Origin: Torpedo marmorata
Lineage: Eukaryota
DNA: 64,000 nucleotides
NCBI GenBank assembly: GCA_977017645.1
Contig: OZ360243.1
Span: 35,216,001-35,280,000 of the forward strand
Direction of reading: 5' to 3'
Shown here: piece by piece, positions 1-64,000 of the stretch
How positions within the stretch are numbered: the stretch's first letter is position 1
Layout: each line of letters starts with the position of its first letter
Notes under the pieces: generated by a model
The model's database searches: none
Told to the model about the DNA's origin: nothing
The model's input: only the letters and a program-made list of their open reading frames with translations
Translations under genes and position numbers: made by a program

Positions 1-157
1 AATAAAAAATTCCATTCTAATCTATCAAATGCTTTTTCTGCATCTAATGTTATCACCAACGGCAAATCTTGTTTCCTTTTTTACAAATTAATTAAACTTA
101 TTAATCTTGCTATATTATCTTTCGAATATCTATTTTTAATAAATCCTGCTTGATCAC
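1..157 (-). mobile_element. L1/Tx1-type LINE ORF2 (RT) fragment, continues off the left edge
   Basis: Minus strand reads QAGFIKNRYSKDNIARLISL...LDAEKAFDRLEWNF, nearly the same as the L1 at 29221-29370. Confidence 0.85.
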
Positions 158-199
158 CCCTTTCCAGCCTTATCCCCATAACACTTAACTCCCCTGCCC

Positions 200-2709
200 A
201 CTAGAGTTTTCCACAGGACAATGGAGCACATCATAGAAGGCATAAATGGGGTACGTGTGTACATGGATGGCATGATCCTATGGGGATCCACACAAGAACA
301 ACACAACAAAAGGCTCATCAAAGTGCTACAATGCATCCAGAAGTATGGATTAAAGTTTGGTGTGAAGGAAATCACCTTTCTGGGAGATAAACTGTCAGAG
401 GCAGGTGTGGAGCCAGACAAGAGCAAGGTGAAAGCAATTTTAGAGATGCCCAGACCTACTGACAAAAAAGGCGTATTGAGCGTGCTGGGAATGATCAATT
501 TCATTGGTAAATTCATACCAAACCTGTCTTCCAAAACAATGTACCAAAGGAAGTTGTTACAGGACAAATGTGAATTCAAGTGGACAGACAACTACGAGGA
601 AGAATGGGGATGACTGAAGACCATTCTAACTACAGAACCAGTACTTTTGACGTTCTTTGATGCATCCAGAAGGTCGAAAATATCAATGGATGCTTCAAAA
701 GATGGAATAGGTGCCGTACCACTTCAGGTTGTGGGAGAGGATTGGAGGCCAGTAGCATATGCATCAAGGACGATGACAACATCTGAATGTCGATATGCAC
801 AGATCGAGAAAGAGTGTCTGGTCTGGTCTATGGACGAGAAATTTCACAGTTATGTGTATGGTCTACCAACATTCGTGGCAGAGACAGACCACAAGCCATT
901 AATAGCGATAATCAAGAAAAATTTCAGTGAAATGTCACCGAGAATCCAAAGACTGATGATGAAGCTACAAAGTTATGACTTTGAATTGGTGTACACACCA
1001 GGGAAAATTAATGTGTTAGCTGATGCGTTATCCAGGGCAACGATGCAGAGTGAAGCACACAATGAGAGTTCCACAGAGACAGATGTGAATCTCCACGTGA
1101 ATCTTATCACTGAATCTCTTCCCGTATCTGACATGAAATCCAAGCAGATAGCAGCTGAAACAGAAAAGGACACAGTTCTAAAGAAGGTAATCAGGAATCT
1201 GAATGAAGGATGGCCTAGAGGTGAATGTCAGCCATACTACAACACAGGAGCTGAGCTGAGTGTTGTCAATGGGCTTCTACTCAGACAGAGCAGAATTATC
1301 ATTCCTCAATCACCATGACAAGAGATGCTGAAAAGGGTGCATGAGGGGCATCTTGGAATGGAAAAATGCAAGAGGAGGGCCAGAACTGCTGTTTATTGGC
1401 CAGGGATAAACGCTGACATTGACAGAATGGTTTCCAGCTGTGAGACCGGTTTGAAACATCATTCAAAGCAGGCAAAGGAACCCATGATAATAACTGACTT
1501 ACCAGCCAAACCATGGCAGAAAGTTGGGACTAATCTGTTCTACATGGATGGAAATAATTACTTGCTGGTTATTGATTATCTATCGAACTATCCGGAGAAA
1601 GTGCTGCTTCCTAGCATGTCTGCTGCTTGTGTGATCAAATATATGAAATAGATCTTTGCAAAACATGGAATTCCTCAAATTGTCTACAGTGACAATGGAC
1701 CATGTTGTAGAGAATTCCAGACCTTTGCAGAAGAGTATGATTTTTGACATGTGACTTCAAGTCCTCTGCATCCACAATCAAACGGTAAAGCAGAGAAAGG
1801 AGTTCACATAGTTAAACAGTTGCTCAAGGAAGCACTAGACAGTGGCTCAGACCCGTATCTAGTTCTATTGAGTTACAGAGCTTCGCCACTTGAACATGGC
1901 ATGTCACCCGCTGAGCTTCTGATGGAACGTAGACTACGCACCACACTTCCCTACTCTGCAGACCCAAACAAGAACAGAGATGTCGAAGATGTCGAACGGA
2001 AACAAAAGCATCTGCATTGGAGTCAAAAAGCAAACTATGACAAGTCAGCAAGAAGCTTAGGGCCACTGGCACAACATGACGCAGTGAGACTCAGAGATTC
2101 CAACAATTGGGACAAAAAGGCTACTGTTCTGGAGAAAGTAAATCCAAGATCCTACACTGTCAGAACAGAGGATGGTCAAATACTGAGGAGGAATCGAAAG
2201 AGCCTGCTGAAAACACAAGAGATACTGCAGGAACAGACAGATGCAGAAGATTCAGCCTGCACAGCAACAGAGGAAATACCAACAGTGCTAGACAGTAGTG
2301 GACCAGCAGAGCCGACACAAGCACCTGTGTTAAGAAGATCCACACGTGTTATCAAAGTACCTGACAGACTGAATCTCTAAAAGAAAAAGAACTGCACACT
2401 TCAAAGTTTGTGCTGCTGATGTTTGTGTTTACGTTTGTGTTGAACTTTAAATTGAAAGAATACTGTATTAGTGTGTCATGTTGTTAGATTAAACATCTCA
2501 AGGAAAGGGGATGTAGTGATAGTGTGCTACCACTAGGAGGTCAGAGATGAGTTGTGTGGCAGCTGTTGCATCTTGGGTAGAATCAAGATGGATGCCTCCA
2601 CATGAGGTCTTGTCTGTGTGTGTTCTGTTCTTAGTGCTATTTGCTTTAGTTAATAAATGTAGTTTAAAAAGAACCCAAGTTTCTTTATTGTAATAGAAGA
2701 AACATCACA
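200..2709 (+). mobile_element. Ty3/Gypsy LTR retrotransposon, 5'-truncated and decayed pol (RT end, RNase H, integrase) with PPT and 3' LTR
   Basis: Broken ORFs 221-613 (VYMDGMI, FLGD), 647-1318 (DASKDGIGAV, YAQIEKECL, ETDHKPL), 1325-1651 (HEGHLG, YWPG), 1751-2380 (SPLHPQSNGKAE); purine tract AAGGAAAGGGGA at 2500-2511. Confidence 0.93.
2512..2709 (+). repeat. Short (~200 bp) 3' LTR of the Gypsy element
   Basis: Starts TGTAGTGAT directly after the PPT, contains AATAAA near 2652, ends CATCACA; right boundary inferred from TG...CA only. Confidence 0.7.
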
Positions 2710-2904
2710 TCAATGACTCATCCAAATGCTATTTATATGTGATGAAGGGTTCTGCCTCTCTCATTGTCTCAGGCAATGAGTACAAACACCTACCAGCCTC
2801 TTGGTGAAAAAACTCTTTCCTCATAGTGCATCTCATCCTTCTACCAATTACTTTAAATCTGTGACCCTGATTTTTGACCCCCCCAGGAAAATAAGTCCTT
2901 ATTT

Positions 2905-3230
2905 AGTTTCAGATTTCAGATCTATTGTCAGAGTACATACATGACATCACATACAACCCTGAGATTCTTTTTACTGTGGGTGAGGGAAACTGTACGTAAC
3001 GTACACATGTAAACAAATAAAGAAATGTAAACAAACTGACTTTGCAATGCATAGAGGAAAAAAAAACAATAAAGTGCAAAAGTAAGAGTCCTTAAATGAG
3101 TCCCTGATTTAGTTTGTTGTTGAGGACTCTGATGGTGGAGGGGTAGCAGCTGTTCCTGAACCTGGTGGTGCGAGTCTTGTGGCACCTATATCTTTTTCCT
3201 GATGGCAGCAGCGAGAACAAAGCGTGTGCT
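2905..3230 (-). mobile_element. Rex1/Babar-type LINE 3' end
   Basis: Minus strand encodes the LLPSGKRYRCHKTRTTRFRNS C-terminal motif; (TTTCAGA)-type tail; same subfamily as 25328-26335. Confidence 0.8.
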
Positions 3231-3617
3231 CTCAGTGCCATTTATGATTTTTATCCTGCTCAATTAAATCGCCCCTCAGTCTCTTTTGATCCAACGTAAA
3301 ACTATTCCAGACGATCCGATCTTTTTTTAAAATCTTGGCAACATCTTTGTAAGTCTCCTCTACTTCCTCTTCAAGAAAATGCAGATGTATGAATCAGGAT
3401 AGGAGTAGTCCATTTGCTCTCTCAAACCTTAACAAGGTACCACAATTGCAATCCTTCCTGCTCCAAGGAACATTTCACCGCCTTGCTTATTATGAACGCA
3501 TTTAATTCTGTTTCCATTTCCCCTTGAGGAAGAGAGTTCCAAAAATTCACAATCCTTTGATAGAAAAAGAATCATATCTTTGACAATAACAATGAGGAAA
3601 AACAGTCTCTCCTCATC

Positions 3618-4030
3618 TCAGAATCTGAATTTATTGTCATTATCAAGTCATGAAATTCGGTGTTTTGCGGCAGCATCATAGTGCAAACATTCATATTATA
3701 ACCATCTTACGACATTACTATAAAAAATATATAAATAATAGTGCACGAAAATTAAGGCAGTGTCTTATTCAGGAATCTGATGGCAGCGGGGAAGAAGCTG
3801 CCCTTGTGCCGTTGAGTGCTCGTCTTTAGGCTCCTGTACCTTTTTCCTGATGGTAGCAGAGTGAAGAGGGCATGGCCTGGGTGGTGGGGGTCTTTGAGGA
3901 TAGAGGTTGCTTTTTTAAGACACCGCCTCATGTAGATGTCCTCGATGGAGTGAAGTCTGGTGCCTGTGATGTCACAGGCCGAGTTAACAACCCTCTGGAG
4001 TTTATTCTTGTCCTGAGAGTTGGGGCCTCC
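3618..4030 (-). mobile_element. Rex1/Babar-type LINE 3' end
   Basis: ORF 3752-4084 ([18 protein letters not shown]...[11 protein letters not shown]) near-identical to 59745-60177. Confidence 0.9.
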
Positions 4031-4524
4031 CAAGACCCCAAAGGACCTTGTAGGTTTCCATAGAGCTGCCTCTTGCTGTTCCAAAATTTAAAGCAGTACC
4101 TAAATTCCAGCTGTTTGTTTTCGAAGGATAAATTTAAAAAGAGCCTGGCTGTCTAGCTTAGATTAATAGGATAATCACAGTTTATTGATATAATTCATGA
4201 GATCTCATTAATCACAATGACTGGCAGATTGAAAAGCCTTGTCAAATCTCAGAGTTCTTTAATACGGAAATGACCTTTTCCACTTCAAACATTTCTAACC
4301 TTAATGAAACTGGTTTAATGAGCAAGCCTGTTAACGTACACTCGACCAAACAGCTAAATCTACTTCCATGTAGCCACAGGCACAATTGGATCAACTATTA
4401 AATGTCCGCATAGGATCCTAATGGGGCAATAGATACTGAAGTTTGTTTGTAGTCATTAGCCCTTTTTATGGTGCAACCCCACAATAAAGAAGGCTCAATA
4501 AAAAAAATAAAAAGGTGAACTTAC

Positions 4525-4989
4525 TTTTTATAGTGACGACCTATATGACGTTTCCAGCATTGTCTTTATGCTGAGCTGTGTCGGGAGCCGGCTTCCCGAT
4601 TTGAGGGAGGCGGGGCGAGTGGTGCAGTAGCGCCGCCCATCGCTGTGAAGTCAAACATACGCGCCGAGCAATGGCCGTCTTCGTTACCCATAATCCCCCA
4701 CGCAGCTGGAACCGCTCTTTCAGTGCCAGCGCCAGCACCAGGGAAATGCAGAGTGGTTCCAGCTGCGTGGGGGATTATGGGTAACGAAGATGGCCATTGC
4801 CATATAGATCAACTCTCCTGGGTCGCAGGCTGATGGCGTCATCGCGACGTCATCAGACCTCCCATTGCCAGATGCTTTAAGCTGCTTTCTTTTTATGGAG
4901 GAGGTGGAGAGATTCTCTCCACCTCTGTGTCTACCTCCTAGGCGTTTCGGAGTACGCCTTGCCAATCCGCCATCGGACTTTTTATGAAG
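4525..4989. promoter_or_regulatory. CpG-rich putative bidirectional promoter with divergent first exons
   Basis: CpG-dense segment with no repeat motifs I recognise; GC box GAGGCGGGGC 4607-4616; two ZNF143/Staf-like sites; CRE-like TGACGT at 4546 and GACGTCA at 4846; YY1-like AAGATGGC; plus donor AAG|GTAAGT at 4989/4990; minus donor AAA|GTAAGT at 4525/4524. Confidence 0.65.
4668..4800. repeat. 51-bp inverted repeat (49/51 match) with 31-nt spacer
   Basis: 4668-4718 is the reverse complement of 4750-4800 except at 4677/4791 and 4714/4754. Confidence 0.97.
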
Positions 4990-5028
4990 GTAAGTGAGGT
5001 GACTTAAAGACAGAAATGTTCTGTTTTT

Positions 5029-6860
5029 TAAAATATTTTATTTAAAATTTTAAATCACAAAATACATAAAATAAAATATGAAATTATCAAAATATTTGTG
5101 AAACATTTTCACCCCCCCTGCCACCCTCCCCTCCCCAACCCTCCCAACCCCACTAATCTAATAAAAAAAAAAAATAAAAAATAAAAAGAAAAAAGAAAAA
5201 AAAAGAAAAAGATAGAGTAAGGAGAATGCCAATCTAAAAACATACATCTATAAACTAATTATATTGTGGAGGTCAAGTATGCCAATAGATCCGATGTCCA
5301 GAGATCTTCAAATCCTTAAACCAACAACTTTCATATATGGGCTCCAAATTTTTTAAATGAAATGATATTTATTACGTAAATTATAGGTAATTTTTTCAAG
5401 TGGTATACATGAACGAAGTTCTGCAAGCCATCTTTCTAACCCTAAATCTAGATCAGATTTCCAAGTAATAGCAATACATTTCTTTGAAACAGCTAAAGCA
5501 ATTTGCAAAAATTCTATTTGATACATATTTAATTTCATCTTAATACTAAATTTTCTAATATCTCCAAACAAAAATATCATAGGATCCATTGGAAATGTAA
5601 TCTTAAATACTTTATCTAAAATTTTTTTAACTTTCAACCAGAAATCATAAACTTTTGGACAAAACCATGTAGAATGTACAAAAGAACCTTCCTCTTTATT
5701 GCATCTAAAACATAAACCTGATAATGTCGGATTAAATTTCTTTAATTTTTTAGGTGTTAAATATAATTGATGAAAAAAATTGTATTGTACTAATCTATAT
5801 CTAACATTAATAATCTTCGTCATACTTAATTTACATAATTCTTTCCAATGATTTTCATCTATTGTTACATTCAAATCTAATTCCCATTTTAATCTTGATT
5901 TATGAATTTCTACTTTAGAAGTTTTCCTCTGAAACAATTTATACATTTGAGAAATAAATTTATTTACATCTCCTTTAGTAACTAATAATTCTAATTCATT
6001 CTGTCTTGGTAAGATCAAACTATAACCTAATTTCTCAATCAAGAATGCTCTAATTTGATAATAAGCAAAAAGTGTATTATCCAATATATTGAATTTATCT
6101 TTCATTCTTTGAAAAGTAATAAATTTCCCAGCTTCAAAACAATCATTTATTTTCTTAATTCCTTTTTGAAACAAAATTTTAAATAATTGATTATTAGTAG
6201 TAAATGGAATAAGTTCATTTTGATATAAAGGCATCCTTGGAGAAATCATTCCTTTTCCTCCTATTTCCTTATCCGTCTTATTCCATATTTCTAACAAATG
6301 TTTAAGGATAGGAGAATTTTTCCTTCTTGTTGATATTAATTTAGAATCCCATTTATAAATAACTTCTTCTTTGGAATCTTCTCCTATATTATTTAATTCT
6401 ATTTTAATCCAAGCAGAAGATTTAGTTGGATCAAAAAGTTCATTAACAAATTTTAATTGAGCTGCTTTATAATAATTTTGGAAATTCCAAGTTAATTTTT
6501 CTATACCTACTCTTGCTAACTTTCCTTTCCATAAAAAATTTCTAATACTTGAATTTAAGTCTTTAAAAATTTTTTGAGGAATTTCATAAGGAATTGATTG
6601 GAAAAGATATTGAATTCTTGGAAAAACATTCATTTTAATACAATTTACCCTTCCCATTAAAGTTATAGATAAATCTTTCCAATTTTCTAAATCCTTTTTT
6701 ATTTTCACAAATAATGGTAGATAATTTAATTTATATAAATTAGCCAATTTTGTATCAATCCTTATTCCCAAATATTTAATTCCTCTTTTGCCCATTTAAA
6801 TTGTGTAATTTCTTTACACTTTCTACAATCCCCTTGTGATAATGTCATAATTTCACTTTT
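5029..6860 (-). mobile_element. 5'-truncated L1/Tx1-type LINE (ORF2 C-terminal part and 3' UTR)
   Basis: ORF 5353-6795 (IKYLGI, GRVNCIKMN, CFRC..HSTWFC zinc knuckle); TSD AATGTTC(T/G)GTTTTT at 5015-5028 and 6861-6874. Confidence 0.95.
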
Positions 6861-7048
6861 AATGTTCGGTTTTTACAGTCGTTTTCTTTGCACTATAAAA
6901 GGGGCTATTAACTCTATTGCAGACTCAGAATGCAGGACTGACACAGATCAGATTCTCTCCTCTGGTTCTTTAAAAAATGTATGTATCTTCAATACATCCC
7001 TGCATTGAGTCCTCTTGTACATTCTACTTCCTGCAATTGCATTGCTTA

Positions 7049-7664
7049 CACTGGACAGCATATTTTTTCAAAAAGGTTTGCATCCTGAAAAAAATGGAGA
7101 TTATGATAGACAACTTCAAACTGAACACAAATATAATTTCAGATTTGCTGTATCACGTAGGAAGTTTGGGAAACATGAAATTAACTTTTATTGAATTTAG
7201 CATGTTGAATCGCATAATGATGCTGACACTTTGTGTTAGTTCAACTGACCTGAAAATGTTTTGCCGCTGATTTTCGTTTATACTCAGCATCTGACACCCC
7301 TCGTGTCAGTGTCCAACAATAGTTGGCCAGCATTGATGGATTCCAGTTGCCCTGATACTGCTTTTCCATGGTTGTAATGTCCTGGTGAAACCTTTCACCT
7401 CGTTCGTCACTGTTGGCACCAAGATCAGCAGGGAAGAAGTCCAAATGCGAATGCAGAAAATGAATTTTCAATGACATGTTGCACTTTGTGGTTTTGTATG
7501 CTTGAAGTAGAATTAAAATATGTCATGATATCACAAAAAATAGTTTATATTTAAAAAAACGGTATGTGATATGAAAATTTTAAGGTGATTTTCATGATCA
7601 GCAGCCCAAAATCCATAAAATACACCCAAAAGTGTTCAGGAAGCAGAACTTTCGTTGTCCAGCG
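7049..7664 (-). mobile_element. Non-autonomous DNA transposon with a Chapaev3-like transposase C-terminal remnant
   Basis: ORF 7241-7477 MSLKIHFLHSHLDFFP...DERGERFHQDI; termini CACTGGACAGC / GTTGTCCAGCG form an imperfect TIR; family assignment from recall of the motif. Confidence 0.7.
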
Positions 7665-8207
7665 ATAATGGGTCAGCAAGATTGTCTCTTAAATGTGCAT
7701 GTTCAAGCTGAAAAAGAGGTTTCTGAAGCAGTGTTTGTATTTTGGTAAACGTTACTTTCATCTAAAGTATGATTTGCGCACTGAGGAAGATGCTTGCTTA
7801 TTTGAGGCAATGCCGATCTCCAGATTAAGCAACAGCCCTCTGATTGTATGTGACACAGGGTCTTCATTAGACCACAGTGCCATCCCATGTAAGGGAAGGG
7901 GTTATGTTCCTCAAAAGCCTGTATTGTGATTTTCTGTAATGCAATCCCTTGATAAGAATTGACAAAAATTTGTTGTTTCTTTTACATTTTGTGTTTATTT
8001 AATTTTTCTCTCATAAATTCCATCTGACAAAATCTTTATTCTGTATTTCAAATCTTTTGAGTGTTTTCTGAATTCGAATAGGGCTAATTTCCATTACCTG
8101 AACTGCTGTAATGTGGAAGTGCACTTTATAATGGAACTTCCCCTGTTGAATGATTAGATTTCATCATTCTAACTGGCTTTCCCATTGCATCACATGTACT
8201 CTAACAG

Positions 8208-8331
8208 GCAGATGTACAAACAGCACTTACGAAGTCCAGTGCAAAAACCAAATCCCTCAATGGTCTACGCCCTTGAGTACACACTTCCTGTGCACATTTT
8301 TACACAGCAGCAGGAGTTAAATCAAAGTTAG
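8208..8331 (+). other. Candidate internal exon of a plus-strand, probably non-coding transcript
   Basis: CTCTAACAG acceptor and TAG|GTATGC donor; splice signals only, no recognisable protein. Confidence 0.25.
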
Positions 8332-8725
8332 GTATGCAAACTTGGCATGGATTTACAGACAAGATTAGTTGATCTTGCCTGCTGATTCTCCAAAGCCCTT
8401 GTATCATGAGGATGTGCCTGGATTGGGAGAGTAATCTCCAAACAGCAGTTTGATGTTGATACTGTATGGTCATTAAAACCCTCCCTCTCCAACAACACCA
8501 GAGACACATTTGTAATCATTCCTGGGTCAGTTACATATGTCTCATGCATGTGATGGATCAGAGGTGGCTGGGACTGATCAGATGTAGTCCTCAGTATTGT
8601 ATTGTGTCTGGACCCCTAGTATTCTCATAGAAACAAGTCAGATATCAAGGTCTCCACTAGACATAGGGAACCCTGGTTTTCAAGGGATATTGGCGATCTG
8701 GTTAAGAAGAAAAGGGAGGTGTATA

Positions 8726-8767
8726 TTTTGTGATTTAAAAGATTAAATAAAATAATTTTTTTTTAAA
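8726..8767 (+). mobile_element. ~42-bp L1 3' tail insertion inside the CR1
   Basis: TTTTGTGATTTAAAA..AATAAAA matches the L1 3' end at 31550-31590; 22-bp TSD AAGAAGAAAAGGGAGGTGTATA at 8704-8725 and 8768-8789. Confidence 0.85.
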
Positions 8768-9784
8768 AAGAAGAAAAGGGAGGTGTATAGCAAGTATAGG
8801 CAACAAGGAGCTAATGAGGTGCTTGAAAATTACAGAAAATGCAAGAAAATACTCAAGAAGGAAATCAGGAAGGTAAAAAGAAGACATGAGGTTGCTTTGG
8901 CAGATAATGTGAAGGTAAACCCGAAGGGTTTCTACAAGTATATTAAGAGTAAAAGGATAGTAAGGGACAAAATTGGTCCCCTAGAGGATCAGAGTGGTCA
9001 ACTATATGTGGAGCCTCACGTAATGGGGGAGATCTTAAACATTTTTTTTGCATCAGTATTTACTCAGGAAACTGACATAGTATATAAGGAAGGAAGGGAA
9101 ACAAACAGAAGTGTCATGGAACATATGGAGATTAAGGAGGAGGAGGTGCTTGCTGCCTTACAGCAAATAAAGGTAGATAAATTCCCAAGGCCAGATATGA
9201 TACTCCCTCGGACCTTGAGGGAGACAAGTGTAGAAATTGCAGGGCCCTGGCAGATATATTCAAAATGTCCTTAGCCATGGGTGAGGTGCCAGAGGATTGG
9301 AGAGTAGCTCATGTTGTCCCGTTGTTTAAAAAGCCTCCAAAAATAAACCAGGTAATTATAGGCCTGTGAGCCTGACGTCAGTAGTAGGTAAATTATTGGA
9401 AGGAGTTCTGAGAGATAGGATATATAGGTATTTGGACAGCCAAGGGCTGATTAAGGACAGTCAGCATGGCTTTGTGCGTGGTAGGTCATGTTTAACTAAT
9501 CTTGTAGAGTTTTTCGAGGAGGTTACCAAGAAGATAGATGAAGGAAAGGCTGTGGATGTTGTCTACATGGACTTTAGTGAAGCCTTTGACAAGGTCCCAC
9601 ATGGAGAGGTTGTAAACTGGATTCAAAATTGACTGTGTGGGAGAAAACAGAGAGTGGTAGTGGATGGTTGCTTCTCAGACTGGAGGCCTGTGACTAGTGG
9701 TGTGCCTCAGGGATCTGTGTTGGGACCATTGTTGTTTGTTGTCTATATCAATGATCTGGTTGATAATGAGGTAAATTTGATCAG

Positions 9785-10197
9785 CAACATCTCATTTTCC
9801 GTCTAGGCACTCTCCAGCCAGATGGCATTAACATTGACTTTTCTGCTTTCCACTAAACCTGCTTGTCATTTCCTTCCCCTCCCCCCTGTCCTGTCCTTCC
9901 AGTTTTTCTCCACTCACCCAGCCATCCCTCCTCCCACTCTTTGCTGCTGTCCCCTCCCTCCTTTCTCCACCTATCATCTCCTGCCTTTGTCACTCCCCCC
10001 CCCCCACCTTCCCCCCTCACTCTTTTGTTCGGACGCCTGCCGGCATTTTCTTATACTTTGATGAAGGGCTCAAGCCCAAAATGTCGGTTTTGTATTTCTA
10101 CCTTTGCTACTTAAAATACACTGTTTGACCTGCTGAGTTTCTCCAGCATTTGTGTTTTTACTTCAACCACGGTGTCTACAGATTTTCGTGTTTTACT
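9785..10197 (+). mobile_element. Penelope-like element 3' end (pseudo-LTR) inserted in the CR1
   Basis: [20 protein letters not shown] (GIY-YIG C-terminus), pyrimidine-rich tract and pLTR shared with 28319-28907. Confidence 0.9.
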
Positions 10198-11074
10198 TTT
10201 CAAAGATAGGAGGCGTTATGGACAGCAAGGAAGATTTTCACAGTTTGCAGAGGGATCTGGACCAATTGGGAGAATGGGCGAAAAAATGGCAGATGGAGTT
10301 TAATGCAAACAAGTGTGAGATTATGCATTTTGGAAAGACAAACTAAGAAAGGACATACACAGTAAATGGTAGGGCACTGAGGAGTGTGGAGGAACAAAGG
10401 TATCTGGGAATACAGATACATTGTTCCCTGAAGGTGGCGTCGCAGGTGGACAGGGTTGTAAAGAAAGCTTTTGGCATCTTAGCCTTTATAAATTAAAGTA
10501 TTGAGTATAGGAGTTGAGATGTTATGGTGGGGTTATATAAGACATTGGTGAGGCCAAATTTGGAGTATTGTGTGCAGTTCTGGTTGCCTAACTACAGGGA
10601 GGATATCAATAAGATTGAAAGAGTTCAAAGAAGATTTACTAGGATGTTTCCAGGTCTTCAGGAGTTGAGTTACATGGAAAGATTAAACAGGTTAGGACTT
10701 TATTCCTTGGAGCGAAGAAGAATGAGGGGAGATTTGATAGAGGTTTACAAGATTATGAGAGGTATAGACAGAGTGGATGCGAGTAGGCTTTTTCCACTTA
10801 GATTGGGGAGATAAATACGAGAGGTCATAGTTTTAAGCTGAAAGGGGAAAGGTTTAGGGGGAAAGTTCTTCACTCAGAGAGTGGTGGGAGTGTGGAATGA
10901 GCTGCCATCTGATGTGGTGAATGCGGGCTCGATCTTAAGTTTTAAGAATAAATGGATGGGAGAGGTCTGGAGGGTTATGGAATGGGAGCAGGTCAATGGG
11001 ACTAGCGGAATAATGGTTGACACAGACTGGAAGGGCCGAAAGGCCTATTTTCTGTGCTGTAGCATTCTATGGTT

Positions 11075-11654
11075 CTACATCAGAGTGACTGGGCGCAGAC
11101 TGGGAGATCGCTTTGTTGAGCGCCTCGGCTTTGTCTGCTGCAATAGCGTGGATCTCCCAATGGCCACCCATTTCAATTCCCTATGCCATTCACTTGCTGA
11201 CATGTCTATCCATGATCTCATGCACTGCCAGACTGAGACCACCTGCAAATTGGAGGAACAACACCTCATCTTCTGACTGGGCACCCTCCAACCGGATGGC
11301 ATTAATATCGACTTCTCTGTGTTTCGTTAAACCACCCCCCCCCTCCTCACTTCTTCCTCTGTCACCTTCCCCATCTCTGTTTCTCTCCCTTTTCCCTGTC
11401 TCCCCTTATCATATCCAATTAACACCTTTTGTGGGTCTGGAATCCTCCCCCAGCCAGCATTGTCTCTATTGTAAGATTTCCTGTTTTATGCTTATTCTGC
11501 TTATTCTTTGCTTATTACCTGAAGAAGGGTGCAGGCCCAAACGTCGGCAATATGTCTTTCTCTCCTATGGATGCTGAAAGAGCGTCTGAGTTCCTCCAGC
11601 ATTTCGGTGTGTTTTTAACTACAATCACAGCGTCTGCACACTTCTGTGTTTCAC
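11075..11654 (+). mobile_element. Penelope-like element 3' part (GIY-YIG endonuclease remnant and pLTR)
   Basis: YIRVTGRRLGDRFVERL...PMATHFNS...KLEEQHLIF; similar to 45604-46251. Confidence 0.88.
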
Positions 11655-12049
11655 ACAGACGTCAATAAGGAAATATCTCTGCAATAGGATGGATGTAACA
11701 TTTCCAAACTGGTGACCAGGAGTGTTGCAACCATTGGTAGCAGCAGAATTCCACCACAGACTGTTATTATCTCCCCATCAAGCTCAGGCACCAACCTGGA
11801 TTCAATGAGCAACAAGGAGTGTTGAGGTGCACATTAAGAACAACATGAGAGGTACCCAAACATGGATTCCAAATGTGAAGAAGCTAGTCACGTGGCTCTG
11901 CATATTGGTGATGATGGCATCATGTGAAGGTAACTGAAACAATATCCTGAAACCATAATCACCATCTTATCCCTTACTTACAATGATTTAGCCATTTGGA
12001 TCCGTGCCCTGGGGAGCAAAGCCATTTGTCAACTTCTCCTTCTCCTTAT

Positions 12050-12320
12050 TTCCCTGTATCTCTACAACATATCCTTCGTCACATATGCTACCCTTTGATT
12101 CATTTTGCCATTTACTTACACTAAGAGGTGGCTTGCAGTGGCTAGTTCACCCATCGGCATGTCTTTGGGATGAGGGAGGAAATGGAAGCAGCCAGAGGAA
12201 ATTGCATCATCACGGAGAGAGAGTGCAAACTCTGCATAGCCAGGCGTGAGGTCTATCCAGGGACAGAACCCACATCTTTGAAGCTCTGAAGCAGAAGCAC
12301 TAACTGCTCTACCACCACTC
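12050..12320 (-). mobile_element. Degenerate tRNA-derived V-SINE (HE1-like)
   Basis: GGGAGGAAATGGAAGCAGCCAGAGGAAA..CACGGAGAGAGAGTGCAAACTC resembles the central domain at 19553-19612. Confidence 0.6.
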
Positions 12321-12504
12321 CTGTCAAGCTTTCCCCACCTGTTCTGCCAAATGGATGTGATTGTGTGGTGCTCTGTCAGGAATGCCAGATTTTGTTCCAT
12401 GGGAAGTTGGTTTACATTTTTGTCGAGGAAATTTCTGCAGGTTTGAAAACGTATCTCTTTTCTTCCATCTCCCTCTTCTGTCTCTTTGATGCATGTGGTG
12501 GATC

Positions 12505-12771
12505 AGAAAGGGGAAAAGTTTAGGAGGAACGTGAGGGGGAACTTCTTCACACAGAGAGTGGTGGGAGTGTAGAACGAGCTGCCAGCTGAGGTGGTGAATG
12601 TGGGCTCAATTTCAACATTTAAAAAGAATTTGGACAGGTACATGAATGGGAGAGGTATGGAGGGCTATGGACTGGGTGCAGGTCCATGGGACTAGGCAAA
12701 AAAAAATGGTTCGGCACAGACTAGGAGGGCCGATGGGGCCTGTTTCTGTGCTGTAGTGTTCTATGGTTCTA
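12505..12771 (+). mobile_element. CR1 3' end fragment
   Basis: Similar to 10840-11077; ends CTATGGTTCTA. Confidence 0.88.
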
Positions 12772-12859
12772 TTGAGGTCTCTAGCTCAGGTTGACTGCCA
12801 GGTAATTTAAGCGTCCACTTTGTAACGTCCCTCTAATAAATATTCTCATTTTTCTCAAT

Positions 12860-13100
12860 GTAGTTGAGAGTTCAGTTCCTGATATGATAACATGGGAATT
12901 TAAAATTAAGTTATAATGTAAACCTGGAATTAAAAGAAAGCATTTATTGCATAATGGTGACCTTGAAACTACTGGATTGTCATTATAAAATCCGTTTGAT
13001 TCTTTAATACCCTTCAGGAAAGGAAATTTGCCTTCATTACTGGTCAGACCTAAATGTGATCCCAGAACTGTAAAGTTGTGGTTGATCCCAAAATGGCCTC
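12860..13100 (+). mobile_element. Degenerate Deu-domain SINE (SacSINE1-like)
   Basis: ATGGTGACCTTGAAACTACTGGATTGTC...CCCTTCAGGAAAGGAAATTTGCC...TGTGGTTGA resembles the shark Deu-SINE core as I recall it. Confidence 0.6.
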
Positions 13101-13118
13101 ATAACCCACTTTATTTTG

Positions 13119-13307
13119 TTTTGTTTTGATTTTTAAAAAAATATTTTATTTAAAATTTTAAATCACAAAATACATAAGGTAAAATATAAAATTATCAAAA
13201 TACATGTGATACATTTTCACCCCCCCCTTCTCCCTCCCCTCCCTAACCCTCCGACCCCTTCTAATCTAATAAAAATAAAAAGAAAGAAAGAAAGAAAAAT
13301 ATAGTAT
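13119..13307 (-). mobile_element. L1 3' UTR fragment
   Basis: Matches 5030-5215; 17-bp TSD TAACCCACTTTATTTTG at 13102-13118 and 13308-13324. Confidence 0.92.
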
Positions 13308-14725
13308 TAACCCACTTTATTTTGAAGGTAAATAGTGCTGCCCTAATTATTGATATGGTCAAATAGATAATAAAGAAGCACTGAAAAAGTCAAGGGAAAG
13401 GGGTGAGGATGATTGAGGTGACAGCTGGCAAATTCTTTCAAAGGTGGATGGTCCCTTCTGCAAAATCACTGCTCAAGTGATGTAGGTGACATTGTGTGAG
13501 CGCAAATTGGATTGATTTTAAACTTTAATTGTAAATAATCCTAAAAGGATTACAAGCATCATCATCCCGAGAGTGCCATGTTATTCTCCGTTCAGTTGCT
13601 AGATGGCAATGTATGACTGAAAGAAATCCAGAAACAAAAGACAGCAGGATGAACTTGGAAAATTGCCGTACTTAACACATTATTGTCAGAGCTCCAACTG
13701 CACTTTCTAGCATCTTACTCTGGAAAATATGACATTTGACTTTTTTTTAAATTTCTGAATGATATAAAAGTCTAGACCTTGTATTGAAAATCTCAAACCA
13801 AACATTGGCACAATAATAAGAAATGAATGTCATGATGAATAATTTTCACCCTTTTGTTTGGATAGCAAGACACAAAACCCCTTCTATTTTTGGAGTGAAT
13901 GTGTGATGATTGTTCTTATTTATCTTATGCTCTGCTTTTAATTTACAGTCAAATTATTTTAGGTTGCATGTAATGGCAATGCTAAAGGCAGCCAGAATAG
14001 ATAATAATAATTGAATACTTTTACTGTCAATCAAATTTCACTGTGACAATTGAATCATATTCATTGAATTGTCACAATTTATCCATAACCTTGCTCGACT
14101 CACTGTAGTTTTTGCAGTTATCTTTCTTTAACTGAGCGAAGACACAATCCTTTTTCTTGATCTTTAAACAGATTGTTTGCACAGTAAAATGAGGTTGTTT
14201 GCCATCCACTACCTGTGGTCAATAAATAACCTGAACATTATAATGTACACAGCCCCACATTAAAATATAACCAAACATTTTACAGCACTGAAACAGATCA
14301 CGGCCCAAATAGTGTGTGCTCCACTTCAGGATTTTTATGAGGGAGATTTAGAATGTAAGTTTTAAAGTAGTAACCAAAATAGTATAGTAGAGAATATTCC
14401 ATGGTATGTTTTGATAATTCAGCAAAGTTAAAGCTGATTATGAAGAACAACAACAACTCCATATTTGGCTAAGTAAACAACTATTAACCATTGAGTAAGG
14501 AACACGACCCTGATTTACGAATCCCACGAGAATTCTAAGAAGCGTGTACTTATATGGAAAAGTCTGTTCGAATGTTTTGGAAAACTGGAAATTTATCTGT
14601 ACAAATATCCAACCTGTGAGCCATGAGGCAGACTCTCTTGGGGTGAGGCCAGCTGCTTGTGGCAGTGCTTCTTGCTGTAACGGAGTTCTCACGCTTTGCA
14701 ATGTGATTAATTTTTTTTTTTGCAG

Positions 14726-14779
14726 TTGTTTTTATCAAGCAACCTCAGGTCCACTTTAACAAGATGAGTATTTCTAGAG
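14726..14779 (+). other. Candidate 54-bp internal exon
   Basis: T11-GCAG acceptor and GAG|GTGAGC donor; one open frame (xVFIKQPQVHFNKMSISR); product not recognised. Confidence 0.35.
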
Positions 14780-16560
14780 GTGAGCAGGATGGAACAAAGG
14801 CAAGCATGAAATCCCAAAATGAAAGGACAAACATGAAATTGTTTTAAATTACAGGCAGCTCTGTTTCTAATTGGACGTGGTTTCTTAATTAAAAGAAAAT
14901 CTTGGGTACTGCTTGTTAGGAGAAGCTGAAAACAAAGGCTGAATTTTGCAACTGGTATTCTTGGTTGGGAATAATAATCTTCTTTTGTCAAATAGAGTTG
15001 CATGCACATTTAACTGACAAGGAAATTGTGAATTCTTGTCTTAGAAATAATGCAAGTCTTGATGTATTGTATTCTGCCCAAAGGAGGAATTGTCATCTGA
15101 TGCACATTAAAAAAATAAAATAAATTACTTGACACAAGCACAAATTATGGTTAAGGACTATGGAATGAATTTCATATCAGGAACAGTGTATTGGGAGAAC
15201 CTTCTTGCTTGTGCCTCTGTTTGAATTAGTATGCTGATGGGGCAACTGGAGCAGTAGCATAGAGTTGGTGCGTTGCTATGTGCAGTATCGTTAAGCACAC
15301 TGTCAATTGCCAAGTCACACAATCAGAATCTCAATTGAAATATGAAAAGCAGGAGGATTTATTTTCTTGCATCACTAGTGCTGCTCATAAATTTGATTCT
15401 GGAACACTCAGTTCATATGCATTGCAGAAATTTCACAAGGGTTCATTTGTTTAAATTCATAAAAATCCTTTGAGTAAAGCTTTCAATGAACTTTTCTCTG
15501 TATATTTGATCAGCTTGCAGTTCGAAAGAGATGCTGTGGGCACCTGGAATTCCCATGAAGGCATGGAGACCTTAGTTTTTTGATCGTGCAAACCTATCCT
15601 GCTGTTTCTGTGATCGTCCAATGATATCGTTAAATAATGAGAAATATAGAAGGGAGTAAAGTTACTGAAGGGAAATTATGATTTTCACCGTGGTTGGACT
15701 TCAAGAGTGGGCAGACACCACCATGATCAAAATGCCTTGCAACATTCGACTTCATACCAACTTCAGTATCAATACAAATAGAGAAATGTGAACTTTAACC
15801 TGTTCCTATTTTTTGGTTAAACTATTGAAACAGTCATTGAGATATCTCAGTAGAGGGAAAAGTTAAAAGTAACATTGGCTTTTTCAAAATCTTGCATTAA
15901 AAATATAGCCACCAATTTCAGAACCAGTGAATAGATCTTTGCATATGCTCAATGGCACACAGGCCCAGAACCTCACTTTTCATGACTACAAGATATCGAC
16001 ACTGCCTTGTCCCAGTATATTCACAGTAAACCTTTTTGCTTTAAACCAATGAATTCATTTTGCACCAATTCAATACATGGCATACTTGTCTGCCCTTTGT
16101 ATCCAGAGTCAGATATGGACTGACACTGAAGCAAAGGACATGGAGGCTCCAAGGGTCAGACAATCCCATTTATCTTCTTTTCAGAGTCAGCTCATGTTTT
16201 TAACTCCAGCATCATACTTCACAAACATAGTGTGGTGCAAGCACTGAAACAACTTTGTTTTGACACTTCCTGTACAGCATGAAGCAGTGTTGATGCCAGC
16301 CCAATAACATGTACATGCGTAATCTCAGGTCCTTAACCTAATGTATATATCAACTTGTCAGCATTTTACAAGAAATATCCATTTATTTTTGGTCTGGAGT
16401 AGGAGGTGGTCAGTTTCAACCAGTCAGATTGGTTGATGGTCGATCTGAACACTAATAGAAATAATGAATCATATGTTTACTTACCTCACGCGCGCACAAT
16501 TTAGAGCAGATAGGTTTTCAAGTGAGCTGATGGTTTTTGAGATTTTTCAGTCACTTAATA

Positions 16561-16928
16561 CAGTAAAACCCCTGGTATTAGGAATTCAAGAAACCTTGGG
16601 GGGGGGGGTAATTATTTATAATGTTATTGTTCGTCTTTCGGACGGCTCCATGGAGGAGGAGGAACCTGCAGATGCAGCGATGGTTAAATGTTATCAAAGA
16701 ATGTGACTGAAAATAAAGTAAAATGCTTTAAGGTTTATATATTCATGCAAGTGAAGTTTGTTCAGTTTAAGTACAGTTCAGTATTTTTGTCTTTTGTATT
16801 TTAAACTGTTTATTCTTCATGCAGGTGTATTAGTTAGGCATTGTAAGAGTAAGTTTCAAACAACCGTAAAATACACTTATCTGGCATTTACCAATCCCCA
16901 TAGGTACCGGATACCAGGGGTTTTACTG
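16561..16928. mobile_element. Tc1/mariner-pogo-type MITE
   Basis: TIR CAGTAAAACCCCTGGTAT / ATACCAGGGGTTTTACTG; TA on the left, CA on the right; same family as 25708-25929. Confidence 0.85.
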
Positions 16929-17264
16929 CATTTGACACCAGGAATGTTGCTCATTGAGATTTAATCTGATACCATTTCATTTTAAGTATTTCATATTGTG
17001 CTATAAGATTGGCTGTTTTGGAACATCCTGTCACAGTCCTTACTAAATTATCAATGATTGGATATAAAACAGAGAATACCTTGGAAGAAACATATAATTT
17101 TTGAAATTGCACTGAGATTCTAATGCTTTGGACTTTACTGACTTAATATTTGTCCTGAACAGTTGCCCTGAATGTGGGTGATTTGTTGTGTCTGTTATAT
17201 TTTGTACCTTTCTGACAGTGGTTTGCAGTTATATATTTGCTCTAGTGGTCCCTTTGTTCAATAT

Positions 17265-17597
17265 CGACATTTAAGAGAAGATTGGATATGTACATGAACG
17301 GGAGGGGTAAGGAGGGCTATGGTCTGGGTGCAGGTCGATGGGACTAGGCGGAGTAATAATTCAGCAGGGATGAGATGGGTCGAAAGGCCTGCTTCTGCAC
17401 TGTAGTGTTCTATGGTTCTATGTACAAGGCAACTTTTTTTTTACACAAGGTCTGGTTCCTGGAATGCACTGCTGGAAGCAGATACGAGAGTGGCTTTGAG
17501 ACAGGCACATGAACATGGAGAGATATGGAATCATGTGCAGGCAGATAGGACTGGGAGGCTGAAGGGCCTGTTCCTGTGTGGTACTGTTCCATGTTTA
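17265..17597 (+). mobile_element. Two adjacent CR1 3' end fragments
   Basis: First ends CTGTAGTGTTCTATGGTTCTATG at 17422; second, more diverged, ends GTACTGTTCCATGTT. Confidence 0.75.
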
Positions 17598-19449
17598 AAG
17601 GCAGGACAGTTCCAAGCACCTGCATTTCTCTTCTTTCCACGCTTTTAGCTTTGAAGCTTGAAATGCAATGTGCATTGTGTATTATTTCTAGTACAAGAAC
17701 ATACCTTTTTTTGAGAGAATTGAGAATGCAAATATGTCATGGACAACTGCTGGTAGTAACAGCAGATAAGTAATGAGCACGCTAGACTGACATTAATGAA
17801 GGCCATTAAACCATTTATATCAAAATGTTAAAAATAGCAGAAAGAAGAATGCTGTTATCACCAACAGTAATTACAAGCTCTATGTTAGAAAACATTTGAA
17901 ATGCACAGGCTGATCAGTTTCTGAGAGAGGGGTAAAATACAGGTTAATGTTTGGCTGTGAATCCTTCAGGTTGTGTTGGAATGATATTGACTTGCCCTTG
18001 TCCCTTCAGAAGCTACTTATACATACAAGTTATTCATTTAAAATAGTTAAATCAGCATGCTCTAAATTCATGTAATCCTGCGCCTGACTGAGCTTCCATG
18101 GGGTTAGGGACAGAGACAGATGTGGTGAGTCACTTCAGTTTTATTCATACAGAGAGCTTTGCTGCTCAGGATTATTGTCAATACATGGTGTAAAGTATTT
18201 TATTTTTGCAAATTAACACTGAACACCTTGTGTTAGATTCCCGAAACAAATTTCACTTGCATTATTTTAAATATTTGAAATCCACTGTTAATTTGAATTG
18301 AAAGGAAGCATTACAGACATCATCAAATGCAGAGATTGCAGCACAATTAGGTCTGTTCCCAAACTGCTGCGTCCTTAAGCAATCACACCAATCAGCAAGT
18401 TCTAAATCTGCCGTTTCTCTGCATAATTATTGTCTTTCCTCCTGTGTTCTCTGCATTGGAATGTTAGGGATGTACAATCACAGGTTAAGTTAGATACAAA
18501 CTCAACCAATCTTGGACAGTTATGAGAATAGTAAGATGAGGATGGGGGTTGGGCAGGATGGTGGGGGTTTGAGGAATTGGTTAAATATTTACAAATGGGG
18601 AAACCCCACTCCAAGTTACCGCATGTCAACTTTGGCTAAAATTGTCGTGGGTAAGGGATTTTCAGGAGTTGGCAGGTGCAAAACCTCCTCTTGAGATGCA
18701 TGCTAGTAATCAATATGAGGTAGTTTTTGACAATTTCTTGCAGTAATTTGGATTGCCAAGATTGCAGTATATTTGACAAATAAAGAGAGGCAAGATTGAG
18801 CAGGGTAATTGCATATCAGGACATAGCATGTGGGTCAGGAGGTTCAGGAAAGGTGATATCCCAGCCCAGCTGGAAACATTAACTTATTACACTCTGCAAT
18901 CTGAAGGCAGTCTCCTTAAATTTCAATCTATATGCAATCCCTCAGCCTACAGCTTCCCCTTACCTCCCCACTCCGAGGTCTCTCCTCTGGGGATGTCTCA
19001 TCATTGGGATCACCCAACCCAAGTCCAGAATCTCCTCCCTTTTTTGACCCACAGATGTAGCCCTTCATATCGGCTTTTTTCCACCTGGGAGATAACTTCT
19101 CAATCTGGCCCGATGTTGTGAGGAAAATGGTGGGAAAAAAATGTGGTTAAAACCTTTCATCAAAATTCAGCAGGATTTCTGTGTTCCTGCGATTTTGCAG
19201 ACATTAACATTAGCTTGTGTTCCTCTTAAATTCCAAGAAAACATCAGGAACATTATATTTTTAATTTCCTACCAAGTATTGAAAGTTTTCAGATTGGACA
19301 TCCAGTACAGATTACAGTGGAAGTGAAACCACGTGCCTTCCACAACGGGATGTATATTGAAAATCCACTGATACCTCACAACACCTAGATATGGTGCTTC
19401 TATGCCTGTTAATACTCATAGGTCTGCAATAGGAATTTGAAATAATTAT

Positions 19450-19668
19450 TAAAAATTTAGACATACAGCACGGTAACAGGCCCTTCTGGCCCACGAGCCT
19501 GTGCCGCCCAACTATACCCATTAACTTGCAACCCCCGTACGTTTTGAAGGGTGGGAGGAAACCGGAGCACCCGGAGGAAACCCACGCAGACACGGGGAGA
19601 ACGTACAAACTCCTGACAGACAGCACGGGATTCAAACCCGGGTCACTGGCGCTGTAACAGCATTGCAT
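19450..19668 (-). mobile_element. tRNA-derived V-SINE (HE1-like)
   Basis: Central domain GGAGGAAACCGGAGCACCCGGAGGAAACCCACGCAGACACGGGGAGAACGTACAAACTCC; B-box-like GGTTTGAATCCC on the minus strand; CR1-like tail. Confidence 0.88.
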
Positions 19669-22524
19669 CTGTGAACTTGTTCCAATTTTCTATATTGATC
19701 CATGGAGTAAATGTAATAAAATAGTATGATGAGCCTTTCGATTTAAATTCTCAGTACAGTACTGAAATGTTCTACATATAGTGACAAATGTTAATTCTCC
19801 ATCACTTTAATTGCCCATCCTGTTCCCGCGAACCTCCATTTTAACCTCCTACACAGTTTCAGTGACCTTGAGGTGCAACACCCCCTCTTTTGGCAAATGC
19901 TTCTTGTGTCTTCCAAATTCAGCTATGAATTCAATTGTCTCAGACAATCAGTCATTTCAACTGGGCATCTCACATTTTCAGCATTCAATTACTTTTCTCT
20001 TTTCATTTGCCTCTTCCCACCCACTCCACTCCCCAACATAACTTCTGCTCTTCACTTGTGTTTATCCCTCTCTTTCAGCTGGCACCACCACCGCTTTCCT
20101 GGTCTCCACCTAATCACTGACCTTCCCTTTTGTTTTTATGCCCCTCCTCTATATTTTCCCTGATTTAAGACTCCTTATTCCATTCTGTTGCAAGATTAAC
20201 CCCATTTCTTTGTCCTCAGATGTTGCATTTTGTTGCAGAAAAATGGCTCTATTATTTCTAAATTTGTCTTTTATTCATGAATTGTCAGGTTTATGTTTCA
20301 AGTTTGGCGTTTATTTTAAATCTTTGGGTCAAACCAGAGGCACACTGTCTGAGAGCCAGAACAAGATAACAGATAAATTCTGAAAAGGTTAAGCAGTTTT
20401 AAACAGAGTTCACAACAACATTTAAACAGTTCTGTTGTGTACTGGAATCTAACTCCACGTTGCCTGTCCAACTCTCTTTGGATTTCCTCTTCCTGAGCTG
20501 CACCAGGGTCACTTAGAGTTTGCACAATTAATCCAAAATATTATGGTAAAATGCTTCATGTTCAATCTTATCAACGTGATATAAAGCATTTTTAGTGACC
20601 CAATTCCAACATTGTAGTAGAATGAAGGTAAATAAGATGAAGTTCAGCTCAGTGGCAGTTCCTTTCTGATTACACCTAATAATAATTGTCAATTGGTTTG
20701 CAGTTTCCTGTAAAACAATCGATTAGACGAGGGTTGTTTGAGTCCTTTTGACAGAGATTATTTTTCAGAGTCTCGGATGTGAGAATAGAGAGAGTTGCTG
20801 GGCCTTATTTATTCTTGTCCTTTCCTGAAAGTTTTGCAATGGTGTGTGGCCAACATGGCAGTGCTGAGTCAGTTCAGTTAATGAGGCAGCATCTGGGGAG
20901 AGAGATAAGCCTTCATCAGAATTGGATAAGTAAGAAAACAAGTTTGATTTAAGTTGCAGAAAGGGACAGGGGTGGGGAGAACTGAAAGAATATCTTTGGA
21001 ACTCTGAAGACTAACATTGTTCATGTGACACCAATGCTTTAGGTGCCATCTTAGAGAAGGAATTGACTTCTTGCTGAGTTCAAACAGTTTCTGCAAGAAC
21101 TAAGTGATAGGAATAGTATTCTTATAAGCAAGAGTGCTGTGGAAAGAGAAATGTGTTCTTCCTGCATTCTGGAGGAAGTCAGGAAACATCAAATCCTTCA
21201 TGCTCTGGCTTTCATGGAGAATTAATCCACAGACATGCACAAGAGGACCTACTTACCATGACACCCATGCAGAAACCTGTGTTGGATGCCGTGCCGTCTT
21301 AACCGAGGGGTGTGCATTGGTCTGCTACTCCTTTATAATTGTTATCAGTAAACAATATCTTGGGAGCTGCTTCTAATTAGCTAATGTTACTTTAATTGAA
21401 CTGGGCAATAGTTACAATGGCTGATGGAGAAAACTCATTGTGAATATGGGCTTTCTCTTATAAGCCTGAATAAGCAGAACTTTCCTCTTGCGGCATGCTC
21501 AGAGTACTTTCTGTATATCATATAGACTTCATTTACATTTTACTGAGCACATTTTTACCATTAAACCCAATTGGTTAAAATGTGTCTCATTTAAACATCA
21601 GCTGACGTGGCAATTAAACAATTAATTCAGCAATATGTCCCTCACCTTCATTGCAGAAGGTATCACTGGATCATACTATACTATTCATTTCAATATTTCC
21701 TACTCAAATGCCTCTCACTGCTCTGACACTGATTTACTTGTTAAAGAGCTTATCCCAGTCCACATCTCCTAAATCATGTCCCAGTCCAATAAAAGTGGTC
21801 ACCCCAATTTAGATAATTTCCCCCCTTGTTTATCTTTGTCCATTTCCATAGCTCACTGAGTTATATCACTTTCAGTCAAGATTGCCCGCCACTGTTAAAC
21901 AGTCAAGCATTCCAGGTTAATTTGATGAAACTGCATCCACATCGATGACTCCTCTTCCTCAGCTCTCTTAACTCCTATCCAAAAGTCTAGCACGATTCAG
22001 CTCGATGTGTATTAATTTTAAATTGCATCCAAGAAGATCTGTGAGAATTCTGCATTCTCAATGATTTTCAAACATTATTTCTGCCCCAGTTATCCCCAAT
22101 AATCACTGTCCCTTTTATGCTTTTCAAAAACTTGCTGCCATATTTGTTCTTTCTCCTTTTATTTGTGAGTACTCTCCCAAGAGTGTAATTATGCCTCTTT
22201 TGTTCTTCTATTGCCCATTTGTTAAGCTTTCCAGCACATCATCCCTCCTCACTGTATTATTTCTGTGCAATTGCACCATTTAGAACTGAGTTTGTCATGT
22301 ATGATTTTAGAAACTTTGATGCAGCGATTATTGGCTTCAATACAAAATGTTCTGTCGTTGGTTTTCCTCTGTATTTGTCTCTGCGAGCAGCAACACTAAT
22401 CAACCTACAGTCTGGACTCAGAGGGCCAACTGTTTCCTTAACTTGTATTACTGACTAATCTTTCTTGCCTTTTTCTCTTCTGTAAACTGTGTGACCAGGA
22501 TTATGGAGCTGCCATTACCGTCTA

Positions 22525-23107
22525 CAGTTGTCCCCCCTTATCCGCGGTTTCACTTTCCACGGTTTCAGTTACCCACGGTCAACCGCGGTCCGACTGACCC
22601 ACTCTCTACCCACATCCTTGTATCAGTCCCAACTAATCCCACTGCCCCGTGCTCTCCCCACAGCTCTGTATCAGTCCCCACACTGATCCCACTGCCCCAC
22701 TCTCTCCCCACAGCCCCGTGTCAGTCCCCACACTGATCCCACTGCCCCGCTCTCTGCCCACAGCTCCGTATCGGTCCCCACACTGATCCCACTGCCCCGC
22801 TCTCTCCCCACAGCCCCGTGTCGGTCCCCACACTGATCCCACTGCCCCACTCTCTGCCCACAGCCCCGTGTCGGTCCCCACACTGATCCCTACTTACAAA
22901 TAAAAAGTTTACAGGTACACTACAGTATCCCATATAGCTTTGCTAAGTATATAATATGGTGTTCGCACAACATCCACATGTCATAACGCCCAATTTCACA
23001 GAACGTATTGTGGCCGTTAAGCAGCATACGGTTCGGTACTATCCACAGTTTCAGGCAGCCGCTGGGGGTCTTGGAACATATCCCCTGCGGATAAGGGGGG
23101 ACTACTG
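22525..23107. mobile_element. Tigger/pogo-type MITE carrying a minisatellite
   Basis: TA-flanked TIR CAGTTGTCCCCCCTTATCCGC / GCGGATAAGGGGGGACTACTG. Confidence 0.88.
22591..22890. repeat. 50-bp GC-rich minisatellite, about 5 full copies plus partial ones
   Basis: CACTGATCCCACTGCCCC..TCTCT.CCCACAGC.CCGT.TC.GTCCCCA recurs at 22681, 22731, 22781 and 22831, with a variant copy at 22631. Confidence 0.95.
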
Positions 23108-23183
23108 TAGTTTTAAGCCATATTTCAGTAATGGCGATAATATACTCCCACCTATCTATCTTTGTCCTCAGTTCATCAGTTTT

Positions 23184-23830
23184 AGTCAAGTCAAGTTAAG
23201 TTTATTGTCATCTGATTGCACAAGTACAACCCGACAAAACATTGTTCTCCGGTCCTCGGTACAAAACATGCAGACACACAAACAAACATAACACACATAC
23301 AGACAGACAATAAATAATGTGGACTAGTATTTATATATACAAATAAATACATATTGTTTCGTAAATATGAGAGTCTCGGATGGTTAGTGTGAGCATTTCC
23401 TTTGGTCGTTCAGCATTCTCACTGCCCGTGGGAAGAAGCTGTTTCACAGCCTGGTGGTGCTGGCTCTGATACTCCTGTATCTCTTTCTTGATGGGAGCAG
23501 CTGAAAGATGCTCCGTGCGGGGTGGAAGGGGTCCTCAATGATTTTGCGCGCCTTCTTCAGACAACGATCCCGGTAGATCACGTCGATGGTGGGGAGGGAG
23601 ACTCCAGTGATCCTCTCTGCCACTCTTATGGTCCTGTGGATTGACCACCGATCCATTTCTCTGTAGCAACGTACCATAGTGTGATGCAACCGACTAGGAC
23701 GCTCTCGATAGAGCTCCTGTAGAAGGTTGACATGATGATGACTGGTAGCGTTGCCCACTTCAGTCTTCTCAGGAAGTGCAGTCACTGTTGCGCCTTCCTG
23801 ACAAGTGAGATGTGTGTCCACGATAGGACA
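23184..23830 (-). mobile_element. Rex1/Babar-type LINE 3' part, (CTTGA)n-tail subfamily
   Basis: ORF 23444-23821 ...RCLKKARKIIEDPFHPARSIFQLLPSRKRYRSIRASTTRL; similar to 47818-48910. Confidence 0.88.
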
Positions 23831-23875
23831 CTATTGTGCTATTTATTTGCTATACTGCTGGCATTAAAACATATA

Positions 23876-24639
23876 CAGGTGTGTGCCGCTTAACGTCCAA
23901 TCGGGCAATGTCTGACCGCATATACATCCGTCGTCCGTGGTCCGATAGGGTTATAATGGAGTTCAGTCAGAAATCCCGATCAGAGAACGCGAGAATGGGA
24001 CGTAGCTGACATAACCGGAACTGAAGAAGAGGCAAGGGAAAAGGAAACTGCAGAAGGAGAAGAAGAACAGGTGCAGAAGAGGTTCAATGTTAAGGGGTTA
24101 GCCAAATTCTTTGCAGACCTTAACAGCTTGCTGAAAAGTGCTGAAGTGATGGACCCAAACACTGAACACTTTTCACCGATAGAGAGGAATGCTCATGCAG
24201 TGCTTGCTGCATATAAAGAAATTTATGAAGAAAAGAAAAAGCAAACTAGGCAAACAACACTGGACATATTCCTGAAGAAGCCAACACCTCCCCAAGAAGA
24301 GTCTCAGCCAGGTCCTTCAGGCATAACAGAGTGACAGTTCATCAATGGAGGTTATTCGACCTGAAACGCTTCCAGTGGAACACTATGAGGAAGTTGAGAA
24401 CAGTGATGTGGATGATCCTGATCCTCTTTGTTAAATTGTGTGTGATATTGGCTAATAAAGTGTTTACATAAAAGTTAAAAAGTGAAAAATAATTAAACTG
24501 TTTAATTTATCATAAGTTCAGTATCCCATATAGTTTTGCTAAGTATATACCTCCAGTAATATGGTGCTTGCACAACATCCACATCGCATAACGCCCAGTT
24601 TCACAGAACGTATCGTGGACGTTAAGCGGCGCGTACCTG
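23876..24639 (+). mobile_element. Internally deleted Tigger-type DNA transposon
   Basis: TA-flanked TIR CAGGTGTGTGCCGCTTAACGTCC / GGACGTTAAGCGGCGCGTACCTG; ORF 24071-24334 resembles a Tigger transposase C-terminus (MDPNTE..YKEIYEEKKK..QTTLDIFLKK). Confidence 0.85.
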
Positions 24640-25327
24640 TACTATTTAGCGCTGTCAAGCTCCTTTCCTACCTTCCAAATTTGCTAAATAATTCCATCCT
24701 TTCCACATTCAATTTCCCTCCCTCCCTTCTGAACCATCTCCCTGCCAAACTAGTTGCTTGCAAAATTAACAAATGAGGATTGATAACAAATTAACTAATG
24801 AGGATTGTCCTCCTGGCCCGACTGAGATGGAACCAGTTCCAATATCTAAATCTTTCCCTCCTGTGACATCTGTTCTGCACTCTCCTCCAGTTTTCCTTGT
24901 CTCTGGCTCTTTGCTTCCTCCTGCAGAATGGTTTGTTTACACTCAGTGCAATACTCGATCCTGGCATTAGGGAGGGAGCACACCACCACAGATCTGTGGC
25001 TGCAAAATCTCCCATCTTTCCTCCTAATTATTGAATCCACAACCCTGAAGATCTCCTGACCTTCCTACTCTGAACAGCTGAGCTACCCGCGGTGCTCTGA
25101 ACCAGACTTTAGCTGACCCGCAAGGAACCAATGCTTTCTCCATAGGGAACGCTTCCTTTCACTTCCTAACCCTCATAGACTGTCTAGCAGTCACTAATTC
25201 TCTTAATGTCTGCACATGCTTAAGCTGTAGGGAGGTCAGACCTTGAAATCCAGAAGCCACATAATTCTCCGCCTCCTATATGCAGTGAAGCGAAGCAGCC
25301 GCTTCTCAAGTTCCTATGCCTGAAAAG

Positions 25328-26335
25328 TTCAAATTTCAAATTTATGTCAGAGTACATACATGACATTACATACAACCCTGAGATTATTTTTCCTGCGGGC
25401 CAGACAGAATTTCTAATTATCGGTAACTGTAAACTGAACTCAAGAAGAAAGAAATGTAAACAAGGTGACTGTGTAAGTACAGAAAGATAAATATTTTCAG
25501 TAATAAATAATGAGCAAAGCAAGAGTCCTTAAATGAGACTCTGAGTCTGTTTTTTAGGAGTCTGATGGTTGAGGGGTAACATCTGTTCCTGAATCTGGTG
25601 GTATGAGTCTTGTGGCACCTATACCTCTTTTTTGATGGCAGCAGTGAGAACAGAGCATGTGCTGGGTGGTATGGATCCTTGATGCTCTGACAGCAGCATT
25701 CCATGCACAGTAAAACCCCCGGTATCCGGCTCCTATGGGGGATTGGTAGATGCTGGATAAGTGAATTTGCCGGTTGCTTGAGATTGGGTGTTGCATGATT
25801 GGTGAACTGACTGCTCGAGGCCGCCAATTTTAAATTTCGTATTTTTTACCTATTTATTTTCTGCAATTTTTTTTGCCGGTTGCTTGAGGCTGCCAATTGC
25901 TTGAATGCCAGATAACGGGGATTTTACTATAGATGATCTCGATGGTGGGGAGAGTTTTGCCTGTGATGTACCGGGCTGTGTCCACTACCTTTTGCAGGGT
26001 TTTTCCACTCAAAGATATTGGTGCCCCCATACCAGGCCGTGATACAGCCAGTCAGCACAATATCCACTACACATCTTTAGAATTTGCCAAGGTTTCCGAT
26101 GATATACTAAACCTCTGCAAACTCTTGAGGAAATAGAAGCGCTGACATGCTTTCTTTACGATGGGTCCAGGAAAAGTCCTCTGAGATGGTGATTCCCAGT
26201 TATTTAAATTTGCTCACCAACTCTTCCTCTGATTCCCCCATTGATCACTCGATCGTACACCTCTGGTTTTCCCTTCCCAAAGCGTACAATCAGTTCGTTT
26301 GTCTTGGTCTTGGTGACATTGTGTTGGTGTTGGAG
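25328..26335 (-). mobile_element. Rex1/Babar-type LINE 3' part, interrupted by a MITE
   Basis: NVTKTKTNELIV and IKDPYHPAHALFSLLPSKKRYR motifs; tail like 2905-2960. Confidence 0.85.
25708..25929. mobile_element. MITE, same family as 16561-16928
   Basis: CAGTAAAACCCCCGGTATCCGG start, GATAACGGGGATTTTACTA end; first ~50 bp match the reverse complement of 16876-16928. Confidence 0.8.
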
Positions 26336-27155
26336 CCCAGAGCTCGATCTTCCAGCTGATGCCACTACTTGCTGTTGTGTTTGTTCTGAATGGAAGAATA
26401 CTGTCATTGGCGAGGTCCTGCATCAGCAAGTGCCTTGTCTACTGGAGTAAAATGTCAGAATTTTCTTTTTATTGTGCCTTATCACTTCTTGGAGAAATGC
26501 CCAAATGACCTGCCACATGATGAATTACTTTTACCGTTGTGCAGCAAAATGCAGCATCCAAATGAAAAGCAGCAACTGAGCCAATCACCAGCTGCAACCA
26601 GCTTCTTCCTGATGAAAATGTATCTGCCTAATTTAGCTTAAGTATCATTTACATAGAAATTACCTACTGCACATGAGTGGCCACATGAAAAATAACTCAG
26701 TTGGAGTAAATGTCTGTGTACTTTTCTCATAGCACCATGGATCCAGCATGAATTTTAGCCCACTGAGAATGTAATTTGGGGAAAAGGATAATGGGCATTT
26801 CTCGAAAAGTGACAGGACACAGAGAGGCCCAAGGGAGACAGTTGAAATGAATGATAAGAGACATGTAAACGCTCTGCAGGTCAGTTGTAACACTTGCATG
26901 AATTGACTGCAGTCCAGGTTCTGGTTCAGATCCAGTCTGAAGCCTCTCATGCCATTCTCTGCTGTCATTCCCATATGTTCTGTTCAATCTCAGTTACCAC
27001 CTGGTCCTGCTCCTATTCGACTAAAGCTGTCCTCACTGTTCCCACTTTCCTCCTCTCTACTCAACTCCCAATCCAGAATATAAACACTGTAATAGCCATT
27101 ATCCCCAAACAGCAGTCACAATTTTACTCATTTCAGCTCTATTGAATGCTTCAAT

Positions 27156-27777
27156 TCAGAATCAGAATTTATTGTCATGAACATGTCACAAAATTTGTTC
27201 TTTTGCGGCAGCATCACAGTGCAAACATTTCTACAAACTACATTTCAAAATAAATGAAAATAGTGCAAGAAAAAAAAAGACAAAGTGAGGTAGTATCTGT
27301 GGTTCATTGTTCATTCAGAAATCAGAATGCAGAGGGGAAGAAGCTGTCCTTGTGCCGCTGAGTGCTCGTCTTCAGGCTGCTGAACCTTTTTCCTGATTGT
27401 AGCAGAGTGAAGAGGGCATGGTGGTGGAGGTCTTTAAGTATAGAGGCTGCTTTCTTAAGACACCGCCTCATGTAGATGTCCTCGATGGAGTGAAGACTGG
27501 TGCCCGTGATGACGCAGGCTGAGTGAACAACCCTCTGGAGTTTTTTCCTGTCCTCAGCGTTGGCACTTCCATACAAGACAGTGATGCAACCAGACAGAAT
27601 GCTCTCCACGGTACACCTGTAGAAGTTTTCAGGAGTCTTAGGTGACATACCGAATCTCCTCACAAAGTATAGCCACTGGCGAACCTTCTTCGTGATTGCA
27701 TCAATGTGGAGGCTCCAGGACGGATCCTCAGAAATGTTGACACCCAGGAATTTGAAATTCTTGACCCTCTCCACTGT
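27156..27777 (-). mobile_element. Rex1/Babar-type LINE 3' part, (GATTCT)n-tail subfamily
   Basis: ORF 27322-27774 [16 protein letters not shown]...[15 protein letters not shown]. Confidence 0.92.
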
Positions 27778-28155
27778 TGACTAATTATTAATGTCTGCCC
27801 AGTGCCAATTTTGTCTTCACATTAAAATTCCAGATACAATATTTGTGGAAGATTTTATCTTAATCATATTATTAAAACAAAATAATGTTTTATTTTTCTT
27901 TGCATCGTGTTTGATTTTGAGATGTTTTCCCTGTAATTTGGACATTTTTTCCTTTTGTCTTACTTAATCTTCACCTGACGAATGTAGATTGAAATACATT
28001 CCTACACTTCAATTTATTTATGCACAAATTAAAATGTTGCTTTTAAAGTAAATCTTGTGTTTCTGGACATTTAATCCTGCAATTTTATTCAGGCTACGAT
28101 TAAAAAGTCAGACACAACTGTCTCTCAACTGTTTCACTGTCAATCACTACCTTAC

Positions 28156-31100
28156 TTCGACTGGAACTGAAATCAAAATCTAAATAAATCTCAAACTGAT
28201 AAAGATGACTCTAAAATTAATGAATTTCTATCTGAAATTAAGTTACCAAGATTAAATACTCAAAATAAAGAACTTTTAGATATGTCATTTATGATGAGGG
28301 AAGTTAATGAGGTTCTTAAGTAAAACACGAAAATCTGTAGACACCGTGGTTGAAGTAAAAAACACAAATGCTGGAGAAACTCAGCAGGTCAAACAGTGTC
28401 TTTTATGTAGCAAAGGTAGAAATACATAACCGACATTTCGGGCTTGAGCCCTTCATCAAAGTATGAGAAAATGCCGGCAGGCATCCGAACAAAAAAGTGA
28501 TGGGGGAAGGGGGGGTGTGGCAAAGGCAGGAGATGATAGGTGGAGGGAGGGGACAGCAGCAAAGAGGGGGAGGAGGGATGGTTGGGTGGGTGGAAAAAAA
28601 CAGGATGGACAGATGAGGGGGGAGGGGAAGGAAACGACAAGCAGGTTTAGTGGAAAGCAGAAAAGTCAATGTTAATGCGATCTGGCTGGAGAGTGCCAAG
28701 ACAGAAAATGAGATGTTGTTCCTCCAATTTGCGGGAAGTCTGGGTGGGATAGTACATAAGGCCATGGACAGACATGTGAGTGTGGGAGTGTGACCCAGAA
28801 TTGAAAAGGTTGTCTACTGGGAGATCGCTGTTGTTGCGGACGGAGAGGAGGTGCTCAGCAAAGTGATCTCCCAATCTATGACCGGTCTCTCCGATGTAGA
28901 GAAAGCCTAATGAGGTTCTTAGTTCTTTAACGAGTGGAAAATCTCCAGGGGACAATGGTTTCCCATCAGAATTTTATAAGGAGTTTAAGGACTTATTGAT
29001 ACCTTCATATATGGAGGTGTTAAAACAAATAACGGAAACTCATTCTCTACCGGAAACATTTTCAAATGCAATAATTACAGTTATACCTAAAAAAGATAGA
29101 GATGTATTGAAAACGGAATCATATAGACCAATCTCATTGTTAAATGTGGACTATAAGATAATGGCAAAAATTTTAGCAAATAGAGTGGCTAAATATTTAC
29201 CAGACTTAATACATGTAGATCAAGCAGGTTTTATTAACAATAGATATTCAAAAGATAATATAGCTAGATTAATTAGTTTAATAAATGTGGTACAAAAGAA
29301 AGAGGAATTAGCATTAGTATTAACACTAGATGCCGAGAAGGCTTTTGACAGATTATAGTGGAATTATTTATTTAAAGTACTGGAAAAATTTGGTTTTGGA
29401 ACTACATTTATTAATTGGATTAAAACTACCGGTATATATAAAAAACCTTCTGCCAGAGTGGTGACAAATGGACAAATTTCTTCAAAATTCTCTTTGACTA
29501 GGTCAACCAGACAAGGATGCCCTTTGTCGCCAGCTTTGTTTATTTTAGCAATAGAACCTTTAGCAGAATTAATTAGACAAGATATTAAGATTGTAGGTAT
29601 TAAAGTTAGAAATGAAGAGCATAAAATTAGTTTAATAGCAGATGATGTATTGATTTATATGACAAAACCTATTACTTCTTTAATACAATTGAATGTTTTA
29701 TTGAGAGAATATGGGGAAATATCTGGTTATAAGATTAATTCTGATAAAAGTGAAATTATGGCATTGACACAAAGGAACTATAATAAATGTAAAGAAATTA
29801 CACAATTTAAATCAAATGAAGGAATTAAATATTTGGGAATAAAGACTGATACAAAATTAGCCAATTTATATAAATTAAATTATTTACCATTATTTATGAA
29901 TATTAAAAAAGATTTAGAAAGTTGGAAGGATTTACCTATAACTTTAATAGGAAGGGTAAATTGTATTAAAATGAATGTTTTTCCAAAAATTCAATATCTT
30001 TTTCAATCAATTCCTTATGAAATTCCTCAAAAATTCTTTAAAGATTTAAATTTAATTATTAGGAAATTTTTGTGGAAAGGAAAGTTGGCTAGAGTAGGTA
30101 TGGAGAAATTAACCTGGAATTATGAAATGGGTGGTTTACAACTTCCCAATTTTCAAAATTATTATAAAGATGCTCAATTAAAATTTATTAATGAAATGTT
30201 TGATTTAGGAAAATCTTCTGCTTGGATTAGAATAGAATTAAATAATATAGGAGAAGATTTGAAAGAAGAAGTTATTTATAAATGGAATTCTAAATTATTA
30301 TTAACAGCAGGGAAAAAATCTCCTATTTTTAAACATTTGTTAGAAATATGGAATAGAGTGGAGAGGGAGATATGAGAGAAAGGGTTAATTTCTCGAAAAA
30401 TGCCTTTATATCAAAATAAACTTATTTCATTTACTATTGATTACCAATTATTTAAAATTTGGTTCCAAAAGTGAATTAAGAAATAAATGATTGTTTTGAA
30501 GCTAGTAATTTTATTACTTTTCAAAGAATGAAAGAAAAGTTTAATGTATTAAACAATACACTTTTTGCTTATTATCAAATTAGAGCATTTTTAGTTGAAA
30601 GGTTGGGCTATAGTTTGAATTTACCAAGACAAAATGAACTGGAATTATTGGTTACTAATGGAGGTGTAAATATATTTATTTCTCAAATGTATATATTGTT
30701 ACAGAGGAAAATGCCTAAATTAGGAATTTATAAATCAAGATTAAAATGGGAATCAGATCTGAATGTAACAATAGACAATGAACATTGGAAAGAATTATGT
30801 AAACAAAGTATGATGAAGATTATTAACATTAGATATAGACTAGTGCAATATAATTTTTTTCATCAATTATATTTAACACCTAAAAAATTAAAGAAATTTA
30901 ATCCGACATTATCTGGTTTATGTTTTAGATGTAATAGAGAGGAACGTTCTTTTGTACATTCTACATGGCTTTGTCCAAAGATATATGATTTTTGGTTGAA
31001 AGTTAAAAAGTTTTTGGACAAAGTATTAAGAATTACACTCCCAATGGATCCTATGATATTTTTGTTTGGAGATATTAAAAGAATTAGTATTAAGATGAAA

Positions 31101-31590
31101 TTAAATATGTATCAAATAGAATTTTTGCGAATTACTTTAGCTGTTTCTAAGAAATGCATTGCTATTACATAGAAATCTGATGTAGATTTAGGGTTAGAAC
31201 GATGGCATGCAGAACTTCGTTCAGCTATACCACTTGAAAAAATTACTTATAATTTACGTAATAAATATCATTTCTTTTTGAAAATATGGAGCCCATATAC
31301 AAAAACTGTGGATTTAAGGATTTGAAGATCTCTGGATATCAGATCTGACTGGCGAACCTATCTTCCACAATAAAATCAGCTTATAGTTGTTCTTTTTTGA
31401 TTGACATTCTCCTTACTTTATCTTTTTCTATCTTTCTTTCTTTCTTTTCTATTTTAGTAGATTAGTAGGGGTGGGAGGGTTAGGGAGGGGAGGGAGGGAG
31501 GGGGGTGAAAATGTATCACATGTATTTTGATAATTTTGCATTTTATACTATGTATTGTGTGATTTAAAAATTTTAAATAAAATATTTAAT
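28156..31590 (+). mobile_element. 5'-truncated L1/Tx1-type LINE ORF2 (RT and C-terminus) with stops and frameshifts
   Basis: ORFs 28996-29358 (YRPISLLNVDYKI, LDAEKAFD), 29458-30375 (TRQGCPLSP, ADDVL, IKYLGI), 30528-31172; 14-bp TSD AATCACTACCTTAC at 28142-28155 and 31591-31604. Confidence 0.96.
28319..28907 (-). mobile_element. Penelope-like element nested in the L1
   Basis: LYIGETGHRLGDHFAEHL GIY-YIG remnant plus pLTR; 14-bp TSD TAATGAGGTTCTTA at 28305-28318 and 28908-28921. Confidence 0.93.
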
Positions 31591-31604
31591 AATCACTACC
31601 TTAC

Positions 31605-31651
31605 CATCAGCTTTCATCTTTTTGACTCGCATACCAGCTTCAATAGTGAAC
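31605..31651 (-). other. Candidate 47-bp exon of an unidentified minus-strand gene
   Basis: Acceptor CTCTTCTTCCTTTTCACCAG, donor ATG|GTAAGG; one open frame FTIEAGMRVKKMKAD. Confidence 0.35.
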
Positions 31652-32188
31652 CTGGTGAAAAGGAAGAAGAGTTGTCTGGATCTGTGTAAGAACCTTCACT
31701 GACTCTTTCATATACCCTATTCATTGTCACTTACCACAGAGTTCCATTGCAAAATAAATATGGTAATATGCAGTTTTGCTGTAAATAAATATTCTTAAAT
31801 GTCATGTGAGCAGTAAAACTGATTAAAAATGTAAATAATTCTAAAAATATGGGAATGAAAATCTTTAAATAGTATGAAAAATATAATTTTAAGCAATAAC
31901 AAAATCACAGCAAAACAAAACACATTTTATGTCTGAATACAGAATCAATTTAAAAATGCTCCAGTAGATATTTTATTGGAGATCAACTAGAATTTACAAA
32001 ATTAAGTATTATAATTTTATAAATTTCAGTCTGCCATGGAGTCTGTCAGTTTATACAATATTAGTCATTCTCATAAATTGTCAGCCTTGTATGAGAGTTC
32101 ATTCATCATGTTCCATACCCATTTTCATAATTACATAATGATACTGGCCTATTGTCACTTCAATCAGATATTTATCACATTTGTGCTT

Positions 32189-32885
32189 TGTTACAACTCA
32201 AACCAGCAACAACAGAAGACGCAATTCAAAAGGGTTAAATTTTAACTCTATATTTATTAATAACTATTAATAATATAATGTCTTAACACAATTAACCCCA
32301 CTATATCTATATCAAATATACGGATATCATATATTTATAAACAGTGTGTATGTGAAAAACACAGACCAATACAGTCTGTGCCCAATATTCAAAAAAGAAA
32401 AATCCCCAAAACGCCAGGTCAGTCAGTCAAGTAAGTCTGTCCAAAAAACGCAGTCCACAAAATTTAATCTCAAAGTTCAATGTCCAAGTTCAGTTCTTTA
32501 ACTGATAAAAAAGGACGTGGTATTGAACGTTGGAGAGAGAAATGACTGATGTTGCGTTGCAGTAAGCTTACGAATCCTTTTTCAGGCTTCCTCAGATGAC
32601 TTCATTTGGTTCTCAAAGTGTGGTTTTTAACCCTTCCTCACTTATGAGGCATGTGCATTTCACACAGCTCTCCAGCTGCCCTCTGCTGCTCCAACTACCG
32701 CTCCAACTGCCATTCCAATTGCCGTTCTACCGCACCAACTGCCGTTCCATTGTCTCTCTGTCTGCACAGCTCGACCTTGGCGAATCAGCACTCAGTGTAC
32801 CACAAGTCACACAGAGTTCTCAGCAGAATTCCATCCTTTATAATGACAGTCCACAGTCCAAAAGGCCAGTCCATGGTCCATAACA
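32189..32885 (-). repeat. 3' LTR of the Gmr1-type element
   Basis: TGTTACAAC...CCATAACA on the plus strand; direct repeat of 37819-38530. Confidence 0.95.
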
Positions 32886-32999
32886 CCTCCCACCCACAAA
32901 TAAAATTTTGGTCTGTAAGAACAAAATTTTAGGAATTAATTAAGGTGTCACAATATAAAGCAAAACACTGTTCATCTACAAGCACACACAGTAACTAAT

Positions 33000-35900
33000 T
33001 TCATTCACAAAGTTTAGCATCTAGAAAGACAATCAGAAATCACATTATACTTTTCCCTACTGTACCTTATCATCAAATCATACTCTTGTAAAATCAAACT
33101 ACAATTTAAAAAGCGTCTATTCTTATTCTTCATTTTACACAAAAAAAAACCAATGGATTATGATTAGTATACACCATAAGCGGTTTTTGAGCTGAACAAA
33201 CGTAAACATCAAAATGTTGTAGAGCCAACGCAAGAGCTAACAACTCTTTCTCTATGGTGGAATAATTCTTCTGATGATCATTAAACTTCTTTGAGAAGTA
33301 GGATACAGGATGATCAATATCATCATCATTCTTCTTCTGTAACAGCACCGCAGCCACAGCTTCATCACTGGCATCTATGGCTAAAGAAAATGGTTTCTCT
33401 AAGTCAGGTGACTTAAGCACAGGTTGGTGGCATAAAATGGCCTTCAATTTTACAAATGCTTCTGGGCAACATTTCGACCAGACAAATTTTTCTCCCTTCT
33501 TAAGCAGTTTTGTTAGAGGGAGTGTAATATCTGCAAAGTTTTCACAAAACTTACGATAGTAGCCAATCATTCCCAGGAACCTTCGAAGAGTTTTCTTACT
33601 AATTGGAAAGGGAACTTAGAGATAGTCAAAACCTTCACCTCAACTGGCGCTAACTGCCCCTGTCCTATGACAATAACCCAGATAAGTAACAGTCGCATGA
33701 CCAAACTTACTTTTACTTGAATTAACTGTGAGATTTGCTTTTGAAAGTTGATTAAACAATTCTTCTAACTCAAGGACATGCTCTTCCCACGTGTCACTAC
33801 TTATTACTAAATCATCAATGTAAGCACCTGTGTGCTTCACCCCTGAATTCAGAATTAATCATTCTTTGAAATGTCCCCAGAGCATTCTTCATTCCAAAGG
33901 GCATGACATTGTACTCATACAGCCTAGAAGGTGTACAAATGCAGAAATCTCTTTACCCCTATCTGTTAAAGGAACACACCAGTAACCTTTCAAAAAGTCA
34001 ATTTTAGTAAGAAATTTTGCCTTCCCCACCTTGTCTATACAAGCCTCCACTCTAGGAATAGGATAAGCATCTGTCTTTTTCACAGCATTTACCTTCCTAT
34101 AGTCAGTGCAAAACCTAACAGTTCCATCTGGCTTAGGCACTAAAACACAAGGTGAACTCCAATTTGAAGTAGACTTTCTAATGATACTATTCTTCAACAT
34201 GTAGTCAATTTCTTGATGTACTAGTCTGCACTTTTCCATATTCATCCGATAGTGATGCAGTTTAATAGGTCTAGCATCACCAACATCAACATCATGATAA
34301 TCTATGGAAATTCTCTGAGGTACATCTGGAAGTAAATTCTCAAATTTTAAAAGTAACTGTCTCATTTTTTTTTCCTTTCTGAAGTTTGGAGATGAGCCAA
34401 CTTTGTTTCCAGGTCCTGCAAAACCATGGAATTTTCCAACCTCGGGCTTATCAATTTTTGTATCCCATGACCTTCCCTGAAACTTGTTTTATTTGTCTCT
34501 TCATTATCCTGGTCAATAACCATCACCTCTGGCAAAGGTTTAGTCACACTGTGAGGCACCTGCTCAAAATATGGCTTAATCATATTTACATGACAGACCT
34601 GAGTATCTCGTCTGCGATTAGGCATTTCAATAACATAAGTGACCTCATTAATTTTAGACTTAACTTCATATGGTCCTGAAAATCTAGCCCTAAGAGGATT
34701 TGAATGTGTAGGAAACAGAACAAACACTTTGTCACCAGGTTTAAAATTGCTTATCTTTGCCTTGTGATCATACCAAACCTTCATCTTCTGTTGAATGGCC
34801 TTTAAATTCTCCTTTGCCATTTCACAAGCTAAAGACATAATCCAACAAATTTAAGTGCACATCATTGTTAATCCACTGTTCCCTTAATAACATGAAAGGA
34901 CCTCTCACCTCATGTCCAAAAACCAACTCGAATGGACTAAAACCAAGTGATCCTTGGACAGACTCCCTCACTGCAAATAAAAGCAAACAAACCCCTTCAT
35001 CCCAATCCTTTTCATTCTCAAAACAATAAGTTCTCATCATGTTTTTCAAAGTCGAATGGAACCTCTCCAAGGCCCCTTGACTCTCTAGATGGTATGCAGA
35101 AGATACAATCTGCTGAACTCTCAATTCATAAACCACTTGTTGGAATAAGCCTGACATAAAATTACTCCCTTGATCTGACTGAATTTCTCTAGGCAGGCCA
35201 ACCAAGGTGAAAGACTTTAACAAAGCCTTCACAATTGCCTTTGCTTTAATGTTTCTCAGAGGAATGGCCTCTGGAAACTTTGTGGCTGCACACATAATTG
35301 TCAACAAATACTGATTCCCAGCTTTGGTTTTGGGCAATGGGCCAACACAGTCCACAATCACTTTTGAGAAAGGCTCACCGAAAGCAGGGATAGGTTGTAA
35401 GGGTGCCACCGGGGAACCCTGATTAGGTTTACCCACCACCTGACAAGTGTGACAGGCTCGGAAAAAGCTTAGAACATCCTTTGTTAAACTAGGCCAATAA
35501 AATTGTTTCATTGTCTTATCCATAGTTTTCTTCACCCCAAGGTGACCAATTGAAGTGTGTGCTATGACCCAAAGTTATAATTTCATCCCTATAGGCTTTA
35601 GGGATCACAACCTGCTGCACTATTGCCCAATCTTCACTGGCAGGAACATCATGTGGTCTCCACTTCCTCATCAATATTCCATCTTTGACATAATAACCCA
35701 CTGGCACTTTCTTAATCTCCTCATCAGAGAGAGCCTTATCTCTCACCTCAGCAAGATCAGTATCCTCATTTTGCCTTGCTATCAACTCCTGTCTGGATAG
35801 CGACAAATCTGTACCCTTAGGTTTACTATCAGTGCTTGGGTCTAATAAAGAAGATTGCTCAATTTTTACCAGGTCATTTCCACCTTAATGCTGTTTTTGA

Positions 35901-36450
35901 TTATCACAGACTTTATTTTCCATTAAATCATTTTTCACAGCCTTATCTGCATTGACATTTTTTTTAGACATTGCCCTTCATATAGCACAAGCTGGGTAAA
36001 TATCAGTGTCCCTCTCTGACTAATCAATGACTGGCATAGCTGTCATTCGTACTGCAGGAACAACCTTACACTCCGCCAAGTCATTGCCTAGCAACAGTGA
36101 GACTCTTCCACTGGAAAATTCGACCTAACTCCTATTTTAATAGGTCCATTAACCAAGGCTGATTTTAACACTATTCTGTGCAAAGGAATGGGCTCAGTAT
36201 CACTTCTGATATCTCTAATCAAATTTATTTTGCCGTTATCAGTTTCTTCACCAAATTCCAAAACATTGTCTAACACAAGTGACTGAGCAGCCCCAGTATC
36301 TCGCAAGATTTTCACTGGCACTTGTTTTAACCCTTCTTTAGCTGAAACCAAACCCTCAGTCACAAAAGGATTGAATACATCCCTATTTTTATCAGTAAAT
36401 TTGGATCCTTTCTTGGTTTTTATACCTCTTCTCACTTTGAATACAAGCAT
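33000..36450 (-). pseudogene. Frameshifted pol: protease (LRDTGA), integrase (CHTC, VDCVGPLP, SDQGSNF), RT (FCTDYRKVN, YIDDL), RNase H (DASDEA, YSTIEKELL)
   Basis: ORFs 36088-36450, 35516-35806, 34822-35535, 34362-34838, 33889-34365, 33640-33840, 33130-33570. Confidence 0.93.
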
Positions 36451-37659
36451 TCAGTGCAACCTCTTTTTCTCTCTTCTTTTTCAGCACAGGACAACTTGCT
36501 ATCACGTGATCAGCCTTCTTACAGTAGTGGCAAAGGGGACCCAAAGGTTTTTCCTTTACCAACTTCCATTCATCTTTACCCATAATACTACTTCCAAATT
36601 TACTCTCCACCTTTCTTGGATTATCCACAGTGCACTTTTGAAAAATTTTGCATGACGTCCACTTAGGCTTATGTGTTAAAACATATTCATCTGCTAACTT
36701 ATCTGACTCCTGCCAAGTTTTCACCTCCTTCTCATCCAAGTATGCTTTAATATCATCAGGAACACATCTTTTAATCTCCTCAATTATTATCAATTATCTC
36801 AATCGATTATAATCATTGTTTACAGTCTTTGATGTGAACCACCAGTCAAAGCACACAACTTTTCATAAGCAAAATTTGTATAAGATTGGGTTGTTGATAT
36901 TTTAAAATTCCTGAACTTCTGTCTGTAAGCCTCTGTAACTAACTCATAAGCCTGGAGTATAGCTTTTTTCACAATTTCATACTTAGCAGCTTGCTCTGTG
37001 GTAAGGGCAGAATAACCTTGTTGAACTTTCCCTTTAATTACACTTTGTAACATAAGAAACCATTGGTTTTGTGGCCAATTTAAATTCACAGCCACTTTTT
37101 CAAAATGCTGAAAATATTTGTCTATCTCAGCTTCCTCAAATGGAGGAACCAACCTAACTTCTCGACTGGCCATAAACCCCTCACCATGACCAAGAATTTG
37201 ATCTTGAGTCTCTTCTTTTCTCCTGTAATTTTCCACTCTAATCTTTTCCATCTCATGTAGCCTAATTTTCTCCTCTGCCTCTAGTTCTAATATCCTCAGT
37301 TCCATTTCCAATCTCTTTTATCTTTTGGCAGCCTCCAATTCTAATCTCTTCTGTTTCTCAGCTGCCTCCAATTCTAATCTCTTTAATTCCGACTGTATTC
37401 TCTCAGACGTTTTACCCTTGGGAAACTGCTCTAACACTTCTTTGTCAAACTTTCCTTCTTCTATGTAGTATTTTGCAATTTTCCTCACAATCTCCACCTT
37501 TTTCATTTGTGGTTCTACTGAAGCAATTGCCAACTTGTTGGCAATAGTCACCAACTCGTGCTTTTTAGCCTTTTTCAAATTCTCAAGAAAGGGTAATGCC
37601 AAAAATCCCTCTATATCTATGGCTGCTGGTTTGTTGCTGTTGATTTCACACACACACAC
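36392..37659 (-). pseudogene. Disrupted gag: coiled coil, SCAN-related capsid region, CCHC knuckle
   Basis: YFQHFEKVA..WPQNQW, YELVTEAYRQKFR, CHYCKKADHVIASC across ORFs 37318-37659, 36820-37311, 36392-36793. Confidence 0.9.
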
Positions 37660-37818
37660 TAGCTTTTAATTATCTTTACCAAAGGAATTTCCTAGACCAG
37701 ACTGGAATTCCATCAATCACCAAGCTCCAGCTTGATTCAGACTCAGACGATTGACCACTAATCAATCGACCTCTAAACTCCCAAATTTGTTCAGATCTCG
37801 GATGACGAGCCCCCACTT

Positions 37819-38530
37819 TGTTACAACTCAAACTAGCAACAACAGAAGACGCAATTCAAAAGGGTTAAATTTTAACTCTATATTTATTAATGACTATTAA
37901 CAATATAATGTCTTAACACAATTAACCCCACTATAAGTATCTATAGCAAATATACGGATATCATATATTTATAAGCAGTGTGTATGTGAAAAATCCAGAC
38001 CATTACAGTCTGTGCCCAATATTCAAAAAGAAAAATCCCCAAAACCCCAGGTCAGTCAGTCAAGTAAGTCAGTCCAAAAAACACAGTCCACAAATTTCAA
38101 TCTCAAAGTTCAATGTCCAAGTTCAGTTTTTTAACTGATAACAAAGGATGTGGTATTGAACGTTGGAGAGAGAAATGACTGATGTTGTGTTGCAGTAAGC
38201 TTATGAATCCTTTTTCATGCTTCCTCAGGTGACTTCCCTTGGTTCTCAAAGTGTGGTTTTTAACCCTTCCTCACTTATGAGGCATGTGCACTTCACACAG
38301 CTCTCCAGCTGCCCTCCTCCGCTCCAACTGGCGTTCTAACTACCGCTCCAACTGCCATTCCAACTGCCGTTCTTTCGCTCCAGCTGCCGTTCCATTGTCT
38401 CTCTGTCTGCACAGCTCGATCTTAGGAGTCAGCACACAGCTGTACCACAAGTCACACAGAGTTCTCAGCAGAATTCCATCCTTTATAATGTCAGTCCACA
38501 GTCCAAAAGGTTAGTCCATGGTCCATAACA
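37819..38530 (-). repeat. 5' LTR of the Gmr1-type element
   Basis: Direct repeat of 32189-32885, adjacent to the PBS. Confidence 0.95.
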
Positions 38531-41500
38531 GCATATTATTTTCAATCTTGCGAAAGGTGAACCAAGCAAATATTTACCACATCTGGGCCAGATGCCAATC
38601 AATATGCAGCCGTAATAAGCGCCTCATGAATATACAGGGAAACAGTTCCAATGCCTCTTGTTTCATTTTGCTCCTCTCACCGAAAAAGAAAACAATGAAC
38701 TCACCATGTTATACAGGGAAGAACACAGCCGGGGTTGAAAGGCTAAAAGAGAAAACAAAATAAATGAGCAAGTATTGATTAAGAGATGTAAATTTGTAGT
38801 CTCAAGATCACAGAAGTGAAGAAATATAGAGTGGAAAGGATGAGGTGAACTGAGGAAACTCCACATTGAATGTTGATTTCAACACATGAAAATATGGCCC
38901 ATGTAAAATTTATTGCTGTTAATCAATGAAAGGACCATATTAAGGATTGATCATGTGACTAACTGCTCCTTAAAAAGTTATAGCATTTGTGTCCAGTGAA
39001 GATGACTGTAAGAAATGATTTGACGCGGTAAGCTTGTTTTATAGCTTGAATTTCTGACTATTTTCCAGTATCTTAGTGATAGGAGACAAAAGCATGTTGA
39101 ATTTAAAGACCTTTTATGAGATACTGAAGTTGGAACTGCACTGGACAGTTGATAAAATAGAGAAAATCAGAAAGACTTGAGAGAAAAGTGGGAAAGAGAG
39201 TGACAGGTTATAAATGAGCACACAATCCACTATCAGGCAAATGTTACTTAAATCCAGGCTTTCTGGAGAATCACGGTTGTTTTGGGAGGCGAAAGATCAA
39301 AGACAAAAATAAGATTTCTGGATAGATACTTTGGAGGAGGATCAGATGTGAGAGTTCCACAAGGTCAAAAGAGATACAGAAATCAGGAAAGTCAATTGAT
39401 AAAGAAAAGCTCATTGGCTAACACGAACATTCAATGCTTAATTTATGGATACTAATGCTATCATGGTCCAGAGATTCAGCACTGGAATAGGTCTTTCAGT
39501 TCTAAGTATCAAGGAGACAGGAAGAAAACTGACAAGTCTACAAAAAAACAGCAAAAGTGCAACAGTTCTAGAGGTATGTAAACAACATCAATAATGGAAA
39601 AAACTCCATCAAAAACACAATACATATCATGGATTAGACCAGTGCTTTTCAACTACAGTACTATTTATTTTTAAAGTCTCCAGAATTTTTAGTCATGGTG
39701 TAGTTAACTAAGTAAGCAAATTTTCAAGCAGAATGATTGATTAACAATAATTAAGCAATTTAAGGGACAAGGATTTATTCTGGCACATGCCTTGCAGACA
39801 ATGGGAGGAATATCGTCAGCACCTGTAGATAATTTCTCATGTTGGCAAACTGTCCTAAACAAATGGATGTTGTCACTTGCATTGTTCCAGGTTAAATAAT
39901 CAATAGACTCCTATTCAGTTATCTCCTGGTTTGATCACCAAGGTTTCTATGAAACAATATTCATCTAACATTATTGAAAGACATACTAATCAGCTGCTTT
40001 AGGGTAGTGGTATGTTATAACATGTATATTACAGGATCACAAAAATTCAAATTGAAAAATACTTCATTAGTTGCAAGGCATTTTGTGCAGCAATCTGAGA
40101 AGTGAAAGACATATTCTTAAATGGAAGCCATTATTTTTCTTCACTGAGATGTTGCACATTCAGGATGAAAACATGGTTGCCCGACAACAGGCACGGATTA
40201 TTAAGCAACATTCACAATAAAAAAGGAGAATAATCAATTGCCACAAGAGAAAACAAATCTCTCAACTGAAAAATGATTCAAACACCAAATGGATCCTGAA
40301 AGATAAATACTAACATATTGAGGGTCATGATTTATTCCGTAAAAGCAGAATAATATATTTTAATTAAAATGCAATACAGGTATTGATTTTGATATGCATC
40401 AGTAATTATTTTGTCATTATAATTATTCATTCCTATCATTGGTTGTCACAGATATGACCTATATCCTCAAAAAGTGTTTTTAAAAATCTTTTTTGTTCCT
40501 AACATAATAATATTCACATTGCGGCGAGGTGGTTTAATCATTGATAATGAATAATAATGAAGCTTTTAAAATGTTAATTTCAGTTGTTTAATTGAGGTTT
40601 GAATGGCTTTAATTATCCATTTTTGCACTTCTTTGAAGCCGCTTCTCTCTCCACTGTATAAATTCTGGTGACTGCTCTATCAGGAGCAAAGCCTTGTATC
40701 CTTTCTCCATCCATCTCTTTCCCATCCATCATTCACAACACTAAAGTTTTAGCAGAAAATTGATGATGAATCCCACATGTCATTTCCAAAGGATTATTTT
40801 ACATTAACTCACAAATTATTACATTGAAATCAGATATTTGGTTATTTTTAGCAGTATCATCTGCAGCTAATGGAAGAAAAAACACAGCAAGTAGCTATAA
40901 ATTACCCAATCAAATCACAGCAATGGGAGTTGTTTCAACATGGTGGTCCAGATATATCCCCTAAATAGTAGTGTTACTGGGGAGTTCCATCTAATTAAGA
41001 AGTAGTTCATGAGGAAAGTTTCACAAGTTTTTTCAAGGATTAATTTAAATAGCGTCTCCGTGAGAGTTATGAGATGTCTGATCATTCCCCAGTCAGTGTA
41101 ACTGATGGTTAACAGTAAGGCAGTTATTCTATTGTCAGTATTTGTGTTCCCATAAGGTAATTCATCTTGGCAAGGAACAATCACATTAATTTATTACTGC
41201 ACATCAGACGGATGCACTGCCATTAGGAAATCTCAGCCTCTCAATCCTCCATTTATTTATTTCAGCCAAAGAACTTATTAGTCGGACTGTTTTACTTTGG
41301 ATTTGACCATTTTAACTTTGCATTTGACAATAGCAATGCAAACTAACATCTTTTTATTGTCAATTCAAATTTAAGTTCTGAGATATACAAACAATACTGA
41401 TTGGCAAAGGTAGAAAATGTCTAATACTGTGATCTACATGAAGTATTCATGCAGGTCTCTTCTTGCTTGCAAAAGGAAAGGGTTGAAATGTACATATCCT

Positions 41501-41779
41501 TTGCCAACATTGTGTAAGGTAACCGACAGTGAAGAACTCCTCGAAGGACAGTGCCTTCCCATCATCTGTACCAGCAGATTCTAGCTTGGAAATACAAAAC
41601 AAAACCAACTGACCTCCAGCTCTGCTCTCTTATCATCTGTGTTACTTCCTTGTATTCCTGGATTCCAAGTCAATTTTACGTTGAGTTAGATCTGCATCAG
41701 GTAAATGATAGAAAATTAGAGAGGAAAACAAAGTTAAGTGTCTAAGTGGATAGATTTATTTTACATTTTTAAAAAAATT

Positions 41780-41990
41780 ATATTTAGAGATGCAGCACAG
41801 TAACAGGCCCTTCCGGCCCATGGTCCCATGATGCCCAAATACACCAATTAGCCTACATTTTTGGAGGGTGGGAGGAAACCGGAGCACCCAGAGGAAAACC
41901 ACGTAGGAACAGGGAGAACGGACAAACTCCGGATTTGAATCTGGGTCACTGGTGCTGTGTAAGCATCGCACTAACCGCTTAGCTAACCAT
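41780..41990 (-). mobile_element. tRNA-derived V-SINE (HE1-like)
   Basis: Similar to 19450-19668; minus strand has A-box-like GGTTAGCTAAGCGG and B-box-like GATTCAAATCC. Confidence 0.85.
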
Positions 41991-43113
41991 TTTAATTCAG
42001 CAAATTTAACCAGAATTTAACGCAAGGTCAGTGGGAGCCAGCACTCCTAGTTGAGGAGGGGGCTATGAAGCAGAAGCTGGTGTTCAATGAGAGAAAGAGT
42101 AGAGCTCATCCTTTTCGTGAGCAATGATCTAACAGCGTCAATGCAGGAGCAAGAGTGGGTGGAACCAGACGTCGTTAGTTCAAGTAGGCAGCTCACCACC
42201 ACCTACCCAAGAGCAATTAGGGATTGGCAATAAATGTTGGCCTCATCAAGTATACTTGATCCCCCAATGAAAAACATAATAGAGCGGATCCCAAGAGCAG
42301 CAGTAGGGGGAACCATAAAGCATCAGTGTCATGATGGAGTTGACAAGACCAGTAATCCTGCTTCTGGACACAAACATTGCTTGTGAATACCACTACATGT
42401 GTAGAATGGGTTGAAAAGAATGCAAGGATGGCCTTGCAAAGTAAAATAATATTTTGAAAAGCTGACTGAATCCCAGGTTCCCGAGGGATGGTTGTTTCTT
42501 TTCATGACCATTCTATGTGAATTTCCAACTTGCCTGGAGCACTGAAGCTCATTTTATGAATTATTTAAGTAGCTTTGTTATGCACCTAAGGCCAAGATTT
42601 ATCTTGAACAATTATGCAGACAAGGGAAAGCAGCTGGTGGGTTGGTTTAGATCCTCCTCAATTTTCTTGACTCAATGTTAACCATTGTGCACAGCTCCAA
42701 GGCAAAGTTCCCTCTCGTTAACTTTGTTCATCTATCCTGATTATTCAGTTTAACCTCTGATTTTCTTTTGGTCAAGCCATTAGTCTGGACACAACATGGT
42801 CACTCCAAAGAAATGGGGGGACATTTGCAAGAGAGGTTTGATTGATTGGTTCTGTGGCAGTTGCTTGTTCATGATTAGATCTTGAGGTAAACATTGAATG
42901 ATGAATTTTCTGGCTTTGTGGTCATATGTGCTATTGTGGTCGTATGTGGCAGCTGGGAGAATATGTTGGAGATTTGTCATGTCACAGATACCGTATATTT
43001 CGGCGTATAACTCGAGTCTTGAAACCTTCAAAAATCTCTCAAAAAACGGGGGTCGACTTATACGCCGGATATACTTTTGAGACCTTAAAATCAGCTCAAA
43101 AACCAGTCCATGC

Positions 43114-43239
43114 CGATTCGGCGTATAAGTCGACCCCTGAAAACCCGATTCGGCGTATAAGTCGACCCTTGAAAACACGATTCGGCGTATAAGTCGACCC
43201 TTGAAAACACGATTCGGCGTATAAGTCGACCCTTGAAAA
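43114..43239. repeat. 4 x 32-bp subterminal tandem repeat of the TIR motif
   Basis: CGATTCGGCGTATAAGTCGACCC.TGAAAA at 43114, 43146, 43178, 43210. Confidence 0.95.
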
Positions 43240-43472
43240 ACCAAAAAAAAACCCGACTGCAACAAATTGTCATTGACATTTTTATTGAAAACAACAAGAC
43301 ATTTAGAACCCTTCAAAATCACTTTCGCTATCATCGTCTGTGGCAAAGATCTCTGCAAGCACATCCGGGGTCTCACTGTTTAAAACAGTCATCATACAGG
43401 TCCCAGTCTGTATCTGATGAGGCGTCTTCAGCTTCGTCGTCAGTGTCCCACAATAAATCATCTTCCGTACCA

Positions 43473-44627
43473 TCAATTGCGCTTTTTAAACGATTTTATT
43501 ACAGTCTCTATTTTCACTTTGTCCCATGCCTTGAGCACGAAGTCACACAGCACATCAAGTGATGCAGCACGCATTGCCCCGCCTTTTCTAAATGATTTTT
43601 CTGCACTCGTCATCCATGTATTCCACTCTTCACGCACATGGTCTTTGAATGGCTTGTTCAAGCAGACATCGAGAGGTTGCAATATAGACGTCAAACCACC
43701 CGGGATAACCGCCATGTAAGTATTATGTTGTACTAATCTACTTTTAGTGTTCTCAGTTAAGTGGCTACAAAACATATCCCAGACCAGCAAACTCCGTTCC
43801 TTGCGTAAACCGCCTGGCCGCCTGTTCCACACATTGTCTATCCATAGTTTTACACCATTTTTATCCATCCATCCTTTTTCATGAAAATGTACAAAAATAC
43901 CTGCTGGGAAACTTATTTTAGGTTTAAATTTGCGCTTGAAGATTACCATGGGTCTTAACTTTGTCCCGTCGGCCGTGCACGATAACACCACGGTAAACCT
44001 GGTCCTTTCATGTCCTGTACTCCTCGTTTGCCCAGTTTTCACACCTTTCCATTCCACTGTTCTATTGCCTATCATGTCAAAATTCATGGGGGTTTTGTCC
44101 ATGTTTCCAATATTTGCCAATGCAAACTTGTGTTTCTGCCGGTTACGTAAAATAAACTGGTGAAAACTTACAACTTTATGATCAAGATCTTTTGGTAGTT
44201 TCTGAGCAATTTTAGTTTTTTGTCGTAAAACCAGATTTTTCCTGTTCATGAAACGGTTGCACCAGCCTACTGTAGCTTCAAAATCATTACTGAGTTCTGG
44301 GTGCGACTTTGCCCACTTCAGTGCAAATGTTCTTATTTTATTTCGGGTGACAATGTAGCAATCTTGCCTCTGTTCACGTACCCATGCTGCGACATGATTT
44401 TCCAACTCTGGCCAACGAGTGATTCCTCTTCTCATCGAACATTGCCTTTTTGGTATTTTTCTTAAAGTATCTTCTTTCATCCTCCAATCTCTTACCAACT
44501 TCTCGTATATATCAAATTTTCTTGCAGCAGCACAGTTGTTGGTTTTCTTGGCCATTTCTATAACTTTTAATTTAAAACTTGCCTCATACTTTCGTTGTTT
44601 CAATTGAGCCTCCATGATAACAATCAC
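43473..44627 (-). CDS. pogo transposase (Brinker-like DBD, CENP-B-type HTH, DD35D), acidic C-terminus shifted out of frame
   Basis: 384 aa: YEASFKLKVI, RWPELE, GWCNRFM, NMDKTP, LVWDMF, LQPLDV; 35 residues between second and third Asp; AIDGTEDDLLWD continues in another frame. Confidence 0.85.
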   Translation of the reverse strand: MIVIMEAQLKQRKYEASFKLKVIEMAKKTNNCAAARKFDIYEKLVRDWRMKEDTLRKIPKRQCSMRRGITRWPELENHVAAWVREQRQDCYIVTRNKIRTFALKWAKSHPELSNDFEATVGWCNRFMNRKNLVLRQKTKIAQKLPKDLDHKVVSFHQFILRNRQKHKFALANIGNMDKTPMNFDMIGNRTVEWKGVKTGQTRSTGHERTRFTVVLSCTADGTKLRPMVIFKRKFKPKISFPAGIFVHFHEKGWMDKNGVKLWIDNVWNRRPGGLRKERSLLVWDMFCSHLTENTKSRLVQHNTYMAVIPGGLTSILQPLDVCLNKPFKDHVREEWNTWMTSAEKSFRKGGAMRAASLDVLCDFVLKAWDKVKIETVIKSFKKRN

Positions 44628-45603
44628 CTCCAGCCAACGCCCAGCAGCTCAATCAGCGCAATCGTTGTGGGTCGAACTATACGCCGGTCAACGCCCAGTA
44701 GCGCAATCATCGCGATTTTTGGGGGTCGACTTATACGCCGGTCAATGCGCAACATCTCAGACATCACGATTTTTGGGGGTCGACTTATACGCCGGATATA
44801 CAATAAAACCATTAAAATGAGGCTGAAAAAGGGGGGGTCGACTTATCTGCCGGTCGACTTATACACCAAAATATACGGTACTTTGGCTCTGATTTTAATT
44901 CACAAATGGAACAGTTTTGTTCCAAGCTGAGGTAGACAAGAAACTTGCTCATTGTCATGTAAGACACGGGAGATTTTAATTAATCAGCAAAGGCCCTTCC
45001 AGTCTCCAGCAAGAGGTATCAGCTACACAATCATCTTTAGATGGATTTTATGCCAAATAGATGGTTTGGAACGTGTCAGGGAAAGAGGGAGAGGGAGCAC
45101 AGACCAAAGGTTTCAGCGTGGATTGCACATAGAGAAACAACATCAAAACAACGAACAGCTTTCCTTTCTGACTGCCTCACACCCAGGAACAATTTGCTGT
45201 TAGGTTGGTCAAGGTGGATAAGAAGAAACAACTTCAAGAGCTTGTAGACAGGATGTAAACTATCATGTGAAAACTTAAAAAAAGAAAGTCCCCAGCAGGT
45301 ATCCACTCAGTCACTCAAAGCAAGGTAAAATTACAGCCTCTGGGAAAACAGCAAGGCTGTTTTCATTTGTCCACCTCTCTGCCTTCTACCTGGCAACCTC
45401 ACCAAATTAGTGCACTGTTTGTTCTATAAAATATTTCAAATTAAATAGATAAAAAGACAAATTCATATCTAGTACTTTACACTTGTATTTTAAATTTTGC
45501 AGAATATTTTAATGTTTTTTTTTAATCCAAGCTGTTCCATCACAGTGATTTTTTTTTCAATTAATAAATCCTACTTGTTCCCAGTTAATTGCTTTGATAG
45601 GAG

Positions 45604-46251
45604 TGAAACACAAAAGTCTGCAGACGCTGTGGTTGTAGTTAAAACACACCAAAATGCTGGATGAACTCAGCCGGTCTTTTCATTGTCTATAGGAGACAAA
45701 GATATATTGTCAAAGTTTCGGGCCTGAGCCCTTCTTCAAGGAATAAGCAGAATAAGTCAGAAGCAGGAAATCTCAGAATTCCAACAATGGGGGAGGAATC
45801 CAGACCAACAAAAGATGTTAATTGGATAAATTGGATATGATAAGGGACGAGGTAAAAATTTATCATGTTTGTGTGAAAGGAGACAGAATGGAGAGACAGA
45901 GAAGGAAAGGCAATGGGGAAAGAAGTGGGGGAGGGTTTAACGAAAGCCAGAGAAGTCAATATTAATGCCATCCGGTTGGAGTGTGCCCAGTCGGAAGAGG
46001 AGGTGTTGTTCCTCTAATTTACGGGTGGTCTCAGTCTGGCAGTGCATGAGACCATGGACAGATAAGTCATCAAGGGAATGGGATGAAGAATTGAAATGGG
46101 TGGCCACTGGGTGATCCACGCTATTGCGGCGGACAGAGCCGAGGTGCTCAACAAAGCGATCTCCCAGTCTGCATCCAGTTTCTCCGATGTAGAGGAGACC
46201 ACAGCGGGAGCACCAGATGCAGTAGATGACACCTGCAGATTCACAAGTGAA
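45604..46251 (-). mobile_element. Penelope-like element 3' part
   Basis: GIY-YIG remnant ([33 protein letters not shown]) plus pLTR. Confidence 0.9.
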
Positions 46252-46570
46252 ATATTAACAGAATTTGATAATAATCATGACGATGTCGGAATTTTTGGAT
46301 CGATTGAATTTTACGGTACTACCTCAGGATGAATGTGCAAGCTTGAAGAAACCTATTTCTAAAGAGGATATAGCTCTCGCTATTTCCTCACTACAGTCTG
46401 GTAAATCTCCAGGGCCAGACGGATTTCCTGTGGAATTTTATAAATCTTTCTCCAATCAGCTTGTTCCTCATCTGACTGTGGTATTGGGTGACTCATTTAA
46501 TGAGCGTAAGCTTCCCGCATCTTTTAATGAGGCCAGTATTTCCTTAATTCTTAAAAAGGGTAAAGAATCT
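46252..46570 (+). mobile_element. Internal L1 ORF2 fragment
   Basis: AISSLQSGKSPGPDGFPVEFYKSF..FNEASISLILKKGK; related to 55050-55330. Confidence 0.88.
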
Positions 46571-47817
46571 CAAGTCAAACTCGGATGGTTCACTGCAGCG
46601 AGAAGGTGAAGAATGTCGATGCAGGATGAGAGCAGGATTAAGCTCTGTTTTATGTTGTTTTTCCCACTAATATGTTCCCATGTTAAAAGAAAGGGCAGCC
46701 AGCTCTCATTCTCTGAGCTCACACATAAAGAACGATCCTTTGGGCAACTTACTGACAAGCTGCCAACAACACTGGGAGTGAGACTTTAGTCATGCACAAG
46801 TCTCTGCCTTGAGCAGGTGAGGAAAGGAGAGAAAACTTAACAGAGAAACACTGACTGTTGTGCATTGGAAGCCAGGTTCAGAGGCACCCAGCTTAAGTAC
46901 TTTGCCTTTTTGCCCCTGGGCCCTTGCCAATCACAAAGCTGGAATCAGGTACAAGCAACAGAAGTCACCAGCATGGGAACTCAAATCATGCATGCTTTAG
47001 ACTAGCTGCTGCTGCCAACATTCTCAGAATGGATGGTCTGAAAAAAACTTTTTAACAGATTGGCTTCCTTTGCTTGCACCTGTACAGTAGAAAACAACAG
47101 AACATTTTGTAACAAGTGAATGATTCTGTAACTTTGGTGATGATTAAATTATAGTTGAATTTGGTAATGGTGTGAAGATCATTCCTGGATAAATAGCTAA
47201 AAGTTTTGCACTCTCTTTCATGTATTATTTGCAGTAAACATAAATGTGAAATATACAGTAATTGCAAACATGTGCTTTTTTTCAATCAGAACTTAACAAA
47301 TCATTGACCAAAAACTATCCATATATTTTCAAAATGTCACTCGAAAGTTCAATTGTTGTTTAGAGCTTTGACTGGGTGGAACAGATTCATGTTACTTTTA
47401 GAAGAAAGACACACACCATAAGGTTTGTAAAAATACAACGCTGGAAAAACTCAGCAGGTCAAACAGTGTACTTTATGTAGCAAAGATAAAGATACATAAC
47501 CAACGTTTCGGGATTGAGCCCTTCATCAAGGTATTAAAAAATGTAGGTAGGTGCCTGAACAAAAGGGTGGGGGAGGGGGCAGGGGGAGGAGCACAGACAC
47601 AAAGGCAGGAGGTAATAGGTGGATAAGAGAGGGGGGGCACATCAGCAAGCAGGGAGAGGAGGTATGGCTCTGTGAATGGAGAGGGAAAGGGATGGAGAGC
47701 TAGAGGAAAGAAGACAAAGGGAAAGGGAAGGGAGGGAGAACGGAGAGTAGGCTAGCAGAAGCTGGAAGTCGATGTTAATGCCATCTGGTTGAAGAGTGCC
47801 CAGATGGAAAATTAAGT

Positions 47818-48910
47818 CAAATCAAGTCGAGTCAAGTCAAGTCAAGTTTATTGTCATCTGATTGCACAAGTACAACCCGACGAAATAGCGTTCTCTGGTC
47901 CTCGGTGCAAAACATGCAGACACACAACCAGACATAACATACATACAGACAAACAATACATATGCAGGACAAGTATTTCATCTATACAAATAAATAAATA
48001 AATATTGTTTTGTACATATGAGAGTCTCGGATGGTTAGTGTGAGCAGATCCTTTGGTCGTTCAGCATTACTGTATCTCTTCCCCGACGGGAGCAGCAGAA
48101 AGATGCAGAGTGCAGGGTGGAAGGAGTCCTCAATGATTTTGCGCGCCCTCTTCAGACAATGATCCCGGTAGATCACGTCGATGGGGGGGGGGGGGGGTGT
48201 GGGAGGGAGACTCCAGTGATCCTCTCTGCCACACTTATGGTCCTATGGATTGACCTCCGATCTATTTCTCTGTAACACACTGTGATGCAGCCGGCCAGGA
48301 CACTCTCGACAGAGCTCCTATAGAATGTTGACATAATGGTGGCCGGTAGCCTTGCCCGCTTCAGTCTTCTCAGGAAGTACAGTTGCTGTTGTGCCTTCCT
48401 GACAAGTGAGGAGATGTGTGTCCACGCTAGGTCACTAGTTAAGTGAACTTCAAGGTACTTGGTGCTCTCCACTCTCTCTACCACAGAGTTGTTGATGTGT
48501 GGTGGAGGGTGGTTGTTCCTGGTCCTCCTGAAGAACACAATCATCTCCTTCGTCTTGTCCATGTTGAGACTTTAGCCCCTTTTACACAGCCTCTTCAAGG
48601 CGGGAATATTGCGCCTTTATTGTGCCACGCCATTCTGTGTAAAAGGTACGAACATGGAATGGGGGGTCATTGTAGTCCCACCTTTAAGCCGGCAGCGGAG
48701 GTAGTCACAGCGCCGTATCGCATTATGCCGGCATTGTTTGGTTCAGTGTAAAAAAGCAAAGCCGGCTCAATGACGGGTCTTCTTTACGGCTCTGTGTAAA
48801 AAGGGCTTCAGGTTGTTACTCTCGCACCATTTCACAAGATTTTCCACCTCTTCTCTGTAATGCGACTTATCGTTGTTGCTGATGAGGCCAACTACTGTTG
48901 TGTCATCAAT
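47818..48910 (-). mobile_element. Rex1/Babar-type LINE 3' part
   Basis: ORF 48173-48562 KTKEMIV..KAQQQLYFLRRLKR..FYRSSVESVL; (TCAAG)n tail on plus strand; AATTAAGT duplicated at 47810 and 48938. Confidence 0.9.
48574..48807. mobile_element. MITE with PIF/Harbinger-like termini inside the Rex1
   Basis: TIR AGCCCCTTTTACACAG / CTGTGTAAAAAGGGCT (15/16); interrupts contiguous Rex1 sequence; 3-bp TSD unclear. Confidence 0.75.
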
Positions 48911-51900
48911 GCGTCAATTGATTTCACTTAATGTGCCAATTAAGTGTTGCTCCTCCAATTTACGGGTGGTATTGGTGGGACAGTACATGAGGCCATAGAC
49001 AGACATGTCAGCATTGTAGTGGGGCACAGAATTGAAGTGGTTGGCCACTGGGAGATCCCTGTCACTGAGGCGGACAGAGCGAAGGTGCTCAGCAAAGCGA
49101 TCTCCCAGTTGCGTCCAGTTTCTTTGATGTAGAGAAGGCCACAAAGGGAGCACAGGTAGCTCCCCCACCATTTGTTCGGGCGCCTGCCTACATCTTTTTA
49201 TACCTTGATGAAGGGCTCAAGCCCGAAACGTTGATTATGTATCTTTATCTTTGCTATATAAAGTACACTGTTTAACCTGCTGAGTTTCTCCAGCATTGTG
49301 TTTTTACTTCAATCACGGTGTCTGCAGACTTTCGTGTTTTACCATAAGGTTTGTGACCTGTTCATCATTTATCATCCAATGACAGAAGTCTGACCTCCTG
49401 CAACACCCCAATAAGAACTGGAGTCAGATAGCTTCTTGTTCAGAATAATGACTAATGGAAGAACTTTATCACTTCCTACCCAAGAGAAATAGATCAGCTC
49501 ACAGCTCGAACATCCCAAATGACTTAGCCCCTTACATTTCCATTTGTCTGTTCCTTCATGCATGCAAACTAGGCAGCTGCTTGAAGAAAGTAGGGTCCTT
49601 TCTGAAAGATCCACTGAATGCTTTGATGGCATCACTGGTGCCTGACTTACTCCAACATCAATCCCAGCAATTCAAAGGAAGCTTCTTGTGGGCTCCTTTC
49701 CAGGCAAGATCTATGCAACCAGCAGTGGTGCAAGTTAGTTTAAATTATGATAGTTATCCATTTGGGTAAAAATGAAAAAGTATTTTGACTTTCCTGTTTT
49801 TTACAACTCCTTCTGGAGGTCTCTTTAAGAATCATGGGTAAGACTACCATGCACAGTCCATTCTCCACCTGGTGCTTGCTGAATGCTGTGGTGGGGACCT
49901 GATTAAGTGCACTCAAGGGAAGCAAAGACTTCTTAAGGTCACCTGCGAGACTCAAAGTCACATGGTTCCAATTTTAAATCTACCTCGCTACTAGGAAAAT
50001 AAGGGGCATGCCAGAAATTAATTCCCTGATACCATCTAAAATTTGGATCTGTCAAAGTGTTCAATTACCCCTTATATGTGGGAAGCAGACTGCTCATATC
50101 AGAAATAAACAGTTGGTTAGAAGGGGTATCCTGCTCTAGATTAGCACAACGTCTCAAAGCTTTTATATTTTGCTGAGCAGAAGGTCCAAGATGCCATGCA
50201 CAGTGGAGAGTCTTGCATGTTTAGCCCTGTCCTCCAAGATCTCAGAGGAAGGGCAATGGGGGTGTATTAATGGAGAGTGTGGGAGGAGATGGGCAGATGT
50301 TTGTTGGGAAAGATCTGTGAAAAATATTTTTGAAGGAGGGAAGAGATCATTAGGGTGCACTGGGAATATATATGCAGACCCGGCCTGGGGATTTGGTTGG
50401 GGAGAGTTAGGAAAATCATCAGGAAAGGGCAGATGGGGAGAGGTTCAGAGGAAGTTGGGAAGGAATCTGAGGGGCCACGAGGTCAACAGTGAGGAAAGGA
50501 TGGCCAAGCATTTTCTCATTTTAAAAATTAGAAAGCCTTACGTCGGAAGTAGATGGATGTCTCGGGCTCAACAGGAAGTGCCCTTTAATTAACACCAAAG
50601 CAAGCCTCAACTCTCCTGTAATGTTTCCTTTAATGAGCCCAGGGGTTTAGAGGGATAGTAGTATTGCACATAATTAAATGTCCTTGTAGTTGCCACCTAC
50701 ACTCACTGTCTGATGGAGGTTCTGGATCACAAATCCAGAAGCATAATGAATGCACAGAATGTTCTTTCCCTCAGTATAAAAATCATATTGAAATAGGCAG
50801 GCCATGTTTTTATGCCACTATCTATTTAAACAAAAACAAAGTTTTTAATGTCATGAAAGAATTGAAGAAGTCATTTGAAACATTCATTGACAATTTTGAA
50901 AACTGTTTATAATATATAAGCTCAGTTGCTATTGATTTCTTTACATGCCACAATTAAAGCACCATCAGAGATGTATTAATTGAGTTTTAGGTATACAGTG
51001 GTTGACAAAATGGGTGTCTTTATCTGGCACAAAATGTATGCTAGGAAGCATCAGAGATGTGTATATCAGCATCACTTGATCAAAAGAATATAGTTGCATC
51101 CAACAGGATCTTGAATTCAGCAGAAATTTTAAGTGTTTAATTGACAGGAAACATTTGTTTGCTTGGAGGGTTTGTGCAATAGATATGCAGTTATAATGTT
51201 ATCAGCTAGAATGATACAAGAGGAAAAATGTTATCATTTAAATATGAGATCATTATTGTACTTCACCAGGGAATTGAGATGTTTGCTTGAGACTGACCTG
51301 TGAACAACCTTCACCAGGGAGAGAGTCATTCCCTCTGCAGACAAGGCCATCACAGGTCTGAACATAAGTCCATTCCAAACTGCACAGGGGCCCTCAGTGC
51401 ATCACTATCAATGGTGCATGGATGCATTGTGCAAGTTGCTTGTGTACTCAACTCACGCTTGCATGGCTGCCAGCAGAAGGAGGTTTCATTGCAGATGTCT
51501 CCGAGGTGTTGGTCACTGTTGATGGCAGCCAATGTGGTTATTTGATTCCTGCAAACTGCAGAGAGCAGTGACCCATATCACAGGATTATTCTGGTCAGTT
51601 CCATCTTCTCCAGCAGCACCAATAAAACATGTGAATTTTAAGTCTATACCCTCCTATAAAACCCTATTTGAAACCCCTTCCCTGTCACCTACTGGTCACT
51701 GAGATTCCATTAGGGCCAGGCAACCAAATGATACAGAATTACTTCACTTGGCTCTTTCAGCTGCCATTTTCTGATAAGTTTTGGCAGGCAATGTGAAGAT
51801 GAGATTTTGGAGTTAAAATAATCTGAGCCAGTGAATATCAAACTTGCCATTCCATGCCTGTCCCACACCATCACAAACACGCCCATGGTTAAAAATGAAC

Positions 51901-52068
51901 CAGAAATGGTAGGCTGAGAGCTTTAAAATATTGACAGCAAGAGACTTGAATGAAGAGCATGAATTCATTGCAGATCAGCGAATGGAAATTCCTACAGGTG
52001 GAATGTATTTTGAGTATTCACAAGCAGTTGAGGATCAGTTGCAAGTTGGACAGTTTATCCTATCTTTT

Positions 52069-52315
52069 AAGTAAAACACGAAAATCTGTAGACACCGTGG
52101 TTGAAGTAAAAAACACAAATGCTGGAGAAACTCAGCAGGTCAAACAGTGTCTTTTATGTAGCAAAGGTAGAAATACATAACCGACGTTTCGGGCTTGAGC
52201 CCTTCATGAAGGACTTTGATGAAGGACTCAAGCCCGAAACGTCGGTTATGTATTTCTACCTTTGCTGCATAAAAGACACTGTTTGACCTGCTGAGTTTCT
52301 CCAGCATTTGTGTTT
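52069..52315. mobile_element. Fold-back Penelope pLTR-only insertion
   Basis: ~100-bp inverted arms 52107-52207 / 52219-52319; 15-bp TSD TTTATCCTATCTTTT at 52054-52068 and 52316-52330. Confidence 0.93.
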
Positions 52316-52679
52316 TTTATCCTATCTTTTGTTCTTTGCTTCATTACCTTTAGTAATTTGGGAAGAACATCCTCAGAGTTACTGTTTGTCTCTTTATTGG
52401 AGGTGGTACAACTGGCAGAAAGGCAGGCCAGGATGGACTACACCATTTCTCAATTGAGTGGTCCACTTGGACCATTGTGTCTGTTACCGTCTTGCTTTGT
52501 CTGTTCCTATCTTGTGAAGAAACATTCAGAGGAGATAATTGTCTGGTTTGTCAAAGCTTTGGAACTAGAACAGAGGGGTCAACTCAGCGTGAACCTTCCA
52601 GGTCAGTTTTGTATGCTCTGCCATGTTCTATCGTAATGAAGATGCACGGAGAGCTTCCAACCTGTAGTTTGTTTACTTT

Positions 52680-55600
52680 AAAATATTTTTATTGATTTTC
52701 AGTAGTAATAAATTTGTACAGTACAATTATGGAATGTGCTACAGAAAAAAAAGAAGAAAAGCACTGGGAGAATAATCATACATATGAATTCCCAAAGCAC
52801 AGCCATAATAATAAAGAATGGACATAATAAATTAAATTTTACAAACCCCTAGCTCTAAACAAGGTTTAAAGTTATTAATTAATGAAACAAAGTAGCTCAC
52901 TCTGAAGTGGGACAACACAGTGCCAAAGTTCTGTATTAACACTGAACCTAGAGATTATGGTAATAGTCCATGAACAGGCCCCATAACATTTGGAATCTAA
53001 TATTTGAATCATTAATTGCGTATCTAATTTTTTCCAAATTTAAACAGGACATTACGTCCCTTAGCCATTGTGCATGAGTAGGTGGGATATTATCTTTCCA
53101 CTTAATCAAAATAGCACGTCTGGCCAGCAACGAAGTAAAAGATAAAATGCGACATTTAATCGAAGTTAGTAAAACATCGTCTTTTCCAAGAGTTCCAAAC
53201 AGAGCAACTAAGGGATTTGGTTCTAATTTTTAATTGAGAATTACCGATAATGATTGAAAAAATTCTCTGCAATATTTTTCCAAACTGGGGCACGTCCAGA
53301 ACATATGGATTAAAGAAGCATCACCTATTTTGCATTTATCACAACGAGGATATATATCTGAGTAAAAACGAGATAATTTGAGTTTAGACATGTGGGCCCA
53401 ATGTACCACTTTAAATTGTAGCGGACAGTGGTGAGCACACAGAGATGTAGTGTTAATCAGTCCCAAACCTCATTGGACAGCAAAAGGTTCAAATCCTGCT
53501 CCCAGGCATTCTTAATTTGGGCTAAAGGGGCGTGTCTTAAACCAGTCAACTTGACATAAATAACAGATATTAACCCTTTACCGGAAGGATGTAATCCAAA
53601 AAATGTGTCAAGAATATTCACCTCAGGAGCTCTAGGAAAATCGGGGATCTGAGAATAAAAAAAATGCCTGATTTGTAAATATATGAAAAAATGAGCATTT
53701 GATAAATTGAATTTTCCAGCCAATTGCTCAAACGATGCAAAACTGTTATCAATAAAAAGGTCTTTAAAACATTTAATACCCAATCTATACCAATCATTAA
53801 AAGCTGAATCCTGCAAAGAAGGCTGAAAAAGGTGATTAGACAAAATGGGGCTTGCAAGAGAAAAGCCCTGAAATCCAAAATGCCTTCTAAACTGCACCCA
53901 TATTCTCAAATTGTATTTAATAACCGGATTGTCAGTTAGTTTATATGAAACAAAAGAAAGAGAGGACCCAAGAAGTACCAAGATAGAAACATTATTGGTG
54001 GAATTTAATTCCATTTCTACCCAAGCAGGACGGTCAACTCGATTATGAAATTGTGAGCAAAACATAAGATTATGTATATTGACTGCCCAATAACCACCAT
54101 TCCTTTCAGACTTTTGAAAATGAGCTTTATTTAAACGGGGGCGCTTTCCTTGCCATATGTAAGATGATATAAGCGAATCGAGTGAGTCAAAAATGATTTA
54201 GGAAAAAAATTGGTATAGACTGAAAGAGATACAAAAGTTTAGGTAGAATGTTCATTTTAATAGAATTAATACGACCAATCAAAGAGATAGATAAAGGAGA
54301 CCATTTCATTAAAGACAGTTTCACATGCTTAAGTAAAGTAGAGAAATTTTCCTTAAAAAGATGCTTATGATTCTTCGTAATTGTAATGCCAAGATAAGTA
54401 AATTGATCTTTCACAATTCTTAAAAGGAAAATTAGAATACGTTAGTACAGGAGAATTTAATGGGAAAAGTTCACTCTTATGCAGATTTAACTTATACCCT
54501 GAAAACTGACTAAATTGAGAAAGTAAGGATATTATGGCAGGTAAAGAAGTATCAGGGTTTGATATGAAAAGTAAAAGATATTCTGCATAAAGGAAATCTT
54601 TATGTTTAGTTCCCTTCGTATTGATCCCTGAAATATCTCTGCACTCACGAATGCAATTGCTAGAGGTTCTAAGGCCAAATCAAAAAGTAATGGACTTAAA
54701 GGACATCCTTGACGGGTACCCCATTGGAGAATGAAAGGTTTTGATTGTTGTAAGTTAGTAAGAATTGAAGCAGTCGGACATGAATATAGTAATTTAATCC
54801 ATGTAATAAAACATGGTCCAAAATTAAAATTTTCCAAGATCGTAAATAGATATCCTCATTCCACCCGGTCAAACGCTTTTTCTGCATCTAACGAGAGAAC
54901 ACATTCCGGGGCTGCAGTGGGAGGTGAATACAAAATATCCAATAAATGACGTATATTAAAATAAGAATAATGACTTTTAATAAAACCAGTCTGATCTTCA
55001 TATCAACATTCAATAAAGAAATTGGCCTGTAGGAGGAACACTCAGCTGGATCTTTTCCCTTTTTCGCTATGAGGGATATATAAGCTTCATTAAAAGATAA
55101 TGGAAGATTGCCCTGTTTAAATGAATCAGTTAACACAGAACTTAATTGGGGTACGAGCAATTTAGAAAAGGATTTGAAAAACTCGACAGGATACCCATCC
55201 GGTCCTGGAGTTTTACCTGTAATGAAGAAATAGCAAAGACTATTTCATCTTGTGAAATAGGGTCTTCCAAACTCAAACGATTATTCAGAGAAAGCGTAGG
55301 AATATTTAAATGGTCCAAAAAAAATCATTAAATTGTTATCATTAATAGACTCAGAGGTATAAAGCCTAGAATTCCCTGAATGTATCATTTATTTTAGAAT
55401 GGTCTGTGGTAATATTACCGTTATCCATCCGGATCTTAGTAATTTGTCTCTTAGCAGCAATTCCCTTCAATTGATTGGCCAAGAGCTTGCCAGATTTTTC
55501 ACCATGGATATAGAACTGACTTTTGCTTTTCAAAAGTTGACGTTCAATGGGGTAGGTTGAAAGAAGATCAAATTTAGTTTTAAGTTCAACTCTCCTTTTA

Positions 55601-58600
55601 TATAATTCCAGATCTTTAACTTGTGCATATTGTTGATCTATTTGTTTAATCTGATTAATTAAATCTAATCTTTCTTTATTAGTCTTCTTCTTTATATTAG
55701 CAGTATAAGAAATAATTTGCCTTCTAAGATAAACTTTCAAAGTGTCCCAAACAATCAAACTAGAAATTGTTGAAGAGGAATTTGTGTTAAAGAAAAATTT
55801 ATCTGCTCCTCCATAAATTTCAAAAATTCATTATCCGGCAGTAGAGTTAAAACGCCAGTGCCTCTTTGTAGGAGGGAGATCTGGAAAATTAATAGACAAA
55901 ATAACAGGAGCATGGTCAGAAATCACTATACTCTGATATTCACATGAACGGGTCAATGAAATCAATTGATTATCTATTAAAAAATAATCAATCCGTGAGT
56001 AAGTATGATGAACAGGAGAAAAAAAGGAATACTCTCCTATTGGGGTAAAAAAAAACGGCATACATCTGAGTTACCAAAGTTTGATAAGAAAGAATGAATT
56101 ACAGAAGCAGATTTGCTCAAAGTGGCAAGTTTCGAGGATGAACGGTCCAAAGCAGGATCTAACCAACAATTAAAGTCTCCACCCAGCACCAGTTAGTAAA
56201 GACTCAAATCTGGTAGAACTGGGAAAAAACTTTCATAACATCCCGCATTATCAACATTTGGGGCATATACATTAGAGAAAACTACCATTTTATCATATAA
56301 TTTGCCTGTAACGATAATGTATCGACCATTTTTATCTGATATAACATTATGATGCACGAAAGGAATGTTTTGGTTAATTAAAATAGAGACCCACCTGGCT
56401 TTAGCATTGAAGGAAGAATGAAAGAGTTGCCCCCTCCATTTTGAAATGAGATGAGAATTATCACAGCTCCGAATATGGGTTTCTTGTAAAAAAAAATCTC
56501 AGATTTCAATTGTTTAACATGTGCAAAGACCTTACTATGCTTAATTGGATGGTTTAAACCTTTTATGTTCCAAGAAAAACTTTGATATGATTATTCATGG
56601 TTTTTGATTAATGTTGTGAAGTAAACCAGGCAAGAATTATCACCAAACTCCAGGTGGCCACCTTTAAACCGTGCAATAACACGGCTTGCACAGAACTTAA
56701 AGCCATAACAACCTTGTAAACCCGACGCCTTAAACCAAAATACCCACCCTCCCCTCCAAACAACCAACATCGGAAGGCTACTGTTCAAGACAGCAATGAG
56801 ACCAAAAAAATACATTTTAACCCCAAAATTCTTCTGCTGTAAAATCTAAGTACAGATCCTTTTTTTAAAAAGTTAATGGTAATGTTTCCAAACAATATAA
56901 ATTTGTATTTAAAGCTACAACCAAAGTGAAAGACAAAAAATTTACATTAAAGATTCACACTCAGATCCCTAATGCATGTACATGAATGTTGTATTCCGTC
57001 ACCCTTTACCACGGTCGGCTGTAAAATAAAAAGCACGCTTAACGCATTGATGTCTCAAGTGTTTCCAAGCAATAAGTATCCAAAATAACAAAAAAGTGTG
57101 CCATTAATACTAAAAGAACAATGAATGTGTAAATCTTCGCCTACTTCCCATTTAGATTTGCAGGTGCAGTAGAACAAATAGCTGGAACACATACATGGCA
57201 AACCTTAAAGTTTCCACACATAACTTGGACTATACGCGTATATATTATTATAACCGTTAGCCTTATTTCCCACGGTCAGCTAACAGCCTGAGCGCATAAG
57301 CGCGTACAACATTCCATGCGAAATTAATAAATGACTAACTAAGGTAGCGAATACAAATCATAATTAAAATAAAATTAATGTATTCAACTTAGTACTCTCA
57401 TCCAAGAAAAAGTAATTAAAATGTGGTAAGATTAATAGAAAGAAAAACAAATTTACATAACTATAAACCAAACGAGTACATTACCCCTTCCAATTAACAA
57501 AAGGGAGAGAGCAGCCAAACTTCACCCAATCAAAAAGAGAAAACAAAAAGCTTCAGACACCAAATAACAGTTCATGAAAGTCTTGTTGTTGAAAGCGAAT
57601 CTTCCAAGAATCTTCGTGCTTCTTCTACCGAATTCAAAAACTTCTTGTGACCATCGAAGGGTGTAATACAGAGACTTGCTGGGTATAAAAATGCAGGCCT
57701 GAAACCTTTCATACAGTTCAGCCATGACTTCTTTATATTCTGTATGCAGACTCATCACTTCAGGACAAAGATCGTCTACAAATCTAATCTGTTGTTGACG
57801 ATATTGAAGAGTTCTTTTCCGATGAGCTTCACGAATTACGAGAATTTTTATTTGGTAGCGATGAAACCTAAGAATAATCGAACGTGGGTGGCGTCCCGGA
57901 GCTGGCTTGGGAATCAAAGAGCGGTGTGCTCTGTCGAGCTCATGCTTAGAAGTAAAGAACTCCTTTCCAAAAACTTCCAAAAGCATCTCTGAAAAGAAGT
58001 TGGTCAGTTGGCCAGTTTCAGTTTTTTCAGCCAAGCCCACAATTCATATATTCTGTCTTCTGCTTCTGCTCTCCAAGTCAATAACTTTCGAAGTTAACTT
58101 AAAGTTGCAAGAAGACATTCCCGAGCAAAGTTCCTCTAATTTATCCACACGATCATTGACTGGTCGAGGGAGGCAGAAGAGCGTCTGCAGGACTGCTTTG
58201 AATCGGTGGACTGGAACATATTCAAAAACTCATCCATAGACCTGAATGAATATTCAACAGGTGTCACCAACTTCATCAAGACCTGCATGGATGAGTGTGT
58301 GGCCACGCGCAAATACCAGTTGTTCCCCAATCAAAAGCCCTGGATGAATCAGAGAATTTCCAACCTGCTGAGGGTGAGAACAAGGGTGTTTAAGGCCGAG
58401 GATCGGGATCTTTATAGGAAGTCCAGGCACGACCTGAGGAAGGCCATCTCTGATGCAAAGTGGCAATTCCGGAGGAAACTAGAGACAGGGACAGATACAC
58501 GCCAGCTATGGCAGGGAGCGCAGGCCATTACAGCCGACAAAGCGAGGGTGAACACTATAGACGGCTGTGATGCTTCACTACCCGATGAGCTGAACACCTT

Positions 58601-60280
58601 CTATGGCCGCTTTGAGAAGAAGAAAAAAACAGTGCCTACTAGAATCCCTGAAAAGGCTGAGGACCCTGTGATATCTGTCTCTGAGGGCAACGCCAGAACA
58701 TCATTCAAGAGGGTGAACCCTCGCAAGGCGTCAGGCCCTGATGGCGTACCTGGCAGGGTACTGAAAATCTGCGCCAACCAACTAGCTGGAGTGTTCACGG
58801 GCATTTTCAACCTCTCATTGCGGCAGTTAGAGGTTCCCACCTGCTTCAAAAAGGAACCAATCATCCCGGTACCCAAGAAGAGTAGTGTGAGTTGCCTCAA
58901 CGACTACCGCCCAGTTGCACTAACTTCTACCTAAGCAAAGATCTGGACCCACTACAATTCGCCTATCATCACAATCGCTCCACAGCAGATGTAATATCGC
59001 TGGCTCTCCACTCAGCTCTGGATCACCTCTAAAATAGCAATTCATACATACGGCTGCTCTTCATCGACTACAGCTCGGCCTTCAATACCATTATTCCCTC
59101 AGTGCTGGTCAAGAAGCTACAAACTCTAGCCCTCTGTACCCCCCCTCTTCAACTGGATCCTTGACTTTCTCATTGAAAGACCACAGTCAGTACGAATTGG
59201 AAACAACGTCTCCTCCTCACTGATTATCAACACAGGCGCACCCCAAGGATGCGTGCTTAGCCCACTGCTCTACTCGTTATACACCCATGACTGTGTGGCC
59301 AGGCACAATTTCAATGCCATCTACAGATTTGCCGATGACACCACAGTTGTTGGCAGAATCACAAACGGCAATGAGGAAGCGTACAGGAGGGAGATAGATC
59401 AGCTCGTTGAATGGTGTAACGACAACAACCTTACGCTCAATGTCAGCAAAACCAAGGAGATGATTGTGGACTTCAGGAGGAAGTCAGGGGAACACGACCC
59501 AGTCCTCATCGAGGGCTCAGTAGTGGACAGGGTCAAGAACTTCAATTTCCTGGGTGTCAACATCTCCGAGGATCTGTCCTGGAGCCTCTACGTTGAAGCA
59601 ATCACAAAGAAGGCTCGCCAGCGGCTATACTTTGTGAGGTACCTGAGGAGATTCGGTATGTCACAGAAGACTCTCGTAAACTTCTATAGGTGTACTGTGG
59701 AGAGCATTCTGGCTGGTTGCATCACTGCCTGGTATGGAGGTGCCAATTCTCAGGACAAGAATAAACTCCAGAGGGTTGTTAACTCGGCCTGTGACATCAC
59801 AAGCACCAGACTTCACACCATCGAGGACATCTACATGAGGCGGTGTCTTAAAAAAGCAGCCTCTATCCTCAAAAAGCCCCAACACCCAGGCCATGCCCTC
59901 TTCACTCTGCTACCATCAGAAAAAAAGGTACAGGAGCCTAAAGACGAGCACTCAACAGCACAAGGACAGCTTCTTCCCCGCTGCCATCAGATTCCTAAAT
60001 AATTAATGAACCAAAGACACTGCCTTACTTTTCGTGCCCAATTATTAATATATATATTTTTTATAGTAATGTCATAAGATGGTTATAATATGAATGTTTG
60101 CACTATGATGCTGCCGCAAAACACCGAATTTCATGACTTGTTCATGACAATAAATTCTGATTCTGATTCTGATTCTGTTTCCGTCTCGCTCCACAGATCC
60201 CAGACGTACCTCAATTTCTGATAACGACTCCAAAACTTTTTCAAGTGTACATTGGACTTCACGTTGACTTTCTTTTACAG
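52680..60280 (-). mobile_element. Near full-length decayed L1 (ORF1, long inter-ORF spacer, ORF2 EN-RT-Cys) interrupted by Rex1 and Gmr1
   Basis: EN start SWNIKGLNHPIK near 56575, YSRIDYFL/SDHAPV, GTRQGCPLSP, CDKC..HMFWTC; ORF1 DLESRSRRQN..IVGL and ELDRAHR at 57522-58160, coiled coil resuming at 60178-60280. Confidence 0.93.
58160..60177 (+). mobile_element. 5'-truncated Rex1/Babar-type LINE inserted in L1 ORF1
   Basis: ORFs 58206-58934 (FPNQKPWM, KASGPDG, LNDYRPVALTS) and 59253-60002 ([18 protein letters not shown]); (GATTCT)n tail; short internal deletion near 58931. Confidence 0.95.
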
Positions 60281-63200
60281 TGTTACTTATTCAAATCAGC
60301 AACGACAGAAGACGCAATGCAAAAGGGGTAAAATTGAAATTTATATTTATTAAAGAGAATTAAACATAATTTCTTAACAATTAACCCCACTTTTAACCTC
60401 TAAAGACACAATTTTTATCTAAAGAGTGTGTGTGTGTGTGTGTAAGTGTGTAAGTGTGTAAGTGTGTGTGTGTGTGTGTGTGTAAAGCCCAGACCATTAC
60501 AGTCTGTGCCCGACTCTCATGTAAAAATGGAAGACCTTCCCCAAAACCCCCAGGTCAGTCATAAAAATAAGTCAGTCCCAAAAATACAGTCCACAAAAAT
60601 CACTCTCTATGTTCAGGATCCAAATTCAGCTCTGTGTGCTGGCACAAAGGACTTCTTAATGAACGTTGGAGAGAGAGACAATGAATGTTTATGCTTATGA
60701 ATGCTTGGCCTGCTTTTCTTCTCTGATGGCTCCCTTTTGTTAGGTATACGAGGATTGCTGTTCCAAATCAGTTTTGATTGAGGCGTATACTTGGATCTCA
60801 CAGCCTGTCTCGCTGATCTCACGCGTGTTCTCTACGAAAGTTGATTTAAATCAGGATTTTGCTGATGCAGGAGGCCATGTGCTATTCTCCCAGCCTTTCT
60901 CCCTGGAATGCACAAGCTTGCATTTGGCTGTGTTGTTCCAGCCTCTTGCAACTCCAAAACTGGATGCTTTTTTGCAGAGATTTGCACCTGCTTTTGCAAA
61001 AGTGCAACAAAATATCTTTCCACAGCCTGTCTCTGTCTTTCTTTCTCTCTCTCTCTGAGCACAACCAGTTTCAGTACCTGGTACCAGTGTGTACTCCAAA
61101 AGACTTCATCTTTCCTGCTGACCGTACGCAGTCCAAATGGTCAGTCATGGTCCATAACACCTCCCACCCACAAAGAAAATGTTGGGCTGAAAGAACAAAA
61201 TTTTGGAAATTAATTGAGGTGTCACAATATAAACAAAACCCACAACGTTCATCCACAAACACAAAATATGAACTATTTTCATTAATAAAGTTTAGCATCT
61301 AGAAAGACAATCAGCGATTACATTATTTTTCCTTTTTATATGTGTTATTATTAAATCATATTCTTGCAAAATTAGACTCCAATTCAAAACCATCGATTCT
61401 TATTTTTCATTTTACAAAGAAAAACCAATGGATTATGGTCAGTATACACTATGAGTGGTTTTTGAGCTGTACAGATATACACATCAAAGTGTTATTCTGC
61501 CAACACAAGAGCTAACAACTCTTTATCTATGATTGAATAATTCCTTTGATGGTCATTGAACTTCTTCGAGAAGTAAGATACCGGATGGTCAATGTCCTCT
61601 TCGTTCTTCCTCTGTAACATCACCGCACCCACAGCTTCGTCGCTGGCATCCACGGCTAAAGAAAATGGCTGTTCTAAATTAGGTGACTAAAGCACAGGTT
61701 GGTGGCATAAAATGGCTTTCAATTTGACAAATTCTTCCTGACAACCTGTCGACTATACAATTTTTTTTCCCTTTATAAGCAAATTTATGAGAGAGAGTGA
61801 AAGAACTGCAAAGATTTTACAGAACTTGCGGTAGTAGCCAATCATTCCCAGGAACCTCCTCGGAGTTTTCTTACCTGTTGGAACCAGGAACTCGGAAATA
61901 GTCACAACCTTGGCCTCTAGTGGCGCCAACTGCCCCTGTCCTACAACATAACCTAGATAAATAACAGTGCCGTGACCCTCTCTGAAACTGGTTCTATCTG
62001 TCTCCTCCTTACCCCGGTCGATAACCAACACCTCTGGTAAATGTTCAGTCTCTTTGTGCGGCACCTGCTCAAAATATGGCTTAATCATATTCACATGACA
62101 GACCTGTGTGTCTCGTCTGCGATTAGGTGTTTCTATGACATAGGTGACCTCATTAATTTTTGACTTAACTCTAAAGGGTCCTGAAAATCTAGCCCTAAGA
62201 AGATTTGAATGTGTGGGAAACAGAACTAATACATTCTCACCAGGTTTAATAGTTCTCATCTAGGCCTTTCGATCATACCAAACCTTCATTCTCTGTTGAG
62301 TGGCCTTTAAAGTCTCCTTTGCCATCTCACAAGCTTGATGCAACCGATCTTTAAATTTGGAAACATAATCCAATAGATTTAAATGCACATCACTATTAAT
62401 CCACTGTTCTTTTATTAACCTTAAAGGACCTCTCACCTCATGTCCGAAAAATAACTGATTCTTGGACAGACTCCCTCACTGAAAATAACAACAAATTAAT
62501 CCCCTCATCCCAATCCTTTTCCTTCTCACAACAATAAGTTCTAATCATGTTTTTCAAAGTCGAATGGAACCTCTCCAAGGCCCCTTGACTTTCTGGATGG
62601 TACGCAGAGGATACAATGTGTTTAACTCCCAGTCCATCAACCACTTGTTGGAATATGCCGGACATGAAATTACTACCCTGTTGTGATTTAATTTCCCTTG
62701 GCAAACCTACCAAGGTGAAAAGCTTTACCATAGCCTTTACAATTGACTTTGCTTTAATGTTTCCCAGAGGAATGGCCTCTGGAAATCTGGTAGCTGCACA
62801 CATAATTGTTAACAAATATGCATTCCCTGCTTTGGTTTTGGGCAATGGGCCAACACAGTCCACAATCACTCTCAAGAAAGGCTCACTGAAAGCAGGGATA
62901 GGTTGCAAGGGTGCCACCGGGGGACCCTGATTAGGTTTACCCACTACCTGACAACTGTGACAGGCCCGGCAAAAGCTTACAACCTCCCTTCTCAAACTGG
63001 GCCAATTAAATTGTTTCATTATCTTTTGTATAGTTTTCTTCACCCCAAGGTGACCACCTAAGGGTGTGCTATGAGCCAAAGTTATTATTTCGTTCCTATA
63101 TACTTTAGGGATCACAACCTGCTGCACTACTGCCCATTCTTCACTGGCAGGAACATCACATTGTCTCCACTTTCTCATCAGCACCCCATCTTTTTCATAA

Positions 63201-64000
63201 TAACCCACTGGCACCTTCTTAATCTCCTCTTCAGAGAGAAATTTATCTCTCACTTCAGCAAGATCAGGATCCTCCTTTTGCCTTGCTGTTAGCCTCTGTC
63301 TGGATAGTGACAAACAAGTGCCTTTAGGTGTCTTATCAGTGTATGGGTGTAACACAGGAGATTGCTCAACCTTTTCCAGGTGTTTTTGATTATCACCGAC
63401 TTTTTCTTTCACCAATTTATTTTCCACTGCCTTCTCTACAGTGACATTTTTCTTGGACATGGCCCTGGTTATGGCACATGCCGGATAAATATCAGAGTCC
63501 TTCTCTGACTTATCAATGACTGGCTTTGTGGTAATTTTCACTGCAGGAACTACTTTACCCTCAGCCAAGTCATTGCCTAGCAAAAGTGAGACTCCTACTG
63601 GCAACTCTGTTCTCACTCCTATTATAACAGGTCCTTCTTCCAAGGCTGAGTTCAACACTATTTTGTGCAAAGGAATGGACTCAACATCACCCCCAATTCC
63701 TTTAATTAAATTCATTTCACCGGTGTCAGTGGCTTCACAAAATTCCAAGACACTATTTAACACAAGTGACTGAGCAGCTCCAGTATCTCGCAAGATTTTC
63801 ACTGGAACTTGCTTTGATCCTGCCTTAACTGAAACAAAACCATCAGTCACAAAAGATTTAAATACATCCCTAACTTTGTCAGTAAATTTGTCTCCTTCCT
63901 GGGTGTTATGCCTCTTCTCACTCTGAATACAAGCATGAGGTGTTGCATCCTTTTCTCTCTTCTTTTTCAACACTGGACAACTTGCTAGCATATGACTAGC
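60281..64000 (-). mobile_element. Second Gmr1-type Gypsy element (3' LTR 60281-61159, RH, IN, PR), RT deleted, continues off the right edge
   Basis: LTR TGTTAC..CCATAACA with (TG)n at 60427-60482; PPT at 61160-61169; ORF 62438-63991 (LRDTGA, HSTPLGGHLG, CHSC, VDCVGPLP); collinear with 32886-36510. Confidence 0.95.

Follow-up and report, generated by a model that had tools for sequence, protein, structure and literature searches.

Our analysis shows that the near-perfect inverted repeat in the window, by which we mean the whole 64-kb stretch of DNA analysed, sits within a Harbinger-like MITE of about 600 bp that has been split by a LINE and has decayed at its CpG positions (Table 1). With a probability of roughly two in three, the repeat is internal cargo of this high-copy MITE family, common also to hAT-type and TA MITEs, which likely came from the promoters of host C2H2 zinc-finger genes, was likely folded once by template switching, and is likely inert in the window copy. 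The direct evidence consists of the carriers with their ends and TSDs, the junction that they have in common and a single-arm host-type unit.

Results

The inverted repeat and its predicted factor sites

A preliminary description of this DNA had reported a near-perfect 51-bp inverted repeat, and this geometry held, with arms complementary at 49 of 51 positions (96%) around a 31-nt spacer. The RNA fold of the repeat reaches -111 kcal/mol (z -16.7), a value equalled by none of 200 shuffles, and the minus-strand RNA folds with a z of -16.5. Both mismatches are C>T changes at CpG and the majority sequence of nine sister copies has perfect arms, in agreement with CpG decay, one of the two explanations that had been offered for them. 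It had also been stated that there is no second copy; none was seen in positions 1-12,000, and a search of the whole window for the Staf consensus gave no match beyond the two in the arms. An Rfam scan of the window at the gathering score gave no matches.

Each arm carries a 9-mer which we take to be YY1-like, and a putative Staf/ZNF143-type site; the two Staf/ZNF143-type sites are opposed, as had been noted. The Staf consensus, used in the version given in the preliminary description, has exactly two matches in the 64-kb window, one per arm, against a mean of 0.00 in 100 shuffles. Furthermore, the predicted arm site agrees with the SBS description in the consulted part of PMC3082894, having CCCR at positions 3-6 and C at position 12 of 18 bp. 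By our own count it is identical to the SBS1 probe at 13 of 18 positions, and the SBS2 extension, as described in the part of PMC3627581 consulted, is absent.

Two further sequence features were noted beside the repeat. A second small hairpin-like stretch, consisting of a purine-rich run and then its complement, lies inside the family-A element at 4897-4942; it is retained in most aligned copies and is shorter in L003 and L011. Additionally, the repeat in family A is flanked on either side by a donor-like GTAAGT hexamer facing away from it (4524 on the minus strand and 4990 on the plus strand), and family B has one just right of the repeat. These hexamers may be due to chance or may be other captured first exons.

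Table 1. Coordinates in the window of the inverted repeat, its predicted sites and the element that encloses it.
Feature	Position	Strand	Remarks
Left 3-bp TSD (ATT)	4455..4457		exact 3-bp TSD in 18/28 sister copies with both ends
Left part of ~605-bp non-autonomous Harbinger-like element (family A)	4458..5028	+	left TIR about 4458-4476
Left arm of inverted repeat	4668..4718	+	51 nt; shares homology with the single arm found in the host-type promoter unit
YY1-like 9-mer, left arm	4673..4681	-	from sequence; motif name assumed
Staf/ZNF143-type site 1 (putative), SBS1-like	4684..4702	+	CCCR at 3-6, C at 12; without upstream RRACTACAN
Spacer of inverted repeat	4719..4749	+	31 nt; colinear with host-type sequence past the arm; ends at the fold-back junction common to all carrier types
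Right arm of inverted repeat, an inverted copy	4750..4800	-	51 nt; holds both CpG-type mismatches (4754, 4791)
Staf/ZNF143-type site 2 (putative)	4766..4784	-	consensus match
YY1-like 9-mer, right arm	4787..4795	+	from sequence; motif name assumed
5'-truncated L1-like LINE inserted in the element	5029..6860	-	14-bp target duplication, 13/14 identical
Right end of family-A element	6861..6906	+	right TIR about 6888-6906
Right 3-bp TSD (ATT)	6907..6909		pairs with ATT at 4455-4457

The enclosing element

Family A, which was defined from the flanks of sister copies, exists in a form of about 605 bp and a form of about 900 bp. Its TIRs are imperfect, about 19 bp long, and begin like the ends of the full-length Harbingers L182, L195 and L196. 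TSDs were counted at 31 distinct loci, three of which, the window copy among them, lack paired ends inside the locus; in the copies with both ends the duplication is exact at 3 bp in 18 of 28 and at 2 bp in two, and none is exact at 4, 5 or 8 bp. The absence of a TSD that had been recorded earlier therefore applies to the ends of the arms but not to the enclosing element, which is flanked by ATT on both sides.

The LINE fragment that splits the window element is about 1.8 kb long and has a weak zf-RVT match below the cut-off. Compared with its sister copies, the window copy shows 12 transitions among 86 CpG bases and five changes among 517 other bases, a rate about 14-fold higher at CpG, and this pattern would fit methylated, decaying DNA. 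The window copy is probably an ordinary dead insertion. Contigs from three sequencing runs, which may or may not come from this genome, cover the element and speak for its presence only; depth in two of the three peaks on the arms of the repeat, and in run X1 both flanks of the host-type unit described below are matched by loose ends.

Elsewhere in the window, the minus strand at 43473-44648 holds a 391-aa open frame that by eye resembles a pogo-type transposase and has short tandem repeats close to each end. No C2H2 finger was found in the 64 kb.

Copy number and carrier types

A 23-mer from one arm has 9,385 exact occurrences genome-wide and a control has none. A genome search with the 133 bp of the repeat gave 1,920 candidates, and all 40 that were scored, on 22 contigs, span the full length at 95-100%, which disposes of an assembly fold-back artefact, a possibility raised in the preliminary description.

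Carriers were sampled from the first 100 listed matches of the 23-mer, corresponding to 83 loci in genome order, none of which lies beyond the first 62 Mb of a single contig. A second arm is present at 65 of the 83. Both ends and a TSD were found at 51 loci (28 TA-type, 15 of the 3-bp Harbinger type and eight of the 8-bp hAT type), both ends with an imperfect TSD at ten, one end at 17 and no end at five. Carrier ends are thus present at 78 loci; four more are carrier interiors and one is the host unit. Behind the 51 complete loci stand two TA-type families, families A (seven loci) and H2 (eight loci) with the 3-bp TSD, and three hAT-type families; family-A ends occur at ten of the 83. Many further hAT-type carriers with 8-bp TSDs were present in a second locus set. 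Elements of the hAT type have 8-bp TSDs and short TIRs starting with CAG, and those of the Tc1/mariner-pogo type have TA TSDs and TIRs; the hAT-type and TA-type labels used here were given by these TSD and TIR rules, which we assume to hold. Scaling the sample leads to a rough estimate of about 13,000 loci overall, some 7,800 of them having an exact arm.

Family A and seven other representative carriers have only the module of about 134 bp in common, and the other carriers have further patches in common among themselves. One TA-type carrier is nested inside a hAT element. In TA-type family 2 (L079, L083, L110, L121) the arms of the repeat reach about 100 bp, and hAT family B has a second, unrelated internal inverted repeat of about 150 bp (L070, positions 108-256 of the element). 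Fold-backs seem to be common in these MITEs.

Regarding the Harbinger partners, MITE H2 corresponds at 90-96% to the first 229-249 bp and the last 177 bp or so of the full-length Harbingers L182, L183 and L197. These full-length elements lack the module, indicating that the cargo was acquired. L182 encodes Myb and DDE_Tnp_4 in two convergent genes. The Harbinger copies at L182, L183, L187, L195, L196 and L197 measure about 3.6-4.7 kb, and some of them have 3-bp TSDs and both ends. An autonomous partner was thereby located for the sister family H2, and a search of 50 transposase loci out of 2,806 candidates (30 short, 20 of 10 kb) gave none with family-A ends.

The fold-back junction and the limits of the module

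At the fold junction 51 of 59 two-arm copies, across every carrier type, have an identical triplet of letters or its CpG-decay forms, which points to a single fold-back. The junction coincides with a 2-bp GC compatible with the forward sequence as well as with the reversed arm. In addition, the MITE lineages carry different colinear pieces of the host-type unit (-28..+278, -37..+53, -22..+64 and -15..+53), a pattern that favours the host as donor. A minority of copies (3/24, 1/10, 1/9, 1/4 and 0/5 by family) have the spacer in the opposite orientation with respect to the carrier, which suggests later arm-to-arm recombination.

Arm-to-arm gene conversion was considered and rejected: two symmetric variants were found at 136 sites in 48 copies, against a shuffled mean of 6.7, part of one arm being fixed by the search pattern.

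A single-arm unit ahead of zinc-finger genes

One of the 83 sampled loci (L135) has a single arm with its spacer. A second SBS-like site flanks it on one side; on the opposite side, at a distance of 130 bp, comes a splice donor and then a same-strand C2H2 exon. No TE end was found there. This host-type unit is multicopy and clustered, with 84 exact junction matches, the majority of them on small contigs or close to the ends of contigs. An inverted second arm is absent from all 30 host-type loci examined, and at 28 a splice donor follows about 130 bp downstream of the arm, the other two being single-arm elements that contain about 300 bp of the unit, one of them with a clear 8-bp TSD. When 18 donor-bearing loci were followed for 10-20 kb, same-strand arrays of at least three C2H2 fingers were found at eight, one finger at two and none at eight (one of which has an array on the opposite strand), compared with no C2H2 array in 29 control stretches of 10 kb. 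An intact 391-aa host product is a zf-C2H2 array according to Pfam, and KRAB is absent among its top 25 Pfam families. Most of the host copies are recent near-duplicates of one another, and across the module 14 of the 30 are identical. Observed/expected CpG is 0.62-1.04 in host-type units and 0.38 in the window, a measure that does not discriminate because MITE masters are also CpG-rich.

A one-letter variant of the site has 223 copies, and nine more host-type units were found with it, three of them with same-strand fingers within 8 kb. At eight of 20 variant loci the single arm stands in a second repeated context, which contains CCAAT and part of which recurs in H2. No gene was found near these eight loci, and the arm may therefore have had another source besides, or earlier than, the zinc-finger promoter.

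Several arrangements were observed around single arms. At L267-L272, L280 and L281 (contigs C79, C48 and C56) a repeated unit has paired single arms 870 or 1,508 bp apart with two CCAAT boxes and a GC box, and the open reading frames of L267 are LINE-derived in look; Rfam and tRNA scans of six single-arm loci, four of them of this type, gave nothing. At L245 (G000:C1:25161800-25171799) the first intron of a host-type unit contains a single-arm hAT-type carrier, only some hundreds of bases away from the promoter arm to which it is homologous. Lastly, a large clustered C2H2 zinc-finger family with near-identical promoter units, some frameshifted, occupies the start of C1 in G000, the end of C48, the start of C56 and many small contigs.

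Discussion

Origin of the module and alternative explanations

From the observations described above we infer the direction of capture, the order of transfers and the mechanism. A DNA transposon could have captured a piece of promoter by gap repair, and single-arm hAT-type carriers still exist. One fold-back at the 2-bp GC microhomology would then have produced the two outward-pointing putative Staf/ZNF143 sites, after which nesting, internal deletion and renewed template switching may have carried the module from one MITE master to another, each family being presumably amplified by its own transposase. The two arms point outward relative to the sense of the host unit, and family A lacks the exon and the donor. 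In this regard, the inverted duplication of a promoter module proposed in the preliminary description is likely right on origin, the arm being homologous to a promoter-like unit ahead of C2H2 genes, but wrong on place, as it would have happened once in a transposon ancestor. The further proposal, that a local duplication created a divergent promoter at this locus, lost its support with the finding of many dispersed copies with TSDs, which that description had itself named as evidence against it.

The opposite course of events, in which a transposon gave rise to the module and the zinc-finger family later co-opted a single arm as its promoter, seems unlikely to us. It would accommodate the near-identity of host and MITE modules, a tree without a root and the second, gene-less single-arm context, but not readily a host unit that extends on both sides, into the exon with its donor and into the second SBS-like site, with no TE end at L135; nor MITE lineages that break at different points within that unit, nor a host form that lacks the fold-back in all 30 loci. 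The tree was uninformative as a test of direction: it is unrooted, its long host branches are an artefact of non-homologous tails, and the single-arm hAT copies are 91-93% identical to a host copy, no more distant than host copies are from each other (84-96%). It is quite improbable that a functional divergent promoter arose here by local inverted duplication, or that this copy was exapted as one. Both Staf/ZNF143-type sites are intact, donor-like hexamers face outward, and a single SBS is enough for bidirectional reporter activity in human cells according to the part of PMC3082894 consulted; against this, thousands of copies are dispersed, CpG transitions far exceed other changes in the window copy, the element is LINE-split, and those open frames of at least 120 aa in the window that are recognisable by eye are of transposon type, an observation covering long frames only.

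Long near-perfect arms in many carriers could also mean that the hairpin is an independent MITE of about 130-150 bp, with the arms as its TIRs, which inserted separately into the masters of larger families. One copy (L039/L063) even stood solo at first look, but L063 is a LINE-interrupted hAT element with an 8-bp TSD (7/8). The outer limits of the hairpin vary by carrier (-15, -22, -14), no TSD was seen at its ends, and every sampled locus other than the host unit has carrier ends or is a carrier interior, which makes such an origin very doubtful. Lastly, the repeat might be the central bidirectional promoter of an autonomous Harbinger, located between transposase and Myb genes and retained in the MITE, an arrangement suggested by one copy about 250 bp 5' of a Harbinger transposase. 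This explanation is largely refuted and hardly credible, as that copy is an inserted hAT element, full-length Harbingers are without the module and the genes of L182 converge. The capture of a host promoter piece and its single fold-back within a transposon account best for these data.

Possible function and significance

A more speculative extension, which we consider rather doubtful, is that the double-ZNF143 palindrome acts as a selfish accessory: the piece of host zinc-finger promoter could recruit a housekeeping activator or open chromatin, boosting MITE mobilisation, and could have been kept for this through the Harbinger, hAT and pogo-type transfers. If true, about ten thousand latent divergent promoters and sources of hairpin RNA would have been seeded genome-wide. 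One folded and probably captured promoter piece at roughly 7,800 or more loci, in three superfamily types and with intermediates and a candidate source still present, makes two questions testable: by what route cargo passes from one DNA transposon to another that is unrelated, and whether non-autonomous elements spread better with host factor sites.

Comparison with known systems

Our literature search found no report of this case; Repbase and Dfam were outside the search, so the families may already be named there. The sources compared below are cited for the parts consulted.

Human bidirectional promoters contain Staf/ZNF143 sites (PMC3082894, PMC3627581), and ZNF143-bound MLT1J retroelements are a precedent for sites borne by TEs (PMC3627581). 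Like the human SBS, the site described here is 18 bp long, with CCCR at 3-6, C at 12 and the agreement with the SBS1 probe given above; it differs in that it has no RRACTACAN extension, its carrier is a DNA transposon and no gene pair lies beside the window copy. Non-autonomous PIF/Harbinger elements are described as having TIRs of 25-50 bp and a 3-bp TSD (PMC9179366). Family A resembles them in its TIRs, its 3-bp TSD, its ends similar to those of full-length Harbingers in this genome, and in being short, non-coding and high in copy number, but departs from that definition in its TIR of about 19 bp and its foreign interior.

The spread of factor sites by MITEs is known from Brassicaceae, where E2F sites were amplified and E2F binding was shown in vivo (Henaff 2014, as cited in PMC7329337 and PMC5950925). 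It has been suggested in review that factor binding at such sites may help transposition rather than gene regulation. Here too MITE families bear and spread a putative host factor site; the differences are a vertebrate host, a cargo of 70-300 bp with a candidate host source, an arrangement as a two-site palindrome, and sites predicted from sequence.

The module also behaves like a multicopy example of the Pack-TIRs of animals, which are mostly single-copy, with few copies in the multicopy cases, and for which template switching with short microhomology (median 2 bp) has been proposed, the multicopy cases having spread by transposition (Tan et al. 2021, PMC8277862). As in Pack-TIRs, a TIR transposon contains probably captured non-TE sequence, with the host-type unit as candidate parental locus. 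Unlike in Pack-TIRs, the cargo occurs in thousands of places, forms an inverted repeat and has one junction across three TSD classes; the parts of that account consulted describe no transfer between superfamilies. The scale, the fold-back and the single junction across three TSD classes set this case apart from those described in these sources.
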